Shown one piece after another: positions 1-64,000 of a DNA stretch of 64,000 nucleotides. This stretch comes from Chiloscyllium plagiosum (Eukaryota), in contig NC_057718.1 of the NCBI RefSeq assembly GCF_004010195.1, positions 87,624,570 to 87,688,569 on the forward strand, in the 5' to 3' direction. The notes beneath the pieces were generated by a model. That model did not search any database. It had not been told where the DNA came from and was given only the letters and a program-made list of their open reading frames with translations. Within the stretch, counting starts at the first letter, position 1. Each line of letters begins with the position of its first letter. The position numbers and the translations under genes are program-made.

Positions 1-195
1 CCTTCACCATAACCTCCTTCCACCTATCGCATTTCCAACGCCCCTCCCCCAAGTCCCTCCTCCCTACCTTTTATCTTAGCCTGCTTGGCACACTTTCCTC
101 ATTCCTGAAGAAGGGCTCATGCCCGAAACGTCGATTCTCCTTCTCCTTGGATGCTGCCTGACCTGCTGCACTTTTCCAGCAACACATTTTCAGCC
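1..195 (+). mobile_element. Penelope-like element terminal fragment with hammerhead-like core (105-132)
   Basis: Reverse complement of the 58815-59010 region, which adjoins a GIY-YIG ORF. Core CTGAAGA-a-GGGCtcatGCCC-GAAAC-GTC. Confidence 0.8.
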
Positions 196-414
196 CTCTG
201 TATATAACTTGCAGTCATATGACTGCAACAAAGAGAAGAGCATGAGCTTTTGTGATCCCACAGGGGCTTTCAAAGGGTCCTGACATTCCCCATCATAGCC
301 AACTTTGCCCATTTTAATTTAGCCGTCCTACCTTGTTCTCTGATTTGTCCCTGTCTGCCCTGACTGTTTGCCTCACCTTTGTCTCAAATAGATCCCTTTT
401 ATCATTATCGTCCT

Positions 415-1450
415 GGGTCCCACCTCCCACTCTTTCCCCCCAGTTTAAATCCTCCCGAGCAGCTCTAGCAAATCTGCCAGTATATTAGTCCCTTCCAATT
501 TAGGTGCAATCCATCCTTCTTTGTACAGGTCACTTCTACCCCAAAAGAGCTTCCAATGATCCAAAAATGTGAATCCTTTTCCCATATATCAGTTCCTCAG
601 CTATGCATTCATCTGCTCTATCCTCCTACTCCTGCCCTCACTAGCTCATTGCACTGGGAGTAATCCAGCTATTACTAGTCTTGAGGACCTCTCTTTTAAA
701 TTCCTGCCTAACCTTCTGTAATGTCCCTTCAGAATCTCAACCTTTTCCCTTCCTGTGTTGTTGGTTCCAATGTGGACAATGATCTCCTGCTGGCCCCCCT
801 CACCCTTGAGAACATTCTGCACCCACTTTGACATCCTTGATCCTGGCACTAGGGAAGCATCACACCATTCTGATTTTTCGTTGCTAGTCACAAACGTCTG
901 TCTGTACCTCGGACTAGAGAGTTCCCCCAACACAATCTATCTCTTGGAACCTGACGTACCCCTCATTGCATTAGAGCAAGTCTCAATACCAGAAACTTGT
1001 GCTATGTTCCCCTGAGAATCCATCCTCCCCTACATCTTCCAAAACAACATACTTATTTGAAATGGGGATAGCCACAGAAAACTCCTGCACTACTGCCTAC
1101 CTCTCTTACCTTTCTTGGAGTTAACCCATCTATGCGACTACATCTGCGACTTTTCCCCCTTTCTATAACTGCCATCCATTACATCCCCTTGCTCTTGTAA
1201 GTTCCTCATTGCCTCTAACTGTCTCTCCAACCAATGCATTCGATCTGATAGGATTCGCAACCAAAGACATTTTTTGCAGATATAATCCTCAATAACCCAT
1301 AAACTCTCCCTGAATTCCTACATCCAACAAGAAGTGCATATCACTCGACTAAAGGCCATTTTGCTGCTTTCAATCTACAGACCCAGAAAATAGCACTGTC
1401 TTATTCCTCTCCAAAACACTGCTCCAGGTTAAATTAATACTTATGGCTTA
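415..1450 (-). mobile_element. CR1-clade LINE ORF1 fragment (SGNH/esterase-like)
   Basis: ORF 646-933 IIVHIGTNNTGR...LVIAGLLPV is typical of the CR1 ORF1 esterase region. Confidence 0.75.
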
Positions 1451-2629
1451 TATTTTAAGTTTAATCAAGAGACATATCTCAATAAAACATATAATCAAGA
1501 AAGAACCCATTCTATGCATTCAGCTGGCAAATGGTAAAATAAATACAGCTACAACAATGGCATTTACCTGACAAAATGGAAAATGCCAAGGTATGTCCTG
1601 TTCACAAAAAAGCAAAACTTATCCAGCTGGGCTGTACTGCCCCAAGTTTAATTCCCGTCCTCAGCAAAGCAAGGTTATAAGCAAGCAGCACTTCTCTAAT
1701 AATCTGCTCACTGATGGTCAGTTGATTTGGTTTATTTTTTGTCACATGTATCTTGCTATAAACATAAAATGAAAAGTGTTATATAGTGTCACCACTCTCT
1801 GGTACTAGCTTAAAACACAGAAAAAATAAATCAAAACATAGAGCATAAAGGCAGAAAAGTACAGAAATAAAGACAAAGTCCTTCTTAAGTGCTCTGTCAT
1901 GGGGCTCATGCCCAGGCATGAGTCCCTTCACCACACCATTGCCGTGAAAGTTGTCACTCTTCAGTGCCATCTGACCTTGCTGCTATAAGTCCGTACTCTA
2001 CCTCGCCAGACACCATTGATGCTGCCAAGTAACGCACCAGCCCAAACTCAACTCCTCCACTACCATGAGTCTGCTTTGGAACCCTCTCACCAACACAGCC
2101 ACTGCTGATGCTGCCGGGTCTCCTCCTGGGCCCAAACCCATCTCTGCCTCTGCCACCACCTCCTTGAATCTGTACAGGACACAGATGCCATCGAGAACCC
2201 AAACTCACCTCCATTGCAGCAGCCGTGAGTTGGCACTTGGACTGTCTTGACAATGCAGAAGGCGCCAGGAACCCAAATGTGCCACTAAGGTCACTGCCGC
2301 AAGTCCGTGCTGCTGGCCCACTTACCGATGGCCCAAGCTCCTCATCAAGAGGTACGTAAAATGAGATAAAAGAAAAAGAAAGAGTGGAGAGGAGAAAAAA
2401 AGAAAAGCGCACAGAGTAAATGAGTTCCAGGCTCAGAAGCCTGACCCCTCCACCAGCTTGCTGGAAGAGTTTTAGGTTTTAAATCTCACTAGGAAGACCA
2501 GATTTTAGACCTCATTACAGCTTTGGTACAAATATGGCCATAGCTTCTGAATGCCAAGGACTGAGGTGAGATGACCGCCCTTGACATCAAAGCATCATTA
2601 ACTAAATGTGACACCAAAGAGCTGAGAGT

Positions 2630-3112
2630 TTTTTTAAAAGATTTGTAGCTCGGGTTGTGGATGAGGTCGTAGGTTTGTTTGCTGAGCTGGTGTGGTTTTC
2701 TGCAGATGTTTCTTCACCTCGCTAGGTGACATCGTCAGTGCGTCTTCGAAAAAGTGTTGTTGGTCTATTCTGCCTCGCATTTATGTGTCTCTGTTTTTTT
2801 GGTACTTCCAGTTCTGTATCTGAGTGGTTTGAATAGGGGGTTCAGTTCAATGTGTCTATTGATTGAGTTCCGGTTGGCATGCCAGGTTTCAAGGAATTCT
2901 CTCACGTGTCTCTGTTTTGCCTGTGCAATGATGATTACATCATCCCAGTTGAATTTGTGTTCTTCGTTGTATGTGACATTGGAAGTGAGAGAGTGCTGCT
3001 TGTATCTGGCAGTGGTGAGTTGATGTTTGTGCACTCGTATGGCCAGTTTTCTTCCTGTTTGTCCTGTGTAGAGTTTTCCACAGTCCTTGCCGGGTATCTT
3101 GTGCTTCATCAA
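2630..3112 (-). mobile_element. Penelope-like element 3' fragment: GIY-YIG endonuclease plus hammerhead-containing terminal repeat
   Basis: ORF 2765-3112: KLYTGQTGRKLAIRVHKH...REFLETWH...SINRHIELNP. Hammerhead core at 2702-2741 on the - strand. Confidence 0.85.
2702..2741 (-). ncRNA. Minimal type I hammerhead ribozyme motif
   Basis: Minus strand reads gca-CTGACGA-tgtcacct agcg aggtgaa-GAAAC-ATC-tgc. Stem I gca/tgc, stem II tcacct/aggtga, AUC cleavage triplet. Confidence 0.65.
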
Positions 3113-5448
3113 TTGCTTCTGATCACTTTAAAGTCAGAAATGAAGGTGTTCTTTGACTCCATAATATTTACTTTAATTTGCAAATTCTCAGATGATGCAA
3201 CCGCCCATGCAACGAGATCCAGATGATAGTTTAGCTTTTGGTCTCTCGTGGCGCAGTGTCGTCTCTGTACCTCTGAGCCAGGAAGCCCTGGTTCAAGCTC
3301 CACCAGCTCAAGAGGTGTGTCATAACATCTCTGATCAGGTTGGTTAGAAAATATCAAGCAACCTGGCTTGGACGGATGAGTGGCGAGCAGCATTTGTGGC
3401 ACACAAGTGCCAGGCATTGATCATTTCCAACAAAATTGAATCTAACCATCTCTTACTGGCACTCAATTATATTACCATTTCCAAATCCCCCAAATTCAAT
3501 GTTTTTGATTTATTTGAAGAGTGTGGACATCATTGACAATGGCCCCCATTAATTGCTTTTGGAAACGTTAAAGGAATCCAATGCTTTGAATATAACTGCG
3601 GCTAGTTATGCCATGTCGGAGGGCAATTAAATTTCAAGTAAGGTTGCTTTGGGTCTATACAAACATAATGGAGGCAGATTTCTTTACCCACGTGGTCATG
3701 TGGATTTTTACAACAATCTAGTGGTTTCCTGGTCCGCTCATCAATCCTGCCCTTTTATTCAGGTTTTATTTATTTAGATTTAAGTTCCCAGCTACCATAT
3801 GGGATATGCATTCATGTCTCTGAATGAATAGTTCATGACTGTGGTATTTCTAGAGCAGTAATGTCAGCATTATTCTAATAATCCTTAATATGCTTACTGA
3901 CACCATTGGCGAGAAACTTAATTGGGTCAACCAAATAAATAGTATGGCTGCAAGATCTAGTCAGGCTGGGTATTCTGCAGCAGTCTACCAACACCTAGCT
4001 TTCTTGAGCCTGTTCACCATCAACCATGCGCAAATCAAGATTGTGATATACAGTTCCAGTAATGCTCAGGAAGTTTCACTTCGCCCACGATGAAGCAGCT
4101 TCTATAAAGCTCATTTAATTAGTGCTCTATACACCTCTTTAAAATATTCACTCACTCCACCACTGCCATGGCATGGCTGCATTCTGCATCACCTACAAGT
4201 GTATTAAAGCAACTCACCAAGACTACTTGGACACTAAACCACAACCTGTACCATCTAGACATGGGCATTATGAGCACAGGACATTATCACTCTCCTCTTT
4301 GTCAAATATTGTCCTGAATTGAAATTACATTATCTTTCCTTCCTTATTGCTGGGTCAAAGCTTTCAAACTCCCCACCTTAACAGCACTGTGGGTGTACCT
4401 ACAGTGCAAACTATAATGGTTCATGCAGAAGGCTCACCACCATCATCTCCAGGCTAATTTGGGATTCGCTGGTGTTGCCCGAGATGGGCTAAATCCTATG
4501 AATGATCAAGAAAGAATCTTGGAATTCCAAAACCTTTTGGTGCCCGCTACAAGAATCAAAGCAAGTTAAGATTTAATTACAGCAAGAGATTTGGAAAGTG
4601 AATGACTTATTGCAAGTGGATTACAGTACAAGTATAAATTTTGCTGTAACTCTGATGGCCTTTGGTGAGATTGCACCAGGAGTACTGTATCCAATCTTAG
4701 TCTCCTTACCCCTCTTTCAAGTGGCTGCAGTTCAGATTCACTGGACTGATTTCTCAGATGAGAAGAGTGAGTTATGAGAAACAATCAATATGTTCTATTT
4801 ACTCTGGCATTTAGAAAAATGAAAGCTGGTTTCATTAAAATATATGAAAAACGTTGGACTTGTCAGTGTTAATGTTTGAAGGCTGTTTCCCCTGGCTGAA
4901 GAATTTGGAACTGGGTCCAAGATCTAAAATAAGTAGTTGGCTATTTATGACGCGTTTTGGGAATTTACTAGTCCGGAGTGTCATGGATGTTCAATTGATG
5001 AGTCTACTCAACTGAAGTTGATGAATTTTGGACACCTGAGGAAATCAAGGGATACAGAGACAGGGTAGAAAATTGGAGTTGAGGAAGATGGCATGCCACA
5101 TTTTTGTCGACTGGTGGAGAAGACTTCAGGCACCTTTTATGTTTCTCTTTCTATGATCCCGATTATGTGGAAAAAAAACAATTTAAGTGACTTGCTGAGG
5201 TAGTCAAGAACACTAATAATGCAGCAGTCCCTCAGTACGGTGCTGGAGTGCCGATGTGGATTATGGGCTCAAACCTCTGGAGCTGGTTGAACCCGCATTC
5301 CTCAGATTCAGTGACTAAGCGTACTCTCTGTTTTCAAGCAGAGACTGGACACTCACAACTGGAATGTATTGGGAGATATTCAGTTCCTTCTCTCCTGTTG
5401 TTAGACTTAAATTTCACATGGTGCTGTTTCCTTTCTTTACTCCCAAAG

Positions 5449-5577
5449 GATGGATCACTGGGAAACATTGATGACCTGGCTCAGCAGTGCACTGAATACT
5501 ACAACACCTGCCTCAGTGAGGTGCCAGAGCAGATGGAAGAGCTGTGCACACAGAGAATCTTGGAGAATCTTGATCTG
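5449..5577 (+). CDS. SASH1: SASH1-like coding exon (equiv. exon 2), 129 nt, DGSLGNIDDLAQQCTEYYNTCLSEVPEQMEELCTQRILENLDL
   Basis: Pyrimidine tract plus aag acceptor, gtaaaa donor, phase 0/0. Peptide matches the SASH1 N-terminal DGSLGNIDDLAQQ motif. Confidence 0.92.
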
Positions 5578-8405
5578 GTAAAATAAAATTTCTGTCCTCC
5601 TCTGGGAGTCCTATGTGTTTCTAGTCAGTCAAATAAGAAAAGATTCTCATGTATAGAGTGTACTTAATGACTTCAAATTATGTTAGACTGTTTCAATCAT
5701 GAAGCGGTTTAAGTGTTGTAATGTAGAAAATGTTGCAGCTAATTTATGAACAGCAAGATCCCACATTCAGCAAGAAGTGAGATTTTTTTTGAGATAGTTT
5801 AGGGCCTAAACCAGGAGAACATTGCAATACAGCAAATTCAGTTATGTTTCAGAGTCTTAGAATTAACTATTGGTTAGATTTTATCCATTTGATTTGTACT
5901 CATCCTTCCTGCACCAATTCCCCACAACAGCCAGTTTAATTCTGAATAGGTCTTATCTCTGGTGGATCCAGAGATGAATAACAGAAATGATATTCTAAAA
6001 CAATTGATAGAGCCTTTTTTGAATCTTAGTGGGGGTGTCTTAAAATAGTCCACAACCAATTAATTGTATTTCAGGTGTTGTGTAGGACAGCGCAGGAGTT
6101 AGGTACCAGAACTATTAGTGCGATGAATGACTAGGTAATCACTTTTTAATACTACATGAGGAATCTATTAGGCATCAGGGAGACCACTCCTGCATTTTAA
6201 ATCATGTCCACCCGAGCAGAAGCAGGGCTTTTGTTTGACAAAATATATTAGGGAGGAGAAAATGAAAATCACCTTGAGCTGAGCAATTACATCCAAGATG
6301 TGGCAGTGAGCCAGACAGTGGCGTGGTTGGCACGTACATATCTAAAGACTGCTGCCATTGCACAACATTGGCCGGTCAATGAGAAAAGTTGATTTCTGTG
6401 CCATGCTCCACTCTCCACACTCTTAACCTTCTCGAGATGAACGTGCATGATGATAGCCCACAGCACGACCTAAAAGAATAATGAAATATTTCGAGGTTAG
6501 TTGTCTTCTAGCTGCTGATGCAATTCTACACATTTTTGGAGCTTTCCTATAATTTTCTAAAGTTTAATTAGTCTATAACAAGTAGTCTGGCTGGAGTTGA
6601 AGTAAACATTTAGTGGGTAAAGCTTGGGTTTAAATGAGTTACTTCCAGATGTGGGTAACCTGGAAAGCCATCTTCTTGCAAGTGAGTCAGACTGGGAGAA
6701 TGAGCAGAAGTTATGCAGAGCAGGGCAAGTTGCCGGAAAGTGGGGGTAAAGGGGAAGGAGAAGGGCTTTCAGCAGGGGGTCACTAAGTGTCGTAAAGTTG
6801 AATTCTTTAAGTTCAACTTCAACAATGCCCAATCCTTGAGATGTATTCACTTCAGTAAAAAAAAATTTGACTGAAATCAGCCAATTACTGCAGCTACAAC
6901 TGATTCTTCCAAGCAGAGCAAGAATCTCATGAATTTGGCTGTCAAGGAGAAGTCAAGTTCTGACTGACTTGTTCATTTCCTTCCAGGTTGCTGTTGGATA
7001 TAAGTAATTTTTTCAGGCTTGGCAGACTGTTGTTAAGAGGTTGCTGAGTGAGGGAGCTTTTATCTTTTCATTTGTCAGCGATGAGGGGACAGGGCAGACA
7101 AGAGGGTTTTTTCAGATTGGAAGCTTTCCTGTAGTGCAAGGAGGCACTGATGTCCCTAATGCAGTTTTCCCTCAAACTGCTGGTGTGTGACCACAGGCTA
7201 CAATTCATACACATGAATGCCCGTTATTCTGGTATAGCTGTCATTCGTTCATTCTGCAGCAGTACACTGTGACAACTACATTTATCACACCATAGCAAAC
7301 CAAAGGATGTCTACTGGGTGAACAAGTTATCCACACTTGACTGGCTCGTGACTCTTGTCTGGAACCTATGTAGATGTGCAATGTATGCTGGCAGCGAGAG
7401 AGAGAACCATGTTGCAAGAGCAGTTTGATGCAGCACACCACTAATGTTCTTAACAACAGTTCAGCTGCCTAGGTCACTTTGAAAGAGCCCTACATTACTC
7501 ACTGGAGCTGTTCTCAAGATTTGTGATCTCTTGTTACACAATCTAGCCATGAAGAAGGGATAGGGTGAGATGCTGAGGAGCAAGGGAGAGAATGAATTGG
7601 AGAAATATCAAATAATTTGTGACTGCCAATAACCTAAGGCATCTCTCCCCATTCACAAGCAGTACAACGTTCTACATTTTTCCTTATCCATAACAATCAA
7701 ATCACCGTTTGCAACAAGAGGAAAAGCACATTCCGCATTCAAATTTATCAATTCGATCTTGGCATAGTGCACAGGAATGTTTTTTAAATTTTTGGAAGCA
7801 TGGGGAACTACAGTCACGGCAAATCAGAGTCGACTTCCTAACCAATTAGCTCCCCTTTTCTCCTGTAGTCAAAAGGTCACAACAATTTGTACATTTGACA
7901 TTGTTACATTTGTCCTGATGAGCATAAGTCAAAAGCTTCCAAGATAGATCACTCTTTTCAGCAAGATACAAACAAGCACATTCCCCTCGTGGTCTTTGCT
8001 AGTGCTTGCGACAAGCTGTTTCCTTAATGACTGCATTGGGAATGGTGGGGGTCGCTAAGTTCAAATTCAGAAAACTGTGGCTGGATTTGGAGAGTTACGT
8101 CCAACAGCTATAAATCTCAAAGGCCCAGATGCAAACTGCAGTATCCTGACCTGTGCTGCAGCAGGCTGGTTGACAGGCAACATCAAGGAGTAGAATGGAG
8201 GGAGAGAATACTGAGAGAGTACTGTAGGTTCAAACTCAGTGGAGCCACTGCCAGTCTTCTGAGAGTAGGCTGATGGTATTGTTGTGATGCCCTGGTGATC
8301 CTTTGAAAACTCACGTCTAGAACTATGATCAACAGTGACAGCTTCCACTTTTTTTTAAAAAAAACGTGCACGGAATGTAGGTGTCCCTGACAAAACAAGC
8401 ATTTA

Positions 8406-8884
8406 GAGTCATAGAAATGTACAGCATGGAGACAGACCATTTGGTCCAACTCCTCCATGCTGGCCAGATATCCTAAATTAATCTATTCCCATTTGCCAGC
8501 ACTTGGCTCAGATCCCTCTAAACCCTTCTTATTCATATACCCATCCAGATACCTTTTAAATGTTGTAATTGTACCAGCATCCACCACTTCCTCTGGCAGC
8601 TCATTCCATACATGCACCACCCTCTGTGTGAAAAGGTTGCCCCTTAGGTCCCTTTTATATCTTTCCCTTCTCACCCTAAACCTATCCCTCTTGTTCTGGA
8701 ACCCAGGAAAAATACCTTATAATTTTTCCCTATCTGTGCTCCTCATGATTTTATAAACCTCTAAAAGGTTACCCTTCAATCTCCAACATTCCAGGGAAAA
8801 CAGCTCCAATTTATCCAACGTCTCCTTATAGCTCAAACCCTCCAACCCTGTGTACGCCCCAGAATTGCATGCAATATTCCAAAA
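8406..8884 (-). mobile_element. CR1 (HER1-like) LINE 3' end, left part of a copy split by an LTR element
   Basis: ORF 8483-8674 RGNLFTQRVVHVWNELPEEVVDAGTITTFKRYLDGYM is the CR1 ORF2 C-terminus. Confidence 0.85.
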
Positions 8885-9007
8885 GTTTACATATAAACAA
8901 AAGGCTTTTCAAAATCCTTTTCATCTCTGGACCAAACAAGTCTGATCGGAGCTCAGCCTGGTTTATTACCTCTCTGGAGAAAAAAGTCAAGGCCAAAGTA
9001 TCCTTGA

Positions 9008-9104
9008 CTGAAAATGTGTTGCTGGAAAAGCGCAGCAGGTCAGGCAGCATCCAAGGAGCAGGAGAATCGACGTTTCGGGCAAAAGCCCTTCTTCAGGAAT
9101 CCTC
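9008..9104 (-). mobile_element. 97-bp Penelope-derived mini-insertion with hammerhead core, 12-bp TSD
   Basis: TSD aagtatccttga at 8996-9007 and 9105-9116. Absent from the homologous site in the other LTR (about 12675-12690). Core at 9069-9096. Confidence 0.85.
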
Positions 9105-11257
9105 AAGTATCCTTGAGCCAAGGAACAGCTTTTAGAAAAAGAAGGACTAGCTTTCTGACACCTTTCCCCCCCCCTCCCCGCCCCTTTTTAACAGTTCAGT
9201 GAATGGAGCAGCCACACTGCTAAAGTTCAGCACAACTTTCAGTAACATCCACTCAATCCCAGGAACTGTAGTCTTCCTTTATTCATCTACGGTGTGGGAA
9301 ATTCCCCAATTACTTTCGTTTTCACATTTCGTGGAGCCATTTGTCCATGTCCAATAACGTGGCCCAGGAAGGTGACTTGGGTTTTGGCAAATTCACTTTT
9401 TAGCTAGGTTTACCACCAAGTCTGTAAATGTTTCTTCCATGAATGACTAAAAATCACCAGGTCACCATTCAGTTGGCTAATCCAGCGATAACCTTATTAA
9501 TCAATCTCTGAAGTGCACTTTTCATGCCAAATGACATGACTTTGAACTGATATAGTCCATTCAGCATTACGAAAGCTGAAATTGCCTTTGCTTTCTCTGA
9601 CAGAGGTACTTGCCAGTAGTCTCTGAGCAAGGCCACCTTAGAAATGTAAGTTGCTTGTCCCATGTTTTTGATACAGTCTCCAATCGTGCAATTGGATATG
9701 CATCAGTCTTTGTAACGGCGTTGACTTTGCAATAGTCCACATGTAACCATTGGATACCATCTGGCTTTGGCACCATGACTATGGGTGAGTTCCAGTCACT
9801 GTAACTCACTTCGATTATACCACTTAGAGCACACACTCTATCTCCTGAATCTGTGCCAATTTTAGAAGTTATGCTTACAAGGATGTTGCTTAATCAGAAC
9901 AGCATCTCCTATTTCTATATCATGCGCAATTAGGTTAGTACTTCCCTTTTTCTTTCCCTGTATGTCTCCTCATGTGATAGTAAGAACTCTTTCAGGTCAT
10001 TTCAACTTTCTTGTGCAAGGTAACTCAATAATTTATCCCAATTTTTGACAAGTTCCTCATTGTCCAATTTGATTTGAGGAATGTCCAATTCAGAATCCTC
10101 TGTAATCATTAACACCTTTCCTCTTGCTTTCCTTCCCTGTCAAAATACCTTTTGAGCATATCCACATGACACACACTGAGAGATTTTCTCCTTTTTGGAG
10201 TCCTTATCAAGTAGCTCACCTTACTCAGTTTCCTTTCGATTTGATACGGTCCACTAAACCTTGCTTTTAAAGGCTCACCTGTCACTGGAAGTAACACCTT
10301 ATCACCTTATCCCCAATTGCAAAGTTACGAATTTGTGATATCTTAACCGCTTCCTGTTTCATTGTTTGCTGTGATACTTTTAAATGCTGTCCAGCTCTGT
10401 TTAATTGTTCTCCAAAATTTGACATAGTCCAAATGGCTGGTCTCTGAATTCTGACTTATTAATTTCTCCTTAATCAATTTTAACGGGTCCTCTTACTTCA
10501 CGGCCAAAAATTAATTCAAATGGACTGAATTTGGTGCATCTCTGATGGCAAAAAGTACAAATGGAACTCCCTTATTCCAATCATCTGGATAATCCTGAGG
10601 CTAAGCCAATAACATGGCCTAGTTGCCCCACTTCCTATCCCCCATGGATTGAAATTGATTCTGGAAGCCAAACAGTGTTTTATGGACGAGCTCATAATCA
10701 TCAGCCACTTCAGCTGTTAACCTTGCTGTTTTAACTCTCTGCTCTTCCACGTGAGTTTGCACTACTTCAGAAATTTTTGAATTCCTCCAAAATAATTACC
10801 TCTTTAAGGGCATGATAGGTTTGCTTGATTTTTAAAGCTCTTATCCATCAATCAAAATTACTCTGTTTAATCCTTTCAAACTCAATATAGGTCTGATCTG
10901 GGTCCCTCCTTAGATTCCTGAAACGTTGTCTGTCTGCTTCTGGTACAAGCTCATGTGAACCTAAAATGGCTTTTTTCACCTCCTCATACTCCCCAGATAC
11001 CTCCTCTGATAGTGATGCCCTCACCAGCCCTACCTAAAATTTTCATTTAAATCAACAAAACCCACATTTGCCACTGGCCATTGCATTTGTTTAGCCACCT
11101 TTTCAAATGAGATGAAAAAGGCTTCTACGTCCTTCTCATCAAATTTAGGCAATGTTTGAACATACCTTAAACTCTGTTTCTGACTACCAGGGGTTTGCTC
11201 ATCCTCTCTCTCTTCCTCACTAAGCCAACCCTCAGCCTTTAACTCCAGCCTTTTTAA

Positions 11258-12062
11258 GCTCATTTTCCTTTTTAAGTGTCAGTTTTTGAAGTTCAAAAGA
11301 TCTCTCTTTTTCCCTCCTTTCTACTGCCCTGTCCTTATCTTTCCTCTAACTCAAGCTGCATCATTTGCAATTTAAGTTTTGCTATCTCTACAGATTCTGA
11401 TGGTTTCTCCAGCAAGATTAAATGCTGAGCTACTGCTGCAATTATTTCTCCTTTCCTCACAGAAGCAGGCAGGTCCAATTCCAGCTTCTCTGCTAATTCC
11501 TGCAGCTTGGTCTCATTCACTTTCTGCAAAACTTCCAAAGTCACCGCATGCACATCCAGAAAACTTTTGGCGACTGAGTCATTTCTATCCCAAGCTTTGT
11601 CTACTCAACCAACACCCAAAATAAAGACACTAGCATCTACCACTTGGCTCATTTTCCTTTTTAAGTGTCAGTTTTTGAAGTTCAAAAGATCTCTCTTTTT
11701 CCCTCTCTTCTGCTGCTCTCTCTTTTTCTCTCCTTTCTACTGCATTGTCCTTATCTTTCCTCTAACTCAAGCTGCATCATTTACAATTTAAGTTTTGCTA
11801 TCTCTACAGATTCTGATGGTTTCTCCAGCAAGAGTAAGTGCTGAGCTAATGCTGCAATTATTTCTCCTTTCCTCACAGAAGCAGGCAGGTCCAATTCCAG
11901 CTTCTCTGCTAATTCCTGCAGCTTGGTCTCATTCACTTTCTGCAAAACTTCCAAAGTCACCGCATGCACATCCAGAAAACTTTTGGCGACTGAGTCATTT
12001 CTATCCCAAGCTTTGTCTACTCAACCAACACCCAAAATAAAGACACTAGCATCTACCACTTG
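11258..12062. repeat. Tandem duplication inside gag (389 bp plus 416 bp copies)
   Basis: 11258-11646 and 11647-12062 are nearly identical, giving duplicated ORFs 11335-11553 and 11781-11969. There is a 27-nt length difference. Confidence 0.92.
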
Positions 12063-12093
12063 CTGTTTAAAATCCTGCAAAGAGCCCTCAGTC

Positions 12094-12731
12094 TGTTATG
12101 GACTAAGCCCAGACCACTCAAATCATTCTTAAGCAGGCAGCCCAGACCATAACTTTGCACTTTGTTTTAATAAGTATACAGTGAAAATTACCCAGATTAA
12201 GTTAGATGGGTTGACTATCAGGTTTAAAACAGACAAAAAAAATTCACAAAATTACGCAATGAAACACGACGAACAGAATAAAGAACCCCGACAGAACTCA
12301 GTCTATCCAAACTAGACTTAGCGACACTGTTCCAAATATTCACAACAGTCCCAATAAGCAAACCCCCTTTAAAACACAGTACAAAAAAAGGTCAGATGCT
12401 TACAGGTTGACGTTAGAAGGGCAGAAGAAAGAGTTTCCACACAGCTCACTGTTGAACTCCCAACTAGTTCTGGACTGAAATAAACTGCTCAGCTAGAGAG
12501 CTGACCACTCCCCTTTCATTCTACAGGTCACTTCTAAAACATGACCACTTTGGCCTGAAGTTTCATCTGTTTAAATATAAACAAAAGGCCTAACAAAATC
12601 CTTTTCATCTCTGTACCAAATCTGTCTGATCGGAGTCTGGCCTGGTTTATTACCCCTCTGAAAAAATCAAGCACAAGATATTCTTGAGCCAAGGAACTTC
12701 TTTTAGAAAAAAAAGGACTAGCTTTGTGACA
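12094..12731 (-). repeat. 5' LTR (638 bp) of the gypsy element
   Basis: Starts tgtt and ends gaca on the + strand. Its right end is repeated at 8885-9160. A PBS-like sequence is adjacent. Confidence 0.8.
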
Positions 12732-12925
12732 CACTCTTTGGCCATTGGCCCATCAAGATTCCTCTGTCATCTGAGGTAACCTTCACTGTCCACTACACCT
12801 CCAATTTTGGTGTCATCTGCAAACTTACTAACTATACCTCCAATGTACCCACAAATCATTTAGATAAATGACCAAAAGTAGTAGACCCAGCACTGACCCT
12901 TGTGGCACACCACTAGTCTCAGACC
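12732..12925 (-). mobile_element. CR1 LINE RT fragment, right part of the copy split by the LTR element
   Basis: ccaattttggtgtcatctgcaaactt reads KFADDTKIGG on the - strand. Same orientation as 8406-8884. Confidence 0.75.
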
Positions 12926-14606
12926 AGTTGGAACAAGTGGCTTACAAGCCATTTCAGAAGGCATTTAGATTCATCCACGTTATTGTGGATCTGGACTCAC
13001 ATGTAGATTGATTCAGATAAGGACATTAAGATTTTACAACAATTGATGACTTTCACCGTTACAAAGACATACTTTTAATTCTTGATTTGTTTATTGAATA
13101 TAAATTCTCAGTTTTGTGTTGGATAAGATGGGCTCAGCATTCTGCGAAAAGCCCTGTTCAAGTTGGCATTGCACTCCACCTGAGTGGAGCCCTTTTCAGT
13201 TGAGCTCTAGCTTTTTGATAGGCCTTCTAATGGAACAGGTGTTTTACTGTGTGTATCCAGCAGATGCTCCGATAACTTGATTCATCAATATCCTCATCTG
13301 ATTCCTTAGTGACAAAATTAGTGAGAGTATATAACCTCCTCCTGCAGAACACTGGCACCTATATTATCTTGTCTCCCCAGCACTTTCCTATGTGCTGTGC
13401 CCAGTCTCGCCAAAGGGAATTCTACTTTATCCAAGTATGCAAAATGTGCATAGTTTCAGTAGCTAAGCTAGTGACTGAGAGTGTAAGATTAAGGGAAGTC
13501 ATCTCTATTTTCCTCCACTAGCTGGAAAGGCTCCAGTTCTTGCATTTTGCAATTGAGTAAAATTTGGATTTTGGTGAAGGGAGAGGTGTAGATGTATGCT
13601 CACATTATCTGCAACTTCAGTGACAGTGAGGTCATGCTTGTAAAGCTAATTAGGAAATGGACACCTTACTTTTAAAGAAGTAATATTTGTGGTATAAATC
13701 TTGACTCTACACCTTCACCAAATGGATTCCAAAGATGTTCAGGTTAGGTGGATTGGCCACGGGAAATGCAGGGTTACAGGGATAGGATGAGGGTCTGGAT
13801 CTGGATGGCATGCTGTTTGGAGGGTCAGTACAGATCTGGGATTCTGTAATCTCTGAGATCATGTTGCATCTTTATTTCTTATGTGTTTTGTGTGTGTTTG
13901 CAAGGGAGGGAAAGAGTGATGGGGGAGTGGGTGTTTGTTGTGTATATATTTCAGATGTTCTGAAAATAAATGCTTATCCTTTATTTTGATTTAAACTTGT
14001 GGGAAATACTTTTTTTTCCCTAATGTCACTACTCAAAAAGACTTAAAACAGCACTCCTTAAACATACATCCTGTTATGGTCAAATGAGAGGTGAGAAGAG
14101 GGAGAAAGTTATTTCACCTCATTTCTCCCCATCCATAGCACTTCTGACTCAGAAGAGTTGAGAGAGTTGTAGGATAAGAGAAGGTTATATATGCACCTAC
14201 TCTGATTATCAATTGCCTCAGTTACACAATAGGCCAGGACCTCTGCCACATCCCATGATGTCTTCACTATGGAGATTAAATGAGATTGTGGTTATTTTAA
14301 ATTAAAACACTTCGTTGAACCTTTTTTAAAAAAATAAAATCTACACAATTAAAATTCAAACCTTGTTAGGAAACTGATCAAATTTGAAATATGAATTTTC
14401 AGGCATGTTTTCTACCTCTAATTCTTTAATGCTGTCTGCTATATGCATTATATTCTCCTGCAAGAAAGAGGGATAGTGTGCAGTCAGTACCGTATAATCT
14501 GTTTAATACATTGTGGCTGTCCTGATTGAATACCTGCCTGTGTGGGTGAGCTGTTTATGGGTATGAAACATTGAATAGTGTTGGGTGTGAGAGCGAAGTA
14601 AAACAT

Positions 14607-14928
14607 GGGGTGGCACGGTGGCACAGTGGTTAGCACTGCTCCCTCACAGCACCAGAGGTCCGGGTTCAATTCCCGCCTCAGGTGACTGACTGTGTGGAGT
14701 TTGCACGTTCTCCCCATGTCTGCGTGGGTTCCTCCGGGTGCTCCGGTTCCCTCCCACAGTCCAAAGATGTGCAGGTCAGGTGAATTGGCCATGCTAAATT
14801 GCCAATAGTGTTAGGTAAGGGGTAAATGTAGGGGCATGGGTGGGTGGTGGGTCGGTGTGGACTTGTTGGGTCGAAGGGCCTGTTTCCACGCTGTAATCTA
14901 ATCTAATCTAATCTAATCTAATCTAATC
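14607..14928 (+). mobile_element. HE1-like V-SINE (tRNA-derived) with (TAATC)7 tail
   Basis: A/B-box-like head (tggcacagtggttagc; ggttcaattccc), V-SINE core (tgtgtggagtttgcacgttctcccc), CR1-like 3' end, tail at 14894-14928. Confidence 0.88.
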
Positions 14929-17009
14929 ATTGAGTTCTGATTTGTGTTATCATTCCTATTATCCTTCCTTCACTTTCTGATGCAAGTACATGGTTGTTCC
15001 ATTTGTACCAAATGAACTTACTCAAAGCTGTAAATCCACGCGTGTGTGTGTGTGAGAATGCATTTGCTACCATGCTTATCATGTATATTTGACATCATTG
15101 CCAGCGCTTCTTGATCATCTGTATGTAGTTGCATAATCCTAATCTGAGTATCAAAAGCACCTTATGTTTGTTGATTGTCTTAATTGGACACACCTCTGAT
15201 TTAAAGATAATGTGTTTCTGCAAGCATCACCAAAAGGATTTTGTTTACAAGGGATTGTTTCTGAGGTGTAGTTGTCCTCTGGCCTACTCGAGGTAATGCA
15301 TAGTTGCCATTCTCTTACTGCTCTATCTTGACTGACGCCAGATGTAATTTTAGCTTAAAGATCAGGGTAACAAAGTGGTGCATCATATAGGTGTGCAACT
15401 GCATTATTGAACACTGCTTGGAGATGTATTCAAATTCAAGCCAAATGTAAACAAATGAAAGCAAGAAAGAATTTTGATTTTTATAACCGCCTTTCAGTGT
15501 GGCAAAGCAGTGTAAAGTTCATAGGGTAGCTTTGAAGTGAAAACATCATTATGTATGAAACATAGCATCCAGTATATATACAGTGAGGCCCTACAAATAA
15601 TGAAAGAAGAAACAGATTATTTAGTTTAGTGATGTTGGTTGAAGGATAAGTATTTGCTTGGCCACCGAATAGTGCCACCTGAGGGGACAGACAGAGTTCA
15701 GTTTAATATCTTATCTGAAAAACCACAGCACAGGGTGTATCATCCTAAAATTAAAACAGAAAATGCTAGACAAACTCAGCAGCAACTCTCATCCGAAGAA
15801 GGGTCACAATGGGACCTCCATTGTTAATTCTACCTCTCTCTTTCCACAGCTTGTGCCAGACCTACTGAGTTTCTCCAGTACTTTGTTTTTATTTCCAATC
15901 TTCAGCATCCTCAGTACTTTGCTTTCATTTGAGTATCAACTTAATTTTGTTCGAGTTTGAACACACAACCTTCTGTCTCGGGAGTAAGTGTGCTGTCTAC
16001 TTAGATTACAGTTAATATCCATGGTGTAGCAGTAATATAAATGAATAAATTACTTGTTAATTCTGTCCACTGGTTTTAGTGTTTTCAAAAGCTGGCAAGT
16101 ATTCCAAAAACATGACAGAACAAGATCACTTTTCCTGAGTATGTCACACCAGACTTTCTAGCATATTGAAATGCTGATCACATGGGCATTTGCAAACTCT
16201 CATGCAAGCTATCTCAAAGAGTGAGTTTAAAGCAAGATAAAGGATATGCTGCAAAAACACGGCTGGAAATACTTGAATTGGGCAGCTTCGTTGGGGAGAG
16301 CAACTCTGTTAATCTATCTTCAGAATTCTAATTTAATTGCTTCTCTCCTCACAGCCCCTTTCTGATCTGTCCAGCATGTCCAGTATTTTCTATTTTAAGT
16401 TACTAACATCTCCAGCATTCTGCTTTTTTACTCAGTGAGATGCCACGTCCCAAATTATTATAAGGGTTTGTGTCCAACCAATCGTGCTTGAGGGGGCACT
16501 TCCTGTTCAGCATTGAATCATTAAATTGTTGTCACAAGCAGATCTTGAAATTTAAAACCACAGAACCCACTTCAGCAGTCAGACTGCTATGCAAGTTGGG
16601 AAGCAGTGAATGCTTGGCTATCAGTGCAGGCACTGTTCAGCTTCTCAGTTGCTGCCATGAACAGTTAGCCAAGGTTTTGTGTTCAGGTCTCCAAAGTGAG
16701 GCTCAAACCTACAACCTTCTGATCCAGAGGTGAGAGTGGCATTGGTGGAGGCAAATTTGACAACTGGGCAATTTTGGACAAAATGGATGCTGAATCCGAA
16801 TACTGACCTTCAGCAAATGCTGCCAGTGATATCGGTAATTACATTCCCATCCTTTTCCTGTTCCATCTTTCCCTGTGGATGTTCAACAGTTGCACAGATT
16901 TCCTTTTTCCTGTCACAGCCCTGTTAGACTGTTTAATTAAATTCCAGCTGTTCCTTGCTTCACTCTACGTCCTGCTGTCTAATATTGATTTTCCCTTATG
17001 TTTTTAAGC

Positions 17010-17350
17010 GCTAATGCAATGTAGGTGTCCCTAATTGCCGCTTGAGCTGACTGGTTTGTTAGACCATTTCAGAAGACAATTAAGTGTTGTTGTAGGTCTG
17101 GAGTCACACGTAGGTCAGGTTGGCAGATTTCCCTCTGGAAGAAAATGTCCTTCCCTAAAGGACATTGCTGAATTAGATGGGTTTTTGCAACAAACACAGT
17201 TAGTATTATACCAGCTTTACAATTAGATTTTTTTAAAATTTGAATTTCACCATCTGTCATGGCAGGATTTGAACCCATATCTCTAGAACATTAGTTTGGG
17301 AATCTGAATTACCAGTTCAGTGACATTACCACTGCACCATTGCCTCCCCC
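17010..17350 (-). mobile_element. tRNA-derived SINE, second family (related to 46115-46675)
   Basis: Shares gaatttcaccatctg..atggcaggatttgaaccca..attacc motifs with 39885-40160 and 46115-46675. Confidence 0.55.
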
Positions 17351-17499
17351 CTGCTTATCCAGCAATGTAGGTTGCTGGTGTCTCACCATTTCCAGCAGAC
17401 TTGAAGTAAATCAATTGATTCCTATTCACACACAGTTACCCAGATGAAATTTCATACTGGTTTCTCCACTGTGAATAAACGAACATCACTGTGAGGGCG

Positions 17500-17725
17500 A
17501 AACTGTCTTTCAGCTGCGATGTTAAACCAAGGCCTTGTTCACCTCTCAGGCAAGCGCAGGATACAAAAAATAAATGCTGGCTGTATTTTGAAGAAGTGCA
17601 GCTGAGTTCCCATCTTTGTATTAGTCAATGTTTATCCCTTAAGCAACATGACTAAAACAGATTATCTGATCCTTGCTGCTTTGGGATCTTGCTGTGCATG
17701 AATCAGTCACATTTCCGAAGTTGAA
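17500..17725 (+). mobile_element. Deu-domain SINE (SacSINE1/AmnSINE1-like) fragment
   Basis: gatgttaaaccaaggcc...tttgaagaag...tttatccct...aaaacagattatctg...gggatcttgctgtgc resembles the recalled Deu core. Confidence 0.6.
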
Positions 17726-18063
17726 CTCTGTACAATCCGGCAGTAGCACAACTAGTTTTGAGCGAGTGTTTTAAAATGCAGATTATGTCTGCCTTTTTAA
17801 AGTGAAGATTTTGATTTAAGGTTAAACCCTATGTAAGTGATTCAGATCCACTCAGACCAGTAATGAGAAATCTTTACTGTCTCTTATTATGAAAAGTCCC
17901 ATCCCTGTAATTAAGTTTTCAGACTTGTCTCTGTTGATAAACAGGATGCAGTAGCTCTACTGATTCTAGCCTGTTTTGCTCTTGACTTGGCTGTGATAAT
18001 TTTGGATTGGAAAAACTGCCACGTTTTACTGATTTACAAAGACTCCATGTGTTCTGATTTTAG

Positions 18064-18114
18064 GAAAGCTCTGTTGCCAATTCACCATCACCACAGCTGC
18101 TGCCCGAATCTTCA
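18064..18114 (+). CDS. SASH1: SASH1-like coding exon (equiv. exon 3), 51 nt, ESSVANSPSPQLLPESS
   Basis: tttag acceptor, gtgagt donor, phase 0/0. Weak peptide similarity, but position and length fit. Confidence 0.75.
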
Positions 18115-18247
18115 GTGAGTACCGCTTCCCTTCAAATCCTCCTGGAAATTGTCCAGGAACACAACACTTTATTAAATTCATCCTGTAATTTCAATACAGC
18201 TATTTTTTTTCTTTTTAGCAGTGACTGACTTTGAATTTGTTTCCCAG

Positions 18248-18297
18248 GAATCACGTGCCTTGGGGAGTGCGGTGTCAACACCAGAGAGCGAGAGAGA
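18248..18297 (+). CDS. SASH1: SASH1-like coding exon (equiv. exon 4), 50 nt, ESRALGSAVSTPESER
   Basis: cccag acceptor, gtaagt donor, phase 0/2. SAVSTPE motif. Confidence 0.87.
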
Positions 18298-20014
18298 GTA
18301 AGTGATGTTTACAGCACTGGACAGAATCACTGAAACACTTCCTCACTTATATTTTCAGATAAATATTCTGCATCGCTAAGTGTTTGCAAGTGGTGTTTCA
18401 TTCTCTTAACACAAGGAGCATGTTTGTGTCACTGTCTCCACCCTTCTTTCTGTATGTCTGACAGCCACATAGCCAGAATGATGAGTCAGCTTCATTACAT
18501 AATTCAAACTTATCCAGGGCAAAGGCACTGGGTTATAATTACTTGCGTTTATGAAATATTTAACTCTATCACAGTGTATTCCAGATCATCGTGACTCTCA
18601 GCATTTTTTAAAACAAAAAGCTCCTCTTCCCACTGGTGCTTTGGCCAAAGTTCTTCAAAGTTCAATCTGTGCCCTCTGTTCACTTAACTACCTGCTAGTG
18701 GAAACAGTTTCTCCCTCTTCAAAACCCTGCATATTTTTAAATGTGCTTATTATTAATCCTGTCTGATGAAAAGAGGGCAGTTCTAGTTTTGTAAGTGAAC
18801 AGAAGTCCCAGTTCCCTGGTATCATTTGAATGATCTAGTCCATATCCTTCACCTTTCTAAAGTAAGGTTCCCCAGAATGATGTTTTAATTTATTCTGTCA
18901 TTACTTACCTCAGTAGTATATTTAGTTGCTTGATACAGAACTTGGGTATTGGCAAAATAAAAGACCTGCAGTCAAAGCTTTACATTTTGCACTCATCAGG
19001 ATAGACACAAGAACACGAAAGTGCAAAGGGGAGTTTATACAGCAAGAAAAAAGAATGCTAACTGGTTACCAAGTGGTCTCTGGTTGAAGTGTTGACGTGG
19101 TAAATGCACCAGAGATCCTTTATTATTCCAAGCTTTTGTTTAAATTTTAAGGAAGTCAAGCTGGCTCTGGCTGAGGCATTGCCATGGGAATAGGTATTTT
19201 AATTTTTTGCGCTCTACTTTTCAGGGATGTCCTTTCTCTGCCTCATTATTTACCATCTTATTTGTCCACCCTCTTATAATTTAGGTTCAACCTGACCCAT
19301 CTGTGCAAGTTCCCGCAACAACTTATCTCACTTTGTGTTCTTGGAAACTTATGCCTTTACTGTATCATTCTGGTCACATTGCTTGATTTGCTTCTCCTTA
19401 ATTTGTCCACCATTTGTAACTAGTATTTTCTTTGAGTGTCCCACTCCACTTGCAACTCAGTCTAAATCTGACTGATCATACTATTGTGCACAATTTCCAG
19501 TCAATACATTCCAAGGCCACTGCTTTTCCCTTCCCACCTGATTTGTTCATATCTCTCATCCTGGTGCATTATTTCAACAGACTGAGAGTATGTATTTCCT
19601 ACAACTGAATGTTTAGATGTGCAGTGTCTATCTTTTCCTTGTGAGTAAACCAGCCATTCTTCAGTGCTATATCGTTACCCTTGAATCCTCTCCCAAATCT
19701 TTCAATACTTGGTTCTGTTAAGAACAAAAGCTGCCGGGTTGCAATCTTTGCTCCTGTCCTTCCCAATCCCCTGTGTTCACTCATCTTTGTTTCCCTATTC
19801 TTCTCAACCTGCCAGGTGACCATTCTCTGCAATATGTCTCCCAGAAATCCTGAGAAGTTCGTCCTGACTCCAAGCAATTCACATTACTGTGATTTTTTTC
19901 ACAAATTGGTCGACATTTGTGGTTTCAGTTGTACTCTGTCTTGGTACAAAACACATTTTATCTGACCACGTTAACTTTCTTACCTTCTCTGGACAAAAGG
20001 AGCATCTGATTCAT

Positions 20015-20236
20015 TGGGGCAATCCTTTCACACAGAGGGTGGTACGTGTATGGAATGAGCTGTCAGAGTAAGTGGTGCAATATTTAAAAGGCATTCGGAT
20101 GGGTATATGAATAGGAAGGGTTTGGAGGGTTATGGGCCAGGTGCTGGCAGGTGAGATTAGATTGAGTTGGGATATCTGGCATGGACAGGTTGGACCGAAG
20201 AGTCTGTTTCCGTGCTGTACATCTCTATGACTCTAT
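20015..20236 (+). mobile_element. CR1 LINE 3' end fragment
   Basis: FTQRVVRVWNEL peptide and ctgtacatctctatgactcta tail. Confidence 0.8.
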
Positions 20237-20518
20237 AACCACAGATGCTGGAGCTCTGAAACAAAAAGAGAAATGGCTGGCAAAACCCAGCAGGTCTGGC
20301 AGCATCCATGGGAAGAAAGCAGAGTTAACATTTCAAGTCTAGTGACTTCGTCAGAACACACTTTATTAGCATTCTGATTCATTTATCCATGATGAACAGA
20401 TTTGTTCATCAAAAAGTCCTTGAACTGCAGGCTTCCATTACTCATTTATCTACTTATGTAGCTCTTCTAATAAAATTAAATAGTTTGCATACTGACACAT
20501 TTTTATTTCTTTAAACAG

Positions 20519-20559
20519 ACATTTGATTTGCAAGTCAAGCTCGGAGGATGGGTCAGTTG
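20519..20559 (+). CDS. SASH1: SASH1-like coding exon (equiv. exon 5), 41 nt, HLICKSSSEDGSV
   Basis: aacag acceptor after a T-rich tract, gtgagt donor, phase 2/1. KSxSED motif. Confidence 0.85.
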
Positions 20560-23001
20560 GTGAGTATTATTTCATTTTGGGAATTACTGATAAATTGTTT
20601 GACAAAAAGATTCTCCATTTTCCTTTTTCATCTATCAATCAATCCACTTCTTTATTCATGTCTGTCTATTTACATGTCTGTTCATCCGTTTGCTAGCTAT
20701 CTATTTGTTTAATTAATTTTATTCCTCTATTTGCCTGACTACCTACATATTTATTGTCTATCACTCCATTTGTCTACAGCTACATTTCTGTATCCATCTC
20801 TGTCCTGTTCTTTATCTGTCATTCTCTTCTCTAGATGTTTACTTGTCTATCATATATTTGTCTATGGGTTTGCATATTTTTTCAGGGTTTTTATCTTATC
20901 TACTGATTGGCATTCAAACTATTTGTTAATCTTTTATCCCTATTTATGCACCTCTCTCTTATTCTAATTTTCTTTATCCACCTTATGTCAATATCTATCT
21001 TATTTCACTTTCTGTAGTTATCTTTCTAATCGTTTCTCCCTCTATTTGTGGATGTCTCTCTACATCTATAATGAGTCAGAGTCTTTTTGGGTATATCTAT
21101 TTTTCTCTCTCTCTCTGTAAATATTTTATTTGACCCACGTTAAATCCGACTCACTGTCACTACATCATTCCATCCACAGGACCTGCACTGGGTTCAAATT
21201 CCAAACCATGTCCTCAATTCTCCTTTACCTTACTCACAATGTACTTCAGCGTTTATGCCACTTAATATTCACAAACTAAGTCATTTCCTTCCTTTGGTCT
21301 GTCTGGTCTCTTCCTCTTGCTCTTTGTTGGTACAACCTGGGTTGGAGTTCTCCTTTGAACTTTAGCTGCCTTGATACATCCTGAGATTATCTTGTAGGGT
21401 CTGACAGGCATGTCCAGGGCCAAAAGTAACTATCAAAGAGGTGATGTTTATATGTTTGAGAGATAATTGGATGAGAACTTGACTGGGTGTACATGGGGAA
21501 CAAGTAATCACTAAGGAGGAGTGGTTAGTGTGAGAGTTGGAATAAAGACCTGACTAGAAGAATATATACCTGAACTCTGCCTAACCAACATTTAACTTCT
21601 GATGTTTAACAGTTTTCACCCTTTCTTAAAAGTCTATTCACCAAAATCTTATTGATGTCTCAACCTTTGCCCCAACCCTGTGAAACACCTTGGGGTTCTT
21701 AATGTGTAATATGAATATAAATTTTACTCCCTAATCTGACCAAGTCAAGAAGACCCAGTAGAATATAAAAACAAGGAGGTTTTGCAACAGCAAAGTCCTG
21801 GTGAGTAGACAATTGTGCTGTAAAGAGTTATGGCTCTGACACTTTAGAAAGGATATATTCAGTACTTGAAGGAATGCAGAAAACTTTGTCCCTTGATCCA
21901 AGAATTAGATTATGAATCAAGATGAATAAATTAAGCTTGTAAATGTGGAATATTGATGAGGATTTTGAAAGGAATTGACAAACCTTTTTGGTTTGTGGGG
22001 GACGTAAGGACAAGGGAGCATAATCTTAAATTGAGAGCCAGATTATTATAGTGAAATGTTTGCATATAATACTGTAAAAGTATGGAACGTACTGCCACAA
22101 GAGGTAGGAAGTGCTGGCAGCATTAATACTTTTAAATGTTTGTTAATTGAGGCTGTGAGGCATCAGGAGCCAAGTTGGGCGGAGTTAGGATACAGATCAG
22201 CCATAATCTCATGAAGTAGTGAAACGGGTTTAAGGGTTGAAGGGGCCTCTCCAGTTCCTATGAACACCTCAGGACTCGGGTGCCTGAGCCCTTGAGTCCC
22301 AAATCTTTCTTGACATGACCCAAAGTAACCTGGTGTTGCAGTTGAATTGGTGGAGAGGATAAATTGGGGGCTGACGAGTCAATATCCTGTGGAAATGAAG
22401 GAATGGTTCAAACACCTAATTATATACTGTCAATCATGGAGTGAGACGTTCACCTTTACTGCAGTTAATAGTAGGTTTGTATATTGTTCATGTTATTAGT
22501 CTAGTAATTCAGAACCTTGCACTAATAATTCACAGAATGCATTCAACTTTCAGAGTAATTGGGTTCTGTTTTAAAATTCAGGACAGAAAAGTCTGGTAAC
22601 AGTAAATGTCATCATGAAGCTTTTGGATCATTGTAAAAACTCAACTGGCTTCCTAATGTCCTCTAGGGAATGGAACCTGCTGTTTTTAACATTGTTTGGC
22701 CTACCTATGTTCTCAGTTGCACAACAATGCCTTCTGAATTGCTGTAACCAACCACTGAAGACTGTCCTGCCTAATCAGGGTAAATATAGGACATGGCACT
22801 TCCAAACTTGGGGCAGGGTGAACATTGGTACTGAGCTTGGTCCTCAGGTCACGGTAAACCAACAATGCCACAGGAAATGGCCATATTTTGTTCAGACACA
22901 TGAGACTTTCTGTGGGCACAAATTTGAATGTTAAGATTAGTAAGTAAGAAAAATAGGGAAAGAGTTCAGTACAGTTTGACTATTTTGTGTTCTTCTTACA
23001 G

Positions 23002-23091
23002 GAAGTAGTGACTGCAAAAAGAAAAATAAATCCTTTTGGCAGGGATTTCGAAAAACACAGAAAGGGAATGCAGTGCGGGAACTGTGCAAAG
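23002..23091 (+). CDS. SASH1: SASH1-like coding exon (equiv. exon 6), 90 nt, (G)SSDCKKKNKSFWQGFRKTQKGNAVRELCK
   Basis: tacag acceptor, gtaaaa donor, phase 1/1. KKKNKxFWQxFRKxQKG motif. Confidence 0.9.
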
Positions 23092-23819
23092 GTAAAACTG
23101 TTATGGAGGGAGTTCTCATTCCTGCTTGTATTTGTGCCAACTGTGCAATGGGGCAGGAACTTGAGTTTAAAGCCTCATTGTTAGAGTGCCAATCCTTTGG
23201 GATTGTCCTGGGATTTCCATGAATTAAAGATTAATCCCCTGGATACTGCTTCAAGCCTCTCCCAGGAGGTATTGAATAAAAATGCAGCATTTAAGTTGCT
23301 TTGAATTTTTTTATTAATTATAGGTTAAAGTTGGAAGGAAAAAAATACTGCTCAACTGAGAGGAGCAGATGGAGGTATGATATCATTTGATGAACCCTCC
23401 AAGTTCAGTAAGAATTGGCAATCCTACCTACTGGAAGCTATAGTGGAGATCTTTCCTGTAATAAACACAGTTGCAATTTCTAGTGCTTGGATACATCCCA
23501 GAGTTTGGTGTCATTCTCCAATCACCACTGGATCTGTACAAAGCATATCTTTAAATTATTTCATTATTCATTCATGGGATGTGGAGATTGCTGGCTAGAC
23601 CAGCATTTACTTCCCTTGAGAAGTTGTGGTGAGCTACTGTCTTGAACCACTGCAGTCCTTGGGATGTAGATCCACTTATGCTATTTTGAGGAAGGGAACT
23701 GCCCAATATCCAGATAAACAGGGTGAAAAATGGGGAGTTAAACTGACATCACATTCCCCTAGCATCATTATTTGACTAACTGGAATATAACAGATGAGAT
23801 ATATGATCAACAGTAAACA

Positions 23820-25072
23820 AATAGAGATAGGACATAGAGCAGTACAACACAGTACAGGATCTTCGCCCCTCAATGTTCTGCTGACCTTTTACTTACTCTA
23901 AAATCAGACTAACCTACATACCCTTCATTGTACTAACTTCCATGTGCCTATCCAAGAGTCACTTAAATGTCCCTAATATATCTGACTCTACTACCACTGC
24001 TGGCAGTGCATTCCACGCACCCACCACTTTCTGTGTAAAGAACCTGCCTCTGGCATCTCCCCTAAACCTACCTTCATATCCCTAAAAATTATGTCCCTTA
24101 TGATAGACATTTCCACCATCGGGAAAGGTCTCTGACTATCCACTCTGTCTATGCCTCTTAACATCTTGTACACCTCAAACAAGTCACCTCTCATTCTCCT
24201 TCACTGCAGTGAGAAAAGCCGTAGATCCCTCAACCTTTCTTCATAAGACATGCCCTCCAGCCCAGGCAGCATCCTGGCAAATCTCCTCTGCACCCTCTCT
24301 AAAGCATCCACATCTTTCCTATAATGAGGTGACCAGAGCTGAACACAATATTCCAAGTGTGGTCTAACCAGGGCTCTATAGAGCTGCAGCATAACCTCTT
24401 GGCTCTTAAACTCAATCCCCTGCTAATGAAAGCCAACACACCATAGGCCTTCTTAACAACTTGGGTGGCAACTTTGAGGGATCTATGAACATGGACCCCA
24501 AAATCCCTGTGCTCCTCCACACTGCCAGGAGTCCTGCCCTTAACCCTGTATTCTGCATTCAAATTTGACCTTCCAAAGTGACTGACTTCAATTTTCCAGG
24601 TTAAACTCCATCTGCCACTTACCAGCCCACTTCTGCACAGTGTCAGTGTCCCGTTGCAACCTACAACAGCTCTCCACCAACATTTGTGTCATTGGCAAAC
24701 TTACTATTCCTCATCCAAGTCATTTATAAAGATCACGTAGAGCAGAGATCCCAGAACGGATCCCTGTGGAACACCACTGGTCATTGAGTTCCAGGCTGAA
24801 TACTACCATCACCCTCTGTCTCCTATGGGCCTGACAATTCTGTATCCAGACAACCAGATTTCCCTGTATCCCATGTCTCCTTACTTTCTGAATGAGCCTA
24901 CCATGGGGAACCTTATCAAATGTCTTGCTAAAATCCATGTGCACCACATCCATTGCTCTACCTTCATCAGTGTGTTTTGCCACATCTTCAAAGAATTCAA
25001 TAAGGTTCATGAGGCATATCGTGTCTCTCGGAATCCTCTCCAGACTGGTCTGTAATTGCCAGGATTATCCCT
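23820..25072 (-). mobile_element. CR1 LINE ORF2 (RT) 3' portion, frameshifted
   Basis: ORFs NLIEFFEDV..DVVHMDFSKTFDKVPHGRL, LYRALVRPHLEYCVQLWSPHYRKD and RGDLFEVYKML. Confidence 0.92.
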
Positions 25073-25645
25073 AATGGTGGCCTTTACCAGGCTAAGGATA
25101 GATAAAAAGTACAGGACAGATTTATTTAACATCATACTAAAACATTTTGATTTACTTGTTTAAAGTGTTTGGTTAAACAGTGACAGACTTAATGATAAGC
25201 ATTGTGTCCTGCTCTAACCTACCCCAGTGTATATGACTTTCCTATGTGATATGTAGAGCTAGATCTGGACCTCTGTTAGTTTCTGACCAAAGAATGGTGT
25301 ATTCTGGTCAGCACTGCAGCATGAAAATTAGTACCATGAGCATCACAAAACTGCAGCATTTTAATGAGTTTACCACCATTTTAAAAACATAATAGCCTTA
25401 TTTTAAAGGAACAATTAGCTAAATGACACTTTCTGTGCTGCAAGATTCTATGATGATTTACCTAATTTGTTTTTGGTTACGGGAGTTTAAAAACCCTTGT
25501 TTAGTTTTCGCTCCTCTTCCACTGAGCTTGTTTGGCAGGTCATCTACTGAAATCATATTATCAAAGCTCTTGAATAACAATAATTCTTTGTTTTCTCTCT
25601 CTCCATTGCCCCAAATCCAATTTTTTTCTTATTGACTTTTTAAAG

Positions 25646-25758
25646 GCGATGATGTTGGATTTGTGGCCAGTGAGATTACCATGAGTGATGAGGATCGCAT
25701 CGAACTGATGATGATGGTCAAAGAAAAGATGATAACGATAGAGGAGGCACTTGTTAAG
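25646..25758 (+). CDS. SASH1: SASH1-like coding exon (equiv. exon 7), 113 nt, (G)[37 protein letters not shown]
   Basis: aaag acceptor, gtaata donor, phase 1/0. Highly conserved SASH1 peptide. Confidence 0.95.
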
Positions 25759-26537
25759 GTAATACAGACACCTCTTGCCCAGGTTAAACTAACTGATCGC
25801 CATATTAGCCAACTTACTTTACGCACTGTTTTCTTAACAGCTACTGAGTCAGAAGGTTGTGTGTTCAAAGCCCAGTCCAGAGATTTGCCTCAGACCTGAT
25901 TTGTTTGTTGTATTTTGGGTAATTACGCTTGCTTTTATATTTTACTGTGTGTTATTGAAATGATAAAAGAAATGAGTTTAGATAGCAGCAGAATGAGGGT
26001 AACTTTGGATAACGTTTAGTGGAAATTCTGATGTTACTTCCACAGGTAATTCCAGATCTAAATGTTAGATTTTACCACCATTTTACTACCATTTCCATCT
26101 GTGAGAATAGACTCAGGGATCTGTGAGGCAATTCTTCCAGGCGTGGTGCTTTCTAACCTGGAATACTTAATTCTGTTGTTCTCTGCTGTTATGGATATGT
26201 ACTAATCAGCAACATTGCATTTATAGGACACCTTTCAAACTCTCAGAATACAGCCAATGGAGTGCTTGGTAAGTGTCATTGCTCTTGTGTTGTAGGAAAG
26301 CAGCAGCAAATTTTCAGAATGCAAGTTCCTGCAAACAATCCCTAAGTGATTCAGCTTGGAATATATGTGCCTAAGTCTCTCAAGTGGGAAGTGAAGCCAC
26401 AACCTTCTGACTCAGAAGGAGTGAAATACTATTGAGCCAAAACTAATTCTAATCGTTATTAATGAAACTCAGAGTTTGATCTTTTATTCCTGGGTTTTAT
26501 TACTCACAAGGAAAGTTGACTATGACTTATTTTCCAG

Positions 26538-26639
26538 CTCAAAGAATATGAATGCCACAGCAGGCTGTCCCTGAGCATGGATTCAACTCAATCAGCAGGT
26601 GGCGCACATGAGCCATGGGACGAGTCGTCTGATGGTGGT
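26538..26639 (+). CDS. SASH1: SASH1-like coding exon (equiv. exon 8), 102 nt, LKEYECHSRLSLSMDSTQSAGGAHEPWDESSDGG
   Basis: tttccag acceptor, gtgagt donor, phase 0/0. LKEYE start matches SASH1. Confidence 0.88.
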
Positions 26640-27240
26640 GTGAGTAAAGTTTGTTTTAATACTGGGAAATACTTTGGAACAAAAGACATGCCTTCATATT
26701 GCATTTTCATAGCGTCAGACATCTCCATAAATGGAACCATAATAGGTTTAGAGAAACTGTCTATCAAGAAATACTTTTTTTTGCAGCCTTATTAATCTGC
26801 ACTGCTACTTCTGATGATCTGTGTCCCCCTAAATGCCTTGGCTTCTCTCCTCCATTAAAACTCATCTCACAAGTATGCAATTTGTTTTCTTTGTGTCGAA
26901 ATGCATTGCCTGACCGTTATCTATATTGAAATTCATTTCCTGATTACGCATTCTGCAAATTTATTAATTCCTTCTTGTATTTTGTCTGATTTATCATCTG
27001 TATTAATTATGTCATTGAAATTGGTATCATCCAAAAGCATTAAAATTGGATTTTCAAATCCCACAGCCAAACTAGCGATGGAAATAATGAACGATGGTGA
27101 TCACAGCCTGTAGAACACCACTTCCCACCTTTTTATCAGTTTGAATACCAACCCTTTACTCCTACTCCATCCGGGAAATAACTCCACATGCAATCTGCTC
27201 CTCATCCCAAACTCCACACGATCTGGCCATCATCCTTTTG

Positions 27241-27552
27241 GGGCAGCATGGTGGCACATTGGTTAGCACTGCTGCCTCACAGCGCCAGAGACCCGGGTTC
27301 AATTCCTGCCTCGGGCAACTGTCTGTGTGGAGTTTGCATGTTCTCCCTGTGTCTGCGTGGGTTTCCTATGGGTGCTCCGGTTTCCTCCCACAGTCCAAAG
27401 ATGTGCAGGTTAGGTGAATTGGCCATGCTAAATTGCCTGTAGTGTTAGGTGAAGGAGTAAATGGAGGGGAATGGGCCTGGGTGGGTTGATCTTTGGAGAG
27501 TTGGTGTGGACTTGTTGGGCCGAAGGGCCTGTTTCCACACTGTAAGTAATCT
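27241..27552 (+). mobile_element. HE1-like V-SINE
   Basis: Same head, core and tail as 14607-14928. Confidence 0.87.
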
Positions 27553-27892
27553 TAAAAAAAAGTAATCTAAATCTTTAATCTATTATGCGGTACTCCTGGA
27601 AGATTTTTTTTTGAAAATCCAACTGTGTTAAATCTATTGCATTATTCTTGCCTTCTCTTTCTGTCACTTATTTGAGGAATTTTTAAAAAATTGGTAAGCA
27701 TATTGTTCCATTTTGAAAGCTGTGACTAATTCTGGTTATATTTTCAGGTCCAGATGTTTTCCCTAAAACAAAAATTGAGGCTTCCATTTATTTCTAACTG
27801 CTACTTGTTCTATGGTTCTATGGACTTGTTGTATCAACCTCGTTAAATATTGGAATAATATTAACAACCTATTCCCATTGTTAATCAATTTA

Positions 27893-28109
27893 CAGTCAGT
27901 TCCGCTCGAATGCGGTTGTTCCGTTCTCGTGCAATCTTGTGTTATAAGAAAATCATGTAGTAGCAGCACCTTTTAAACTAATAGGCCGGAATCACGTTAT
28001 AACCAATACACACTTCAAAACTTTGCACTTATAAACAGTGTCCCCTATTTGTCAATTGTGTTATAGCAAATTTGTGTTACCGAAATGCATATTATATCAG
28101 AACGACCTG
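27893..28109. mobile_element. Non-autonomous Tc1/mariner (Tigger/pogo-like) MITE
   Basis: Begins ta|CAGtcagttccgct and ends cagaacgacCTG, giving imperfect terminal inverted repeats. TA is present at the left flank only. Confidence 0.5.
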
Positions 28110-28996
28110 TTTATATCTGCTTGTATGAGAGTGCCTGCTACCTCTACCCTGATTTTTTTTTCTTTTTGTTATTGCAGTCTATTCAAATCTATGGGTTTAT
28201 CTTCTCTAGGTCTGATTAGTTTTTCAATTATCTCCCTCTTTCTAAATCAAATGCCATTGTCTTTTATTTAATCTAATTTTCTAATGTCATGTTTCCCTCG
28301 TTAGTCTACCTTTCATTAATGTGAAGAATATATTCTGTTATTATTACCTGAGAGTTTCTCTTACACATTCTATAGTTTGTTTTTATTGATTTTTGTGAGA
28401 TACCAGCATTTATAGCCCATCCCTCATTGTCTGGGAGAAGGTGCTGTGCGCCACTGTGTTGAATCTTTTATAGTTGTGTCCTGTTCAGGAGGATTTATAT
28501 AGACTTTGACCACTTTGTTTTTAGTTTTCTAAACTTTATTTCTTTCCCTGCAATCCCCATTCTCACCCTTCATTATTTACTTTGTACTTTGGACTTAGTT
28601 TATCTCTTTTCCTTAAGGTGCAATATTAGTGTTATTTGTCCATAAAGTTGCATTGGTAGTTGTCACTGCCCCCCCCCCCCCACCTGTTTCCCTGTCCATT
28701 CAGCCTCCACGCTTTCTTCTGACCTACTTATCCCTTTGTCCAGTAAGCCTACACATTCCTTCCCAGTCACATTTGACAGCTATATGTGTCTACCATGAGC
28801 TTCTTTCTAATCTGTAAAATTTGATTTCTTACCAATCCAAGACCCCAGGAGCCACTAATTACAGTATAAACAGCTGCTACCATCCGTTAGGGCATGGATA
28901 TATATTCAACACGGCACATTTGATTCCATGAATCAGAAAGAGCTCTCAAATTAACTTCATCTTAAACTAAATCTTCATTCATTCCCACCTGTTCAG

Positions 28997-29126
28997 ATAT
29001 GGGAGCAGCTAGATGATGATGTCCAGGAGGTGAAGTTCAAGAGGTTCCACAAGTTAGTTTCTTCAAAGCGCAGATCAAAAAAGAAACTGATGAAAGTGGA
29101 TGAACTGAAGACTTCATCTACTGGAG
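28997..29126 (+). CDS. SASH1: SASH1-like coding exon (equiv. exon 9), 130 nt, [43 protein letters not shown]
   Basis: ttcag acceptor, gtgagc donor, phase 0/1. VKFKRxHKLV basic (NLS-like) motif. Confidence 0.9.
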
Positions 29127-30365
29127 GTGAGCGGGGGGATATTCCATTGAAGGTTTGATATAATCTGACATAATGTATGACCAAGAATCAAATTATTATT
29201 CTGATTAAGAACCTAATTCGTACCTTAAGTGGAACCAGCTGTCACCCTAAGGGTAACTATTCTTCAATCCAAACAACACCTTTTACCAATGAGAAAAGCA
29301 AAATACTGTAGATGCTAGAAACTTGAAATAAAAATAGAAATGCTACGAATGGCAGGTCAAGTAACTGATGTGAGAGAGTCAGACAGAGTTAGCATTTCAG
29401 TTCAGTGACTTTTCAGTCCAAAACCTTTTACTTCACCTTTGTTTCCTGACCATCAGCCAACTTTCTATCAATGTGGCTTTATTTCCTCTTAGCCTATTAC
29501 AGACCTCTTCCGCAATACTTCTTCAAACGCTTTTGAAAAGTTTGAGTACATTACCTCTTAGTACATTTCTTCAGAAATTCATCTTACCACTTTCTAAAAA
29601 GAAAAGCTCTAATTAAGCCTGTTTAACATGACTTGGCTTTAACAATCCATGCTGGCTGTCTTTCAGTTGATCAGCGTACTTCTTCATTCTCACTATTTTT
29701 ATCTCTGATTATAGATTCAATGGGTTGCCCTCAACTAATGCTGGACTGCTCGTCTACTATTGGCTTAATCTATCCTTTAAGTGCAGATGTTATGTTGGCC
29801 AATGTAGAATTGAAAAGCTGTGACCAAAGTACCTTCTACTTGCTCTGTGTCTTTATCTGGACCGACTGACTGATGCACCATTATGTTAAATGTTCAGACT
29901 ATTCCCTTCTTATGATGGATGCTTTTCTAATACAATTCAATTCAAACTTGCGCCATTGTAGCAAGAAAGCAAAAATCCTATGTTGTATGACCTATTCAGA
30001 ATCTGGCTGGGAGAAGATAAAAGATGAGAACTAACCCTGAGTTTGAGTTGACTCACTTCCATCAATAATCTGGAGCTTTAAGTTTTCAATATTACCCTTA
30101 AAATGGCTTGAAGTTGCTGGATGTTCTTCCATCTGGGTTAGTTCTCATCTGTCAGTTATTACTGCAGTTGGAGATAAGGGTAGTTGATCAATTGCATTTG
30201 TTTAAACAAGTTTAAACAAAGCATAATTTCATCATAAGTCTGTAGTGTTATGATGCTGACTCACCAACCTGCTCCCTTTGAATGTACCTCCACACATGGA
30301 ATCATTTCCATTATCCTTTAGTATATATGAAATTTCTTTGAGTACATGCAGTGACGCTCTAGTCC

Positions 30366-30711
30366 TCCCTCCACCTTCACATTTATGAATAATTGGGCTT
30401 GCATCATGCATTGAGGTTTAGGAGGAAATTTGCTTTGAAACTTGTTATATTGGAATATGTAATTGACTGTGAAGTACTTTCAGGAAAAGAAACACATTCA
30501 GGTAAAGAAAAGCATCAGATAAATCAAGTCAGTACTTTTCCCTCCACCTTCACATTTATGAATAATTGGGCTTGCATCATGCACTGAGGTTTAGGAGGAA
30601 ATTTGCTTTGAAACTTGTTATATTGGAATATGTAATTGACTATGAAGTACTTTCAGGAAAAGAAACACATTCAGGTAAAGAAAAGCATCAGATAAATCAA
30701 GTCAGTACTTT
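30366..30711. repeat. Tandem direct duplication, 2 x 173 bp
   Basis: 30366-30538 and 30539-30711 differ at only a couple of positions. Confidence 0.92.
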
Positions 30712-31174
30712 TTAAAAATTAGAACTTCAGCAATTTTATAAAGCAACATCTGTAAAGGCAGGTTCTGTTATATATGGTGTTGGAGTGCTGTCCCTTTACA
30801 AAAGCCAGTCATGTTGGGTCCAGTTTAGAACCAGCTATGATGGTGTGAGCAGTGTCAATAAAGTGTTAGTTCAGATTTACAATTTGTCCACCTTTGGAAC
30901 TAGGAATTATGTACAAGGTGGACAAATTGTAAATCTGAGCTAACACTGCTCACACCATCATAGCTGGTTCTAAACTGGACCCAACATGACTGGCTTTCGT
31001 AAAGGGACAGCACCCCAACACCATACATAACAGAACTTGCCTTTACAGATGTTGCTTTATAAAATTGCTGAAGTTCTACTTTTAAAAAAGTACTGACTTG
31101 ATTTATCTGATGCTTTTCTTTACCTGAATGTGTTTCTTTTCCTGAAAGTACTTCACAGTCAATTACATATTTCA
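30624..31174. repeat. Long inverted repeat (foldback): arms 30624-30894 and 30915-31174, 20-bp spacer
   Basis: The right arm is the reverse complement of the left, apart from scattered substitutions and an 11-nt indel (caataaagtgt). Confidence 0.93.
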
Positions 31175-31199
31175 AAAGTGTTTTCAAATGTTTAACACA

Positions 31200-31548
31200 A
31201 AAATAGCAGGAGCACTTTGCTATTTATGATAACTTGTTGAGTGCAAGGAGATAAGTGACCAGATAGTCTGATTTAGTGATGATGTTAGAAGAATAAATCT
31301 GTCCAGAACACGAGAGAGAGCTCCCTTGCTATATTTCAGTATTGTGCTGTGGGGTCTCTTGTGTTCCGCTGAAAGGACAGGCAGGTCCTCTGTTTAACAT
31401 CTTAGCCAAAAGATGGCACCTCTAAAAGCACAGTATGCCCTGAGTGCTGTGCTGAGGTATCAACCTCGATAATGTGCTTCAGTTTCAGGACTGGAACTTG
31501 AACCCACAATCTTCTGTCTCAGGTGTGAGCACCTGCATTGAGCCATGA
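31200..31548 (-). mobile_element. Deu-domain SINE fragment
   Basis: Reverse-orientation relative of 17500-17725, with a tRNA-like head (gaacttgaacccacaatcttctg). Confidence 0.5.
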
Positions 31549-32644
31549 ATAAATTTTAAAGGTAAAATGAGCAGATTGTTGCAATGTAGTCCTTTTTGTA
31601 AGGCTGGAAAACGACTTAGTGTTGTTGGCATTTTGAATGTGGCCACATGCAGACTTAAATGCCTAATCAGTGCAAGAACCTCCTTAAATAGCCCAAGGTT
31701 GTAACGTTTCTAATGTAGTTAAAGTTCCAAACCTGCACCATACTCTGTTGTTGTCTATGCTACAGCCCTTTTTGGCATCACATCATTACTACAATTATTT
31801 AATATATGTAAATGTGGCATGTAATTCTTGCTATTTTAAAGTATTGTCATAATTAGAAAACTGCGAGTGTTGAGACTATGTACTCTTAAAATGTTGGTAT
31901 CATAATATGAGTTTAAACAAGCAGATGATCTTGAAAGCAAGATTCTCGCTGTCTTCACCAGAGAATCTCCTTCCATCTGCATGCTTTTGTCAGGTAGGGT
32001 CCTATTCAATGCTAAACAAGTCAAGCCTCACGTCTTGCATAAGTAGCTGACTCCTGTGCCAGAAAGTTACTGTCAGCTGCTTGTTACTTCAGAAAACTAC
32101 CACTCTGGAAGGTGGCCATAAATGTTTTACTGGAGGTAAGATCTTGGAGGAGCCAGAGATTTAAGTGAGTCACTGTTTAAAATACTGTGAACACTCAGTC
32201 AACCTGTCAGCAGAATCAGAGACAGTGTTTCAGAATACTGGTCTTTCATTAGAGCTTAATTTAAGAACTGTTCATTATGTTACATGTGCAAAAAATCTGC
32301 AAGTAGAAAACCTACTGCACAACATTCCATTTCATGAAAAGCAGGTAACACAGGTTCCCACCCCAGCAAGTTCAGACAACTGAGAGTGCGACGCAGAAAG
32401 AAAAATTGTTTAATAAAATAACTGAGAACTGACTTAACTATTCTTTCCAAATTGTTTTGCAAGTTTATTTGTTAAAAGATCAAATCTATGCAGGTATGCT
32501 GATTATCTGTCAGTGAAATGAAATGAAGCTGTTGCATCAAATCTCTGACTCAACTTGTGTGTCCTTGAATAATACTTTAGAATACTGGAAGAATTAGTTC
32601 AGAGTGAGTGATCGGTTTCTTGTCTGCCTTACCTTCTGCCTCAG

Positions 32645-33015
32645 AAAACACTTGCGATGGGACATGTGACAAACAGTTGGACCCAATACACGATGAAAGA
32701 TCGGTGAATCACATGGGGTCGAAGGCCATCAGAAAGCAGCTGTACTCGAACAAGACACTGCAGAAACAGTCTGTGGAAGATCCTGCACCTTTGGCTGTTT
32801 GCCGATCTCCATCTTCCAGCAGCCTGGAAGGGCGGCTGGGGAAGAGGTTTGTCAAACCTTTTCACACGACCGCTGAACCCAGCACTACAAGGCCCCCGAA
32901 GAAATCAGGAAAAACGTCCTCTGATTCAGAGTGTGGAGAAGACAAGTTACACAAGGTATCCCGCTCACTGACTGACAGTGAGGTGGGTAAGGGAGTAACT
33001 GTTCAGGATCAAGGG
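32645..33015 (+). CDS. SASH1: SASH1-like coding exon (equiv. exon 10), 371 nt, ...SPSSSSLEG...RPPKKSG...KVSRSLTDSEVGKG...
   Basis: ctcag acceptor, gtaagt donor, phase 1/0. Lies within ORF 32608-33045. SPSSSSL, PPKK and KVSRSLT motifs. Confidence 0.88.
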
Positions 33016-33609
33016 GTAAGTGTATTTTGTGGCAAAACTAATTAGTCTTAAAGGGTTATATTCACGAAGTAGGCCATTTAAACTATTGTGTTTGTGACAG
33101 CTCTTTGAATAAGCAGCCAAAGCAAAATAATTTAAATTAAAGTGAATTGCCAAAGCTTTGCAAATCTGAGGTAAAGCAAGAAATGATGGAAACATGATCT
33201 GATAGCACTTGTGAACAGAGAAATAGAATTAATGTTTCAGGACTGTGACATTTCACCAGAATTGAAAGCTGCTTTACTGAAAGAGTGGTACGGTTGTGGA
33301 ATTTGTCACCAGTTGAGGTGAACCGCACTGATGCAATAAAGGGTAGGCGAACCAAACACAAGGGCAAAACCCAGGTATTGATAGGAGGCATGTGAAGAAC
33401 ATATTATTGGCATTGACTAATTTGTTCGAATGTTTGTTGAAAAATTGTTGATTGAGTAACTCTGTGCAATAGTAAGTGATACCATGAAGCGATACCAGAT
33501 ATTCAACAATATGTGTAAGTGGACAGAACAAATGAAATTAAATGCAGACAAGTGAATCCTGCTTTTCCTCTGTATTTCTATCCTGATACTTCACTGAATC
33601 TTTAACCAG

Positions 33610-33684
33610 TTATTCTGTGTGCTGTGTTTGGGTGGGGTTGCTGGAAGAACCAGAACTTGGAAATCTCAGAGTGATGAACCTATG
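33610..33684 (+). pseudogene. Candidate degenerate or poison exon at the position of SASH1 exon 11
   Basis: 75 nt following a pyrimidine tract plus ccag. Reads LFCVLCLGGVAGRTRTWKSQSDEPM, then TGA instead of an in-phase GT donor. Confidence 0.35.
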
Positions 33685-34666
33685 TGATTACAGTCGTGTT
33701 TCTCATAAGAAATTTTAACCCCTGGTGGCCCGATAGTGAGGTGTCTCCTTGCTGCTTTTCAATCTTGAGTGGCCAAGAGCTAAAGTTCCTTTTGTTTTGA
33801 TGCCCATAACTTCAATGATTGTGAATTTCACATTATAGACCCATTGCACCCGACTGCAGAGATTGAGGTGCATTTGTTTACACGCTATGGATTTCTGATC
33901 TCCTTCCTCTTGAAGTGACTCCTGTCGCCGCAAATTGCCAAAAATCACAACAAGGTCCCACAGACAACATTAAAATTGCCGAGAGATGGTTCCTGTGCAC
34001 GCTGCCAGTTGTTCCATCATTGTTACATGTGGGATCTTGCTGTATCCCACTCGGCTGCTAAATTTCTCTACATCACACCACTGATGATATTTCACCCCTG
34101 GTTGTTTGAGGTGATTATGCTGGGCCAGCTTCATAAATGCAGGTAGAAGTTTGATAGAACTGAAGAGCTTGCTGGGTTGTTAAGATTCTACCATATTGGT
34201 GCAGGACTGGAGTCACCTACAGGTAGGTTTCTTTCCCTCAGAGTATTAGTGAACCTGTTAAATTTTTACAACAGTTGGACAGTTACTTTTGCTGATGCTT
34301 GCTTTTTATTACCAGACTATTAAAACTGAATTCAATTTCTCAAACTGTCGCAGTAGGATTTGGGCTCTCATTCTCTGGATTATTAACTCAACCCTCAGGA
34401 TTCCTACTGCAGTAAAATGACTACTGTGTTTCTGTACTACATATCAACATGTTTAAGATACAGTATAACAATAGGACGTTGTCACAATAAGCGTGCAAAT
34501 TGGTCAATAGGAACGTGGCCTAATTTGCTAACCATAATTCACTGTTCAGATTTTTTTTTTAAAAAAATGTACTCTGATCTGTAGGATTACCACAGTTTGC
34601 TGGAGAAATATTAGATTTCCATTGAGTTCCATCCATGAAGTGATGATGTTTTATTCTACCCACCAG

Positions 34667-34819
34667 AACATTGGTAAAGAAGAGGTCAGCAATGAGAAAA
34701 TGAACACAGCAAAATCCCCCACAAATTCACGGAAATCACTGAGCAGGAAAGTCAAGTCGGTGAAAGAGACGGTGAGGAGAAAGATTACAAAGACGTACAG
34801 TGGTACTGCTCCCCCCCAC
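34667..34819 (+). CDS. SASH1: SASH1-like coding exon (equiv. exon 12), 153 nt, NIGKEE...KSPTNSRKSLSRKVKSVKETVRRKITKTYSGTAPPH
   Basis: accag acceptor, gtaagt donor, phase 0/0. KSPT and SLxxKVKSVKETxR motifs. Confidence 0.9.
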
Positions 34820-35249
34820 GTAAGTAAACCCACCTTTGCTTCATCTCTTTTTAAGACCCTTCTCCAAAACCTCTGTATGACCAAACGTTTCAGTCACTTC
34901 TCCTAGTTATCTTTCCTACACCAGCTCAGCATTTGTTTTTCCTCATGTCAGCATATGGAGTGTCTTGTGACATTTCTTCCCACATTGGGAATGCAGAAAC
35001 AGAGGAATATTTAGACTCTTGTCCATAATTTGCCACCTTAGTTGGTCATGGTTGATCTATAATTTCACCATCCCATATTGCTTAGTTAAAAAAAGCCATC
35101 TCAGAATTAAAATTGAGACTTGATTTAGCATGCAGTACCCTTTGTGGAAGCCTCTTCCAGATTTCCGTCATCTTTTGTGCATTGAATTTTTAATAACTTT
35201 GTTTTCTTGAAAGGAATAGCCGCAGTTTACACAAAATTATTTCTTTTTC

Positions 35250-35850
35250 TTCATTCGTGGGACGTAGACTGGTCCAGCCAACAAAGCCTATATTGTTTGT
35301 CCCTGGTTGTCCTTGAGAAGGTGTTGATGAGCTACTCTTGAACTACTGCAGTCGATTTGCTGTAGGGAGATCCACAATGCCATTAGGGAGGGAGTTGCAG
35401 GATTTGGATGCAGTGACAATGAAGGATTGGTAATACATTTCCAAGTCAGAAAAGTGAGTGGCTTGGAGGGGAACTTGCAGATGATAGTGTTACCATGTAT
35501 TCACTGTCCTTGACTTTCTGGATGGTAGCATTATGAGTTTGGAAGGTGTTGTCTAAGGGTCTTTGGTGAATATCTGCAGTGTATATCGTAGATAGTAGTA
35601 GCATTGGGTACTAAGTGTCGGGAGTGGATGTTTGCGGTTGTGGTGTCGATCAAGTGCGCTGCTTTGACCTGGATGGTGTCAAGCTTCATGAGTGTTGTTG
35701 GAGCTGTACCCATCCAGGCAAGTGGGGAGTATGCCATCACACTCCTCACATGTGCCTTATAGATGGCGTACAGGCTTTGTCTGACCTGCTCTTTTAGCCA
35801 CTATATTTATTTGGCAAATTCAGTTCAGTTTCTGGTCAATGCTAAGTTGC
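35250..35850 (-). mobile_element. LINE 3' fragment (same family as 54310-55760)
   Basis: ORF 35531-35749 VRSVMAYSPLAWMG...LDTIQVKAAHLI is a LINE ORF2 C-terminal region. Confidence 0.65.
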
Positions 35851-36232
35851 AGAATGATGTTAGCTGCATTCACTGCAAAGCCCATTATATCTTCTCTAAA
35901 GTGTAGTACTCGGAACTAAACAGATCACCTGAGGTGTAGTCTAATCAGGGCTGTACGTGCTGCTGCATGACTTCTATCCCTTTGCATTCTAGTTTCTTTG
36001 ATGTGTAAGTATTCCATTAGATGTTTAAATTATTGTCGATACCTGTCTGTGGCTTTTTAATGGTCTATGCACCTGGACCCCTCAAACTCTTTGAATCTCT
36101 GTTATTTTAGCTTTTTGGAAGGTACCTGATTTCAAGTGAAATTATTAGAATTGGGGGAGCAGTGTGAAGAGTAGAACAAAAGGGTGGAAGAGATTTCATA
36201 ATGTTCAACCAATATGATCCCTTTCTCCCCAG

Positions 36233-36371
36233 TTGCCTTCTGAAGGAGTGATGTCCACTGCTCAGATTGAAGATTCAACAGATAAGTCTATCCAACCAGA
36301 CAGGCCCAAGCTGACTGGCGGTGGCTCAGTAGAGAGTCTGCGGAGCTCCTTGAGTGGGCAGAGTTCAATGA
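36233..36371 (+). CDS. SASH1: SASH1-like coding exon (equiv. exon 13), 139 nt, ...DRPKLTGGGSVESLRSSLSGQSSM (SLy region)
   Basis: ccccag acceptor, gtaagt donor, phase 0/1. Near-invariant SLy-region peptide. Confidence 0.93.
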
Positions 36372-37545
36372 GTAAGTGTTAAGCTTCTTGAGTGTTGTTG
36401 GAACTGTTTGGTTGGCTAAATCTCCAAGGTGGTCCTGGAGGATTCAGAAATTGAAAATTAATCTTCATGACACTGTTAGAAGCAACCAGGGAGAAAAGTC
36501 ATAGTAATGTTTAATATTCTTTTGTCATTTTCTTTGGAAATTTATTATAATCAGTTGAGATAATAATACAATAGGATAGAAAGAGTCTTTGATTTTCACT
36601 TGAATTTTCAGTTAAAGGCGCAATGTCATGGGGATGGGTTATTGATCGGAATGGAGGAGAGGGGTGTCACAAAGTGAGTTACTCGCTGTAGGATTCCTTG
36701 TCTCTGATCTCTTTTAGCCACTTATATTTGAGGTACGAGGTCATGTGATTAAATCTCCAGAAATCCCAACCAAAATTGACAATCCAATTTTCAGCAGGTG
36801 TCTGTATCTTGATGTTTTTCAGTTCATAAATAGGAAGAGAAACAAACTGTTAAGTTACAACACACTGACTCAAAATGGGAATCATTAAAATATATAAGTA
36901 GACCCTGGTTTTCCTGCTTAGACCCTTGAGTTTTATGATTTTCTGGCCCTAGGCATCTGCATGAAGCTTAGGCCTGAAATTTCAGGTAAGAAACATGATC
37001 ACAGTTAAAGTCTTCAGAAAACTGAATTGGTAGCACATGCCACTGAGATGTTCTCTCCAGAAACCTTAAGGGATGTCGGTGAAATGTGCCTCCACTTCAG
37101 AATTCAACCTACAGGAGCGAGAGTTTAGGATTCTTCATTTCAGAGAAAAGGAGGTAGAAAGTCAAATTTAATGCTGTTACACAAGGCCTACTCCCACTAC
37201 TATTGTAATGGTTTTTTGTCTTTTTTTCTTTCTTTCATCACCTGGACAAATACGATTCCCATGTGTGCTGAGGAGAAATACCTATCCTTAGACTTTTCTT
37301 TTAATCTCTTTAATAAGGCCAATTCTTTTGCAAAGGATAAAAGGAGTCATGTTACTACCTAAAGCTTTGAAGGATGCATTGGACATTACCCTGTGCCTTG
37401 AAACCCATATCTCTGGCAAACCGAAGTCAGATGTTACATTTCCTAATAATAATACTTGACATGAAACCGGGAGCAGAGAACATTTAGGCACAGGAAAGGG
37501 GAAGGATTAGACCTTACTTTGTACAATGTGAATTACAACAATTAA

Positions 37546-37779
<234 letters not shown>

Positions 37780-38022
37780 TAGAAGGGATGGAGAGATTTA
37801 TCTGCCATCCTTGGTCAAGTGTATCTGCTATCCAGCTGGTTATAACTAGATTAGGATAACTTTGCACATTTTACACTTTGAAGTTTTGTCGCCACATTGG
37901 CACCTCAGAAGCTGTCAGTCAACCCATCACAACTGTTGGTGTTGGCTCCCTGAGCTATCCTAATTAATTCCATTCCCTTGCATTTCAGCATGCCCCTGTA
38001 TTTTTTTTTACCAAAGTTTTAT

Positions 38023-38268
38023 TTATCTATCAACAAACACATCGACCTGGACCCAGTATACCGGCCACTGCAGCGGACAGCTGGAACTGACAACTGGAAG
38101 CGGCAGAGACAAACTACTATAAATGCCAGAGGAAACATCACAGAAGCGCTTCTCAAGCACTGAGGATGTCACCTAGACAGGGGACGAAACGTCTGCAACA
38201 CAAATTCCCAGCTCGGCGAACAGAACCTCAACAACGAGCACCCGAGCTACAAATCTTCTCACAAACTT
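38023..38268 (+). mobile_element. Penelope-like element 3' fragment
   Basis: SINKHIDLDPVYRPLQR (cf. SINRHIELNPLFKPLR in ORF 2765-3112), a hammerhead core, and a terminal gagctacaaatctt shared with the 2630 copy. Confidence 0.82.
38157..38196 (+). ncRNA. Minimal type I hammerhead ribozyme motif
   Basis: gca-CTGAGGA-t-gtcacct agac aggggac-GAAAC-GTC-tgc. Stem I gca/tgc, stem II gtc.cct/agg.gac, GUC triplet at 38191-38193. Confidence 0.72.
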
Positions 38269-40489
38269 TTATTTTTAAAGCTATTATGAATTCTCTTTCT
38301 GCGTAGTGGATTCCTTACTCAATTACTTGGGAAATTGTTTCTCTCTATTTACACTTTCAAAAGTACATCACAAATTTGAACTCTATCAGTGCTCTAATAA
38401 AAGAGGCCTGATTTCTCCTTGCAACTAAAACCCCAAATGCTTGACACAATTTAATGAATCTTTTCTATAGTCTTCCCATATTTTGAACGTCCCTTCCAAA
38501 GTAAGGCATTTGAATATACTTTCCAGCTGATCCACTGCTAAACACAGATTTTGTATTAACTCTCTACCTTTCACTTCAGATTCCTATTTACAAAACCCAA
38601 GATGCCTTATGCTTTTTCCAACTTGATAATGTCCACTCACTTTGAAATATTTGTTTCTATATAGCCCTAAATCTATCTCCTCCTCCACTCCTTTTGAAGG
38701 GTTACCATTTAGTGTGGTCGTCTCTTCGATCCTTCCTTCGAAAATGGATCACTTGACATTGTTCGGTGTTAAATTTCACATGATATCCTTCTGTCCAATT
38801 TACGAATTAATATTCTCCTTAAGTAATTTGCAGTTGTCCTTCCGTATTAATCATGCTTGCTATTTTAGTGCTGTAATTAATATTGAGAAATATTCTCTCC
38901 TGTACCTCAGCCCATCTTTGCCCCTGGTATAGCGGTAATCAGTGGTCCCAAAAGTTGTAGGTCTATATCTGGTAACTTGAGACACAATTGTCCAGAAATA
39001 AAAGAAGGACTCTATTTTTGGGGCTTGTTATGTTTGCGACAATCTCTCTCATTCTCCTACGGACAGGGACTTGGCCCGGTGCAAAAAATAGGCACAATTT
39101 CTTTTGGACTCCCTTGAAGATGTCCCAATCTAGTAATGGAGGAGGGAAGTGAGGCACAACAGAGTGGAATGTTTCTTTTACATATCATTAATATTTGACC
39201 AAATTTAGAGTGAATCAATCACAGAGAGATCTAGGCTTATATTTAAACATCAGTCTTGTTGACATTTAAAAGGCCAAATCAAGTAGCACTGTTGCAATTC
39301 CCATACAGGCCAGTATCCTAAATGGAACACTGACCCTAGACAACTCTGGCAAGACTGAAGCATTAGCAGTAAAATAGTTGAATTCAGAATCTTTACTGTC
39401 TATAGTATTTTGTTTAATCTATATTACATATACATGGCTCCTTGTAAATGTGCCTCCTGCAGTTGCCCCTCTGCTGCAGGACTAAACCCAAATCAAAGCT
39501 TCTGTATCTGTGTATGTTATCACAAGCTGCAATTTAATGCCTCAATCATCTTCTATTCATCCTTTGTGGTTGGCAAACTTCTACCTCAAAAGCAACGTGA
39601 AATCATAGCAAAGTTCATGGTTTTTCTTGTGCGACCCTTGCAACCCCAAATTTGGCTGATTTCCGTGACTTTTAATGAGTTCATAGTCAGGAATTCCAAC
39701 TACTTTTTTCCCAGAGTTCTCTCTGGTTGTGAAGGGTGGTACCTAAATCTAAGCCATTCGTTCTATTGTTTTTTTTGGCTTCTGGAATAGTATTAGTTCG
39801 ACTATTCAAGGATTCCAACGAGGGACAATAAAAGATGGCGTGGTATTTTGAGGTGATGCTTTTTCAATGGTATTGCTGTTGTCCAGTGGAGAGGTAGTGG
39901 TATTGTTACTGGGTAGGCTAATGCTGTAGTGATACGGGTTTAAAATCCCTCTATTGCAGATGGTGAAATTTGAATTCAGTAAAAATCTGGAATTTAAAAG
40001 GATGGCTTTATGGTGATCATGTAACCATTGGCAACTGACGCAAAAAACCAACCTGGTTCACCAATGTCCTACTCATGACCCCAGACCTACAGCAATGTGT
40101 TAAATTCTGAGTATTTAGGGGGGGGAGGGCAATAAATGCTGGCCTAGCCAATGGTGTCAACATCCCATGAATGAATAAAAAGGTAATGGAATTGGATGGT
40201 ACTGTCAAAGTAGCTGAGTTGTAAGTCATACGGATTGGAAGTAGGATATTTGTTCGGTTAATTTCCATACTGATTTTTTTTAAAGAGCTTTTTCCCCCTC
40301 AACCTTGCAAATTACAACTACACACTCGGTTACCACTTAAGAGTTCCTTTTAAAATTTACCATTTCAGATTGTTAACATTTGAAACCCTTAAACTTCCTT
40401 AATGGTAATTCCACTCTCTCACCCACTTGCCAGAGTGATCAGCTTCTCCACTCTTGTCAAAATCCTTCCTAACTTTGCAGACCTCCTAA

Positions 40490-40800
40490 TTATAGAGTCA
40501 TACAGCATGGAAACAGGCCCTTTGGCCCCACTTGTCTATGCCAAAAGGTTTGCGAAACTGGGCTAGTCCCATTTGCCTGCATTTGGCCCATATCCCTAAA
40601 CTAGTTTAAACCCTCCTGAGTCGGTCTAGTAAATCTCCCCTCCAGGATATTGGTCCACCTCCACTTCAGGTGCAATCTGTCCCTCTTGTACAAGTCACTT
40701 CTGCCCCAGAACAGATTCCAGTGATCCAAAAATCTGAATCCCTGCCCCTTACACCAACTCCTCAGCAACACATTCATCTTTCTTAATGTGGAATGAACCA
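40490..40800 (-). mobile_element. CR1 3' tail joined to a CR1 ORF1 (esterase) fragment
   Basis: ORF 40601-40801 WCKGQGFRFLDHWNLFWGRSDLYKRDRLHL, and a tagagtcatacagcatggaaacaggccc tail. Confidence 0.75.
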
Positions 40801-41453
40801 TCCCAGTTTTTCCATTCTCTCCACATAATTGAACTCTTAGGTTTCAGTTGAGCTCTGCACCCTCTCCAGGGCCTTGATGCACTCACAAAATGTATTACCC
40901 AGAACTGTGTATACACCTTCACCTGATGCCAAATCAGAAATTTGTAAATATTTCAACGTGCCTTCCTTGTTTTTGTACCCGCTGCCCTGGTTCACAAAAA
41001 GCCAAATATCCCCATATGTAATGCATGCTGTAACTGCAGATGCTAATGGTAGATATTAACAATACAGCATTGACAGGGGCAGTGATCAAGTGAATTTCTC
41101 TGCCCTCAACAGTTTCAAGCATATTAAATACTGATTAGCCAAGCAAATGTTCCATCATGCCTTGTACTTGAGTCTTGTGGATGGTGAAGAGACTTACAAG
41201 GTGTTAGTTGATCATCACAGAATGCCCAGATTGTGGGTCATAATCTCTGGTCAAGTTATCTCAGTGTGGTTTTTTGTGGTGCCTTTCTGTTTCCATTTTC
41301 TACCTTACAACACTGATGATATTTCATAAAATACATCAATTACTTTGAAATGTCCTGCCTTCATGAAAGGCACAATATAAATGCACTGTGTAAATACACA
41401 GATTTTATTACTAGCTTTGTGTTTTGACTTGCTACTTCTGATCTGCTTCACAG

Positions 41454-41663
41454 AAAGGAGATATTATCGATATAATTAGCAAACCACCAGGAGGAACCTG
41501 GATGGGTCTGTTGAATAATAAGGTTGGGACATTCAAATTTATCTACGTGGATATTGTGAATAATGAAGTGGAGAAACCAAAAAGGCCAAAGAGACGGCGA
41601 CGGGGAACCAAACACCCAAAACCCCAAAATGTTCAGGATCTCCTTCAACGCATTGGCCTACAG
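41454..41663 (+). CDS. SASH1: SASH1-like coding exon (equiv. exon 15), 210 nt, C-half of SH3, basic linker, start of SAM1
   Basis: cacag acceptor, gttggt donor, phase 0/0. [33 protein letters not shown]...[10 protein letters not shown]...[11 protein letters not shown]. Confidence 0.96.
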
Positions 41664-43940
41664 GTTGGTTTTGTGATTTACTTTATATTCAATGAATCTG
41701 CAATAGTACGGTTCTCCCAAAAAAGAACATGTTTTGAATTCAAACACACAATCAGCTACATTTCATGATTACTTTAACGGAACACAGAAATTCTCCTGCA
41801 AACAGTTTGAGCCAATTTATCTTGATTCCATAGTAACACGACAAAAAAAAATGCAATAATAAAAGATTTCACACAAAAAAAATGTGGAAAAGGCTTTTTT
41901 ACGGTGGCCACCAAAAGCAGGCAGTTGCCTTCTAAATATATTGGAATCTAGGCCGTGTGATGTATTTAGGATTCCAATGCCATTTCAGTCTCTACAACAA
42001 GATACAAAAGGTTCGGTGGATCTCCTCTAGGTCCCAGAAGCAGGCCAATGAGAAGGGCCTCTGACTTGCCCTTAACAGACCTGCAAGAGATTCTCCAATT
42101 TGAGAAGTTGGCTCTTCTGACTTCCATCCAGGAGAAAACCTACAAAAAAATTGGAATCATAAAATGATTCTGTGCGGAATGGAATTGGTGCTGTGCGGAA
42201 TGGAATCATTCTTCCCGTTATGCTTGTGCCTGTTCTTTTGAAAAAGCTGTACAATTTGATGCACCTCTCAGTTCTTTCCCCATAATAATTTTTTAGTTGT
42301 CTAATTTCCTCTTGAAGGTTATTGGATTTCCTTCCACCACTCTTGAAGGCTATGTATTCTAGATTATAATGACCCACATGGTTTTTAAAAAGTTCAAATG
42401 CTATCTCTGGCACTTTTGACAATTAACCCTATGCCCTCCAGATAGCAACTGTTGCACCAATAGAAAACAGGTTTTTTTCCCCTTTTTATCTATCCCAGAT
42501 TATTGAATTCCTCGTTCAAATCCCGGTTTAACCTCTCTTCAACTTTCCTTATCTTCTATCTAACCAAGGTCTTTAATCCTGTTACCATTGTAGTAAATCA
42601 CTTTGCATCCTCCAGCATGGAAATCAAATTCCATTTTTCCCAGTCACAAAATCACAAAAGTTAGATTTTCTAAAACTATGCAACATTTCCCCAATTTGTG
42701 TATCTATTTAAACTCTGGTTGACGGTACGCATGGACCAGGTTTCTGCACTGACAACAATTACTGTTTATTCAAAAAAAAAATTCCAGTAACAGCTAAGCA
42801 ATTATGAACTGTTGACCTCTTCCTCTACTGCTTAAAACTCCTTCTTCCACAAACACACGTTGACAAACACAAGAAATATTGATGTTATGGGCAGAGGGAA
42901 ACACTGGGCAGGCGGTTAAATCGTCCCTGCCACACAGTTTGCTAAAATCCTTTGGCTTATCAGGAATTGCTGCTCCTCAATCTCTGTTCCCCAGGTATTT
43001 TCACTTGCTTGCAGGAAGCAAAGAGTGTCTGATTCAAAGCTTACAATGTCTCTGGCTTATTGATTATAGCAACAACTTACAGCATCTAATGAGGGAAAAT
43101 AACCTGGCTTGCTTCAGGTGTTTCTTACTGCAGAGTATGTCTCCACATCCAAAGGTCCAAGACCTCTGGCGATGTTGCTGTTACCCATAAGCCATTCAGT
43201 CATCTGGGATCACGTGATTGTTGGCACACAGAAGACCTTTACCATCGACAACTGGTCACCACTCCACAGACCAAGCCCCGCCTTGTTGCCAACTTAAGTT
43301 CACTTTGTGGACACTCCCTTGGCGTCAATCCAATTGCAGTCGTCTGCCCTTACTGCTTGAGCAAGCAATAGTATAAACAACACCTTAGAATAATTGTTGG
43401 CAGTTTGCCTTCAAGAAGTACAGCAATCTCTTTCACAATTCTTGGATTTTAAAAGTATCCTTTTCCCAATTCCATTCACAAAAGTGCAGAAAAATAAAAA
43501 GATGCTGACTACACTTTACCTAAGCATCTTTCCCAAAGTGTTATCCTCAGAATAGGCTGTAATATTCTAACTGGTGTTTTTGTTTGTATTCTCTATTCAT
43601 AAAACCAAGGACCTGTCTGACTTATTAACAACTGTTTTAAATTGTTCTGTTACCATCAAGACTTTCCTTCCTACACTCACAAGTCTCTCTGATCCTGGAC
43701 TACCTTTAAACTCCCTTTAGCTAGAAGCCTCTCCTTACTTTACCGATCAGAATTAAACATTCTGGACTTCCCTGCCTTCGGCTTTACCTGCTATGTCTGC
43801 TCCTTTCGCCAGTCTATAGGTGCTTTTCTAATCTCATTGTAAACGATGTTTCTGAGTTTTGTGTTATCTATCAGTATGATATTAGGTTCCTTGAACTAAA
43901 TCCAATTTCTTAATATGCATGATACAATAAATTAATATAC

Positions 43941-45585
43941 AGGGCAGCACGATGGTACAGTGGTTAGCACTGCTGCCTCACAGCGCCAGGGACCCAGGTT
44001 CGGTTCCAGCTTTTGAGCCATACAGCTTAGAAACAAATCCTTTGGCCCAACTCATCCATGCAGACCAGATTTCTGAAACTGAACTTGTCCCATTGGCTTG
44101 CAATTTGGCCCGTATCCCTGTAAACATTTCCTATCCGTGCACCTGTCCCATTGACTTTTAAATGTTGTAATTGCACTCACCTCTACCACTTTCTTTGGCA
44201 ATTCGTTCCATATGTGCCCCACTTTGTGTTTATAATGTTGCCCCGTGGGTGCCTTTTAAATCTTTCCCCTCTCACCTCTCCCCTCTCACCTTAAACCTAT
44301 GCCCTCTAGTTTTGGACTCACCTACCCTCTGGAAAAGACCTCGGCAATTCATCTTATCTCCCCCTCATGATTTTCTAATCCTCTAAGATCACCCAAGAGC
44401 CTCCCAAGTTTTAGGGGAGAAAAGTCCGTCTATTCAGCCTTTCCTTATAACTGAAACCCTCCAGTCTCAGTAACATCCTTGAAAACCTTTTTTGCAGCCT
44501 TTCCAGTTTAATAACAATCTTCCTGTTACAGGGTGACCAGAATTGTATGCTGTAATTGCAATTTGGCATTGTCAATGGCTTGTAACATAATGTTCCAACT
44601 CCTGCACTCAGTACTCTAACCAATAAAGGCAAGCATGCACCTGCACCCCTAAGTGTCGCTATTCAACAACACACACCAGGGCCCTACCATTAACTGTGTA
44701 AATCCTACCCTGGTTTGTCTTAGCAAGATGCAACTCCTCGCATTTTTCTGAATCAACTGGCCAAGTTGATCAAGATCGCATTGTTGTGTGAGATAACTTT
44801 TTTCACTGTCCATTGTACCACCAATTTTGGTGTCACCCATAAACGTACTAAGCATACCTCCTATGTTCTTACCCAAATCATTTATGTAAATGACAGGCAA
44901 CAGTGGGCTTGGCACCGATCCTTGAGGCACACCACTGGTCACAGTCTGAGCATCAACACTTTACCACCACCCTCTGTGTCCTGCCGTCAAGACAGTTGGC
45001 TAGCTCTCCCTGTATCCCATGTGATCTAACCTTACTAACCAGTCTACCATGCGGGACCTTGTCTAAGGCCTTACTAAAGTCCACATCGACAACATCTACC
45101 TTCATCCATCTTCTTCATCACCTCTTCAAAAAACTGAGTCAAATTTGACAGACACGATTTCCCCCCACACAAAGCCATGTTGATCATCCCTAATCAGTCC
45201 TTGCCTTTCCAAATGCACGTAGATCCTGTCTGTCAGAATCCTCTCCGACAACCTACTCACCACTGACCTCCAGCTCATCAGTCTGCTGTTCCTGGCTTTT
45301 CCTTGCAGCCTTTCTTAATTAACAGCACAACATTAGGCATCCTTCAGCCTTCCAGCATCTCACCTGTGGCCATCGATGATACAAGTATCTCTGCCAAGCG
45401 CCCCGCAATTTCTTCCAACTGTCTGTGCGGAGTTTGGGCATTCTCCCGGTGTCTGTGTAGGTTTCTGCTGAGTGCTCTGGTTTCTTCCCATAGTCCAAAT
45501 ATGTGCAGGTTAGGAGGGTCTTCGGAGGGTCGTGCACACTCGAATGGCTGAATGGTCTGTTTCTGCACTATAGGGATTCTATGAT
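43941..45585. mobile_element. HE1-like SINE (+; head about 43941-44010, remainder about 45417-45585) interrupted by a CR1 LINE (-; about 44012-45416)
   Basis: SINE head gggcagcacgatggtacagtggttagc; the SINE core resumes at aactgtctgtgcggagtttg. The middle contains CR1 RT peptides [22 protein letters not shown] and GDTKIGG. Confidence 0.78.
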
Positions 45586-46114
45586 AAGACAAGAGTAATG
45601 ATCTTTAATACCTTTCAAACCTAGTAGGACAAGGGCAATCAAATACATGGGAGCATTACCTTCTACACATTCCTCTCCAAGCCACAAACCATCCTGAGGT
45701 GAAACTGTATCACTGCTACATTACTGTTGCTGCCTCAAATCCTGGAGCTCTCCACCTAACAGTATGGTAGGTGTGTTCGCAATACATGGACATCAACGAT
45801 TCATAAAGGCAACACACCAGCACCCCGAGTGCAGTAAATGCTGGCCTTGCCAGTGACATCTGTAACCTGTGAACTAATAAAATAAATCACCAGGGGACGA
45901 CAATGTACATCTCTTCCACTTGGAAAAAGTCATTCACACTGTTCTCTAGTTTTTCTCCCTTAGTCACTGTTTGTTTAATCTCATTCTGTGCGTGACAAAA
46001 CTTGAACTTCATTTCTGTCACCATTCCCGTCTCTATCAAAGAACCCATTCATTCATTACAATATGTTTGCCGACCACTCATTTAAGTTAGTAAAACACAG
46101 CTTGTCTTTGACAG

Positions 46115-46675
46115 AGGTGATGGCCTAATGGTGTTATCGTTGGACTGTTAATCCAGAGACCCAGGTAATGTTCTAGGGAGAAAATGAGGTCTGCAGATGC
46201 TGGAGATCAGAGATGGAAATGTGTTGCTGGAGAAGCGCAGCAGGTCAGGCAGCATCTAGGGAACAGGAGAATCGACGTTTCGGGCATTAGCCCTTCTTCC
46301 TGAAGAAGGACTAATGCCCGAAACGTCGATTCTCCTGTTCCCTAGATGCTGCCTGACCTGCTGCGCTTCTCCAGCAACACATTTCCATCAATGTTCTAGG
46401 GACCCAGGTTTGAATCCCACTGTGGCAAATGGTGGAATTTGAAGTCAATAAAAATCTGGAATTACAAATCTAGTGGTGACCATGAATCCATTGTCAATTG
46501 TCACATAAACCCATCTGACTCACTGATGCCCTTCAGGAAGGAAAACTGCCATACTTACCTGGTCTGGCCTGCATGTGACTCCAGACCCACAGCAATGTGG
46601 TTGACACTTATCTGCCCAATGAGTAATAAATGTTGGCCTAGTCAAAAACGCACTCATCCTGCGAGTGAACTAAAA
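46115..46675 (+). mobile_element. tRNA-derived SINE (second family), host of the palindromic insertion
   Basis: gtgatggcctaatggt head, ggtttgaatccc B-box-like motif, aataaatg.tggcctag tail. Confidence 0.6.
46180..46389. mobile_element. 210-bp palindromic Penelope-derived insertion with 13-bp TSD
   Basis: TSD aatgttctaggga at 46167-46179 and 46390-46402. Arms 46212-46299 and 46302-46389 are 88 bp with one mismatch. Confidence 0.9.
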
Positions 46676-46849
46676 ACAAAAGATCCATCCATTTATTAAT
46701 GCTTGATTCTTGCAAGTTTTTCCACTTTTCTACCAGGCATTAGGAGGAATCACATATACTGCAGGAGCAGACCATTTAGTGGGTGTTTTGATCTTCCCCC
46801 ACTGGCCCCATTTAACAGTTTCTGTAAATCTGGCTTGTTCCATTTACAG

Positions 46850-47000
46850 CAACATATGCCAACTCTACTACTGAATGGATACGAGGACTTGGACACATTG
46901 AAGCTGTTGCAAGAAGAGGACCTGGATGAACTGAATATTCTGGAACCACAGCACAGATCTCAGCTGCTGACAGCTGTTGATTTCCTGCACGAAATTGACA
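46850..47000 (+). CDS. SASH1: SASH1-like coding exon (equiv. exon 16), 151 nt, SAM1 domain
   Basis: ttacag acceptor, gtaaga donor, phase 0/1. QHMPTLLLNGYEDLDTLKLLQEEDLDELNILEPQHRSQLLTAVDFLHEID. Confidence 0.96.
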
Positions 47001-48295
47001 GTAAGAGCAAAGCTTTTATTAGAAATAAACATGGTGGTCACATGATTGAGGCAAGCCAAGGAATAAAAGGTCGTCGCGATAGTTGCATTGCCTTGGTTAA
47101 TGTTAATAAAATACAGAAATCCTTGGATTTTTGTTTGGAGGCATTGAAACATCTTAAATACATTTAAAGAAAACAATTACTTTTGGGGAGATAGTGCTGG
47201 CTTGCATATAAAATGTTATCAGTATAATCATACAATTTTACAGCACAGGAGGAGGGTGCAAATTTCTATGCATTTATTCCAGCATTTCAGGTATTCCATC
47301 CCTTCCCCTCCCCTTAGTTTCTGCTCTGCACCCATACACATTTTATTTTTGTTTAAATAGTACATCTTTATATCAATCCCCTTATGTTTCTGGAAAGCAA
47401 TTTTATGTGTGGAAACTAAAATTCCTTTATCTTTACTTTTTTTTAATTTTTATTTTAATTTGCTTTTGGAACATGAGTGAAGCTGGTCACGTCATAAGAG
47501 TGAGGACTAAGAAGCATTTGGTCCAATTAGTCCTTGCAGACAAGCACATTTTCCTAACCCCACATCCCTGTATCCCCCTTTCCTTCATCCAGCTAGGCAA
47601 AGGGATTAGAGTGGCAGGTACGTGAACAAGTGCCTGGGGTAGGTTGAAGGCTTGGGTTGGGTCGGGTGTACAGGGAATGAGGGTTGTCCGAAACAAAAAC
47701 AGACGTTGGAAAAGCTCAGGAGGTCTGGCAGCGACTTTGCAGAGAAATCACAGTTAACATTTCGAGTCCGGTGACCCTTCCTCAGAAGTACCCAATTCCA
47801 ATCTATCCGGCTGCAGCAACTATTCTCCCCAATTTTTCTCCCCCCCCCCCCCAAAATAAAGGACTTTCTGGGCCACTGTCTTTATTTCCTCTTCCAGTTC
47901 CAGTAGAGAGACACCCCTTTACCTTCCTCGCTGACTGGTCTGATTACTTCCTGTGAGGTGTATTATTCAGTTTCCTGTGCGCACCAATTTTGGAAGCATT
48001 GAACCCCAATCCAAGCACTCGGATGACTGCTGCAAGTGGGGCTACACTGGGCATGTGCATTTTTCACGATGCACAGAGGCAGTAAATGACTGGTTGCGTC
48101 CATTTCTCTCTATGAAATTAAGCTGTTTTTTCCTAGACATCTAATAAAGTCAGTTCTAAGATTTAACCCCTCTCGTATAACTACAGGCTGACAGTATCAT
48201 AATGCTGAACTTTCCTCCAGGTGAACCATTCTGTCCTGTTCTTCAAATACTCCACAAGCCTGTTGTGATTCAGGATTAATCAATCTGTCATCTTA

Positions 48296-48635
48296 GATTT
48301 ATAGAATCCCTACAGTGTGGAAACAGACCCTTCGGCCCAACAAGTCCACACTAACCCTCCGAACAGTAATGCACGCAGACCCATTCCATCTACCCTATAT
48401 TTACCCCTGACTAATGCACCTCGCCTACACACCCCTGAACACTATGGGCAATTTAGCTTGGCCAACTTACTTAACCTGCACATCTTTGGACTATGGGAGG
48501 AAACAGAAGCACCCAGAAGAAACCCAAGCAGACACGGGAAGAATGTGCAAACTCCACACAGACAATCGTCCAAGGCTGGAATTGAACCCAGGTCCTTGGT
48601 GCTGTGAGGCAGCAGTACTAACCACTGAGCCACAG
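48296..48635 (-). mobile_element. HE1-like V-SINE
   Basis: Reverse complement of the 14607 and 27241 family. Confidence 0.85.
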
Positions 48636-49388
48636 TACGCACGCATGGTCATTTATGCAACAACTACAAACAAAAAAGCTGCTGCTCATCTGATCCTGTC
48701 ATAAATTTATTTTTCTTTATACTTTCATGGGATGTGGGTGATCATTGGCAAGGCCAGTACTAAATGCCCATTCTTCATTACTTTTGAAATCGTGTGGCAA
48801 GTAGACCAGACTATGTAAGGATGGTGCATTTCCTTCCCTAACGGTCATTAATGAAGCAGATGAATTTTAACCATCTACGATAGTTTTTCACGGTTGCCAT
48901 TATTGATGTTTCAGGTTTGTGTTGTTTGAATTTAAATTCCATAGTGGGATGTAAACTCCTATCCCTATAGCATCATCCTGAACCTCTGGATTAGGGTCCA
49001 GTGACAGCACGATGTTTCCATCTCCCTGAAAATACAGATAATAAACCTGATATTACGTCAACATCGTCTTAGCTAGTACATAGATCAGTTTGAACTAGTT
49101 CCTGCTATTAAGCAGCTAAAGTTAGGCACATTAAATGCACAATTAGTAACGTATAAATAAAACTCTCAGTACTTAACGAGTGATTTTTAATTCGGCTTAA
49201 ATGGGACTAGATCAGTGTAGGATATCTAGTCGGCTTGGATGAGTTGGACCAAAGGATCTGTTTCCATGCTGTTTAACTCTGTGACTCATAATTATGTTTT
49301 TTGTTGTGACTTTTGCATCTCTGGTTTGTTTTAATTTGCATTTCTGTTCTCTTGACATTACCTGGCTTTTAATATTTTCTTGCTATAG

Positions 49389-49532
49389 GCAACAGTGACA
49401 AAGATCCAGCTGGGGAATGTGCCAATCAGGAAATTTTACCCCACTTTTCTCTTAAGCACACTGGTCCAGAACTGCAAAGACAGCTTCCTTGGGATTCAGG
49501 TTGCTTTGAGGAGAGTGGATACCCAGAGAATG
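49389..49532 (+). CDS. SASH1: SASH1-like coding exon (equiv. exon 17), 144 nt, (S)NSDKDPAG...PWDSGCFEESGYPEN
   Basis: ctatag acceptor, gtaagg donor, phase 1/1. SNSD and DSGCxE motifs. Confidence 0.88.
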
Positions 49533-49769
49533 GTAAGGGCAGCAAAAACTAACTCTGAATAACTGTGTTCAAGAGATAATACTGACATTCTCAGGAACTT
49601 GAGTGCCTAACCCAGTCCAACACTTCAGTATAGTGCTTAGGATGTGCTATACCATTACAGGTCATCATGATCTCAAATGAGAGATTGAACTAAGGCTCTC
49701 TGCTCTTCTTTGTAAGGGAGAGTATTCTGCTGAAAGCTTCTAGGTTTCTGTCATGAGCATCATCTGATA

Positions 49770-50990
49770 GGTGTCAAGGAAATATATTGAAATAACTCCA
49801 CAGAGGCCAGCATCCCATCACCAAGTCACCCTTTATTTACATGTGGAGGGTCCTTGACACTGATCCAGCTCCCCCTCAGCCAGCTCGCAGAATGAACAGG
49901 ATGTCTGACACACCTGTTCTTTTTTTTGTGTGGTGGAGTGCTTCCTGAAATAATTCCATGAAGGCTGTCAGCAAGTCACCCCTTATTGACATGTGTATAG
50001 TACATGACACTGACCTAGCTAGCTCAGAACTGGCTCTGGGTGAACAGAACCTCTGACATTCCTGTTAATTTTTTTAAGACTTCGTGAAAGACGCAAGGTG
50101 CACGAACCTTTATTCAGTTTCCACCACCAGGAAGAAAGAAAACATCCGAGTGGCCAGTGACAAGCAGTGTCCTTCCCATCAAAGGGCAATGCTGTGTGAT
50201 CAAACAGTGAAGGAGAGGGCAGGGATTAAATCAAAATAGAGTTTGAGGGAGAAGTAATGCACTCCACTCCCTGCAACACTCCTTTTCTTTTTTTTATATA
50301 GAATTGACACTCCAGTTTATTTTTTTTTAATCCCCTGTTTATTTTTTTTCTTTATTTTTTCCCCAGCACCCATGGTGTGTGTGCATATGTGTGAGACACA
50401 GTGAAAGATACAAAGTGCTCGAATCTTTATTCAAATTCAACCACCAGGAAGATAGATTAGATTAGATTACTTACAGTGTGGAAACAGGCCCTTCGGCCCA
50501 ACAAGTCCACACCGACCCGCCGAAGCGTAACCCACCCATACCCCTACATTTACCCCTTACCTAACACTACGGGCAATTTAGCATGGCCAATTCACCTGAC
50601 CTGCACATCTTTGGACTGTGGGAGGAAACCGGAGCACCCGGAGGAAACCCACGCAGACACGGGGAGAACGTGCAAACTCCACACAGTCAGTCGCCTGAGG
50701 CGGGAATTGAACCCGGGTCTCTGGCGCTGCGAGGCAGCAGTGCTAACCACTGTACCACCGTGCCGCCCACAAGGTTTATAGGAAAACACCCGGGTGGCCA
50801 GTGACAAACACTGCCCTTCACATCAAAGGGCAGTGCTGTGTGATCAAAACAGTGAACGGGAGGGTAGGGACAACACTCCTGTTCTTATCTGTCAGCCAGG
50901 GCTTCCTGATTGGACCAGATTAACAGCCCTTGAAATTGAAATTACTCTATGATGTTCACTTGACTGACCTCGTTACAATCACAACAATAT
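49770..50990. repeat. Nested repeat complex: LTR-like repeat with internal partial duplication, two copies of a second repeat, and an HE1 SINE
   Basis: About 49790-49920 is repeated at about 49950-50065. About 50090-50226 is repeated at about 50405-50452 plus 50780-50870. Confidence 0.5.
50454..50768 (-). mobile_element. HE1-like V-SINE, young-looking (CpG-rich), (GATTA)n tail
   Basis: Reverse complement of the 14607-14928 family with many intact CpGs. Confidence 0.88.
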
Positions 50991-51079
50991 GTCAAGTAAT
51001 AGGACAGAGTATGTAGAAAAAAATGGTCAGGAATTGAACTTCATGGCAGATAAAGGGGCAACTATGAGAAGAGTGGCAA

Positions 51080-52200
51080 TTGATGCAAGACCGAGAGTGC
51101 TGCATTTAAATGTGTGCAGTATACCAAAGAAGGTAAACAAATTTATAGAGCACTTTAAAATGGGCAGGAACAATGTTGTGGGCGTCACAGACATGGCTGC
51201 AAGAGGTCAGGGCTAGGAAGTAAATATCCAAGGATACACACCCTTTCGAGGGGGCAGGCAAATTGGCAGAGTTGCCTTGTTAGTAAGAAATAATTAAATC
51301 CATAAAAAAAAGCAGTAAAGGGTCAGGTGATGCAGAATCTGAGAGGGTAGAGTTAAGGAATCACAAAGGAAAAAAGACATCTGATTGGAGTTATGCACAG
51401 GCCCCTAGCAATAGTTAGGCTGTGGGATAGAAAATAAATCAGGAGATAGAAAAGGTATATAAGAAAGGCACTATTCAAAAATCGCAGGGCACTTGAATCT
51501 GCAGGTGGACTGGGAAAGTCAGGTTGGTGGCTTGACTAAGAAATGGCTATTTTGGAGCAGTTTGTGGTTGAGCCTTTAGGAAACAGATATTTCTGGATTT
51601 GATGTGTAATAAGGTAAAATTGATTAGAGAGCTTAAGGTGCAAATTCTTGTAAACCTTTACTGAACCCTTTCAAGTTTCACAACATCTTTCCGATAGGAA
51701 GGAGACCGGAATTGCACGCAATATTCCAACAGTGGCCTAACCAATGTCATGAACAGCCAGGTGGGACTAAATTGGGTTGGGATAACTGGTCGGCATGGAC
51801 GAGTTGGATCAAAGGGTCTGTTTCCATGCTGTACATCTCTATGACTCTATGAAGGAACTTCCTAGGGGTCAGTGACCACAGTATGATATAATTCACCCTG
51901 TAGTTTGAGAGGAAGAAGCTGGAATCGGATGAAACGGTATTACAATTGCGTAAAGGTAACGACAGAGATATGAGGGAGCTGCTGGACAGAGTTTGTTGGA
52001 AGGGGAGCCGAGCAGGAAAGATGGTGGAGCAGCAAAGGGTTTCTGGGGTAATCCAGGAGGCTACAGCAGAAATTCATCTCAAGGAGGAAAAAGAAACATA
52101 TTAAAAGGAGAATGAGGGAAGTCAGGGACAGCGTAAAAGAAAAAGCATGCAATATGGTGAAGATTAGAGGGATGCTGGAGGTATTAAGAAGCTTTTGAAA
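51080..52200 (+). mobile_element. CR1 LINE ORF2 endonuclease-region remnant with a nested inverted CR1 3' piece (about 51645-51851)
   Basis: LHLNVCSIPKKV..VVGVTD (APE endonuclease start), a gggtcagtgaccac SDH-like motif, and a CR1 tail at 51760-51851. Confidence 0.65.
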
Positions 52201-52378
52201 ACTGTGTGTTGGTTTCTAAATGAAACTTGAACCCATTGCCCTGTATTTTGGAGGGGAGCATGCTACCATTGATCCAAGATTGGCAATGGTGCTGTTATTT
52301 GTTGGATAAAAGTGCTTCTAACTGAAATTTCATTGTTTGCATTATCAACAAATTCTAACTGGTTTTACTTGCCTTTAG

Positions 52379-53508
52379 GAAAAAGCAGAAGGTCCTGGCC
52401 ATTAGTGTCCACAGGGTCATCGGGAAACCTTGGATTACGGTTTAAGTGTCCAACAAGCTACACAACAATTCATCTTGCAAAATCTATTGAGAATTTACAC
52501 TTTGAAAGAGGTAAAGGGAGGCGCATTACTAAGCCTCAGGTCTCAAGTAGTTCTCTAAAGTCAAACCATGGACATTTTGGTTCCCATGGCCATTCAATGC
52601 CCCGCAAAAGGACAAGTTGCCAAAGGTTGTGGGTCAGTGTAAGTTATGAGGACTTGGCACACTCCCGTGTCATTCAAAAGCAGTGGCAAAAATCCCACTC
52701 TTCAGATGAGTTGCACAGTAAGACTGGTGCTCTGTCAAACACAGTCCCAGAAACGGGAACAGATATTGCTCTGCCTCGGCAAAGGAAGTTTGCCACAGAA
52801 GCAGAAATCAAGAAAATTTCTTGTATGAAGCATCTCAGCTTTGGTGTAAGGGATCTCAGCAAACCAAATCCAGTTCCTTTTGTAAATGCAAAGAACTGCA
52901 ACACAGAGATCAATACTAGTGGCCCTCAAATTATGCAAAAGGAGGACCTGATCTCAACCCCACTTTTGTGTTCAGAAGAGAAGACCATCCCAACTCCAGT
53001 TGTACTGTGTGACCTACCGAATCAACCTACAATACTCCCACCTCCAAGCATTCAGCAAAACCATCATTTTACAGAAGGGTATCAAGATAGTTCTGTGATC
53101 TGTAATTCAACAGAAAGCAAGGAACCTTCGGCTGAAACCAGCAGACATTTCAGAGATCCTTCCCAGCCACCACCTGTACCTGCCAAGAAATGCAGAGAGA
53201 AAATGCGGAATGGCATCCATCCTGTGCCTCATATTTTGAACAAGTCAAACCCAGCCATTGCCAATAGGTATGGACTGCCCACTAACTTGCAAGTTCCATG
53301 TCCCACTGCAGAAATGGTCAACTCAACTGCAGCTACTCATGCCCCTTGTTTGCCAGAGACTGCCTGTTCACCACAGCTGGGACTTAAAACATTTACTGTA
53401 CCTGGAAGAAAGGCATCTTGGATGAGAGAAGTGGAATTGGAAATGCTAATTGAAAATAAACTGGAATCCGAAGCAATTGATCTTACAGAGCAACCCTACT
53501 CTGACAAG
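52379..53508 (+). CDS. SASH1: SASH1-like large coding exon (equiv. exon 18), 1130 nt, low-complexity/proline-rich region ending KLESEAIDLTEQPYSDK
   Basis: ctttag acceptor, gtataa donor, phase 1/0. Fully open (ORF 52312-53514). Contains PPPVPAKK and IDLTEQPYSDK. Confidence 0.93.
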
Positions 53509-54309
53509 GTATAAATAACACTGATTATTCCTTTTGAAAGTAAGTGCCCTGTTGCTAGTATGTAATCAACCAGCCTAATTTAAGAGTGTGTGTATCTCCT
53601 CCGGAATTAGCCAAAGAATTGAAGCATAGATACAGCAAGTAGACTTGAAACAGCAACCTTGAAATTCCTGTGGCAGCCATAAGAAGGTAGAAGATGGAGC
53701 AGACTTTCTGACATTCACTGCTGGCCTTCCTGACAGGGTTTCATGCTCCATTTGGGTACACTCTAGATGATTTAAAAGCAAAACTTCTTGTAGTCAACTA
53801 TTCCCACTCGCCATATTCACTGATATCCCAGCCCATCCAGCTAAACTCAGTATCTATGGTAGGAAGTGGCTGCTTCAGCGACCCCTGTGTGATTTTTGTC
53901 TTCAGCGTCCCCTTTCTCAATGTCTCCCTGCTTTAATATTATCCCTGTTTACCCGTTCTTGCTATGTTCTTCCTCCTGGAATTCCTCCTTTTCTGGAATT
54001 ACTGCAGGAGATCTTTGAGAGAGGAAGACAGAAGCTTAGAAGACGTAAGCATTACACCCGTGGGTTTAGGCGATGGAAGCTTCTAGCTGTGTGATATTTC
54101 TTAGGGATGTCCCGATGAATGTGCAGGTTAGCATTCATTAACCAGTCCAGTGTGTGCATTTCCTTTATTGCATATCTTTTATCTAGGCATCTTTCAATAC
54201 AGTATATTGCCTTAAAATTACTCTAATGTCATGGATATTGTCAATGCAAACATGTAGCACAAAGCACACCAGTCTCAATTTTGTAAAAACAAAAGTGTTT
54301 GTCTGTGGA

Positions 54310-57300
54310 AGTGCTGACTATGCTAGCACTTATTGCCTATCCCTAATTTCCCTGGACAAGGTGACAATAAACTAGCACCTTGAATCACTGGCTGGTTTGA
54401 TTCTAACTGCAAATCTGCATTCTGGCCTACTCCTAATAAGCTTTTAACCCCTTGCTTAACCAAGTATCCGTCCACTTGTTGGTTAAATTCTCTCATTGGA
54501 GCTGTTCATTGCTTGGGGGTTGTGTGAAATAGATGTCGCTTTCAATTTGTAAGCCGAAGCCTGGGTGTTGTCCAGGTCATGCTGTGTATGGACATTAACT
54601 GCTTCAGTTTCTGAAGAGTCATGAATTGTGTTGAACATTGTATAATCATCAGTGAACATTATCACCTCTGAGTAAAGATAGACAGTAAATAATTGATGAA
54701 GTATCTGAAGATGGTTGGACCTAGGACACTACCCTGAGGAAAAAGGACTCCAGTGATGCAGTGTCCTACCTCTGGACCAGGGAGTTTGACTCACATCTCA
54801 CCTGCTCAGACGGTGCACAATAACATCTCTGAACCGGTTGATTGGAAAATGTCTACCCTAAGGAAATCCTGCAGTGATATTCTGCAGCTGAGATGATTCA
54901 CCTCCCATAATGCCAATTACCTTACTTTGTGCTAGGTAAATTGTGCTCAACCACTGTTAAGCTTATCCCTAATTCACATTGACTCCAGTTTAGTCAGGCT
55001 CCTTGATGTTGTGCTCAGTCATTTTGACTTTATTTCTGGTGTTCAGCTTTATTGTCCATGTTTCATCCGAGGCTATAGTGAGGTCAGGAGCCACAAGATC
55101 CTAGTGCAGTGTCAGTAAGCAGGTTTGCAAGTGCTGCTGGACCAATTTACTGATGATCGAGAGTAGACCAATAAGGCAACAATTGGCTGGGTTGAATTTG
55201 ACATGTTCATGTACAAGACATACTTGGGCAAATTTCCGCATTCCCAGGTAGATGTAAGTGTTGAGCTGTAGTGGAACAGCTTGGTTGGGGGTACAGTTAG
55301 TTCTGGAGCATAAGTCTTCAGCATTATTGCCAGAAAGTTGTCCAGACCCATAATCTCTGTAGCCAGTGCCTTTAGCATCTTCTTGATTTCACATGGAGTA
55401 AATCAAATTGGGCTGAACATTGACATCTGTGATGCTGTGAACCTCAGGAGGAGGTCAAAGTTGGTCATCCATTTGGTACATTCAGCTGAAGATTGTCGCA
55501 AATGCTTCTGCCTAATCCTTTACACTGACCTGCTGCATCAGTAATGATGAGGTATTTGTGAAGCAAGCTCCTTTCTGTTGTTTAGTTGACCACCGCCCTT
55601 CACAACTGGATGTGACAGGACTACAGAGCTATGAGTTAATCCATTGGTTGTGCTTAGTTCTGATGATCACTTGCTGCTCATGTTGTTTGTTACCCAACTA
55701 TCCTGTGTTGTAGCTTCACCATGTTAATGTCAGGTATTTTCAGGTATGCCTGGTATGGCTGTTGGCATGTTGTGTATTATTTATTGAGTTAATTAGTTGT
55801 AGAAGTCTACAGCACAGAGAAAAGGTCCTTTGGCCCATAGAGTGTGCACCAATAGAAAAGAGCCACCTACTATTTGAATCACATTTTCCTTGGGTTAGTA
55901 TGGCTTGGCATCTCAAGTGCATGTCAGATCCTTCTTAAATATTACAAAGGTTTCTGCCTGTACCACCCTTACAGGTAGTGAGTTCCAGATTCCCACTACC
56001 CTCTGGGTGAAAACATTTTTCCTCTCATTACCTCTAAATCTCCTGCCCTTTAACTTAAATCTATGCCCCCTGGTCATTGATCACTCCACTAAGGCAAAAA
56101 GTTTTTTCTTGTCTATGAGCCTCATAATTTTATACATCTCAATTGTGTCCTCCTTCAGCCTCCTCTGCTCTAATGAAAACAACACCAATCTATCCAATCT
56201 CTCTCTTCGTAAGTAAAAATCTCCAGCCCAGACAACATCCAAGTAAATCCCCTCTGCACCCTCTCTAGTGTAATCACATCCTTCCTATAATGTCGATTCC
56301 AGAACTTCACCCAGTACTCCAGCTGTGGCCTTACCAACATCTTATACTATTCCAGCAGAACCTCCCTGCTCTTAAGCTGTATACATTAACTAATAAAAGC
56401 AAATGTCCTATATGCCACCTTAATCATTTTATCCACCTGTCCTCCTTAAAGGACCACTGGTAGGCATGCACATAAAGGTCCCTCTGGGTACATCCCGATC
56501 ATTATGTATTTCTTTGCCTTGTTTGTCCTGCCCATGTGCATCACCTCACATTTATCTGGAATGAATTCCATTTCCCACTAATCAGCCATCTGGCCAACCC
56601 ATCTACATCCTCCTATAATCTAAGACTGTCCTCTTCACTATTTAATATTCCACCAATTTTTGTTGTCATCTGTAAACTTTGATACCCCTGCTACATTAAA
56701 GACTAATCCATTTTTATATACCACAAACAGGGCCCCAACACTGATCCCTGCAGAACCTCACTGAGCCAAGCTTCCAGTCACAAAATACCCCTTTAACATC
56801 TCCTTCTGCCTCCTGCTACTCAGCCAATTCTGGATCTAATTGGCCAAATTTCCTTGGATCCTATGGCCTTCTACCTTTCTATCAGTCTCCCATGCAGGAC
56901 TTTATCAAAAGCCTTGCTGAAGTCCAGATAGACCATGTTAAACTCTTTATCCTCATCTACACACCTGGTCACCTTTTCGAAAGATTCGATCAAGTTGGTC
57001 AGACCTGATCACCCCTTAATAAAATCATGCTTACTGCTCTTGATTAATCCTACCTTTCTAAGTGCAGATTAATTCTGTCCCTGAGGATGGTTTCCAATTG
57101 TTTCCCTACCACTGAGGTTAGACCAACTGATCTGTAGTTTCTCGGTTTATCCCATCTTGAATAATGGTACCACATTCACTGCCCTCAAGACCTCTACTAC
57201 CCTTTTTTTGTGACCAGGCAGGAATTGAAAATTATTGCTCACACCCCTACTATTTGCCTCTCTCAGCTGTCTGGGATACATTTCATCCAGCCCTGGAGGT

Positions 57301-58690
57301 TTATCTACTAAGCCTGTCAAACCACTCAGAACCTCCTCTCTGTCTATGCTATTTTCTTTAACTGTACCACAGACCTTCTTCCTGATTTCTACACAAACAT
57401 CGTTCCTTAACACAGGCATAAAGTATTCAGTTAGAACCCTACCTACATCCCCTGACATACATTACCACTGATCCTTAATGAGCCCTACTGTTACTCTAGT
57501 TTCTTTTCTTAATGTCCTTGTAAAATAATTTAGAATTTTGCTTTATTTTACCTGCTATTGTTCTTTCACTCCCCTCTTTTCTCTCTCCTGATTTCCTTTG
57601 CAAGTTTCTTCTTGCACATTCTATACTCCAATGGGGCTTCTGCTATTTGAGTCCTTGGTATCTGCTATCAACCTCCCTTTGTCTCTTTATCCAATCCTGT
57701 ATATCCCTTGATATCAGGAGTCACAGGATTTATTGATCCCACCCTTTGTCTTTTTTGGAACAAGGCCGAGGATTCCCTGGTTTGATACTAATGTCAAAGT
57801 GTGGAATGTGCTTGAAGATGGGTATAGCTGAGAGTTGTGGTCAAATAGTTTTGCTGCTGATGACCAATGTCATGGTTGCCCAGTTTTGAGTTTCTGAATC
57901 TGTTCAAAGTCTGTCCCATATAGCACCACTACAAGGTGAATCCTCAGTGTGAAGGTGGGACCTCATCTCCAAGGTGACGGTGTGGTGATCATTCCGACCA
58001 ATTATTGTTGTGGACAAATAGATCTGAGGCAGGCAGATTGATGACATTGAGGTCAAGTATCTTTTTTCCTCTTGTTGGTTCCATCAACACTTGTTGCAGA
58101 CCCAACCTAGCAACTATGTCCTCCTGGATTCTGCCAATTTGCTCAACAGACTGAACTACAGCAATATCAAAGTCCACCACCAAGGGTGCATTCTGTGTTC
58201 TTGCCACCTTCTTGAAGTGCTGTTCAACTTGGAGGCGTACTGATTCATCAGCTGATGGGGAGTGGTCAGTTGTAATCAACAGGAGATTTCCTTAACCTGA
58301 TGCCCTAAAGCTTTGTGGGGCATGGAGTCAATACTGAGCACTCCAGGGCAACTCCTTCCTGACTCTGTATGACTTTGCCATCACCTCTGATAGGTCTATC
58401 CTGTCACGGGGGCATGATGAATCCAGGGATGGTGATGGTGACGGTGACATCTAGGACATTATGATATGATCCTAAAAATGACAATATGATCATAAACATA
58501 TGGGTGTGTCAGGCTATTCCTAAGTAGCCTGTGAGTCAGCTTTCCCAATGTTGGCACTGGCCCCTGGATTATTAGTAAAGTGGATTTTCCAGGGTTGGCA
58601 TGATTGTGTTTGCTGTTGTCATTTCTGGCGCTTAGATTGTTGCTGAGTAGTCTGTCCATCTTCACTCCTGTGGACTTTTCACCAGTATTG
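54310..58690 (-). mobile_element. LINE remnant (54310-55790 and 57780-58690) interrupted by a CR1 copy
   Basis: ORFs MFTDDYTMF (RT YADD-like), GLDNFLAIMLKTYAPELTVP and LGLQQVLMEPTRGKKILDL (endonuclease), all colinear on the - strand. Confidence 0.7.
55800..57770 (-). mobile_element. CR1 LINE ORF2 remnant
   Basis: ORF 57147-57458 VDKPPGLDEMYPRQLRE...NVVPLFKMG, and a CR1-type 3' tail near 55800-55850. Confidence 0.8.
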
Positions 58691-58779
58691 CATAAAAAAA
58701 CTGAGTGGCTTGCTAGACCATTTCAGCGTGAACAGCATTTCTGTCAGTCTGGAGTCACATGTAGACCCTACTAGGTAAG

Positions 58780-59657
58780 GAGAAAGTGACGACTGCAGAT
58801 GCTGGAGATCAGAGCTGAAAAATGTGTTGCTGGAAAAGCGCAGCAGGTCAGGCAGCATCCAAGTAGCAGGGAAATCGACGTTTCAGGCATAAGCCCTTCT
58901 TCAGGAATGAGGAAGATGTGCCAAGCAGGCTAAGAAAAAGGTAGAGAGGAAGGACTTGGGGGAGAGGCGTTGGGAATGCGATAGGTGGAAGGAGGTTAAG
59001 GTGAGGGTGATAGACCGGAGTGGGGATGGGGGGCGGAGAGGTCGGGAAGAAGATTGTAGGTCAAGAAAGCGGTGCTGAGTCCGAGGGTTGGGACTGAGAT
59101 AAGGTGGGGGAAGAGGGAATGAGGAAGCTGGAGAAATCTGCATTCATCCCTTGTGGTTAGAGGGGTCCTAGGCGGAAGATGAGGTGCTCTTCCTCCAGGC
59201 GTTGTGTTGCCATGGTCTGGCGATGGAGGAGGCCAAGGACCTGCATGTCCTTGGTGGAATGGGAGGGGGGAGTTAAAGTGTTCAGCCATGGGGCAGTTGG
59301 GTTGGTTGGTGCGGGTGTCCCAGAGGTATTCTCTGAAACATTCCGCAAGTAAGCAGCCTGTCTCCCCAATATAGAGGCCACATCGGGTGCAGCGGATGTA
59401 GTAAATGATGTGTGTGGAGGCACAGGTGAATTTGTGACGGATATGGAAGGATCCCTTGGGGCCTTGGAGGGAAGTGAGAGGGGAATGTGTGGGCACAAGT
59501 TTTGCATTTCTTGTGGTTGCAGGGGAATGTGCCGGACGTGGAGGTTGGGTTGGTGGGGGGTGTGGACCTGACGTGGTCCGGAACGCTGATAGGGGAGTGG
59601 AGGGGAGGGAAATAATATCCTTTGTGGTGGGGTCTGTTTGGAGGTGGCGGAAATGAC
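58780..59657 (-). mobile_element. Penelope-like element 3' part (Cys-linker plus GIY-YIG, Neptune-like) with terminal hammerhead core (58877-58904)
   Basis: GTFPCNHKKCKTCAH, FTCASTHIIYYIRCTRCGLYIGETG and QRLEEEHLIFRLG, spread across frameshifted ORFs. Confidence 0.88.
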
Positions 59658-60048
59658 AAGGAGACTAGGTAAGAGAGAGTTTTCACTGAACACCGCTTTC
59701 CCTTTAACAGAGACAGCATCTGAAGACACAGGTGGTGGAGACAGAGTTTGGAATTTAGCCTGCCCATCTTATCCTGTGATCTTACTGATAGCAAATATGG
59801 CAGCTCACTAAACATCCAATATAGGTCTACTCTTTCAAAAATTCATTGTTGTCTAAACAATGATTGGTCGTTGATTGAAAGGATAATTTGCCTTCGAAAG
59901 TAGTCAAGTACAACTTGATTTGATCCATAAATGCTGGTCAGGAAGGAACTAACTCTCCTGGAACTAGCAGCCAATTCAAGTTTCGAATCATTTTTATTCA
60001 AAATAATAGTGTTCTGATGGGACCATCTCCTTCTTTCATGATGTCTAG

Positions 60049-60180
60049 CATGGCCGATGTGGGATTCCGACAGTGCTGGTACAGAGGTATGCAGAAGAGC
60101 TAGGACATGCTGCAGAGCATGTGGCTGCCACTATGGAGCTCGTGAGAGTTAGACAGCTCCGCAAGCAACACCGAATGGCG
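60049..60180 (+). CDS. SASH1: SASH1-like coding exon (equiv. exon 19), 132 nt, [44 protein letters not shown]
   Basis: tctag acceptor, gtgagt donor, phase 0/0. Strong match to the SASH1 HGRCGIP...LRKQHRMA peptide. Confidence 0.95.
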
Positions 60181-60946
60181 GTGAGTATTACAACCGATAA
60201 TTTTATATCAGTGAGCATTGTAGTCCCTTCATCCCACTTCCCCCACCCTCCTGGTGCTGGTCATTGCCCTCTTTTCCCCAGCTCCCATGGCCCTCCTTCC
60301 CCCAGTCCCATCACCCTTAATCCCCTCTTCCCACCATTTGCAGCCCTTACCCTGACTTCCCGGGTACAAATTGGCTGCTGCCTTTGTGTTACAACAGCGA
60401 GAGCACTTCAGAAATGCTTTATGGATGTCAAGTGCATGCTTATGAAAGGCACTAGACAAATGCAGGATTGCTCTTCCTTGTTACGATACAGACAATTTTG
60501 CGAATGGTTTATTTTGTTTAAAACTTCAATTTGGACATAGTAAATTCCAATACTGAGAACTAATTGTTACTGCAACCACATCACGGGAGATTTGATTTAT
60601 CAAAAAGCAGTAAGTAGCAGCCATTTACATAAGAAATACAAGAAAATGTGATCACAAATTGATGGGAAAGTCTAATTACAGTATGGCAAGTTTACATTGG
60701 TCTTAACCATAATGTATGTTGGCTGAGGAATTTGTAATAAAACGACAAAGTACAAAGAATACAATGAAATACTTTGAAGTAGGGACGGAATAATGTTTAT
60801 TCATCTTGATCCATTTGACCTCCAATGACCATTCATATAGTACACTTCCTGAAATGTTGCTTATAATTGAGAGCACTACAAAAGATGTCAATGGCCAAGG
60901 GACATAATTCAGTGTCACTGTCCTATTTCTTTTGCCTGATGTCTAG

Positions 60947-61021
60947 ATTCCAAGCTCTTTTGATAAGATGAGCAGAAATACTACAGCCCTAGAAATATCT
61001 AATGAGTCTTCAAGGAGCTGA
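60947..61021 (+). CDS. SASH1: SASH1-like terminal coding exon (equiv. exon 20), IPSSFDKMSRNTTALEISNESSRS*, stops before SAM2
   Basis: Pyrimidine tract plus tctag acceptor. Begins IPS like the SASH1 last exon. TGA at 61019-61021. Confidence 0.8.
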   Translation: MPSSFDKMSRNTTALEISNESSRS

Positions 61022-61150
61022 TCTTCATAGGACTGCCGTGTGGATCATTACATCCCCAGCGCCTCAGGCAGCACTCTGCATCGGTTAAAGGAGTGATTTA
61101 CGGACAGCTTTCCATCATTGGAATCGAAGGCCCAGCATGCCATGAGAGTA
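61006..61150 (+). pseudogene. Out-of-frame remnant of the SASH1 second SAM domain
   Basis: The -1 frame reads VFKELIFIGLPCGSLHPQRLRQHSASVKGVIYGQLSIIGIEG, resembling recalled SASH1 SAM2 VSDWLISIGLP...LQEAGI. Confidence 0.6.
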
Positions 61151-62871
61151 GCTGTTACATGCATTGTGTGTCCTTCATTATTTCATCTGTTTCTATGACA
61201 AACTTTACACTGCAGAAGCTGTTAATAAAGCAATGCTACAATATTCAAAAGGTAGCTGAAGGAAACAGAGTGGAGTTAAAAGGCTGACTATAAACTTGTT
61301 CATGGTATGTAGGTAGTTCTCTTAGCTGGCCATTATGGCTCCTGGGAAAACCAGGTTTCTGCCAACTTTATGGCACTGAGGAAACTGTCAGCATTTAGCT
61401 CAGACTGAATCGCATTAAATTCAAGATTCAAGAAATTAGACACTGCAGTTTCAAATAATAAATTACAGTTTTTAGCCCTGTGCCCAGATTGTACAAAACA
61501 CTGTCACTGAACTGCAGATGAGGTCCATTCTAGACTCATACTCAGTGTATGAAGGTCTCTTTCTTTGTCTATTCTTGACCTATGTCCTGTGTGAAAACCC
61601 CTCTCACTCCCTAGATTATTATCTGACAATACTTGCTTTGCTGCACACAATAAACATTACAAATTCAAAGTATCTTAGAAGTGAAAATGTGTCATAACTC
61701 TGAAGCTAAAAAATATACCCATTTAATGTTTTGTGATGATCCCAGGTTGTTGGGTGCTGTTGTCAGTTTTGGGCCTGTCTGTTTCATGTCACCACTCCAT
61801 TGTATGTTGCCTTATGATTGCAGTGAAACGTGGATCTCTGGGGTTATCCAGAAGCAATTCTTTACATTCTGATATATTCATGTATATTTGAGATCGAGGA
61901 AATGTTCACCTTGTAGAATTATAGAAACTACAGTACAGCAGCTGCCCATCTACCCTCATAACAACTGTAACAGATGTTAAACTGGAGCTCTGTGCTGCAG
62001 TTCTGTTCTCCAACACATTGCCCATTATCCTTGATCACAATTGACAAGAATCCTGCTCTGGCTAAAGAATTCTTTTCTTCTGTGTCCTTGGCTCCAGCAT
62101 CAATTTCCTTCAATTATAACGGGTTGGAATGTGTTCTGTTAGGCCTTTCAAAGGCACAAGAGAATGTAATTCCCATGTGGTCAGCAGAAACTCTTCAGAC
62201 ATGTGTTGACTGTAGCCCCACCTCCCACCATGAAGGGGGCTTGGTGCCTTCACTGACCAGAATCTCCTCTGCATATTACACATTCCAGCAGGAGTGGGCT
62301 TTGTCCCAACTCCCAGTATCTTCCCTCTACCCAGAGATCCACATACCCACCACACCACTTGTACCAGATACCATAATTTCAGATCCCAAGTATTTAACTA
62401 ATGTAATAACACAGTCCTATTGCTTGATGTTCTATATAACTAACTCAAATTCTTTGATTATTACATTATATTTCCCCACCTAGCATTATAATGATACTGG
62501 AAGCTTTATCGTGTCAATTGCAGTGTATTTTAATATAAGCTTCTGATTCTCCTTTTGGCTTTGATGTTAATTAAAAACTGGATCATGTGTCTTGAACATC
62601 TGGTCAAAATGTAAGACTCATCGTAAATGTTGATAGCAAATTGAAAATATTGAAAAGCAGCACAAAATTAAACTGATGCACTTTGTGTATTTGAGAATAT
62701 TTAAGTAACTTATTATATGTTTCCTTAACAATGTAAGTAACTATAACATACTGGTAGCAAAACATGCTTATAAAGTGTAGTCAATCAAAGGTATGCCTTA
62801 TTAATGTGAGGTATGTATGTGTAAATATTCCTATCTGTTCCATTTAGCAGAATAATATTGAAATGTTTTTC

Positions 62872-62877
62872 AATAAA
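62872..62877 (+). promoter_or_regulatory. Candidate polyadenylation signal AATAAA for the SASH1-like 3'UTR
   Basis: AATAAA at the end of an AT-rich, repeat-poor stretch. Other AATAAA hexamers at 61224, 61457, 61649 and 63141 are also possible. Confidence 0.3.
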
Positions 62878-64000
62878 GTAACATTTGGATGAATTTCTGA
62901 ATTTTCCTGAAAAACGAGAAGTTACTCATTTCCACTCTCATCCAGTTAGTTATAACAACAGCGTATTTTGTTACGCTGCAGCTGATGCTAATGCTGGACA
63001 AGTCAGATTCCAGAGTAAAACTGGATTGATAAACCATAAATTTTATGATTTGGTTACTGTACAGGCCAGTTACTGAACATATTCAGAGGACTGCCAGTGT
63101 ACTTCTAACAAAAGAACATACTTTTTTCCCCCTTTTGTGTAATAAAGGTATAAAAGAAGTTTTGAAAATATCTTATTATGACTTGCAAGCCTTTCTCAAG
63201 CAGTATGCTTTTCAGACACTGAACCTGAGTGAAGAATTGATCATATTTTCACTCTTTTTAATTTATTACTAAACAGATGGGTGTGCAAGCTTTTTCTTGG
63301 AATTTGCTATAGTTTCATCAGGTGTGATTCTCTGCATTTAATTCCAAGACACAGGCTAACTCATTAACTTTTCTCTTACTTTGATGATTTGGCTGCTAAA
63401 CAGCCCATTTGGTGGTATGTACCTTTTTTGAACTAATACTGGCTGTTCTTTCTCCAGATTGTAAAGCGTAACTTAAAGTAGTTGTTTCAGCAATGATCTC
63501 ACCAGGTAGCTTGTGTAGTCATTTAGTTTAAGTCACGTGACCTGTTAGAAATGTTGTTTTGACCCAATGTTAGATAATATGAACTCTGACCCTTAAAACA
63601 ATTCATCTTCACAGAATTGAACAGCCATTTGCCTCCACTTTCAGATTAAAGCTCCCAAACATCCATACATCATAAGCATTGTACTTTCATATGTTTAAAC
63701 TTATCAACACACTCCAGCATTCATGACACTGAGCCTTATATGGAGATAGTGAGGGAAGTTGACCAAAAGCTTGGACTAAGAGGTAAGTTTTAAGGGGTTT
63801 ATCAAAGGAGTGTAGAAAATGAAATTCAGAGCTGCACGTTGACCGCTGAAGGTATGGTGACTGATGGTGGGGCAAACAAAACCGGTTTCCAAAAGACCAG
63901 AGATTTGGAGGATTTGAGAGCTGGGGGATGCTACAATGAGAGGGAGGGTGAGGTTATAGAGAAATTTGAAAGCCAGAATGAGAATTTTTAAACTAATGCT

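What the first reader, a model, noticed from the sequence alone, without database searches (positions are those of the whole stretch)
60947..61287. SASH1-type gene whose second SAM domain has been lost by frameshift but survives as a fossil in the 3'UTR
Seen: the last exon begins IPS as expected but stops after 24 aa (TGA 61019-61021). The -1 frame, open from 61006 to 61287, reads VFKELIFIGLP...GQLSIIGIEG. Known: SASH1 differs from SAMSN1 and SASH3 in having a long C-terminus ending in SAM2 (recalled VSDWLISIGLP...LQEAGI). Inference: this gene encodes a long SASH1-type adaptor lacking SAM2, an architecture I do not know to be described. The poor conservation after LIFIGLP suggests old decay rather than a single assembly indel.
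Basis: partly seen in the sequence, partly recalled or inferred. Interest (0 to 1): 0.75.

Follow-up and report, generated by a model that had tools for sequence, protein, structure and literature searches.

The report
Cartilaginous fishes lost SASH1's last domain
In this shark, and in the database proteins of all 23 sharks, rays and chimaeras examined, the signalling scaffold SASH1 stops just before its last (SAM2) domain; about 18 decayed codons of that domain are still readable at the stop, and the loss likely began with a stop mutation over 400 million years ago, which suggests this poorly understood domain can be done without.

Summary
The truncation is real. The window holds the only SASH1-type gene found in this shark genome. 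Its last exon codes 24 residues and stops at TGA 61019-61021. Spliced contigs from three organisms join 60180 to 60947 with no indel before 61099. None of 112 full-length proteins from 23 cartilaginous fishes has SAM2, against 273 of 279 from bony vertebrates. Annelid, brachiopod and millipede relatives have it, so it was lost. (1) The frameshift lies near 60983, not 61006. (2) Only 60985-61038 (SPRNI**VFKELIFIGLP) is a recognisable fossil; the claimed GQLSIIGIEG match is at chance level. (3) The chimaera keeps the ancestral frame and stops exactly at the invariant Trp codon, so a nonsense mutation likely came first and the one-base deletion later, in sharks and rays (about 60%). The architecture is not unique: herring-family proteins and a hagfish model also lack SAM2. 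The three-helix bundle before SAM2 is kept (47 of 67 identical to human). My searches found no paper describing the loss. New variant of a known gene; moderate interest.

The parts
60947..61021 (+). Coding part of the last exon: 24-residue tail and TGA stop
   Evidence: spliced to 60180 in contigs of three organisms; 98 of 98 elasmobranch tails end in RS; pLDDT under 50 for most of the tail
60980..60984 (+). Inferred site of the one-base deletion that moved sharks and rays out of the ancestral frame
   Evidence: frameshift-aware alignment puts a 2-base codon at 60983; position uncertain by a few bases
60985..61038 (+). Fossil of the linker and first helix of SAM2 in the ancestral (-1) frame: SPRNI**VFKELIFIGLP
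   Evidence: minimum 11 base differences in 51 to the human, gar or frog residues
61000..61005 (+). Two stop codons (TAA TGA) in the fossil frame, at positions that are mostly Ser/Thr in bony vertebrates
61015..61017 (+). GAG at the place of the SAM2 Trp codon, where the chimaera protein stops
   Evidence: Trp in 71 of 71 bony tails; the chimaera's last 9 residues plus stop fit this frame
61022..62890 (+).
60049..60180 (+). Penultimate exon: second part of the retained three-helix bundle (precomputed Pfam PF26285)
52379..53508 (+). Long linker exon with the PPPVPAKK motif and the first helix of the bundle
46844..47008 (+). SAM1 exon (approximate bounds), intact
   Evidence: Pfam SAM_1 E 1.2e-8; tblastn
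37558..41663 (+). Two exons of the SH3 domain (about 37558-37740 and 41451-41663)

Best explanation
This is the shark's SASH1 gene, which is spliced into a message that stops 24 codons into the last exon and so encodes no SAM2 domain; the domain was likely lost once in the ancestor of all cartilaginous fishes, probably by a nonsense change at the Trp codon, with a one-base deletion added later in sharks and rays. Steps. (1) Shown: ancestral SASH1 had bundle plus SAM2 (bony vertebrates, three invertebrates). (2) Shown at protein level: the chimaera reads the ancestral frame to the Trp position and stops. (3) Shown: the shark DNA leaves that frame near 60983 and uses a new stop formed from the old Leu-Ile codons (C TGA TC). 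(4) Inferred: the nonsense change came first (about 460-415 Mya) and the deletion second (415-270 Mya). (5) Inferred: the remnant stayed readable because most of it overlaps the coding tail and abuts the stop, while the rest decayed. (6) Inferred: the stop is in the last exon, so the message should escape nonsense-mediated decay, and the protein likely works as a SPIDER-SH3-SAM1 scaffold ending in a free three-helix bundle and a short disordered tail.
For: Transcript junction and no restoring indel in three organisms. SAM2 motif in 0 of 112 chondrichthyan and 273 of 279 other full-length proteins; 109 of the 112 end in the 23/24-residue tail and 3 in an out-of-frame splice form. One genomic match to the bundle exon and no SAM2 copy (best E 0.10). 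Orthology: SAMD5-type exon about 73 kb upstream of the exon at 5446, a tomosyn-like LLGL-family exon about 135 kb further up on the same strand, published Stxbp5-Sash1a synteny in cartilaginous fish (PMC13023373, passage), tree. Chimaera residues 12-23 score +20.6 on the bony profile while 16 of 16 distinct elasmobranch tails score -0.6 to -10.0; its last 9 residues plus stop need 7 base changes in 30 in the shark's fossil frame against 11 in the coding frame, and 2 of 63,970 positions fit as well. Shared derived states: one codon missing near the start of the tail and Lys where bony tails have D/E/A in 71 of 71. GAG is one change from TAG, two from TGG.
Against: No chimaera DNA was available, so its stop codon (TAG or TGA) is unknown and the order of events rests on protein sequence from one holocephalan species. 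GAG can also arise from TGG through GGG. SAM2 was apparently lost several times elsewhere, so two independent losses in cartilaginous fishes are plausible. Database proteins are mostly gene models. Tree support for the jawed-vertebrate SASH1 group is only 83/88. The genome search scores only the best candidates. No protein-level evidence; contigs were laid only to 61700.
Confidence: 0.62

Rival explanations
1. Two independent losses: the frameshift was the primary lesion in sharks and rays, and chimaeras separately gained a stop at the Trp codon.
For: Trp codons mutate to stops in one step. SAM2-less tails also occur in Clupea, two Alosa species, Engraulis and a hagfish model, so repeated loss is common. 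The two lesions are different mutations.
Against: Shark fossil and chimaera share Lys at the D/E/A position and the missing codon; the shark codon at the Trp position is one step from TAG; both tails end within two codons of each other.
Confidence: 0.3
2. Hidden paralogy: this is a SAM2-less duplicate, and a true SASH1 with SAM2 exists elsewhere in the genome or was lost.
For: Only moderate tree support; the assembly has 101,977 contigs; the clupeiform SAM2-less proteins are probably duplicates.
Against: Only three family loci found (C9, C12, C15); the other two are 53-62% identical over their exons against 141 of 180 to human SASH1; neighbouring genes match; no chondrichthyan protein with SAM2 among the hits listed.
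Confidence: 0.04
3. Assembly error, or another terminal exon that supplies an intact SAM2.
For: Contigs were laid only over 59900-61700; rare isoforms are dropped from contigs.
Against: Same stop in contigs of three organisms and in models from 23 species; no SAM2-like exon in the genome; the fossil frame has two stops and lacks the Trp.
Confidence: 0.02
4. Ribosomal frameshifting or readthrough makes a longer product from the 93-codon -1 frame.
For: The frame is open for 93 codons.
Against: No X XXY YYZ slippery site in 60947-61030; a 4-base insertion in organism C breaks the frame, and 3 of the 6 substituted sites are non-synonymous; no SAM similarity beyond LP.
Confidence: 0.01

Closest known systems
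Human SASH1 (review PMC13467429, passages read)
   Same: SPIDER, SH3, SAM1 (141 of 180 identical in the core), PPPVPAKK motif, YEDLD of SAM1, helical bundle 47 of 67 identical, neighbouring SAMD5.
   Different: No SAM2; 24-residue tail instead of 87; Gln at the position I map to human E669. The review calls SAM2 well conserved and unique to SASH1; 'shark' occurs 0 times in it.
SAMSN1 and SASH3 (SLy family)
   Same: SPIDER-SH3-SAM core without a C-terminal SAM.
   Different: They are about 375 residues (PMC13467429); this protein keeps the long N-terminus, linker and bundle. The shark's two other family loci lie on C12 and C15; I did not establish which is which.
Callorhinchus milii SASH1 (P0170 and 10 cluster members)
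   Same: No SAM2; 23-residue tail; bundle kept.
   Different: Tail in the ancestral frame, ending at the Trp position; no frameshift.
Clupeiform SASH1-type proteins (Clupea, Alosa, Engraulis) and hagfish 'sash1b' model
   Same: Long SASH1 with bundle and a short IPS tail (12-22 residues), no SAM2.
   Different: Different tails, separate branches. The teleost ones are probably duplicates beside an intact copy (not tested); the hagfish entry is a gene model of one species.

Membership tests
SLy/SASH1 family | SPIDER region, SH3 and SAM1 in order | tested here: met
   Pfam SPIDER, SH3 (below cut-off, split exons) and SAM_1 on window exons; PDB 2EBP E 2.6e-33 and 8J1I_H E 2.6e-23
SASH1 orthologue | Long N-terminus and linker with PPPVPAKK and the C-terminal helical bundle | tested here: met
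SASH1 orthologue | Synteny with STXBP5 and SAMD5 | tested here: met
   SAMD5-type exon C9:87,556,997 (PDB 5ZRZ_B E 4e-25); LLGL-family exon C9:87,422,462, read as tomosyn from recall of the family; PMC13023373 passage
SASH1 orthologue | Downstream neighbour UST (recalled) | tested here: inconclusive
   PF03567 gave 12 matches, none on C9; multi-exon genes can be missed
SASH1 orthologue | Groups with bony SASH1 apart from the shark's other two paralogues | tested here: met
   180-column tree, support 83/88, not starred
SASH1 as defined in reviews (two SAM domains, SAM2 C-terminal) | Intact C-terminal SAM2 | tested here: not met
SAM domain (the fossil frame as a protein) | Five-helix SAM profile over about 65 residues in one open frame | tested here: not met
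   No Pfam or PDB match; only profile columns 15-32 match, with two stops and Trp replaced
SASH1 functions (EphA8, tankyrase, CRKL binding) | Binding by the shark protein | not testable with these tools
   Motifs only: YEDLD and PPPVPAKK kept; tankyrase and TRAF6 motifs not checked

The most novel reading that the evidence does not exclude
A whole vertebrate class has lived for over 400 million years with its only SASH1 lacking SAM2, through a two-step lesion still legible in the DNA (Trp-to-stop first, a one-base deletion later). The neighbouring homeodomain-like bundle stayed about as conserved as in bony fishes, so it is a real domain with a job independent of SAM2. In addition, SAMD5 is the ancestral first exon of SASH1, and the 'SAMD5-SASH1 fusion' reported in human tumours is a normal ancient isoform.
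Probability: 0.4. Interest if true: 0.62.

Novelty: new variant of a known kind. Interest (0 to 1): 0.42.

Why it matters
A 2026 review (PMC13467429, passages) lists as open whether SAM2 has a physiological partner and whether the predicted bundle before it is a real domain or an artefact. Cartilaginous fishes are a natural deletion test. SAM2 is dispensable there. The bundle is kept at 47 of 67 identity to human, against 48 in gar and 53 in sturgeon, and is predicted to fold without SAM2. Genes or interfaces lost together with SAM2 in these fishes would be candidate partners. It also corrects the statement that SAM2 is a well-conserved mark of SASH1, and offers a possible shared character of Chondrichthyes. 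The effect on the animals is unknown, and C-terminal domain loss is a common kind of event.

Tried and rejected
Pfam scan of the -1 frame and of the 24-residue tail: no family. PDB sequence search of the -1 frame: one chance row at E 3.8. Similarity 3' of LIFIGLP: not above chance. Own-genome search with a sturgeon SAM2 tail: 9 matches, all E 0.1 or worse, none on C9; it also missed the fossil. UST synteny by PF03567: no C9 match, uninformative. No run was on record as an RNA holder; raw RNA run X21 laid 0 reads from about 2% of the run, which is no test. Reading the chimaera tail in the elasmobranch frame (KSL matches skate KSL): considered, fits worse (11 against 7 changes). Fold search of the bundle: no Foldseek match at E 0.001 or better; best Z 5.5, rmsd 4.2 over 72 residues, with homeodomains at Z 5.2, rmsd 2.1-2.8 over 51-52 residues. 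For a small helical bundle this is inconclusive; no SAM domain was among the 50 rows shown, which does not exclude one. My first census motif missed teleost GMP variants and was corrected. Literature: SASH1+SAM2+domain (5 papers), SASH1+cartilaginous, sash1b, SASH1 with shark terms, SASH1+Callorhinchus, SASH1+SAMSN1+SASH3+phylogen. From the listings, and the passages read in three of them, none describes the loss; subscription papers such as Jaufmann 2021 are not in the library, and supplements were not read. Earlier scan findings: none.

Full report
What is in the sequence. [quoted passage not shown] That database protein already ends in the same 24 residues.

It is not an assembly error. Of four runs laid on 59900-61700, three (organisms A, B, C) gave a contig that joins 60180 to 60947 at GT..AG and runs to 61700; none has an indel before 61099. 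The fourth, raw RNA sampled at about 2%, laid nothing. These runs are not on record as RNA, but the exact intron skip marks the contigs as spliced transcripts.

It is the SASH1 orthologue. The genome gave three family loci, on C9, C12 and C15. Only C9 matches the bundle exon, and a sturgeon SAM2 query found nothing better than E 0.10. A SAMD5-type exon lies upstream and an LLGL-family exon that I read as tomosyn lies further up. PMC13023373 (passage) reports Stxbp5 and Sash1a beside Adgb in most cartilaginous fish, as in human, gar and lamprey. The core is 141 of 180 identical to human; in a 29-row tree it sits with jawed-vertebrate SASH1 (83/88), apart from the C12 and C15 genes.

How widespread the loss is. 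Among 112 full-length proteins from 23 cartilaginous fishes (13 sharks, 9 batoids, 1 chimaera), none has the SAM2 motif, against 273 of 279 from other named vertebrates. Of the 112, 109 end in a 23- or 24-residue IPS tail and 3 in an out-of-frame splice form. These are isoform models, not independent samples, and the lists are capped at the best 120 hits per search. The six bony exceptions are four clupeiform IPS-tail proteins (three Alosa, one Engraulis) and two models that appear to run into the intron. SAM2 is ancestral: bundle plus SAM2 occur in Owenia, Lingula and Chamberlinius. Clupea and a hagfish model also lack SAM2, so the architecture arose more than once.

The fossil. General profiles do not detect it. 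With a profile of 71 bony tails it scores weakly unanchored (4.2 bits, E 0.83 over the window) but clearly when position is used: SPRNI**VFKELIFIGLP at 60985-61038 aligns without gaps to SPGHISSVSDWLISIGLP, 2 of 127,892 positions score as high, and the offset is -4 bases. A frameshift-aware alignment explains the offset as one missing codon near the start and one missing base near 60983; 0 of 400 random starts reached its global score and 2 of 400 its local maximum. Beyond LP there is no significant signal (9 of 150 global, 65 of 150 local). By the review's numbering (SAM2 = 1177-1241) the remnant covers only about the first 16 residues of the domain. The open 93-codon frame is not maintained: organism C has a 4-base insertion after 61099, and three of the six substituted sites in B and C change a residue.

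Order of events. All 11 Callorhinchus entries end IPSSLNEMSRKSLVPGNVKSLSK. Residues 12-23 score +20.6 on the bony profile; all 16 distinct elasmobranch tails score below zero. The chimaera's last nine residues plus stop need 7 base changes in 30 to match the shark's fossil frame at 60988 and 11 in the best coding-frame placement. So the chimaera is in the ancestral frame and stops at the codon that is Trp in 71 of 71 bony tails. The shark has AAG GAG there: Lys as in the chimaera, where bony tails have D, E or A, then a codon one step from TAG. The simplest history is a single TGG-to-TAG change in the chondrichthyan stem, then a one-base deletion in the elasmobranch stem that recruited a new stop from the Leu-Ile codons, then a further codon lost in batoids. 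With dates from PMC13023373 (passage: 460, 415 and 270 Mya) the first step falls at 460-415 Mya and the second at 415-270 Mya. Without chimaera DNA this stays an inference (about 60%); two independent losses are the main rival (about 30%). The loss itself I hold at about 95%.

How the protein likely works. The SPIDER-SH3-SAM1 core, which carries most known interactions according to PMC13467429 (passages), is intact. YEDLD, which I map to the EphA8-binding Y659, E660 and D663, is kept, the E669 position is Gln, and PPPVPAKK is kept. The 67-residue bundle is 47 of 67 identical to human in shark, skate and chimaera. AlphaFold2 predicts three helices with block pLDDT 81-94 over residues 1-60 and a disordered tail; the alignment included three bony sequences. 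Fold matches are weak and mostly homeodomains, in line with a source label 'SASH1/NUB1 homeodomain-like domain'. A stop in the last exon should escape nonsense-mediated decay (established knowledge). No binding or expression of protein was tested.

A qualification. 39 of 112 chondrichthyan and 104 of 209 other long models begin with a SAMD5-type SAM domain, as do the three invertebrate proteins (motif test). The shark gene may therefore still make a two-SAM protein. I did not test that junction with reads.

Known or new. The short proteins are in RefSeq and UniProt. Six searches turned up no paper that describes the loss, within a library that lacks most subscription papers. Two reviews (PMC13467429 and PMC10252437, passages) treat SAM2 as the mark of SASH1, with no known partner. 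Verdict: a real, old, class-wide domain loss with a short fossil; new variant of a known kind; interest 0.42.

Noticed in passing
L015 (G000:C9:87556997-87557473) to window 5446: The SAMD5-type exon is modelled as a first exon of SASH1 in sharks, chimaera, gar, frog, chicken and platypus, and invertebrate relatives carry the same N-terminal SAM. Two papers report SAMD5-SASH1 as a recurrent tumour fusion (PMC5352057: SAMD5 exon 1 to SASH1 exon 2 in 4 of 5 chordomas, no copy-number change; PMC7653769: 3 of 48 neuroblastomas; passages). It may be a normal ancestral isoform.
   Followed up: partly
window 54008-54044: A 37-base stretch with CAG and GTAAGC splice sites (EIFERGRQKLRR) between the linker exon and the bundle exon; a whale shark model (P0169) includes its counterpart, which shifts the frame and removes most of the bundle. 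Possible poison cassette exon.
   Followed up: partly
P0293, P0298: Carcharodon and Cetorhinus models also end out of frame in the bundle exon, apparently through another acceptor.
   Followed up: no
P0352, P0489-P0491, P0497, P0356, P0338, P0367: Other SAM2-less or SAM2-damaged long SASH1 proteins: Clupea, Alosa, Engraulis, hagfish, Albula (internal deletion), Polymixia fragment.
   Followed up: partly
window 26227-26271: A 45-base alternative exon present in P0127 but not P0001.
   Followed up: no
window 58996-59842 (-), 2765-3127 (-), 24299-25064 (-), 44649-44960 (-), 9567-9893 (-): Intronic open frames that look like remnants of retrotransposons (GIY-YIG/Penelope-like, LINE reverse transcriptase, Gypsy-like), judged by eye.
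   Followed up: no
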